Source of the DNA: a virus | Taxonomy: Duplodnaviria; Heunggongvirae; Uroviricota; Caudoviricetes | Reading direction: 5' to 3' (one strand) | IMG/VR virus record: IMGVR_UViG_2565956617_000006 | Coordinates: 1-12,894 of that record | DNA length: 12,894 bases | Shown: piece by piece, positions 1 to 12,894 of the stretch | How the letters are laid out: each line of letters begins with the position of its first letter | How positions within the stretch are numbered: the first letter of the stretch is position 1 | Translations under genes and position numbers: made by a program | The notes under the pieces: model-generated | Told to the model about the DNA's origin: nothing | Database searches by the model: none | The model's input: only the letters and a program-made list of their open reading frames with translations

Positions 1-477
1 ATGAAACTCATCAGTAACGATCTGCGCGATGGCGATAAATTGCCGCATCGTCATGTCTTTAACGGCATGGGTTACGATGGCGATAATATTTCACCGCATC
101 TGGCGTGGGATGATGTTCCTGCGGGAACGAAAAGTTTTGTTGTCACCTGCTACGACCCGGATGCGCCAACCGGCTCCGGCTGGTGGCACTGGGTAGTTGT
201 TAACTTACCCGCTGATACCCGCGTATTACCGCAAGGGTTTGGCTCTGGTCTGGTAGCAATGCCAGACGGCGTTTTGCAGACGCGTACCGACTTTGGTAAA
301 ACCGGGTACGATGGCGCAGCACCGCCGAAAGGCGAAACTCATCGCTACATTTTTACCGTTCACGCGCTGGATATAGAACGTATTGATGTCGATGAAGGTG
401 CCAGCGGCGCGATGGTCGGGTTTAACGTTCATTTCCACTCTCTGGCAAGCGCCTCGATTACTGCGATGTTTAGTTAA
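1..477 (+). CDS. ybhB: YbhB, PEBP/UPF0098-family (Raf-kinase-inhibitor-like) cytoplasmic protein; host chromosomal gene on the bio side of lambda attB
   Basis: 158-aa ORF starting exactly at window position 1 (MKLISNDLRDGDKLPHRHVFNG...), with the PEBP-type D-P-D-x-P...H signature (CYDPDAPTGSGWWHW); recognised from memory as E. coli YbhB. It lies directly beside a sequence matching the lambda attB B-prime arm, as expected for ybhB. Coordinates include the TAA stop. Confidence 0.85.
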   Translation: MKLISNDLRDGDKLPHRHVFNGMGYDGDNISPHLAWDDVPAGTKSFVVTCYDPDAPTGSGWWHWVVVNLPADTRVLPQGFGSGLVAMPDGVLQTRTDFGKTGYDGAAPPKGETHRYIFTVHALDIERIDVDEGASGAMVGFNVHFHSLASASITAMFS

Positions 478-485
478 TCACTCTG

Positions 486-508
486 CCAGATGGCGCAATG
501 CCATCTGG
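486..508 (+). terminator. Hairpin just downstream of ybhB (CCAGATGGC-GCAAT-GCCATCTGG); possible terminator or RNA-stability element
   Basis: Perfect 9-bp inverted repeat with a 5-nt loop, starting 9 nt after the ybhB stop. There is no U-tract immediately 3-prime, so an intrinsic-terminator role is uncertain. Confidence 0.3.
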
Positions 509-567
509 TATCACTTAAAGGTATTAAAAACAACTTTTTGTCTTTTTACCTTCCCGTTTCGCTCAAG

Positions 568-725
568 TTAGTATAAAAAAGTTGAATGCGAAACGGTAAA
601 AACCATTAATATCAACGTTTTATAATTGATTCAGTCTAAAAAATAGACTGCATAATGATACAAAACACAACATATCCAGTCACTATGAATCAACCACTTA
701 GATGGTCTTAGTGACCTGTAACAGA
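568..725. other. Prophage attachment site attR (P-O-B-prime) of lambda type: core at ~568-582, phage P arm with Int arm-type sites at 583-~725
   Basis: The reverse complement of 555-582 reads CTTTTTTATACTAACTTGAGCGAAACGG, i.e. the lambda core (GCTTTTTTATACTAA) joined to the attB B-prime arm (CTTGAGCGAAACGGGAAGG) as I recall them. The other side (583-725, reverse complement ...CTGTTACAGGTCACTAAGACCATCTAAGTGGTTGATTCATAGTGACTGG...) resembles the lambda attP P arm, including two inverted arm-type Int sites (GGTCACTAAG at ~707-719 and CCAGTCACTATG at 676-687). The comparison is from memory, not an alignment. Confidence 0.75.
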
Positions 726-728
726 GCA

Positions 729-770
729 TTAGCGCAAGGTGATTTTTTTGTCTTCTTGCGCTAATTTTTT
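729..770 (+). terminator. sib/tI-like hairpin terminator (lambda int retroregulation element) at the b-region side of att
   Basis: Perfect 10-bp inverted repeat TTAGCGCAAG (729-738) / CTTGCGCTAA (755-764) with a 16-nt loop, followed immediately by TTTTTT (765-770). Position (~150-200 bp from the core on the P-arm side) and orientation (transcription arriving across att from the int side) match lambda sib/tI, and the sequence resembles the lambda tI hairpin as I recall it. Confidence 0.55.
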
Positions 771-1084
771 GTCAACACACTGGGTTAGCTGAATTTACAA
801 CCACGCTCAGTATCTCGATAAGCGCAGAGAAATGATGCAGTGGTGGGCGGACTGGATTGATGAAAAGGTGGAGTGATCCGCCTTAACCATTATCGAAGAG
901 CACAAAGCCTTGCAATCCAGTGCAATGCTTTGTGTATACCTATTTTCCCAAATTTGTTTCAGTAATATGTCGATCTCCAATTATTAGAATGGTACACTAA
1001 ACAACGTGCGCAATTACAATAATGTAGCGTATAAAAAAACAAAAGCTAATTATATTTTTTAAATAAACATAGTGAACTAAATAT

Positions 1085-2071
1085 ATGAGAAATTATAGCA
1101 TAGATACTATGAGGTTTGTAGCGTGCTTTTTTATAATAGCTGTTCATATAGGTGGGTACCCGCAACAAGGAGAATTATTTACAGAGGTATTTAGAGGTGT
1201 ATCGCGATGGGCTGTGCCATTCTTCTTCCTGGTTACAGGATATTTTTTATCATGCCAAAACAAAAGAAAACTACTATTAAGACTTACTAGGATAACATAT
1301 ATAACACTAATATTTAGCGTACTGTTCTTTATTTTTCAACTAACTTTGAACTATAAAGATGGATATTCATTAATTATAAGCATCATAGATCCATTTATTT
1401 TTATCGGTGGGTCTTATTTCCATTTGTGGTTCTTGCCTTCAATCTTAATAGGTATGATTTCAGTAAGTTACATGATAGAAAATGTTTCAGAAAATTTTGG
1501 AATCTCTTTAAGTATACTTATTATATTTATAATGTGGTGCGTTGATTTCTTTGGTACTGCCTACTTCTCACATGATATATATGAATCAACAAGAACTATT
1601 CTATCAATACCAACAATATATATAGGGTATTACTTATACACTAAGAAAGACATAATTATAAAATCTAACGGGAATTTATTGATTTTATGTATGCTAGCTT
1701 CCGTGGTTTTTTCCGTGATTGAGATTCTAATATACAAATCAATATATGGTTCACTTGCCAATATAAGAGAACTACCTTTATTTTCTGTTATTACTGCTAT
1801 AATAATACTAATGTTATCTATAAGATCACAAAGCACAAAAGAGACTGTTCTATCAAGGATAGGAAGAGATGATTCTATCGTCATATATCTTATTCACCCA
1901 CTATTTATAGTTTTAATATCAAAGGTGTTTAGGGTTGCTCATGAATATAACGGGATGGCTATTCTTGTGATTACATTTATTGTAAGCATTTCGTTTTCAT
2001 TGTTTGTCAAGAGTAAATTTCCTTCAATATATTCATTTCTTACTGGCGGTTTTATAAAAGAAACAAAATAA
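1085..2071 (+). CDS. Acyltransferase-3 family integral membrane protein; putative O-antigen O-acetyltransferase (Oac-like lysogenic-conversion moron)
   Basis: 328-aa ORF, very hydrophobic with roughly 10 predicted membrane spans and the N-terminal acyltransferase-3 R-x10-H motif (RFVACFFIIAVH). Coding sequence is strikingly AT-rich compared with the adjacent structural genes. It sits between attR and the tailspike, as oac does in Shigella phage Sf6. ATG at 1085 has only a weak SD; an internal ATG at 1109 is an alternative start. Confidence 0.8.
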   Translation: MRNYSIDTMRFVACFFIIAVHIGGYPQQGELFTEVFRGVSRWAVPFFFLVTGYFLSCQNKRKLLLRLTRITYITLIFSVLFFIFQLTLNYKDGYSLIISIIDPFIFIGGSYFHLWFLPSILIGMISVSYMIENVSENFGISLSILIIFIMWCVDFFGTAYFSHDIYESTRTILSIPTIYIGYYLYTKKDIIIKSNGNLLILCMLASVVFSVIEILIYKSIYGSLANIRELPLFSVITAIIILMLSIRSQSTKETVLSRIGRDDSIVIYLIHPLFIVLISKVFRVAHEYNGMAILVITFIVSISFSLFVKSKFPSIYSFLTGGFIKETK

Positions 2072-2081
2072 ACCATAAAAC

Positions 2082-2106
2082 ACACCACCATAATATATGG
2101 TGGTGT
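2082..2106. terminator. Bidirectional hairpin between the convergent acyltransferase and tailspike genes
   Basis: Perfect 10-bp inverted repeat ACACCACCAT / ATGGTGGTGT with a 5-nt loop, lying between the acyltransferase stop (2069-2071) and the tailspike stop (2129-2131). A/T-rich runs flank it on both sides (TAAAA upstream, AAATTATTT downstream). Confidence 0.45.
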
Positions 2107-2128
2107 ATCAAATTATTTCTGAGCTGAT

Positions 2129-4027
2129 TTACATGTCATTTTCTGAATTATAAATAAGTACAACCTGACCTGAATACGTTGCTTGTGATGACCACCCTGT
2201 ATCCATATTGTATGGCCTGATCCTTACTTGGCTTGAACTAATTAATCTAGCTTTTATAAGCCATGTATCATCGTTTGTGTTTGCTGCTACCTCCTGAATT
2301 GATACTGTATTTGCTGGCTGGAATTGATCTGGTATTGCTCTTGTTACAACCCTTGACGATCCAGATACTGTTAGTGTGAAAAACTCCCTACCCGATGTTG
2401 ATATAGATTGGCAACCTTCAGAAAAGTTGTTTCTTATATCTGGTCTGGATGATCTTCCTTCTGCTATGGTCTTCATGCGAATAACGCTAAGTGGCATTAC
2501 AGTTCCCGTTGTATTACGGAATCTGCAACCTGTTATCTTAACCTGAAACGGATTTGATATAAGATTTATTGCAACTCCATGTTCAGGTACTAACCAGTTG
2601 CATGAGCTAACAGTAAATCTCGCACCGTCTGAGTTTGATTCAATTAAGCATCCATCGAAATAGCATCCAACAAAAATATCTGCGTTAGACATTATAACCA
2701 CACGCCCTTTTGCGCTATCAGCAGACTGATTTGGATAAAAATGACTATTACTAAAAGAATTTGCTCCTTTACGTAAATACATAACATCTGCATACTGTGA
2801 ACCAATAACTAAGTCTGAGAAGTTATTATCATAGTTGTTGATATCCAAGCCAACGCCATCTGTAACGTTAGTTGGGTAAGAAGCATTCCAATCTGGTTGT
2901 TGAAATATAAACGTTTTTCCCACATTTAATTCATGTGGCTGTGAGTCATTAGGTTCAGTCTTTAATCCATAACGCAAGTATCTTGTCAGTAGACCTCCCA
3001 ATATAGTCACTTTCAAAAAGTCATCATAAACCCTAATTGCGCCGGAAGCTTTCCAGTTAGCATCGATATTAGGATTAAATACCACGATGTTTTCAATTGG
3101 TCTAGAGCCGTTAACTTTACGAAAATCTAGAACAGGTTCTGTAGAAGGAAATGCTCCAATTGCTAAAAGAGATGGATTCAACATAGAAAAATTCAAACAA
3201 TCTGTTATTGTAAATGGACGTGATACATAGTAAGTGCCCTGAGTCATATCAAAAACAGTGCCACCCAAATTGTACATGTTTGGATCTTCTCTATCAGTTG
3301 AGTAAGTTGTTTTGCGATTTCTCTTGATTATACTATCTCTCCACAAATCCAGTGCATCAGAGCTGTCGAATGTTGAATCGCATGGTTTTGCTCCGTAATT
3401 TCTTGGGTCATCTACTGAATACCCAGAAAGAAATCCAACACACACCCATGTTGAGTCTGGAGTGGAGCCTGGCGTAACTATATAACCATCAATTGGTATA
3501 TTTCCTATATATGAATAATACATTCCATCTGAATATTTGAATGATTCGTATTTATTTAATATCACTCCGCCAACTGACATATCTCCAGATTTTTTGTATA
3601 CATATGGCATGTAATCGCTATAAACATTACCACCATATGTGCTCCCGACAATCTTATCTCCATTGTTTGATGAAATATCAACTCGCAACTGATCAGGATC
3701 ATACTTCAGTAAATTAGGAAAATAGAACTGCTGCACACCATATGCATCATAAACAGCCATAGAGTGGCCTTGCACAGTTACGAACTTGGCAATCTGTCCG
3801 TTATATACAGGGTAACCAGCAGCGTTAATGATGATTGGTTGCGAAACAGGAACGTGAGAGCCGTCTTCGTTCTCCACATAAACCTGAATCTGGTTTTCAG
3901 GGTTTTCCGGGTCAGTGTCAATTTTACCGATATAAATTTTGCCATTGGCTACGGCTTTAAAAGAACGAGCCATAGTGAAGAGTTGCGAAGGCATGCTTAC
4001 CACAACATTTGCGGTGATATCTGACAT
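2129..4027 (-). CDS. Tailspike protein: P22-type N-terminal head-binding domain plus divergent C-terminal receptor-binding/depolymerase region
   Basis: Translation from the ATG at 4027 gives [59 protein letters not shown]...[15 protein letters not shown]...LKYDPDQ, closely matching the P22 gp9 head-binding domain ([13 protein letters not shown]...) as recalled. SD GGAG lies 7 nt upstream of this ATG. The ORF-track start at 4075 adds 16 residues with no homology and is rejected. The remaining ~520 aa are AT-rich, rich in G/S/T/N/Y/D, and do not match the P22 gp9 body. Confidence 0.88.
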
Positions 4028-4052
4028 TTCATTGCTCCAGACGAATGATATG

Positions 4053-4075
4053 ATGCAATCATGATGTGATTGCAT
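4053..4075. promoter_or_regulatory. Candidate operator: inverted repeat ATGCAATCA-N5-TGATTGCAT in the divergent mnt/tailspike intergenic region
   Basis: Perfect 9-bp arms separated by 5 bp, 26 bp upstream of the tailspike ATG and ~75 bp upstream of the Mnt-like start. Size and symmetry fit a site for a tetrameric RHH repressor. No convincing sigma-70 -35/-10 pair could be assigned by eye. Confidence 0.4.
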
Positions 4076-4148
4076 ACCGAAATGGTACTATTGAGTATTT
4101 ATCCAGTAGGTTACGATGCCATTCCACCCAACTGGTGAGGCATCAAGG

Positions 4149-4409
4149 ATGTACAGCAAATACGACGAGGCGCAGTTTCACTTGAGACTTCCGCATGAAC
4201 TCCACGCGAAAATTAAACAGCGCGCGAAGATGAATAACAGGTCGCTGAACTCAGAGATAATTGCAGCGATTGAAGAATCATTGGCTAAACAAAGCTCTGC
4301 ATCAGTTTACATTGACGATGCAGAGCGTATGGCAGAACAACAATCTGATATGGTTAAGAAAATTGTCTTTGATACGCTCAAGGAGCTATATAAAAAAGAC
4401 AGCAACTAA
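4149..4409 (+). CDS. mnt: Mnt-like ribbon-helix-helix (Arc/MetJ superfamily) repressor
   Basis: Clear similarity to P22 Mnt as recalled: QFHLRLPHELHAKIKQRAKMNNRSLNSEIIAAIEESL versus HFNFRMPMEVREKLKFRAEANGRSMNSELLQIVQDAL, and DDAERMAEQQSDMVKKIVFDTLKELYKK versus NDAERLADEQSELVKKMVFDTLKDLYKK. Start chosen at ATG 4149 (86 aa, GAGG SD 8 nt upstream); the ORF track's ATG at 4116 (97 aa) is an alternative. Orientation is opposite to the late genes, as for P22 mnt. Confidence 0.8.
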   Translation: MYSKYDEAQFHLRLPHELHAKIKQRAKMNNRSLNSEIIAAIEESLAKQSSASVYIDDAERMAEQQSDMVKKIVFDTLKELYKKDSN

Positions 4410-4429
4410 CCATCCATTACGGAGGATTT

Positions 4430-4507
4430 ATGCAAAGAGATATGATGAATATTACATTCTACATATTTGGTTTTTGCACTTTCCTGGTGTTTGCAAAGCT
4501 ATTCTGA
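4430..4507 (+). CDS. Hypothetical 25-aa hydrophobic micro-protein (MQRDMMNITFYIFGFCTFLVFAKLF)
   Basis: ORF found by eye, below the ORF-track size cutoff. GGAGG (4421-4425) lies 4 nt upstream of the ATG. It starts 20 nt after the mnt stop and overlaps the 3-prime end of the convergent gp16-like gene by 9 nt. The residue run ITFYIFGFCTFLVF could form a single membrane span. It may be spurious. Confidence 0.25.
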   Translation: MQRDMMNITFYIFGFCTFLVFAKLF

Positions 4508-6496
4508 CAACGCATCAGACTTAGCCCCCTGCGTCATAGCGTTAATTGCCTTTTGTGCCTGCTGCATGGCTTTCTCAAACGCTGTTGATCCGCGTGGGGT
4601 GTTTGCCATTCGGAGCATTGCATTTCTGAATGGCTCGCTCTCATAGGCGCGAGTGAGAAGTCCGTAGCTTACTGCTGCGCCAGTTGTCGCCGGGTTCATT
4701 GCCGTCCCATACCCAATAATGAACGGGATAGTTTGCTGCCCTGTGGGTGTTGTTACTGCCGCTTTTGCAGCCTGCTGCGTGGATTGCAGGTAGTTTTTCA
4801 ATCCTTTCAGATAAGCGGCTTCCTGACCTTTAAATGTGATGCCAGTCTGGTTTTGCAGGATGTTAAGCTGCCGAAGGAACTGGTCAGGGGAACCACCTGA
4901 TTTCTCCATCGCCTTTCCAATGATGCCATTGCGCATTTGCGCCCTGCCAACACGACCAACTGAGTTATACAGAGTCTTAATTTCCGATTTGTTCTTGCTG
5001 AATAGCATGTTGTTGACAACTTCCGGCGTAAGATCGCCTTTCATGAGAACATTCTTCAGCCTGGTATTCTTTAGTTTCGCCGCTTCGTCAGCGTAAACGG
5101 CATTGGCCTGCTGATATTTACGGAGAGTATCGCTGCCAAGATTCTGACCAATGGCACCATTGATATCGTCGGTCATTGCCTTGTAAACTCGCTGAATGGC
5201 AGCATCGGAACGGTTTGGTAATACCGGTCGCTCACCCTTCACGTCCATTCTGAACTGGCTGCGCAGGTCGCTTAATTGCTTCAAATCCAGATTTACCGGA
5301 CCATCAGGGCCAGCATTGCGAACAAGCTCATCACGATATGACTGAAGTTTTGAAATTGTCTCGTTATCAGCTACCTTACCAAGCTTCTGCAGATTAGATA
5401 TCTCAGTATCAATCTGCTGAATTGCTCGCGCAGGCTGAATGTTTACTCCAGCCATAGCATTCTGAACCTGCTCCAGTCGATTACCGGCGGCACGACGAAT
5501 TCCTGATGTTTTCGTTTTAAGGCTGCCAATAACAACCGCTGGATCATACTCGCCGAATTTATCAGCAAATCTCTGCACCAACTGACTTCTCGCTTCCTGT
5601 TGCGTTGCTCTCATTCCGCTTGTGCCAGCCAGGGGAATATTTTCTGCTGTAGTCTGCGCCATTTTCCCGACGCGGGAAGTAGGCTGTAACAGGTCTGTGG
5701 TGTGCAGAGGCACTCCTTCACGCTCTGCAAATCTGATAGCTTGCTGCGCTTCTGGTGCAATAGCACCACGAACGCCACGATAAGCAGCGCCTAATCCACG
5801 TCCGGCAGCGTTAATAGCGCCGCCAGCCAGAACGCCAACGCCTAAATCGGTGGCGAGTGCTTCCGCATCATCTTTCGCACTATTTGCAGCAAGTGATCCA
5901 ACTGCGTTTTCAGCGAGAAGGCGAGTTGCCCCCTGAGCAATTCGACCAGCAAGTGTTGGTGCCTGTGCTGCCGCTCTCTCAACGCCAGCAGGAGTGAGGT
6001 AAGGCAATGCTTCAGCAAATACCCTTCCCTCTGTCGTTTGTGGAGTCAGCGCGCCTTGCTGAAAGCCAAAGTCCTGCTCTAATCCCTGCGTTGTTACTCG
6101 TGGCGCTGGTTGATATGTACCATCGCCAATACCGAGTTTACCGCCAGCCCAAGCCGCCGCGCTTGTTACAGCATCGGCAACTGATGCAGGTATGTTTGCC
6201 ACGTTCACGCCAGCCTGCACCAGTCCGCGACCTGTCTCTTTTACTGCTTCACCAAGATCAGACATAAATCCACTTTGCTGTGGTTGTTGCTGTGCTACTG
6301 GTTGTTGTGTCTCCACTGGCTGCACAGATGGCAATGGATAGGCAGCATAGAAAGCTTGCTTAGCCTGCTCTGCATTTTCTCCGGCTTGCGGGGCCACGAC
6401 TTCATTGAAGTATTGCTCCTGAGCCTGCGCTTTTTGTTCTGGTGCTAACGCCTGATACTGTGGAGAGGCGATAACATCTTTCCATGCTTTAGCCAT
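4499..6496 (-). CDS. Ejection (internal virion, E) protein, P22 gp16-like
   Basis: 665-aa Ala/Gln/Gly-rich ORF, last gene of the ejection-protein trio before the tailspike/immI region, as in P22 gene order 7-20-16. Its ATG overlaps the upstream gene's stop (TAATG). Assignment is by synteny and composition. Confidence 0.65.
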   Translation of the reverse strand: MAKAWKDVIASPQYQALAPEQKAQAQEQYFNEVVAPQAGENAEQAKQAFYAAYPLPSVQPVETQQPVAQQQPQQSGFMSDLGEAVKETGRGLVQAGVNVANIPASVADAVTSAAAWAGGKLGIGDGTYQPAPRVTTQGLEQDFGFQQGALTPQTTEGRVFAEALPYLTPAGVERAAAQAPTLAGRIAQGATRLLAENAVGSLAANSAKDDAEALATDLGVGVLAGGAINAAGRGLGAAYRGVRGAIAPEAQQAIRFAEREGVPLHTTDLLQPTSRVGKMAQTTAENIPLAGTSGMRATQQEARSQLVQRFADKFGEYDPAVVIGSLKTKTSGIRRAAGNRLEQVQNAMAGVNIQPARAIQQIDTEISNLQKLGKVADNETISKLQSYRDELVRNAGPDGPVNLDLKQLSDLRSQFRMDVKGERPVLPNRSDAAIQRVYKAMTDDINGAIGQNLGSDTLRKYQQANAVYADEAAKLKNTRLKNVLMKGDLTPEVVNNMLFSKNKSEIKTLYNSVGRVGRAQMRNGIIGKAMEKSGGSPDQFLRQLNILQNQTGITFKGQEAAYLKGLKNYLQSTQQAAKAAVTTPTGQQTIPFIIGYGTAMNPATTGAAVSYGLLTRAYESEPFRNAMLRMANTPRGSTAFEKAMQQAQKAINAMTQGAKSDALSE

Positions 6497-7884
6497 TAAT
6501 CACCCCATAGTGAAGAAAAGTTACTGCTGGCTGCTGGCTGTGATACCTGTGCAGGTTGAGATTGCTTCCGCTGAGATTTACCAACATTAACGTTATATTG
6601 TTGGTTGTAATTGTTGGTGTATTCCTGAATTTCACGAATCGACTGCTGCATAGCCTCCGGGCTTGAATAGTCAACCTGCGGCATCCCCTGAAAATACATC
6701 TTCGCTTCTGCAACGGTGTTAATACCACTGGCACCCATGTCCCTTGCTGCCGCCACGCCCTGATTCTGCATTCTTCCCTGAATACGTTGTGCTGAGTTAT
6801 ATAACTGGCGCTGCTCTTTTCCTGTTAATCGGCTGCGAACATCAGCACCAATTGCCGGGTTACCTGCACCGCCGGTCATTCCTGTCATGAAATCGAGAGC
6901 AGAAGCGTCTGCATTTGCGATCGCGTCGATATCCTTCTTCATGGCATAGTTTTGTGCTGATGCAGACGATGTTGCAGGCGCTGCGATTGAACTGGCAGGA
7001 ACGCGAACCATATTCCCCTCGTTGTCGATGCCTTCGTAGAACGCATTAGCCCCAGCGCCGTGAAGCTTCCCGCCTACCGTTACAGTTCTGCCATCTGATA
7101 ACTGAACTGTACGCTCGTCATTCCCAGCGGTTCCTCTTGTTGACGCTCGCTGCATTGCCAAATCCTGCCCGCGTCGCGCAGTAGAAGCAGATAAATCCTG
7201 ACCGCGCATCGTGATGTTTTGACCTCGTGCTGTTAGCGCCTCTCCGGCCTGATTGCTGCGGATTGTCTCTGCCAGTCTGCCTCTGTCAATCTCACGACCA
7301 GCCATCTTGTCCTGAACATTGAAGTAATCAATCGGACCAAGAGCAGCCATTCCGAGGTGATCAACAAACTCGCCAAATCCTGAAGGATTCTGCTGATACA
7401 TCTGAGCAACGTTGTTAGGGTCAACGCCGACGCGCGCCAGTTCCTTGGCGTTGTTTTGCAGCCATGATTGCATTGCTTCTGGAGACGATGACGCAAGGCG
7501 TGCGCCAGCCGCTAAGGTGCCGATAGAATTACGCTGGTCTTCATCAATGAATCCCATGCCTTTACGAACGGATTCAATCTGGTCTGGATATTGAGTAGCC
7601 AACTGACGCAAAGCACCGCGATCACCAGACGCATAAGCATTAGCGTACGCCTGCTGAAATTCTTTCTGCCGCTGAGCCTGCTTTTCCTGCTGAAGCACCC
7701 CTGCAATACCTGAAAGGCCTTGCAAAGCAGTCAGCCCAACATTGTTAGCGCCTGAACGCTCAATATCATTGTTCTGCCTGATAAGCTGAAGCGTATTGCC
7801 GATGTCATTTACGCTCGGAGCGTTTGAGTTGACGCCGCCGATACCAGCCAACAATCCGCCGTTTGTTCCTTGCCAAGTAGCCAT
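6496..7884 (-). CDS. Ejection (internal virion, E) protein, P22 gp20-like
   Basis: 462-aa ORF between the gp7-like and gp16-like genes (P22 gp20 is of similar size), coupled to the downstream gene by a TAATG overlap. Assignment is by synteny. Confidence 0.65.
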
Positions 7885-7893
7885 GATTACCCC

Positions 7894-8586
7894 TTAAAAC
7901 AACGAGCCAAGCAGGCCAAGTCCGCCGCCAATTGCCGCACCTAATCCAGTGCCAAGTCCTGGAACAATAGAGCCAAGAGCAGCGCCAGTCATAGCCCCTG
8001 AAGCTCCGCCGCTAATTGCTGTCTGAAGACCTGATGGTTTATTGGCATTAGCAGCGGCAAGAGCCGCACTTTGCTGCGAAATCTGACTCATGTTGTTGGC
8101 ATATGTCTGCCCGGCGTTTGCCTGACCTTGCAGTGCGCCAAGACCAATATTTGCCAGATTCTGGTAGTTGTTCATCTGACCAGACAGCCACTGCTGACCA
8201 AGCGTTGGTGCGATTGTTGCTAACTGATTACCGGTTGCAGTGGAACCCAATCCACCTGTTGCTTCCGCTGCCGCCAGACTCTGATAGCGAGCCTGACCAG
8301 CAAGATCTTTGTACTGCTGAGAGTTGTAATACTGGTTAAGTGCCTGACCTTGCCCCTGAAGAGAGGAAAGATTCTGCAATTGTGATACGTACTGCTGAGC
8401 GAGTGGCGTGAACGGAGCAAGGTTTTTCATGATCGTCTGCCACTGCTGATTCTGCAGGTCTGCGGCATACTTCTGAGCTTCTGCTGCATACTTTGCGCTT
8501 TTATCGGACCCACCTTTCCCGCCTTTTTCAGGGCAATAAGGTTCCTCTCCGCGCAGTTTTCTGCCCAGCTTAAATGCATATAACAT
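7894..8586 (-). CDS. Ejection (internal virion, E) protein, P22 gp7-like
   Basis: 230-aa ORF beginning MLYAFKLGRKLRGEEP..., Gln/Ala-rich centre and a Gly-rich hydrophobic C-terminus (GLGTGLGAAIGGGLGLLGSLF). Size and position match P22 gp7. A GGGAG SD precedes the ATG. Confidence 0.7.
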   Translation of the reverse strand: MLYAFKLGRKLRGEEPYCPEKGGKGGSDKSAKYAAEAQKYAADLQNQQWQTIMKNLAPFTPLAQQYVSQLQNLSSLQGQGQALNQYYNSQQYKDLAGQARYQSLAAAEATGGLGSTATGNQLATIAPTLGQQWLSGQMNNYQNLANIGLGALQGQANAGQTYANNMSQISQQSAALAAANANKPSGLQTAISGGASGAMTGAALGSIVPGLGTGLGAAIGGGLGLLGSLF

Positions 8587-8588
8587 GG

Positions 8589-9044
8589 CTATCTCCCGTG
8601 ATTCAGGAAGTCGATTAGTTCTTCGCGTGTAGCACTGTAAAATGTCACGTCATCCACGCCTTTGAAGTATTTCTTGATGGTTCCGACACGCTTAAGGCCA
8701 ATCATTGCGCAGTACATCTGCCCGTGGCGGAATTTGCGCGCAGCGAACGATGTGACGCACTGAACGGTGGTGTTAGTCAGAATGTATCGCCAGAACGCCA
8801 GCCCAATTTCCTTGCTGAAGCCGCGAATCTCTGGCAGGTACATGGCGTGGCAATCGAATGTCAGCGGCTGAATCTCCTGATAGTAAACAATGCCGCCGAA
8901 CTGACCGTACACGTTCACCTCAAAGTAACGGCATTCAGGCTTGTAGTCGTATCCATCACCATTGTTGCTTCCGGCAATAATGTCAGGGTGATTTCCGACT
9001 GCTTCGATCAGGTCGATATTTCGCGTTGGTTTGAACTGAATCAT
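8589..9044 (-). CDS. P22 gp14-like protein (position-based assignment)
   Basis: 151-aa ORF between the tail needle and the gp7-like gene, the slot of P22 gene 14. Start taken at the ATG at 9044, which overlaps the needle TGA stop (TGATG); the ORF track begins one codon earlier at a GTG (9047). Confidence 0.5.
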   Translation of the reverse strand: MIQFKPTRNIDLIEAVGNHPDIIAGSNNGDGYDYKPECRYFEVNVYGQFGGIVYYQEIQPLTFDCHAMYLPEIRGFSKEIGLAFWRYILTNTTVQCVTSFAARKFRHGQMYCAMIGLKRVGTIKKYFKGVDDVTFYSATREELIDFLNHGR

Positions 9045-9892
9045 CACTGCTCCGCAATGATTTTGATGGTTGTGGCATTAAACGCCGCACCATTCGACTG
9101 AATGGTTAACGTACTGCCATTTGTGGCAAGAAATCCGTCTTTATCCACGCTGAAGAATGTAGCTAACAGGATGTTGTCGGTTGTTGTCGCCGCATTACGA
9201 CTGCTGACCAGCGTATCAGGAACAGAGCCGGAAAAGGTTAGCTGCATTGACCTGTTGGCGGTTCCGCTGGGCCACGTCCCGACAATCGACATCTTGAAGA
9301 ACAGGGTTTTGTTCTCGTTGAACACAACCATCTTGTTGTTAACGGTGTCGAAGAATGGTGCCAACGAGCCGGATGACGGCGTGAGCGTTTTCAGCAGGCT
9401 AACAAGGTTGGTCGGCGCTGTCGGGATGGTTACAGATACGCCAGAGTAAACAACCTCTGACTTTTTGCGAGTAGTGGCATACTCCAGAGCATCAATGCGC
9501 GTTTCATGGTCTGAAAGCGTGTTTTGAATGGCGATAACTTCATCAGTCAGATAATCAATATCGTTTTCTGCTGTCGTTAATCGGGAATCAAGGCCGACTA
9601 TCGCCGATTCTGCGTTAGTGATCCTTGTTTCGTGGTCCTGAATCTTCGCTTCAGCTGATGCCAGTCGAATTTCGTGATCGACCAGAATCACATCCTGCTC
9701 ATCGTTCCTGACCTGTGCATCATAAGCGCCCTGTCCGGCCTCGTTGGCCTTGTTAGCCACGTTACCAACATCAGTGCCCTGTGCGATAACGTAAAGCAGA
9801 TACGACTGCGAGAAGATATTGCGTGGAAGGACTGATGTGTCGAGCCGTGTGGCCTGAATGATTACCGGCACATTGAGATTCGAATCAGCCAT
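9044..9892 (-). CDS. Tail needle (P22 gp26-like) with an extra C-terminal knob domain
   Basis: N-terminus [68 protein letters not shown] matches P22 gp26 as recalled. It is followed by heptad-like repeats ([30 protein letters not shown]...[10 protein letters not shown]) and then ~110 aa of beta-rich sequence that P22 gp26 lacks, as in Sf6-type knobbed needles. Confidence 0.8.
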
Positions 9893-11310
9893 TACTCAAT
9901 CCTTATCTGGCAGCCTGACAGAGTGACAGGTGACTTCGTGATAACGCGCAATTTGAAACCGACATTTTTCCTGATGCGCCCTACTCGCTTCCACAAAACG
10001 CGTTTGTCGTAAACGAACGGTTCATTCTGCTCAATCATCTGCTCACGCCCGTAATTGATGCCGTCAGTGGTTGCAGAGAGGAACAGGCGGTCAGCGTACT
10101 GCGCAACGCCAGTTGAAGATTCAACCTCAAGGTCGAACACCCGGGCGTTATCCGCTTTGAACAACGGAGTAAACAGCAGGTGTTCCTGCTGCTTGTCGTA
10201 CTGGCTGCTGATATCGAACTGCAATTTCCCGGTCACGGATTCCAGCTTATCGCCGCACGTTATCTGATTGCCTTCGTAAATGAAGTCGATAGCGCGGTAC
10301 ACATCGTCATACAAGCCAGTTTTCAACACACACCATTGCGGACCATTGGCGCTTGAAGATGCGTCGTACACGAGAACATGGCGCGGAAGGTGGATAATCA
10401 GCAACTCATGAGCATCAAATCGCAGAGACTCCATCACACCCTCAGCCAGTTCATCAGCAGTGTAGGAGCGGAGAATTTTCTCAATGCTCGCGCTGGCGAT
10501 TGGTGATACCTGACCGGAGCCGATGATGTATACAGACGGCGCACCTGTTGCCGGATTGCTGATGAACGCATAGGAATCAGCGAATGGAGTTTTACAGTAG
10601 GTTCCGGCAATACCTTTCTGCACCATCAGCGATGGCTGTGCAACATACAAAGCGGCACCAACGGTGGTTGCGCCAGTAAGGGAGAAATATTCAATAGTCG
10701 ATGAACCAAAGCAGACGATGAAGTCTCGCCATGTGCCGATGCCGATGATGCCGTCAGGCTGCGATTCTGCGCGATATTGTGCGCTGTATCGGTCAGGATG
10801 TGATTCGTCTTCAAGGTCAGTGATAAACCATGAATCAGTGCCGTCTTTTGACCACGCATAACGCCCACGTAAGCGCGTAATGTCGCGAACTGAACCTAAC
10901 TCGTACTGTGTGAATCCGCTGTCTGTAGGCCAGTTTGAGACGGTTTTAACCGTGCCATCATAGCGATACTCGACCAGTTGACCATTAACGCCTATTGCCT
11001 GTGATGTCCTACCGTGTGCCATTGATACGCGACCACTTCCGGCGACGTCACCGACTTCGCTTTCGCCTTTGTAGAGCTTGCCACCACACACGCGATAAAC
11101 AGCATTCCGCGCCATGTTGTACTCGACGCCGCGCGATACGCCGTTTACATCAGAGCGTTTGGCAATGCCCGGGAATGAGCGAAGATATCCGCTGCTGTTC
11201 AGGATTTCTTTGGGTGTAGCCAACATATTCACTGGCAGATAGTCGATATAGTCGGCGTTTCGAAAGTCTTTGCCGACACCTTTCATAAGCGGAAGTTGCT
11301 GAATAGGCAT
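9892..11310 (-). CDS. Head-completion / tail-accessory protein, P22 gp10-like
   Basis: 472-aa ORF, the same length as P22 gp10 as recalled, in the gp4-gp10-gp26 order. AGGTGA SD upstream; TAATG coupling to the needle gene. Confidence 0.75.
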
Positions 11311-11318
11311 TTATTCAC

Positions 11319-11801
11319 CTATGCGTTTGGGATATCGCCATCAATCAGAGGGAGATCGCGTGGATAATATCGGTCAGATGTGAACACGTCATATTTATTA
11401 CCCTGTCCTACAGGAAAATCTCCACGTCGTCGTATTGAAGGAACAACCAGAGTGTCGGTCATCAAGGCATCATATGAGCGTTGGGCGTTACTGAGAACTT
11501 GCGGAGTTGGTTCAAGGCTGTAATCAGATAGCATTCTCAGCAATAACTGATAGCCTACTGCGTGTTTGTATTTTCTTGGAAGACCTGACTCATCATCTGG
11601 TAATGGCTGCTCATCTCCAGTTGCGAAAGCGTAACCAATGTCGCCGGGGTTAATCATCCACTCGGACATCATATCTTCCAGATCAATTACACCATCTTCA
11701 ATTGATTGCGGCTCAACATCAGTCAGCGATGCATTAGAAGCAATAGCAAACTTACGAAGCGCAAAAAGGACGATCTCACCCTTTGTCAGTACTGTTGCCA
11801 T
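11319..11801 (-). CDS. Head-completion / tail-accessory protein, P22 gp4-like
   Basis: 160-aa ORF; its N-terminal region ([35 protein letters not shown]) resembles P22 gp4 ([35 protein letters not shown]) as recalled. Lies immediately upstream of the gp10-like gene. Confidence 0.75.
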   Translation of the reverse strand: [160 protein letters not shown]

Positions 11802-11961
11802 TGTCTGCCGCCTTACGACCTCGCTTACTGGTCGGTTTCAATTCATCAACTGAGGCAACAAAGCCCAACTTTTCGAAAAACTGGAAGTCTTTTTCTGCGA
11901 TAACGGCCTGTACATGCCCGGATTCGTTATCTGCGGCAAGGAATACACTCATGCGATCCAT
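11776..11961 (-). CDS. Hypothetical 61-aa protein between the coat and gp4-like genes
   Basis: ORF with an AGGA SD 6 nt upstream of its ATG, placed directly after the coat-gene terminator. Its 3-prime end overlaps the gp4-like start by 26 nt in another frame. Basic C-terminus (KPTSKRGRKAADNG). No homolog recognised. Confidence 0.35.
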   Translation of the reverse strand: MDRMSVFLAADNESGHVQAVIAEKDFQFFEKLGFVASVDELKPTSKRGRKAADNGNSTDKG

Positions 11962-11971
11962 ATTGTTTCCT

Positions 11972-11998
11972 TAAAACATAAAAGGGGCGGAAGCCCCT
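11972..11998 (-). terminator. Intrinsic terminator immediately downstream of the coat gene
   Basis: On the minus strand: tandem stops TAATAA, then AGGGGC-TTCC-GCCCCT (6-bp GC-rich stem, tetraloop), then TTTATGTTTT. This is a classic rho-independent terminator shape. Confidence 0.6.
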
Positions 11999-12003
11999 TG
12001 TTA

Positions 12004-12894
12004 TTACGGATTACCGAAGAACTGACCGCCCATGTGAGGGTTAAAGCACACATATGCAGGCAGTAAGTCGAAGCGCATTTTTTGCACGTTGGCATCGCCA
12101 TCTGCGTATTTATGTACGCGGATGGAGAAACCTTCATATGTTGCAACAGCAGAATCAATACTGTGCAGTTTCGGCAGTGGGATAGAGCCAAGTCCACAGA
12201 AGAACTTGTTATAGAACAGGTTTGGCTTCATTGTCTGGCTAGCAGTGCCTACTACAGATACGGCATCGCCTGCCGCTACCTGACGACTTACAGAGTTGTA
12301 CTGCGGGTTTGTAGTGTCATAAATCGGAACACCAGAAAGCGTAACCGTCACATCGCCACCGCTGTCTGAATTAGCATCAGCAGTAACCGTTGCAGTGAAG
12401 CTAATTGGTGTGGCTCCGTTATACAACGCCTGTTTGGTCTGCTGTTGCAGCCAGTAGGTATTGGTGAATTTGACCTGATCACCAGCTTTCAGAAAACCTG
12501 TAACGCTGGCTGTCGCTCCGGTCAATGTTACAGTGAACTGGTATGAGTCTTTAACTGCGTTATAGGTAACAGTTGGCTGTGTTTTGACTGTCAGTGTTCC
12601 GCCAAATGCCCCCTGCGTACGAGAGGCAAGCCCATTAGACATCAGTGCGCGAATGCCGCCAAAATTGGTTGGGATCTGCGCATTCTCCCATGCAGTACGA
12701 ACCAATTGATCTGAAGCGTGCAAACCAGTCTGCGCATCAGCAAGTCGCTGTGCAGACCATGGATCCATTACAGCATAGTTTTCACCTTCATTAACGCCGA
12801 GATCTTTCAGGAAAGATGCCGTCTGCGCAACATCAGACCATTTGGTGATTGGAGTATTGGGGCTACCAAGTGACAACGCACCGTTATTCATCAT
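12004..12894 (-). CDS. Major capsid (coat) protein, C-terminal ~296 aa; 5-prime end lies beyond the window
   Basis: ORF runs off the right edge of the window. It occupies the slot just upstream of gp4, where gene 5 (coat) sits in P22-like phages, and is followed by tandem stops and a strong terminator, typical of a highly expressed capsid gene. Assignment is by synteny; I could not confirm sequence identity to P22 gp5 from memory. Confidence 0.6.
   Translation of the reverse strand: MMNNGALSLGSPNTPITKWSDVAQTASFLKDLGVNEGENYAVMDPWSAQRLADAQTGLHASDQLVRTAWENAQIPTNFGGIRALMSNGLASRTQGAFGGTLTVKTQPTVTYNAVKDSYQFTVTLTGATASVTGFLKAGDQVKFTNTYWLQQQTKQALYNGATPISFTATVTADANSDSGGDVTVTLSGVPIYDTTNPQYNSVSRQVAAGDAVSVVGTASQTMKPNLFYNKFFCGLGSIPLPKLHSIDSAVATYEGFSIRVHKYADGDANVQKMRFDLLPAYVCFNPHMGGQFFGNP

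Follow-up and report, generated by a model that had tools for sequence, protein, structure and literature searches.

The stretch of DNA analysed here (hereafter the window; 12,894 nucleotides) joins an Escherichia coli gene, ybhB, to virion genes of the P22 type, and the question raised by this locus is how such a module came to lie at the attachment site of phage lambda and whether an intact prophage stands there today. In lambda, integration is carried out by the integrase Int bound to arm-type and core-type sites, with DNA bending by IHF and strand exchange within a short overlap, and generates two hybrid sites, POB' and BOP', while for excision Int and IHF have to be joined by Xis and Fis. 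The answer is hence to be sought in the anatomy of the junction, in the genes that follow it and at the far end of the element, for which complete E. coli genomes carrying the same DNA are available.

On the host side, the window begins with an intact ybhB gene (positions 1-477, plus strand), whose 158-aa product (WP_000767389.1) belongs to the PEBP family and is described as a 'kinase inhibitor'. Indeed, it matches the Pfam family PBP (5.8e-42) as well as the NCBIfam equivalog PRK10257 (343.5 bits for a cut-off of 226), and ybhB is annotated in every RefSeq genome matching the window. The following positions, 478-567, are host intergenic DNA of the B' side of attB, including a ybhB-distal palindrome at about 483-509. 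Compared with K-12 MG1655, in which the site between ybhB and ybhC is empty, positions 466-581 are 100% identical, so that the arm beside ybhB equals the chromosomal attB flank, and the alignment diverges right after the core. This 15-bp common core of the lambda att site occupies positions 568-582 on the minus strand (reverse complement, ACTTTTTTATACTAA) and shares 14 of its 15 bases with lambda 27,724-27,738, the 7-bp overlap TTTATAC being intact at the host/phage junction. Its sole mismatch to lambda concerns the outermost base, at position 582 (G to A on the lambda top strand), outside the overlap. By this change, the predicted C core-type Int-binding site found by motif scan (576-584, minus strand), which reads CAGCTTTTT in lambda, becomes CAACTTTTT, a perfect match to CAACTTNNT, which we take, from lambda att biology, to be the consensus of core-type Int sites. 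At the attL of the same genome, the core carries the lambda/K-12 base, unlike position 582 of attR.

Beyond the core, a P arm of the lambda/434 type occupies positions 583-778. It is identical to lambda 27,530-27,723 at 164 of 194 positions (85%), and phage 434 has the closest P arm (89%), blastn of the region giving E values of 1e-59 against lambda and 2e-133 against 434. Positions 565-747 align to lambda without a gap, with the two arm-type Int sites at lambda spacing: P1 (704-723, minus strand) and P2 (672-691, plus strand, with CAGTCACTAT at 677-686) each match 19 of 20 bases of the lambda features 'int 1' (27,583-27,602) and 'int 2' (27,615-27,634), respectively. Accessory sites are likewise predicted from the sequence. 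Scanning for the IHF consensus WATCAANNNNTTR gave matches on the plus strand at the lambda H1 position (688-700, AATCAACCACTTA) and at the H2 position (610-622, TATCAACGTTTTA), and two Xis-type repeats lie on the minus strand, TATGTTGTGTTTT at 662-674, exactly as in lambda, and TATGCAGTCTATT at 642-654, with two changes from lambda; these are presumably X1 and X2, an assignment that we draw from our knowledge of lambda attP. Over 583-650, identity to lambda falls to about 71% (52/73), so that an action of H2, X2 and Fis exactly as in lambda is an assumption on our part.

The P arm ends in the sib/tI hairpin, followed by a T-run (727-768, plus strand), which is identical to lambda 27,530-27,582 at 51 of 53 positions and folds at -22.7 kcal/mol (z = -5.1); the homologous stretch of HK022 carries the annotation 'sib transcription processing site'. 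In the circular phage, sib/tI lies downstream of int, for which it serves as retroregulator and terminator, while integration parts the two and leaves sib/tI at attR. A simple terminator scan of positions 440-1120 returned no terminator because its 8-nt loop limit is shorter than the sib/tI loop, and folding shows this hairpin and a second one, at 899-935, to be strongly stable. Searching the whole window against Rfam at gathering thresholds gave no match, neither sib nor a sar-like RNA being covered here by a curated family. Positions 478-770 are thus confirmed as a lambda-type attR (P-O-B', read here as B'-O-P) beside an intact ybhB.

Regarding the genes that follow, the first is an acyltransferase-3 family membrane protein gene (1085-2071, plus strand; about 29% GC), located in the slot for O-antigen conversion. 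Its matches to Pfam Acyl_transf_3 (9.4e-28) and to the O-acetyltransferase family PHROG 3333 (2.9e-10) suggest a putative O-acetyltransferase moron; they are weak profile matches and the only ones obtained, tblastn against 50,697 phage records having given no match at E<=1e-5. At this junction, the gene is present in five of the 5,426 complete E. coli genomes. It is followed by a tailspike gene on the minus strand (2129-4075), encoding a P22 head-binding N-terminal domain (Pfam Head_binding, 5.6e-66) and a divergent receptor-binding part, of which the C-terminal 499 aa (2132-3628) reach 70% identity with Escherichia phage P762 and no more than 54% with all others. This receptor-binding part is rare among sequenced phages, the PHROG matches being confined to the N-terminal head-binding domain. 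The longest open reading frame starts with the ATG at 4075, the PGAP annotation at 4027; the same holds for the next gene, which starts at 4116 or, according to PGAP, at 4149. The latter (4116-4409, plus strand) encodes a repressor of the Mnt/Arc family (Pfam Arc, 1e-14; Repressor_Mnt, 3.3e-14), a remnant of immI.

All remaining virion genes lie on the minus strand. The ejection block (4499-8586) comprises gp16-like (4499-6496), gp20-like (6496-7884) and gp7 (7894-8586) ejection proteins and is supported by matches to the DNA transfer protein PHROG 770 (4.7e-238), Pfam Inj_translocase (6.6e-77) and, for gp7, Pfam P22_gp7 (1.6e-129). It is followed by a gp14-like DUF2824 gene (8589-9047; Pfam DUF2824), a tail needle of the Sf6 type (9044-9892; Pfam Phage_tail_NK, 3.3e-107), gp10 (9892-11310; Pfam Phage_stabilise, 5.4e-301), the gp4 adaptor (11319-11801; PHROG 637) and the 3' part of a P22-type major capsid gene (12004-12894; PHROG 283, 6.1e-77). 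A P22-like (Lederbergvirus) virion module is hence present, with tailspike, gp4, gp10, gp26 needle, gp7/gp20/gp16 and coat all matched by Pfam or PHROG.

With these data, much of what the initial annotation had proposed is borne out. It had placed at 568-582 the junction of a host B' arm to a P arm retaining both arm-type Int sites and the core; it had described a P22/Sf6-type virion module, for which the families listed above, from Head_binding to coat, are now in evidence; and it had suggested site-specific integration beside an intact ybhB, with which the clean junctions and the perfect reconstruction of the empty site, described below, agree. Moreover, positions 583-725 do align to the lambda P arm, the flanking gene is ybhB, and the other end of the element lies at ybhC and not at a tRNA gene.

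This other end could be located since the whole window is 100% identical to the genomes of E. coli Ec40743 and PM22; JNE170426 is nearly identical to it, and shorter versions occur in 23-AB02114 and LR-51. In Ec40743, ybhB and attR are followed by the acyltransferase, the virion genes, a coat gene devoid of its N-terminus, the insertion sequence ISEc52 (1,245 bp), an int stump of 570 bp and ybhC, and PM22 shows the same succession of truncated coat, ISEc52, truncated int and ybhC. In the genomes matching the window, the coat gene is cut by ISEc52 at the window-equivalent position 13,161 and is annotated by PGAP as a pseudogene 'missing N-terminus'. The int stump encodes the C-terminal part of the enzyme, identical to residues 168-356 of lambda Int at 186 of 189 positions. 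Its stop codon is followed by a P' arm that does not differ from lambda where the two align, by the core and by a B arm that equals K-12 as far as ybhC, which makes an attL (B-O-P') next to this gene. In the locus numbered L002, this second core lies at 35,050-35,064, at a distance of 14,482 bp from the first. The flanks of attR and attL together rebuild the B-O-B' site of K-12 perfectly.

The prediction that attL and a lambda-specificity int/xis would be found next to ybhC was therefore right as to the attL, which is perfect, and as to the specificity of the int gene; the latter is truncated and xis is absent. Indeed, ISEc52 abuts the int stump, and only residues 168-356 of Int are encoded in Ec40743, PM22 and LR-51, JNE170426 and 23-AB02114 having an int fragment of 711 bp. 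Everything from the N-terminus of the coat to codon 167 of int has been lost in Ec40743 and PM22, including scaffold, portal and terminase, and portal and scaffold are kept only in JNE170426. Between the two cores of L002, there are no genes for repressor/immunity, replication, lysis or packaging. The assertion that the element is not a decayed remnant is contradicted by this 189-aa stump at ISEc52, by the loss of xis and by the coat-to-int deletion, and it fares no better in the other carriers.

A search of 5,426 complete E. coli genomes yielded five carriers of this acyltransferase variant (Ec40743, PM22, JNE170426, 23-AB02114 and LR-51), from strains of China, Cuba, Japan, Germany and Ecuador, and all five are remnants truncated at ISEc52. 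In each of them, the same 1,245-bp ISEc52 (33,160-34,408 in L002; also L007, L008, L011 and L012) has truncated virion genes on one side and the int fragment on the other. The endpoints differ. On the virion side, the deletion ends next to the portal gene in JNE170426, in coat in Ec40743 and PM22, in gp10 in 23-AB02114 and in the needle gene in LR-51; on the int side, the 711-bp fragment is found in JNE170426 and 23-AB02114 and the 570-bp fragment in Ec40743, PM22 and LR-51. There are thus four virion-side and two int-side endpoints, and no target-site duplication was found around ISEc52 in any of the five. Such a pattern is what successive IS-adjacent deletions would be expected to leave, the order of events being the part that we infer, and the five carriers can be regarded as a natural series of ISEc52-adjacent nested deletions. 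In addition, the DUF2824 gene has an internal stop in JNE170426 (L008, 14,589-15,044) and in 23-AB02114 (L011, 9,134-9,589), while the copy of the window is open; these stops show that point-mutational decay has occurred besides deletions. The acyltransferase-tailspike-ejection block is retained in five of five carriers. Given the 100% identity of the window to two of these genomes and the remnant state of every carrier among the 5,426, the element in the window is in all likelihood itself a cryptic, IS-eroded remnant of about 14.5 kb.

Taken together, we regard it as highly probable that positions 478-770 are the attR of a Lederbergvirus-type prophage that was integrated by a lambda-type Int at attB-lambda, between ybhC and ybhB, and whose lineage was later reduced to about 14.5 kb by ISEc52-associated deletion. 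By analogy with the lambda paradigm, the Int of this phage, 99% identical to that of lambda, would have bridged the arm-type sites (P1, P2 and P'1-3) and the core sites with the help of IHF, and strand exchange inside the overlap TTTATAC would have kept the host DNA intact as far as the core, with the P arm following it. Later on, a deletion associated with ISEc52 would have removed about 27 kb, which extended from the N-terminus of the coat to codon 167 of int and included portal, terminase, lysis, replication, immunity and xis. What is left between two intact att sites is about 14.5 kb encoding the putative O-antigen acyltransferase, the tailspike, Mnt, the ejection proteins, the needle, gp10 and gp4. 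Because neither Xis nor the arm-binding and core-binding domains of Int are encoded, this element should be unable to excise by itself. Its att sites are probably fossils, which could be used only if a phage of lambda specificity provided Int and Xis in trans.

Could the window instead derive from an intact and inducible hybrid prophage, combining P22/Sf6 virion genes with a complete lambda int/xis at attB-lambda? Such prophages exist in other strains, among them JNE131328, which has int, xis and all modules, the isolated phages JEP4 and Huey share the architecture, and the attR junction of the window is clean. Yet Ec40743 and PM22, with their 100% identity over the window, as well as the three other carriers of this acyltransferase and tailspike, are ISEc52 remnants with an int stump and without xis, repressor, replication, lysis or terminase genes, which makes an intact prophage in this very lineage very improbable.

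A further feature is a block located exactly where the int-attP cassette gives way to the variable cargo. This block starts with the fossil 3' end of an integrase gene of the argW-type intS family (793-876, plus strand; 84 nt, 27 codons and a stop), called a pseudogene by PGAP, whose peptide IYNHAQYLDKRREMMQWWADWIDEKVE is identical at 25 of 27 residues to residues 359-385 of IntS from the P22-like prophage of strain B7A at tRNA-Arg (argW). It ends with the second hairpin (899-935, plus strand; -19.1 kcal/mol, z = -5.1), which alignments reveal in lambda (27,474-27,509), 434, JEP4 and Gally, and which in B7A lies directly downstream of the full-length intS. The fragment and the hairpin occur together in 434, JEP4 and Gally, while lambda keeps only the hairpin. 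Over the entire block of about 140 bp (793-935), identity is at least 90% between the full-length intS phage of B7A, 434, JEP4, Gally and the element in the window. The intS fragment is the fossil of an older exchange between integration cassettes of the IntS type and of the lambda type. The contexts in which the block is found are diverse: the siphovirus 434, P22-like phages both at attB-lambda (JEP4 and the element in the window) and at the HK022 site (Gally) and, in argW phages, the true 3' end of intS. It is conceivable, although we consider it rather doubtful, that the block is a conserved boundary or "linker" and not just debris, through which homologous recombination could swap the integration specificity of lambdoid phages (argW, lambda and HK022 sites) with the virion and O-antigen-conversion modules being kept. 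If so, and this is speculative, it would offer a homology patch for further swaps of integration cassettes.

The position and conservation of this block would also suit an assembly in situ, in which a P22-like phage of the argW type (IntS) recombined through 793-935 with a resident lambda/434-type prophage or remnant at attB-lambda, so that the virion module would never have come in with a finished hybrid integrated by Int. Free phages of the finished hybrid design are known, namely JEP4, Huey and phiHS3, against which background Int-mediated integration of an existing hybrid is sufficient and simpler, and we give assembly in situ little credence; the window itself holds nothing that tells the two routes apart. 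As for a mere chance match within an AT-rich region (38% GC) without any att site, it is excluded by the blastn scores against lambda and 434, the 19 of 20 matches of P1 and P2, the core, the attL 14.5 kb away and the empty site that the flanks rebuild perfectly.

The integration of a hybrid prophage followed by its erosion has several consequences. Rather than as an intact prophage, the locus should be annotated as a cryptic remnant of about 14.5 kb bounded by the attR of positions 568-582 and by the attL next to ybhC. In these strains, phages of lambda specificity and integration tools based on lambda att are deprived of an intact attB because the site is occupied. Moreover, the acyltransferase-tailspike-ejection block kept by all five carriers is a candidate for O-antigen modification.

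In natural E. coli, attB-lambda is used by P22-like podoviruses besides lambda-like siphoviruses, which was already visible in JEP4, Huey, dozens of RefSeq genomes and one experimental report. A P arm of the 434 type with its flanking block lies next to ybhB in 592 of 5,426 complete E. coli genomes, and with a query combining 12 kb of bio-side host DNA and the virion module, at least 60 complete genomes have P22-type virion genes contiguous with bio-ybhB (60 of 60 among the matches listed, a lower bound). That lambdoid phages, P22-like ones included, exchange their integration modules in a mosaic fashion is well established. The hybrid of a P22-like phage with lambda int/attP at ybhC/ybhB is common and already documented; hence the initial annotation was correct about the architecture of the hybrid and overstated its implied novelty. 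A 2024 paper in mBio on lambda prophages does not mention P22-like occupants.

An intact relative of the element is the P22-like prophage of about 40 kb in strain JNE131328 (NZ_AP027212, 853.5-893.9 kb), which lies between ybhC and ybhB with the same attR and the same 'intS fossil. It encodes a 356-aa Int identical to that of lambda at 352 positions (99%), xis and the full P22-like gene set, and its ejection, needle, gp10, gp4 and coat genes are about 95% identical to those of the window; it differs by gtrABC in place of the acyltransferase, by another tailspike and by the absence of an IS. Among isolated P22-like podoviruses, JEP4 (MT740315, Lederbergvirus) and Huey (PQ850609), the latter from the BASEL study (PMC11990801), have in common with the window element the order int (lambda-type, 1071 bp), P'OP, sib, 'intS, hairpin, cargo and tailspike. 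In both of them, int-xis-attP-sib adjoins the tailspike, and the Int of JEP4 is identical to lambda Int at 353 of 356 residues. Unlike the window element, they are complete and viable phages with other tailspikes, and between attP and tailspike, JEP4 has a small ORF and Huey a UmuD-like gene where the window has the acyltransferase. Likened here by its published description, phiHS3, a temperate P22-like phage of E. coli HS, was located upstream of ybhC by whole-genome sequencing of lysogens, and attB/attL PCR as well as SOS-inducible excision have been reported for it in the same 2026 preprint (bioRxiv 10.64898/2026.05.19.726188); unlike the window element, it is an active phage. In addition, the GenBank 'phage' record vB_EcoP-720R6 (ON470605; L014, 1-3,418), classified as Lederbergvirus, includes host DNA with bioF, bioB, bioA and ybhB on the far side of attR, and represents either prophage-derived sequence with its host flank or packaged host DNA.

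P22-like virion modules are also found with other integration systems. Gally, a P22-like prophage of E. coli LF82 (PMC9928086), associates such a module with an Int cassette of the lambda family and shares with the window the part of the P arm that begins near position 637, together with sib, the 'intS fossil and the hairpin, but its core and integration site are of the HK022 type, beside torT. At its junction (L006, 3,700-4,210), the HK022 attP/sib region is matched at 89.5%, making this a second lambda-family cassette joined to a P22-like virion module. Phages of the P22/Sf6/CUS-3/Kapi1 type located at tRNA genes (thrW, argW), such as the one of B7A with IntS, possess the same virion module; they differ by another member of the integrase family, by an attB at tRNA-Arg or tRNA-Thr and by an int gene located towards the tailspike and oriented away from the att site. 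Finally, lambda itself, whose Int-Xis-IHF system acts on an attB between gal and bio, uses the same ybhC/ybhB site, with a nearly identical core, the same sib/tI hairpin, the same P-arm order (P1-H1-P2-X1-X2-H2-C), an identical P' arm and an Int that is 98-99% identical. The window element departs from it by a P arm closer to that of 434, by the 84-nt intS fossil inserted between sib and the next hairpin and by its truncated int and lost xis, and where lambda has its b region and J-side tail genes, the attR of the window adjoins a tailspike/O-antigen module of the P22 type.

Follow-up and report, generated by a model that had tools for sequence, protein, structure and literature searches.

The gene at positions 1085–2071 of the window (the whole 12,894-nt stretch of phage DNA analysed here, whose coordinates are used throughout) encodes a predicted membrane acyltransferase, which we judge to be, with fair though by no means full confidence, a lysogenic-conversion moron of P22-like temperate phages, with the O-antigen unit of the E. 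coli serogroup OX18 as its most likely acceptor and with the copy in the window as a leftover. OX18 belongs to the emerging serogroups of Shiga-toxin-producing E. coli; it is unrecognised by commercial antisera and has caused fatal HUS (PMC8084502).

The features of the window on which the argument is built are the following.

1–477, plus strand: host ybhB (kinase-inhibitor homologue), chromosomal flank on the bio side of att-lambda (NCBIfam PRK10257, equivalog, E 1e-103)
568–582: lambda-type att core (O) of attR (POB'), with sequence ...CTCAAGTTAGTATAAAAAAG...; the phage 434 match starts exactly at the feature 'O core of attP'
583–790: P-arm-like phage sequence (~89–90% identity to lambda/434-type records over 564–935)
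791–876, plus strand: 3'-end relic of a Dewey/HK620-type integrase gene (RefSeq pseudogene fragment; the Dewey match begins inside the last 86 nt of its integrase CDS)
949–1084, plus strand: insert-specific upstream region, presumed to hold the gene's own promoter (25% GC; fECg99.1 homology ends at ~948)
1085–2071, plus strand: predicted AT3-only membrane acyltransferase gene (328 aa; R10-X10-H21, F46-F47-F48-L-V-T51-G52, R66-L-T-R69)
1243–1248, plus strand: T6 tract (-1 frameshift allele P0046, in 10 contigs, loses the N-terminal catalytic region)
1707–1712, plus strand: T6 tract (-1 frameshift allele P0050, in 2 contigs, gives a truncated protein of 210 aa)
2079–2109: GC-rich hairpin between two convergent stop codons (terminator scan and folding)
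2129–4027, minus strand: tailspike, with a P22 head-binding domain (PF09008, E 6e-66; ~3641–4027) and a beta-helix receptor-binding domain (2129–3640, 37% GC)
4116–4409, plus strand: Mnt/Arc-type repressor gene (Pfam Arc, Repressor_Mnt); the 99.4%-identical segment shared between prophage backbones ends inside it, at 4382

Results

Identity of the predicted membrane protein

Based on profile searches, motif positions and structure prediction, ORF 1085–2071 is confirmed to encode a real, very divergent, stand-alone acyltransferase-3 (AT3) membrane protein. The initial annotation had described a stand-alone protein of this family of ~330 aa, and the HMM search and the structure model bear it out. 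Pfam PF01757 (Acyl_transf_3, InterPro IPR002656) matches the product above threshold and across the full domain (97.6 bits, with a cut-off of 31; E 9.4e-28; residues 3–306 aligned with model positions 1–322 of 326), and PHROG 3333, 'O-acetyltransferase', matches it with an E of 3e-10. The R/K-X10-H, FFXISG-type and RXXR motifs, which 30 experimentally characterised bacterial AT3 carbohydrate acetyltransferases have in common (PMC7448272), can be recognised as R10 and H21 in the first transmembrane helix (TMH1), as P45-F-F-F-L-V-T-G52, and as R66-L-T-R69 in loop 2-3, respectively. When 36 homologues (22–35% identical) are aligned, W42, A43, P45, F48, G52, G109, H113-L114-W115, G181, E213, G260, Y268 and H271 are invariant, while H21, F46 and F47 are conserved at 90% or above.

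The AlphaFold (AF2) model of the protein (pLDDT 92, pTM 0.91) is a polytopic, all-helical membrane fold with ~10 TMH, and the solved folds nearest to it are those of the transmembrane acyl-CoA transferases HGSNAT and GWT1; a PDB sequence search retrieved only spurious matches to membrane subunits. The 328 residues hold no second Pfam domain and the model stops after the AT3 helices, so that the protein, being devoid of an SGNH domain, is placed in the 'AT3-only' class, like Oac. The minus-strand ORFs 1630–1884 and 1939–2091, which overlap the gene, were dismissed as AT-rich chance frames, as was ORF 807–980, where a Pfam match is absent.

Sequence relatives

A search of 5.8 billion proteins found a single cluster at 99% identity, with E. 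coli as the source of every named member, and outside this cluster no protein with more than 35% identity, the next match being 35% identical. Altogether 44 homologues were found, and the named ones outside the gene's own cluster include no E. coli protein. By tblastn against 50,697 phage records (E <= 1e-3), a single weak and partial match of 29% was obtained, with Sf6, Sf101 and the other known converting phages unrecovered. The NCBIfam search gave sub-threshold VanT-type matches only (32 bits against a cut-off of 900) and no other model at E <= 0.01; judged from the NCBIfam profiles and the names of the homologues, the protein does not appear to belong with the chromosomal AT3 proteins of E. 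coli (WecH/YiaH, OpgC/MdoC). Aligned directly with the protein, Sf6 Oac is 27% identical over the first 95 residues (pairwise E 2e-4), with R66/R69 pairing with Oac R73/R76 and FFFLVTG with Oac FFSISG. Full-length similarity to Oac, OacB, OacC or OacD was not found and, as far as these alignments go, the protein and Sf6 Oac are not orthologues.

The closest homologue (P0002, 35% identity) is encoded by a low-GC gene, convergent with that of a phage tail-fibre-like protein (>1,187 aa, with an SGNH esterase domain) and also adjoining a phage UmuD-like gene. Two further homologues in the range of 28–35% identity (P0007 and P0008) sit in polysaccharide clusters, together with Wzx, Wzy, glycosyltransferases and sulfotransferases. 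Additionally, seven distant relatives were found in IMG/VR contigs (28–33% identity), all seven with a GC content below that of their own locus: L021 and L022 are placed after a tail fibre or tailspike, L020 lies between tail fibre and integrase, L023 adjoins an integrase, L025 lies between the tail-fibre-assembly and sheath genes of a P2-like phage, and L019 and L024 are found beside another O-acetyltransferase. Such positions near tail fibres or integrases are usually occupied by receptor-modifying conversion genes (PMC8787464). Position in this slot is by itself no proof of O-antigen modification, given that in coliphage Kapi1 the O-antigen conversion was not explained by the candidates located in this slot (PMC8787464).

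Organization of the locus and acquisition of the gene

The gene ybhB is annotated as such in Ec40743, PM22, JNE170426 and LR-51, and the junction on its side is identified as attR (POB') by the O core and the P-arm-like sequence which come directly after it, in agreement with the location next to attR initially given. Within the P-arm-like sequence, a tI/sib-like hairpin with a T run is found at ~733–775 on the plus strand (phage 434 has an annotated terminator at the corresponding place), which should block read-through from ybhB. Because of this terminator, the acyltransferase gene would need a promoter of its own within ~776–1084. The sigma-70 scan of the plus strand upstream of the gene gave nothing convincing (the counts were below shuffle expectation, and a second scan reached 8-of-12 matches at best), and no clear Shine-Dalgarno sequence was found there. 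The hairpin at 2079–2109 is terminator-like on both strands (folding energies of -17.5 kcal/mol, z -4.5, on the plus strand and -23.3 kcal/mol, z -4.7, on the minus strand) and has the better U-tail for the tailspike transcript. A search of positions 1–4600 with Rfam returned no RNA family. Phase variation of the Dam/OxyR type, as in the P22 gtr operon, was considered and rejected, since region 949–1084 has a single GATC.

The integrase relic at 791–876 shows the slot to be the int-tailspike spacer, and genomes with the same spacer and no acyltransferase allow the limits of the insert to be drawn. In fECg99.1, a P22-like prophage occupies the same att-lambda site, is 96% identical to window positions 1–954 and has a related tailspike, with the acyltransferase absent; only ~100 bp lie between the two matching parts. 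Homology stops at ~948 and picks up again inside the 3' end of the tailspike, and from these two limits the insert is ~949–2128. In phage Dewey, a full integrase gene is followed 240 bp later by the tailspike stop codon, again with no acyltransferase gene in between. These natural empty sites show that the gene was acquired separately, as the initial annotation had argued from codon composition. It also has two marks of a moron, namely presence or absence in homologous phages (it is absent from fECg99.1 and Dewey) and deviant composition (30% versus 50% GC). In particular, the GC content is 29.8% in the ORF and 25% in the 136 nt upstream, compared with 50–51% in the phage ejection and structural genes, 52% in ybhB and 37% in the receptor-binding part of the tailspike. 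The compositional break is therefore with the rest of the phage and not with the immediate tailspike neighbour, and the sharp contrast with neighbouring genes first reported holds for the former and not for the receptor-binding part of the latter.

The two T6 tracts are the sites of -1 frameshift alleles found in public assemblies, and a -1 shift at 1707 gives exactly the 210-aa product of P0050. These alleles could represent decay, sequencing error or switching.

The adjacent tailspike mentioned in the initial annotation was recognised through its P22 head-binding domain; the open frame reaches 4075, and the receptor-binding domain has a beta-helix depolymerase fold. A 68%-identical tailspike (P0074) was also seen, on a contig that ends there, so that its downstream neighbour is not visible. 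What remains of the window belongs to the late end of a P22-like prophage, with genes for gp16, gp20 and gp7-type ejection proteins, for the tail needle and for head completion, and with the beginning of the capsid gene.

All 12,894 nt of the window are 100% identical to Ec40743 and PM22 and differ by 3 nt from JNE170426. In the att-lambda carriers examined, only a remnant of the prophage is left, with ISEc52 at its boundary, and the deletions are nested: JNE170426 retains portal to tailspike, Ec40743 and PM22 end inside the capsid gene, and LR-51 ends in the tail-needle gene. Early, lysis and packaging genes are gone from the window's prophage, which is an ISEc52-truncated remnant and not a live phage.

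Linkage of the acyltransferase and the tailspike

Among 5,426 complete E. coli genomes, the acyltransferase is present in seven, and the receptor-binding region of the tailspike is found at 100% identity in exactly the same seven (a diverged copy is present in fECg99.1). Five of these (Ec40743, PM22, JNE170426, LR-51 and 23-AB02114) have the module in the att-lambda context, while in 2014C-4587 and JNE181771 it lies in a dacD/sbcB context, within a complete-looking prophage of ~39 kb from integrase to tailspike. The pairing of acyltransferase and tailspike, which the initial annotation had put forward, is real and occurs on two different prophage backbones; the two insertion sites indicate at least two acquisitions. 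Only window positions 816–4382 are common to both backbones (99.4% identical); outside this segment, the neighbouring ejection-protein gene is unmatched and the later genes are 97.3% identical. Between the backbones, the tailspike shows no differences over 1.95 kb of the shared segment, and the acyltransferase gene shows five substitutions, three of them non-synonymous. All seven complete genomes retain an intact acyltransferase ORF with every catalytic motif. Nevertheless, the constraint on it may be weak, considering both the natural frameshift alleles and the proportion of non-synonymous substitutions.

Association with the OX18 O-antigen

The O-antigen cluster of 2014C-4587 is present in 12 of the 5,426 genomes, and we identify it as OX18 on the grounds that JNE170426 has been typed as OX18:H2 and JNE181771 as OX18:H19 (PMC8084502); the OX18 cluster was called unique by DebRoy et al. 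(PMC4732683). Literature searches on Ec40743 and 2014C-4587 yielded no serotype for either strain. It is found in five of the seven acyltransferase carriers, against the 12/5,426 overall (Fisher p 4e-13, for genomes that are not phylogenetically independent), and in six of the eight carriers of the tailspike type (Fisher p 7e-16, with the same non-independence of the genomes), the diverged tailspike copy of fECg99.1 being also in an OX18 strain. Phages with this tailspike thus live in OX18 strains. For the acyltransferase, OX18 as acceptor is supported only indirectly, because the host range of the tailspike alone would give any passenger gene the same association. Seven OX18 genomes, ECC-1470, C8 and fECg99.1 among them, do not have the gene, which means that OX18 would occur both modified and unmodified. 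The two remaining carriers have other clusters (O28ab-type in Ec40743, rfbBA-vioA/CDP-glycerol-type in PM22), and the presence of an intact, identical gene in O28ab-type and vioA-type hosts at best says nothing either way about a role specific to OX18. To our knowledge, no structure of the OX18 O-antigen has been published, and a literature search with OX18 among its terms surfaced no paper on it.

Discussion

Proposed role of the module and its fate

Regarding donor, acyl group, acceptor, expression and phenotype of the acyltransferase, we infer the following course of events. The gene of a ~10-helix AT3 protein entered the spacer that separates the tailspike gene from the integrase/att end, where it is probably transcribed alone, from the AT-rich region 949–1084 to the hairpin it has in common with the convergent tailspike gene. 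By analogy with AT3-only enzymes and with the HGSNAT/GWT1 fold, the acyl group (probably acetyl) would be taken from cytoplasmic acyl-CoA and, with the TMH1 His and the Arg motifs, be passed through the membrane to a hydroxyl group on a sugar, in a glycan that faces the periplasm. The acceptor would most likely be the OX18 O-antigen unit of E. coli, this being the most plausible polysaccharide for binding and cleavage by the adjacent beta-helix tailspike, and lysogens would then show a modified receptor and a changed antigen. The module in the window is what was left after an ISEc52-associated deletion in the prophage and, as both window-identical strains now have other O-antigen clusters, the simplest reading is that recombination exchanged the O-antigen locus once the remnant had formed, which would have orphaned both acyltransferase and tailspike.

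The self-exclusion which the initial annotation expected from a gene that alters the receptor read by the adjacent tailspike is inapplicable to the window, given that a remnant prophage, stripped of early, lysis and packaging genes, leaves no phage to protect; moreover, the window-identical strains have non-OX18 clusters. In this copy, the ORF is intact, the original exclusion role is gone and present activity is uncertain.

Alternative explanations

Several other readings of the same gene have to be weighed, beginning with one that bears on the present host only. In strains of the Ec40743/PM22 type, the gene could be an orphan, intact and with no cognate acceptor (or unexpressed), free of phenotype and decaying along with its prophage, which we regard as unlikely, though worth keeping in mind. 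The ISEc52-associated deletions of differing extent among strains, the non-OX18 clusters of both window-identical strains, the T6-tract frameshift alleles present elsewhere and the weak promoter and ribosome-binding signals all point that way; on the other hand, the ORF and its catalytic motifs have stayed intact in every one of the seven complete genomes, and AT3 enzymes can take related sugars, making cross-activity on another O-antigen possible. Such an orphan state is, in any case, compatible with our main explanation of where the module came from. More doubtful still is the idea that the enzyme acylates a different envelope glycan (ECA, colanic acid, capsule, LPS core or osmoregulated periplasmic glucans), either present in every E. 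coli or varying separately from the O-antigen, with a merely physical linkage to the tailspike. It is favoured by an intact and identical gene in hosts with three O-antigen clusters and by the variety of acceptors served by AT3-only enzymes (PMC7448272), and the OX18 association would be explained by the tailspike host range alone. However, the NCBIfam matches are weak, sub-threshold and of VanT type only, none of the 44 homologues is a named E. coli protein outside the own cluster, the phage relatives adjoin receptor-binding proteins and integrases (the usual slot of receptor-modifying genes), and the remnants are so nearly identical (0–3 mismatches in 12.9 kb) that retention of the gene may reflect too little time for decay. 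A related idea, to which we give only a small chance, is that the acyltransferase modifies a glycan which many E. coli have in common, or tolerates a broad range of acceptors, and that the T6 tracts could be on/off switches. This would explain an intact gene in a decaying prophage across three O-antigen types and, if true, T6 switching would lead to phase-variable surface acylation in an emerging HUS-associated lineage.

It is scarcely credible, by comparison, that the ORF is not a functional gene and stays open by mere chance in AT-rich DNA, or is a pseudogene in decay, even if the region is strongly AT-rich, lacks a clear Shine-Dalgarno sequence and gives weak promoter matches. Random AT-rich sequence would abound in stop codons, whereas here a full-length Pfam match (E 9e-28) is accompanied by 44 homologues with conserved motif positions and by a confident predicted fold matching known transmembrane acyltransferases; the Pfam match, the homologue alignment, the predicted structure and the fold comparison together refute this reading.

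Significance

Considering a conversion moron acting on OX18 as the preferred reading, the presence of the gene in 5 of the 12 complete OX18 genomes suggests that OX18 strains may exist in acylated and non-acylated forms, a distinction that would bear on the design of antisera, on glycotyping, on vaccine antigens and on which phages or tailspike depolymerases are chosen against them. This tie to an emerging STEC serogroup is the added practical interest of the acyltransferase. Additionally, the locus provides a clean natural series for studying receptor-modifying genes that travel with receptor-binding proteins, and their fate after the O-antigen has changed: the gene is present in a live prophage, missing from a related one, retained in remnants that IS-driven deletions have nested, and found in hosts that have switched their O-antigen.

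Comparison with known systems

The prophage of fECg99.1 and the phages Dewey, Huey and Louie are the moron-less counterparts of the locus. They have in common with it the integrase 3' end, the spacer up to ~948 and the head-binding domain of the tailspike (the fECg99.1 prophage also occupies the identical att site, and the receptor-binding domain of its tailspike is related), and differ in having ~100–240 bp from the integrase, or its relic, to the tailspike stop codon, with no acyltransferase. At the level of the fold, the human HGSNAT and the fungal GWT1, solved transmembrane acyl-CoA-dependent acyltransferases, resemble the protein through its predicted model and not through a solved structure of it; they are larger eukaryotic proteins with 10–16% identity and other acceptors. 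The fused AT3-SGNH O-antigen acetyltransferases (Salmonella OafA and OafB, BTP1 GtrC), some of which are prophage-borne, share with it the AT3 motifs and modify the O-antigen, as is presumed here (PMC7448272). The protein differs from these enzymes (OafA/OafB/OatA/GtrC family II) by ending at residue 328, with neither the 11th helix nor the periplasmic SGNH domain.

The closest parallel is the O-antigen O-acetyltransferase Oac of Shigella phage Sf6 (gene 15; relatives Sf101 OacB and Oac1b), which has the same AT3-only architecture and nearly the same length (333 aa versus 328 aa here), the same R/K-X10-H, FFxxSG-type and RXXR motifs, and a gene in the same slot of a P22-like genome (downstream of int and convergent with the tailspike gene, with a terminator between them), the Sf6 order being tailspike, terminator, convergent oac and int. 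The initial annotation had taken the arrangement to be that of Sf6 oac: this stands for the layout (int relic at 791–876, gene, hairpin, convergent tailspike) and does not extend to close kinship with Oac (27% over 95 aa). The two systems also differ in the host and in the acceptor (the rhamnose backbone of S. flexneri in Sf6, presumably E. coli OX18 here), in the att site, which is of lambda type here, and in the neighbouring integrase, of which only an 86-nt relic is left here. The acyltransferase can be seen as a very divergent addition, with the O-antigen as a plausible substrate, to the AT3 O-antigen acyltransferase morons carried by phages, and rather than revealing a new principle it would extend the one already known from Sf6 oac and P22 gtr.

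Results and Discussion

Possible tailspike exchange and start codons

Between the two prophage backbones (att-lambda and the dacD/sbcB site, the latter represented by locus L002), the tailspike (window 2129-4075) shows no nucleotide difference across 1.95 kb, while the acyltransferase gene differs at five positions and each flank at seven. This uneven distribution suggests either that the tailspike alone was exchanged more recently or that it has been kept by purifying selection. Beyond the shared acyltransferase-tailspike segment, no nucleotide match between the backbones was found for the gp16-type DNA-transfer gene (4499-6496), and the genes beyond 7217 are 97% identical; judged from these alignments, a mosaic joint lies immediately past mnt (window 4382-7217).

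For both the tailspike and the Mnt-like gene, the mechanical ORF starts upstream of the RefSeq start:

4028-4075, tailspike extension: 648 aa (ORF) vs 632 aa (RefSeq)
4116-4169, Mnt-like gene: 97 aa (ORF) vs 86 aa (RefSeq)

In the 648-aa form, residue 17 is the first covered by the Pfam head-binding match, and this favours the shorter, 632-aa RefSeq start for the tailspike.

The receptor-binding domain of the tailspike (window 2129-3640), a beta-helix to which no Pfam or PHROG family could be assigned, is a mobile receptor-binding module common to several phage types: copies 50-70% identical to it are joined to other N-terminal adaptors (PF18668 and the T7 tail-fibre N-terminus), some of them on contigs of about 72 kb.

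The remnant prophage and its hosts

The P22-like prophage at att-lambda is a remnant, bordered by an ISEc52 copy carrying a frameshift and by a truncated lambda-type integrase (window 4499-12894; compared loci L001, L008, L009 and L026). Its deletion end-points are nested among strains:

JNE170426: portal retained
Ec40743 and PM22: cut in the capsid gene
LR-51: cut in the tail-needle gene

A further integrase fragment falls inside attP-adjacent sequence (window 564-935) matching lambda/434-type records:

791-876: integrase 3' relic, Dewey/HK620-type, 86 nt

This remnant, with 0-3 mismatches over 12.9 kb, recurs in hosts carrying three unrelated O-antigen clusters, of which one is OX18, another an O28ab type and the third an rfbBA-vioA / CDP-glycerol type (L004:20025-26208; L006:13947-19728; L010:24430-35054), which implies that the O-antigen locus has been replaced while the prophage relic stayed fixed.

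The acyltransferase gene and its closest homologue

Three T6 tracts occur in the acyltransferase gene, at window 1127, 1243 and 1707, and at two of them -1 frameshift alleles are found in public E. coli assemblies (P0046, in 10 contigs, and P0050, in 2); these alleles could be products of decay or of phase variation, or else sequencing errors.

At 35% identity, the acyltransferase's closest homologue is the product of a low-GC gene in the region L012:2030-7198. There it is convergent with a gene for a phage tail-fibre-like protein, which exceeds 1,187 aa in length and has a C-terminal SGNH/GDSL esterase domain; this locus may represent an acyltransferase-esterase pairing.

Follow-up and report, generated by a model that had tools for sequence, protein, structure and literature searches.

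A mosaic P22/Sf6-type tailspike in a prophage remnant of Escherichia coli and its genomic association with the OX18 O-antigen cluster

Gene content of the prophage end

The analyzed stretch of DNA (the window; 12,894 nt, IMG/VR record IMGVR_UViG_2565956617_000006) is the right end of a P22-like prophage, encoded on the minus strand and adjoining the chromosomal gene ybhB (window 1-477; Table 1). The tailspike gene closes the P22-type virion operon, following gp4-gp10-gp26-gp14-gp7-gp20-gp16 and immI, and a complete prophage elsewhere shows the same order of virion operon, immI, tailspike, conversion gene, and attachment site. An Arc/Mnt-type repressor gene, divergent from the tailspike gene, is the sole leftover of the immI region. 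Among the virion genes, gp16 (665 aa) has no Pfam match; it belongs to the PHROG 'DNA transfer protein' family and contains a transglycosylase-like stretch. Phage-specific matches start at about window 791-819. A short pseudogene fragment annotated with a 'missing N-terminus' lies at the phage-chromosome junction and recurs beside the variant prophage of strain fECg99.1 (see below); it is probably an attR-side duplicate of the integration target.

Table 1. Positions of the features discussed in the text (window coordinates unless a host locus, L009 to L015, is named).
Feature	Position	Strand	Evidence or remark
Pseudogene fragment at phage-chromosome junction	793-876	plus	84 nt
Mobile cassette mnt/arc - tailspike - acyltransferase	819..4382		blastn vs complete ~39-kb prophage, 99.5% identity
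Acyltransferase (Acyl_transf_3), 328 aa	1085..2071	plus, convergent	PF01757, E 9.4e-28; PHROG O-acetyltransferase family
Terminator-like 14-bp hairpin and T-rich tail	2079..2109	minus	20 nt past tailspike stop
Tailspike ORF, mechanical extent	2129-4075	minus	intact, 648 codons
Tailspike CDS	2129-4027	minus	1899 nt, 632 aa; same CDS in RefSeq/PGAP annotation
C-terminal beta-sandwich, ~residues 538-632	2132..2416	minus	strands 540-626 in models
Right-handed parallel beta-helix body, ~residues 238-537	2417..3316	minus
Neck module, residues 140-237	3317..3610	minus	short beta strands 145-198; helices 208-211, 223-237
Linker, residues 114-139	3611..3688	minus	low-confidence model, pLDDT 24-28 (full-length model)
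Hinge and recombination joint	3682..3709	minus	LKYDPDQ, residues 107-113, coded by 3709-3689
Head-binding (particle-attachment) domain, residues 1-113	3689..4027	minus	Pfam Head_binding PF09008
Translation start	ATG 4027-4025 (element 4025..4038)	minus	GGAG 4038-4035, 7-nt spacer
Arc/Mnt-type ribbon-helix-helix repressor	4116..4409	plus	Pfam Arc, Repressor_Mnt; PGAP start 4149
P22-type tail and ejection genes	4499..11801	minus	Pfam, PHROG (gp16), annotation
gp16	4499-6496	minus
gp20	6496-7884	minus
gp7	7894-8586	minus
gp14 (DUF2824)	8589-9047	minus
Needle gp26, Sf6-type	9044-9892	minus
gp10	9892-11310	minus
gp4	11319-11801	minus
ISEc52/integrase remnant end	L009 30004-32976; L010 same; L011 34345-36298; L014 14044-16411; L015 14892-17418

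The mechanical reading frame of the tailspike opens at ATG 4075, which has no Shine-Dalgarno sequence comparable to that of ATG 4027. According to the original prediction, this frame over-extends the N-terminus by 16 codons and translation starts at the Shine-Dalgarno-backed ATG 4027. This correction is right, since a GGAG motif precedes that codon with a 7-nt spacer, RefSeq/PGAP gives the same start, and the product, which opens with MSDITANVV, is collinear in its N-terminus with the tailspikes of Sf6 and P22. At the other end of the gene, a strong hairpin sits between the convergent tailspike and acyltransferase genes and is likely a terminator. The acyltransferase gene has the lowest GC content in the window (29.8%), occupies the classical lysogenic-conversion site, and gave no tblastn match (E<1e-5) among 50,697 phage records. 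Among the carriers described below, its protein occurs in the variants WP_023156182, WP_097428239, and WP_077630256 plus WP_416042075.

Domain architecture of the tailspike

The head-binding domain matches PF09008 over the whole profile (E 5.4e-66), and a PDB sequence search matched solved structures to residues 1-119 only, namely Sf6 gp14 (1.7e-63) and also P22 gp9. The domain had initially been described as near-identical to that of P22. While its identification as a head-binding domain stands, the near-identity does not: 84/113 residues (74%) are shared with P22 gp9 as compared to 102/113 (90%) with Sf6 gp14, and the head is of the E. coli/Shigella Sf6/HK620/CUS-3 type, with 86-90% identity. 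This conserved domain fits the co-resident tail genes gp4, gp10, and gp26, and it would dock to or work with the products of the tail and ejection genes from gp16 to gp4.

The similarity to other prophage tailspikes ends abruptly at the LKYDPDQ hinge. A megablast search with the gene matched 1,126 of 5,426 complete E. coli genomes, but only 7 over the full length, and these were all 100% identical. The partial matches listed, which have 94-97% nucleotide identity, all break off within query nt 386-394, corresponding to window 3690-3682 or codons 113-116. Hence, about 1,120 E. coli genomes have the head in common with this tailspike, not the body, and the head is shared with more than 1,100 prophage tailspike genes at 90-97% identity.

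For the part beyond the linker, a confident monomer model (pLDDT 88.3, pTM 0.84) covers residues 140-632; it supersedes a full-length AlphaFold model on a mixed-anchor alignment that was of low quality (pLDDT 68, no modelled head) and gave Foldseek matches with low TM scores. Structure prediction and fold search, which had been proposed as a check on the original prediction, revealed a right-handed parallel beta-helix in the C-terminal receptor-binding body, as in P22-like tailspikes, with a depolymerase-like fold; the best viral structural match is the tail fibre of Aeromonas phage 2_D05 (TM 0.70). In the model, the two helices of the neck module cap the beta-helix. The C-terminal beta-sandwich is strongly conserved within the family (NDDTW, RPYNM) and may act as a trimerisation or stability module. 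Eight polar residues, H365, E366, Q376, D400, N401, H429, D458, and R470, are invariant across 21 homologues down to 23-33% identity, with E366, D400, and D458 lying on successive beta-helix rungs, which makes these three the best candidates for catalytic carboxylates. Taken together, the protein is almost certainly a mosaic P22-type tailspike with a beta-helix body, and by analogy to its family this body is presumably a polysaccharide-binding and depolymerase domain.

Relatives of the receptor-binding part and further joints

The original prediction had furthermore stated that the protein loses its resemblance to the P22 endorhamnosidase after the head, in agreement with a phmmer match to P22 chains that covers residues 1-118 only. 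Residues 114-632 match no Pfam family, the body has no PDB sequence match beyond residue ~119, and tblastn matches to P22-like phages stop at residues 118-138, so that the body does not belong with that of P22 gp9 (GH90). In the phage collection, tblastn detected no record covering >=80% of the protein; the best match is the gp17-position protein of Kayfunavirus P762, with 70.2% identity over residues 139-631 (78% of the protein). By the threshold for subtypes of receptor-binding proteins (RBPs), >=30% identity over >=60% coverage of the RBD (Pas et al. 2023, PMC10408124), this similarity places the tailspike in subtype X13, to which P762_RBP belongs and which is listed without an assigned or validated serogroup (Pas et al. 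2023, PMC10408124). The claim of a different and unknown receptor specificity thus holds. A literature search found nothing on the biology of phage P762. Temperate prophages of the Lederbergvirus type have been described as having bodies in common with lytic Kayfunaviruses (Pas et al. 2023, PMC10408124).

Related clusters of the body are rare, with only 12 in a database of 5.8 billion proteins, and the N-termini of these relatives vary between Head_binding, a T7 tail-fibre anchor (Phage_T7_tail), PF18668, and none recognisable. An exhaustive HMMER search distinguished two independently distributed parts, the neck (residues ~118-235) and the body proper (residue ~250 onward). Relatives of the neck, with 35-50% identity, are found in other Head_binding tailspikes whose bodies are unrelated as well as in proteins with other N-termini, and the neck is a separately exchangeable unit; the PHROG tail-protein matches within the tailspike cover this neck stretch only. 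The variant tailspike of fECg99.1 (P0002-like) shows full identity from residue 71 to 224, only ~43% from residue 240 to 390, and 63-80% thereafter. Since, in addition, the anchors of other homologues join at about residue 140, the tailspike is a mosaic that comprises at least four units instead of two, and the single joint of the first reading has to be complemented by joints near residue 140 and around residues 225-240. The latter lies inside the receptor-binding part, at window ~3310-3355.

One body with 53.6% identity is encoded in all three of the unannotated phage records OR850875.1, OR844702.1, and OR846963.1, whose names give Salmonella Kentucky, E. coli O104:H4, and Listeria monocytogenes as hosts. 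These host labels look unreliable, as Listeria is an implausible host for this gene.

Prophage decay and the mobile cassette

In the strains Ec40743 and PM22, the prophage between ybhB and ybhC consists of the stretch from the acyltransferase through gp4, a cut-off capsid gene, a frameshifted ISEc52, and a cut-off integrase. JNE170426, 23-AB02114, and LR-51 carry nested versions of this remnant. Across all these strains, the deletions, which lie beyond the right end of the window, reach into the portal, capsid, gp10, or gp26 gene, depending on the strain. The tailspike-acyltransferase end is intact in every case. The prophage of the window is very probably such a defective remnant, in which an ISEc52-associated deletion would have removed everything from the capsid gene to the integrase, leaving the tailspike intact but stranded outside any producible virion. 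The gp14 homologue, intact in the window, has an internal stop in JNE170426 and 23-AB02114 (L011 26589-27044 and L015 13589-14044), which indicates further decay of the remnant.

The strains 2014C-4587 and JNE181771, in contrast to these remnants, harbor an apparently complete ~39-kb prophage at sbcB/dacD, that is, at a different chromosomal site from the window prophage. The stretch from mnt/arc to the acyltransferase is 99.5% identical between the two prophages, while gp16 and part of gp20 (window 4383-7246) give no DNA alignment; mnt/arc, tailspike, and acyltransferase would therefore travel as a cassette. The prophage of fECg99.1 has a full mnt-arc-ant region and is without the acyltransferase.

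Association with the OX18 O-antigen cluster

To relate the tailspike to the host surface, the galF-gnd interval of 2014C-4587 served as query for the O-antigen cluster. This cluster occurs in only 12/5,426 genomes (0.22%), and yet the 12 include 5 of the 7 hosts with the exact tailspike gene as well as fECg99.1, the host of the 88%-identical variant. Fisher p values for this link are 4e-13 (exact hosts) and 7e-16 (exact hosts plus variant), to be read with the fact that the association comprises only about three independent contexts among closely sampled lineages of STEC and B1. Two of the exact-gene hosts have been published as STEC OX18:H2 and OX18:H19 (PMC8084502; PMC10793325), and the OX18 O-antigen gene cluster has been described as unique (PMC4732683). 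It encodes only glycosyltransferases, wzx/wzy-like proteins, and hypothetical proteins. Neither the structure of the OX18 O-antigen nor an OX18 tailspike was found in a literature search.

A strict 1:1 OX18 specificity of all carriers was rejected, as Ec40743 has an O28ab-type cluster and PM22 a third one. Compared with the OX18 strain JNE170426, the chromosomal flanks of these two remnants have 0-2 mismatches, in 18 kb of sequence on one side and in 12 kb on the opposite side (about 1% for the flanks of fECg99.1), implying that the remnant was inherited vertically and the O-antigen replaced afterwards. This points to a remnant lineage that replaced its O-antigen cluster at least twice. Since the remnant is immobile and can no longer infect, Ec40743 and PM22 are uninformative on specificity, and we explain both exceptions by prophage decay and O-antigen switching, not by broad specificity. 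The presence of three different O-antigen clusters on near-identical bio-ybh flanks (L005 17948-23729 in Ec40743, L006 29431-40055 in PM22, and L003 20026-26209 of the OX18 type) likewise indicates recent O-antigen switching in one lineage. In PM22 (L006 40425-44233), yegH follows almost directly after galF, and the colanic acid (wca) cluster, which precedes galF in other strains, seems to be missing.

On these grounds, the OX18 O-antigen is, by a modest margin of confidence, our favored candidate for the tailspike substrate. Alternatively, the receptor may be a different surface glycan, such as a capsule, a modified core, or an epitope shared between strains, or it may be a different O-type, with the OX18 enrichment reflecting clonal co-inheritance of prophage and serogroup in a few lineages that are related. 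Such a scenario would be compatible with the 2/7 exact hosts that have non-OX18 clusters and with the relatedness of the carriers, as the five ybhB-site carriers represent one lineage and the two sbcB/dacD carriers one prophage, which leaves only about three independent events. It has also been reported that RBP subtypes occur across several serogroups and probably have other targets (Pas et al. 2023, PMC10408124). We nevertheless consider it unlikely: the non-OX18 carriers hold the deletion remnant, the cassette is present in OX18 hosts on two backbones and integration sites, a diverged variant is also found in an OX18 host, the OX18 cluster is rare among the genomes, and the neighboring gene is of an O-antigen-modifying type. 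In OX18 hosts, the cassette appears in three contexts, namely the complete sbcB/dacD prophage, the ybhB/ybhC remnants, and the variant prophage of fECg99.1.

Proposed function of tailspike and acyltransferase

Overall, the gene probably encodes an OX18-specific mosaic tailspike that is stranded in a remnant. [quoted passage not shown] More tentatively, body and acyltransferase could constitute a mobile 'recognise and then modify' OX18 cassette, in which the two beta-helix subtypes of OX18 hosts, that is, the tailspike with acyltransferase and the fECg99.1 variant without it, may distinguish acetylated and non-acetylated O-antigen; we give this idea slightly less than even credence.

The fold of the beta-helix does not discriminate between a hydrolase and a lyase. 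The body might not be an endoglycosidase at all, but a polysaccharide lyase or a binding-only adhesin module. We regard this as improbable in view of the invariant carboxylates E366, D400, and D458 on successive rungs and of the gene content of the OX18 cluster given above. The characterised P22-like tailspikes acting on O-antigens (P22, Sf6, and HK620) are, moreover, hydrolases.

Comparison with known systems and implications

The closest precedent is Sf6 gp14 (PDB 7sg7/7ukj; body 2vbk), which shares the head at 90% identity, the LKYDPDQ hinge, and the order of head, beta-helix, and C-terminal domain, and the tail needle of the window is of the Sf6 type as well (Phage_tail_NK). Sf6 also carries an O-acetyltransferase conversion gene. 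Sequence similarity to Sf6 gp14 is, however, absent after residue ~119, and the body of Sf6 acts as an endorhamnosidase on the S. flexneri Y O-antigen. With P22 gp9 (endorhamnosidase; PDB 2xc1, 1lkt), the tailspike has in common the attachment-domain family, a beta-helix body, and the gene position after the ejection-protein genes and immI, whereas the bodies are unrelated in sequence. P22 furthermore has a full immI (mnt-arc-ant) and gtrABC in place of the lone mnt/arc gene and the acyltransferase of the window element. The heads of the HK620 and CUS-3 tailspikes are 86-89% identical, and similarity ends at about residues 123-131; for CUS-3, a 'boundary sequence' is annotated at the head/body joint. 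Their bodies, an O18A1 endo-N-acetylglucosaminidase in HK620 and a K1 endosialidase in CUS-3, are both unrelated in sequence to that of the window. These two phages are textbook cases of a tailspike body swap, and since head/body swaps in P22-like phages are textbook knowledge, the architecture as such adds nothing new.

Outside this group, the Kayfunavirus P762 RBP (QUR34677.1; X13) is 70% identical in its receptor-binding part but has a T7-type gp17 N-terminal anchor and belongs to a lytic Autographiviridae phage, whose host serogroup is unreported. The putative tail fibre of Aeromonas phage 2_D05 (A0A4Y5TWX7), the nearest viral protein outside Escherichia, has ~35% identity over residues 252-625; it differs in host genus and N-terminus and is an uncharacterised protein.

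Two points only are new here: a prophage gene falls into the unassigned subtype X13, and its genomic association points to OX18. STEC of serogroup OX18 have caused fatal HUS and do not agglutinate with commercial O1-O188 antisera (PMC8084502). If the cassette is read correctly, its tailspike would be the first receptor-binding protein for an emerging STEC serogroup that is untypable by commercial antisera. If it is OX18-specific, the published but unassigned subtype X13 would gain a serogroup, and the tailspike could serve to type or capture OX18 strains or to direct engineered phages or tailocins to them, the latter with a precedent for O104:H4 (PMC3303846). The nested remnants also show how tailspike genes left stranded in a chromosome outlast a change of the host O-antigen, which is a caveat for predicting serogroups from prophage RBPs.

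Base composition across the joint

The DNA had initially been said to turn AT-rich right after LKYDPDQ. GC and GC3 amount to 43.2% and 42.6% in codons 1-115 and to 37.3% and 27.3% in codons 116-632, respectively, and a Fisher test at the pre-stated codon 115 gave p values of 0.04 (all positions) and 0.0016 (third positions); GC2 goes up in the body relative to the head. In an unsupervised search, the break was placed at codon ~100-101, with a change-point that was not significant for total GC (413/2000 codon shuffles equal or better) and only marginal for GC3 (65/2000). The direction of the claimed turn was thereby borne out and its strength was not: the compositional break is modest and by itself statistically weak. 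It is homology, not composition, that gives the sharp signal for the joint.

The domain swap postulated at this joint is supported by the divergence of more than 1,100 genes at codons 113-116, by relatives of the body on other anchors, and by the lack of relation to the P22 body, arguing for a swap at the LKYDPDQ hinge into a foreign, AT-richer receptor-binding part. In-place divergence, with the AT-richness reflecting the amino-acid make-up of a beta-helix, would agree with the non-significant total-GC change-point and the higher GC2 in the body but is already effectively refuted, as the largest shift is found at third codon positions, the homology to the many other genes ends within 9 nt, and the body sits on unrelated anchors in T7-like and other phages. 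Within the window, the tailspike gene is one step of a GC gradient that falls from 50% in the virion genes to 43% in the head, 37% in the body, and 30% in the acyltransferase.

Follow-up and report, generated by a model that had tools for sequence, protein, structure and literature searches.

In phage P22, the slot that separates gene 16 from the tailspike gene is occupied by immI, which combines mnt, followed by the small ORF orf59a, with Pant, Oarc, arc, ant, sar and t_ant. The mnt operator is given in the P22 record as AGGTCCACCGTGGACCT, which is followed by ATTGAG, and the promoter Pmnt reads TTGAGA-N17-TATCAT, with TTGAGA as its -35 element. Vershon and colleagues reportedly found in 1987 that occupancy of this operator (Omnt) represses Pant and indirectly favours Pmnt. 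The slot as such has been named the 'ant moron', and in ST64T, ST104 and Para1 it holds only mnt and one uncharacterised gene (Villafane 2008, PMC2629481). The same study raised obstruction by Mnt of transcription toward the P22 tailspike gene, and the question of P22 tailspike dosage, which dates from the 1980s, was still open there (Villafane et al. 2008, PMC2629481). Phage L has the same mnt-only layout, for which a new role and a remnant were both left possible (Zaworski 2021, PMC8022706).

An mnt-only region in a P22-like prophage

The window analysed here, a stretch of 12,894 nucleotides, covers the right end of a P22-like prophage (Lederbergvirus; Table 1). Its late genes, homologues of P22 16, 20, 7, 14, needle, 10, 4 and coat, lie on the minus strand, and the gene 16 homologue is the final one ahead of the mnt insert. 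The order at the locus is tailspike (minus), mnt (plus), a 25-aa ORF (plus) and gene 16 (minus), with tailspike and mnt divergent, and the 121-nt intergenic space between these two genes holds two adjacent, separate elements, a palindrome and a 17-mer. The source locus is a 14-kb prophage remnant in the lambda attachment region, flanked by ybhB and ybhC, with a truncated integrase and a coat gene interrupted by ISEc52, and no immC, lysis or replication genes were found in this remnant. Since the source prophage is a remnant, neither the 17-mer nor the palindrome need still be in use in the source genome.

Table 1. Positions, strands and supporting observations for the features of the window
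Feature	Position	Strand	Remarks
PEBP-family gene	1-477	+	ybhB in RefSeq
O-antigen-type acyltransferase	1085-2071	+	
Tailspike gene, 632 aa, P22-type head-binding N-terminal domain	2129..4027	-	Pfam Head_binding 5e-66; RefSeq span identical
Tailspike start codon	4027..4025	-	RBS GGAG 4038..4035
Perfect 9-5-9 inverted repeat ATGCAATCA-TGATG-TGATTGCAT	4053-4061/4067-4075	-	Most likely a hairpin in the tailspike mRNA leader
Predicted Mnt operator CATACCGAAATGGTACT, quasi-palindrome TACC-N5-GGTA	4073..4089	.	Centre 4081; positional orthologue of P22 Omnt
Predicted Pmnt: -35 TTGAGT (4091-4096), 15-nt spacer, -10 TACGAT (4112-4117)	4091..4117	+	Homology to P22 Pmnt
mnt, 86 aa, ribbon-helix-helix and Mnt C-terminal tetramerisation helix	4149..4409	+	RBS GAGG 4137-4140
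Perfect 10-13-10 inverted repeat inside mnt	4294..4326	-	Hairpin followed by UUUGUUU, terminator-like
25-aa hydrophobic ORF MQRDMMNITFYIFGFCTFLVFAKLF	4430..4507	+	Downstream of mnt; RBS GGAGG 4421-4425
P22 gene 16 homologue (DNA transfer/injection protein)	4499..6496	-	PHROG 770, 5e-238

What lies inserted between the tailspike gene and gene 16 was found to be mnt and an uncharacterised small ORF, with no arc or ant, as in the mnt-only 'ant morons'. The region represents the P22 'ant moron' (immI) in its mnt-only version, which is common and already described. It shares with immI the slot itself, a two-domain Mnt, the geometry of operator and -35, the ATTGAG junction and a small ORF after mnt, but it lacks Pant, Oarc, arc, ant, sar and t_ant, and its 17-mer is different and less symmetric. 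The first-pass annotation had described an mnt without arc or ant, and this absence held up: no arc, ant or sar was found in the window, the whole source locus or the complete Sf101 genome, and neither ant nor Pant lies opposite mnt in the window, the source locus, Sf101 or, at the mnt site, VSe13. No second ribbon-helix-helix gene was found, and an Rfam scan of positions 3800-4700, judged by E-value, returned no family, and thus no sar-like RNA and none for the palindrome.

The idea that such an 'orphan' Mnt is unusual had to be given up, as mnt-only regions have already been published (PMC2629481, PMC8022706). An mnt that faces the tailspike gene without arc or ant is also present in the Salmonella phages VSe13, ST160 and L, the E. 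coli phages JEP4 and Gally, and the Proteus phage Brookers. The mnt-only morons of L, ST64T, ST104, ST160, SE1 and Gally are like the window in the orientation of mnt and in having one uncharacterised small gene beside it, but they combine a QFNLRL Mnt with the perfect palindrome AAGACCACGGTGGTCTT and a P22-type tailspike leader, whereas the window differs in its leader hairpin, and its QFHLRL-class Mnt comes with a 17-mer of its own. Much closer are the published phages Sf101 and IME10, which are 98% identical to the window across the junction, palindrome and mnt included. Unlike the source prophage, both are complete, viable phages, and mnt is unannotated or mislabelled in their records; Sf101, where it goes under the name 'partition protein ATPase', lacks the 25-aa ORF. 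The junction was also found in 231 of 5,426 complete E. coli genomes, among them O26:H11 11368, when a 181-nt probe was required to match with a coverage of at least 80%.

Mnt, its predicted operator and its predicted promoter

The mnt homologue proved genuine, as had been proposed. The 86-aa protein matched both Pfam domains, Arc (PF03869, 1e-14) and Repressor_Mnt (PF11423, 3e-14), as well as both solved pieces of P22 Mnt, PDB 1MNT (3.4e-19, residues 6-79) and 1QEY (1.7e-8, residues 56-84), which makes it a complete Mnt with both domains; its identity to P22 Mnt is 49%. Its β-strand reads QFHLRL, compared to HFNFRM in P22 Mnt, and the residues that we take to contact the DNA are Q, H and R in the window protein and H, N and R in P22. 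RefSeq places the start of mnt at 4149, consistent with the ribosome-binding site in front of it, while a longer version of the ORF, beginning at 4116, shares bases with the predicted -10. The 4149 start is favoured because this -10 would put the transcription start past the ATG at 4116. An assignment as the ribbon-helix-helix antitoxin of a type II toxin-antitoxin system was rejected, as weak Pfam matches to HicB and FitA span the ribbon-helix-helix fold alone, the C-terminus is the Mnt helix, and the sole neighbour, the 25-aa ORF, has no family match and leaves mnt without a cognate toxin.

The 17-mer at 4073-4089, which shares 3 bp with the inverted repeat, lies directly upstream of a conserved ATTGAG, like the annotated P22 operator, and the distance from the operator centre to the first base of the -35 is 10 bp both in P22 and here (4081 to 4091). 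The junction of a 17-mer followed by ATTG was kept in every Mnt relative examined. When β-strands and 17-mers were tabulated over all collected loci, three classes were obtained with zero cross-combinations: HFNFRM with AGGTCCACCGTGGACCT (P22, epsilon34 and Pluralibacter), QFNLRL with AAGACCACGGTGGTCTT and variants (ST160, L, Gally, Brookers, Providencia and Symbiopectobacterium), and QFHLRL with CATACCGAAATGGTACT and variants (about 200 loci, including the window). The earlier expectation that the different β-strand would go with a different operator was supported by the tabulation, and the window represents a new specificity class, although cassette and arrangement are both known. Specificity in Arc and Mnt is set by the N-terminal residues, according to Knight and Sauer (1989) as cited in a passage of PMC3413123, and the co-variation of 17-mer and β-strand is therefore the behaviour expected of an operator. 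Homology, position and co-variation together suggest that the quasi-palindrome at 4073-4089 is most likely the 17-bp site bound by the Mnt tetramer.

The QFHLRL 17-mer persists where Mnt is 62-67% identical and the flanks are different, in Serratia (CATACCTAAACGGTACT), Buttiauxella (CGTACCAAAATGGTACT), VSe13 and JEP4. Its symmetry varies between relatives, with only 4 of 8 positions symmetric in the window, 6 of 8 in Buttiauxella, where GTACC-N5-GGTAC is perfect, and full palindromes in the 17-mers of L and ST160; the conserved CC is altered in a few alleles. In the sole relative with an in-frame stop in mnt, from Citrobacter, the 17-mer is damaged as well (GGTA to AGTA). The first-pass annotation had proposed a genome-wide motif search and had named arc and ant under an identical operator elsewhere in the prophage as counter-evidence. 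No second copy of the 17-mer (up to 3-4 mismatches) was found in the window, in complete Sf101 and VSe13, or in the 47 kb around the source locus. Among IMG/VR contigs, a pattern combining the operator with the -35 gave 119 matches, none of which lay beside arc or ant and all of which were linked to mnt save two chance matches in unrelated contigs, although the pattern is biased toward mnt modules because it includes the Pmnt -35.

The predicted Pmnt has a -10 that was unchanged across 33 upstream variants, and a spacer shorter than the 17 nt found in VSe13 and JEP4. As a consensus promoter scan did not call it and the spacer is short, Pmnt is either a weak promoter or an uncertain call. The motif CAGTAG in its spacer is common to the window and the mnt-only phages of the L/ST64T/ST104/ST160/Gally group, while the Arc operator sequence, which is present in P22, epsilon34 and Pluralibacter, is absent from the window's Pmnt spacer. 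No leftward promoter was detected by the consensus scan, in keeping with the lack of an opposing Pant. Downstream of mnt, the 25-aa ORF was intact and of equal length in 34 DNA variants and was also found in Sf6, which is without mnt, but gave no PHROG match; other mnt-only phages carry different small membrane or lipoprotein genes in its place. Its strong ribosome-binding site, its intactness, its presence in Sf6 and the alternative small genes fit a prophage-expressed cargo cassette, and the ORF is likely cargo of the mnt transcription unit.

These data also bear on the idea that the cassette is a decaying, now inactive remnant of a once complete immI, an option raised for phage L (PMC8022706). 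It would agree with the state of the source locus, which is a dead prophage, and with the Citrobacter relative that has a stop codon in mnt. We nevertheless consider decay improbable, given that mnt is under purifying selection (dN/dS about 0.1-0.4 over 69 intact alleles), that the operator classes are conserved and, in L and ST160, perfectly palindromic, and that the cassette is found in the viable phages Sf101, IME10 and VSe13 in addition to the 231 E. coli genomes.

The palindrome and hairpins in tailspike leaders

Between mnt and the tailspike ATG, a perfect 9-5-9 repeat had been described as an operator-like element abutting the tailspike start. The repeat is exact, but it ends 25 nt upstream of the ATG rather than next to it. 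Perfect repeats that have arms of 9 bp or more and loops of 3-10 nt are expected about 0.45 times per simulated 12.9-kb window, so that the mere occurrence of one is compatible with chance, whereas only about 0.7% of simulated intergenic stretches of 121 nt should contain one of this quality, which makes its intergenic placement more than would be expected by chance. No second copy (up to 4 mismatches) was found in the window, in complete Sf101 and VSe13, or in the 47 kb around the source locus. An intrinsic terminator was rejected, as 3 of the 9 pairs are G-C and neither strand has a T-run, and zero terminator-like sites were found in a scan of 3900-4700; a reading as an IHF site was likewise ruled out on sequence.

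A perfect dyad in the right intergenic region, unlikely to be there by chance, next to a repressor whose altered β-strand calls for a new operator, and with a right arm that shares bases with a TTGCAT hexamer and with the conserved margin of the mnt module, could be taken for the Mnt operator, from which Mnt would act on the mnt promoter and/or on transcription that enters the tailspike gene. The inheritance of the palindrome, however, does not follow that of mnt. In E. coli P276M and CFSAN061768, which carry Mnt alleles about 98% identical to that of the window, a P22-type tailspike leader replaces the palindrome, as it does in JNE132847, where Mnt is about 91% identical with the same N-terminal half, and in several IMG/VR contigs; the 17-mer and the promoter region are kept in all three E. 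coli strains. Among about 155 related loci, the perfect T..A form of the window made up about 7% and a perfect C..G form (ATGCAACCA...TGGTTGCAT) about 3%, while the majority form, ATGCAACCA...TGATTGCAT, has a C·A mismatch on the plus strand and a G·U pair on the minus strand; Sf101 has the C form and IME10 the T form. In Escherichia sp. E1V33 the arms have changed symmetrically (G-C to T-A), yet the β-strand of Mnt is unchanged. Moreover, the palindrome has no half-site similarity to any Mnt operator class, and the position of P22 Omnt is held instead by the neighbouring 17-mer, the better candidate. A role of the palindrome as the Mnt operator is thus quite unlikely.

The majority form bears equally on a possible 5' stem-loop of the mnt mRNA, to be made from a lineage-specific promoter, CTGACA (4021-4026)-N17-AATGAT (4044-4049), with a start at about 4056. 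This is the best plus-strand sigma-70 match (9/12), and the homology-assigned Pmnt is weak here, but plus-strand promoter-like sites were no more frequent in the scan than in shuffled sequence (2 observed, 1.7 expected), the proposed -35 is the context of the tailspike start codon, and the plus-strand C·A mismatch of the majority allele would disturb such a stem, all of which makes this explanation very unlikely. The same promoter would leave the 17-mer operator downstream of the transcription start.

On the minus strand, the substitutions in the palindrome largely preserve pairing. Four further single-sided stem transitions each led to G·U on the minus strand, and one transversion disrupts the loop-closing pair. 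Minus-strand pairing in the stem was kept in 98.4% of the cells of the pairing table, a value reached by 1 of 500 shuffles, compared to roughly 87% for the plus strand by arithmetic from the same table, a strand-specific wobble argument that rests on about five independent substitutions. At one stem position the minus-strand pairs were UG (16), UA (3) and CG (2), and at another GC was exchanged for UA; pairing was thus kept through two compensatory pairs together with wobbles in the tailspike sense. The local hairpin folds with -10.0 and -9.4 kcal/mol (z-scores -3.2 and -3.5) and alone stands out, as the fold of the whole 101-nt leader is ordinary (z -1.0); in E1V33 the hairpin is thermodynamically marginal (z -0.3). 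Judged by this substitution pattern, the palindrome is most likely an RNA hairpin in the tailspike message.

Hairpins were also found in the tailspike leaders of other phages. P22-family leaders have a 7-bp stem, CCGUAGC-CAU-GCUGCGG and variants, which ends 25-28 nt before the tailspike ATG, always contains at least one sense-strand G·U and shows a compensatory C-G to A-U exchange and swapped G-C/U·G pairs. In Sf6, which has no mnt, a 9-bp hairpin ends 25 nt ahead of the tailspike ATG (z -6.3), and the Proteus and Providencia relatives have another leader hairpin (z -2.6 in Brookers), while some other leader hairpins are weak (z -0.3 to -1.8). The P22-type and Sf6 hairpins are thus similar to that of the window in a stem of 7-9 bp, in its distance to the ATG and in the preservation of sense-strand pairing, but the stem sequences are unrelated to the palindrome. 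Across all these phages the leaders are homologous over their final ~27 nt, ribosome-binding site included, and the hairpins start where this homology stops. A leader hairpin might protect a processed 5' end, insulate the ribosome-binding site or cause a pause; for the P22-type and Sf6 hairpins we found no published description of a function.

The coincidence of hairpin and homology boundary could also mean that the palindrome is a functionless by-product of the recombination junction between the tailspike and mnt modules, as palindromes mark or promote boundaries. In the E. coli genome search, tailspike-only matches ended at 4041-4043 and mnt-only matches began at about 4070; the repeat thus spans a lineage-specific joint of 26 bp, and its last bases, TTGCAT, are the sole part within the mnt module. 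We regard this as rather doubtful, however, since a by-product would account neither for the pairing preserved by compensatory pairs and sense-strand wobbles nor for the recurrence of the same distance to the ATG in unrelated leaders, nor for the stability of the local fold.

A possible working of the locus and its significance

The reading that we favour, with a probability of roughly 0.6, is that Mnt would autoregulate its own small operon at the predicted operator and that the palindrome would be a hairpin in the tailspike leader RNA. It builds on homology, position, co-inheritance, co-variation, the substitution pattern and the purifying selection on mnt, and from these we infer the binding of Mnt, the sign of the regulation and a role for the hairpin. 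An Mnt tetramer would occupy 4073-4089, directly next to the Pmnt -35, the place held by Omnt in P22, and with no Pant, arc or ant opposite, the bound repressor would modulate Pmnt alone, leaving mnt and the 25-aa ORF autoregulated. Speculatively, bound Mnt may also block, incidentally, RNA polymerase heading from the late operon to the tailspike gene. The late transcript itself would fold the palindrome into a hairpin upstream of the tailspike start codon, which probably affects the stability, processing or translation of the tailspike message.

A more far-reaching version, which we put forward tentatively and consider improbable in this full form, is that the position-fixed hairpins, which recur 25-28 nt ahead of the tailspike start in at least three leader families of unrelated sequence and would include the palindrome, act in cis as a so far undescribed RNA element controlling how stable the tailspike mRNA is and how it is processed or translated, and that in mnt-only phages Mnt, bound 0-3 bp from the base of the hairpin, would act together with the antisense terminator-like hairpin inside mnt to gate late read-through into the tailspike gene. 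The second hairpin, at 4294-4326, is conserved, is encountered by late transcription on its way to the tailspike gene and has a folding energy of -18.4 kcal/mol (z -2.8), and all three single substitutions seen in it among alleles led to G·U on the minus strand. By analogy it could, speculatively, act like t_ant of P22. If such gating were true, the 'orphan' Mnt would serve tailspike dosage rather than immunity.

The locus itself is an ordinary one, as mnt-only regions are documented and copies of this one are known from hundreds of E. coli genomes as well as from two published phages. It does call for caution in that the most perfect palindrome near a repressor gene need not be its operator. 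The three natural Mnt specificity classes, each with its own predicted operator in the same place, provide a data set for the recognition code of ribbon-helix-helix proteins and for orthogonal repressor/operator pairs. Finally, the recurrent, strand-specific hairpin ahead of the tailspike gene, if real, would offer a testable handle on tailspike dosage in P22-like phages.

Inverted repeats and a promoter-like site around the tailspike gene

Besides the palindrome ahead of the tailspike gene, a longer perfect inverted repeat was found within the mnt coding sequence (see table below). On the strand of the late transcript, which runs toward the tailspike gene, this repeat folds at -18.4 kcal/mol (z -2.8) and is followed at its 3' side by UUUGUUU, and the hairpin therefore looks like a terminator situated upstream of the tailspike gene. 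Of the single substitutions among alleles that fall in the hairpin, all three (3/3) lead to G·U on the late-transcript strand. The hairpin may correspond to t_ant of P22. The only other perfect inverted repeats in the window with arms of at least 9 bp, those just past ybhB and between the acyltransferase and tailspike genes, are likely terminators. The plus-strand promoter-like site at the tailspike start codon would direct a transcript starting at the palindrome, and the site did not exceed chance in a shuffle control.

Positions of the features discussed, in the window or in related loci
Feature	Sequence or locus	Position	Strand	Remark
Inverted repeat	window	486-508		just past ybhB
Inverted repeat	window	2082-2106		between convergent stops of acyltransferase and tailspike genes
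Promoter-like site, CTGACA-N17-AATGAT	window	4021-4049	plus	overlaps tailspike start codon
Inverted repeat, 10-13-10	window	4294-4326	minus	perfect; within mnt coding sequence
Hydrophobic 25-aa ORF (MQRDMMNITFYIFGFCTFLVFAKLF)	window	4430-4507	plus	RBS 4421-4425
Coat gene	window	12004-12894
HNH endonuclease insertion	E. coli 357900 (L015)	1996-2636
HNH endonuclease insertion	Kapi1 (L010)	1243-1743
Direct repeat, AGC(A/G)TGGCTACGGTGAATTTT	P22 (L004)	1591-1611 and 1702-1722

Module joints and the source prophage

At two loci, E. coli 357900 and Kapi1, an inserted HNH endonuclease gene separates the tailspike gene from the mnt (or ant) module. In the former, a duplicate of the tailspike start and leader remains beside the palindrome. 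The direct repeat in P22 brackets a segment of approximately 110 bp, from the ant terminator to gene 9; its motif also makes up the leader hairpin, and this motif is met again in other phages at module joints and is annotated in CUS-3 as a 'boundary sequence'.

The source locus (E. coli Ec40743, NZ_CP041919.1 3115064-3130039) holds a 14-kb prophage remnant in the lambda attachment region, the ybhB/ybhC interval. Its coat gene is cut off by ISEc52 (IS3-family), only a fragment of the integrase is present, and the remnant lacks genes for immunity, replication, lysis and terminase.

Mnt homologues and the adjoining small ORF

The label 'partition protein ATPase', carried by Mnt homologues in RefSeq phage records (Sf101 gp14, ST160 and P22, NC_002371) and in PHROG 795, is a propagated misannotation of a ribbon-helix-helix repressor of 83-97 aa. 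At about 2440-2760 of L102 (Citrobacter sp. Res13-Sevr-PEB04-36), the reading frame of the mnt relative is interrupted by a stop at codon 5, and the predicted operator has changed from GGTA to AGTA; from these sequence changes, repressor and predicted operator appear to be decaying jointly.

The gap from mnt to the end of gene 16 is occupied by the 25-aa ORF, which had no family match, is intact and of constant length in 34 DNA variants, and is also carried by Sf6, a phage without mnt. Its product may be a membrane peptide expressed from the prophage.
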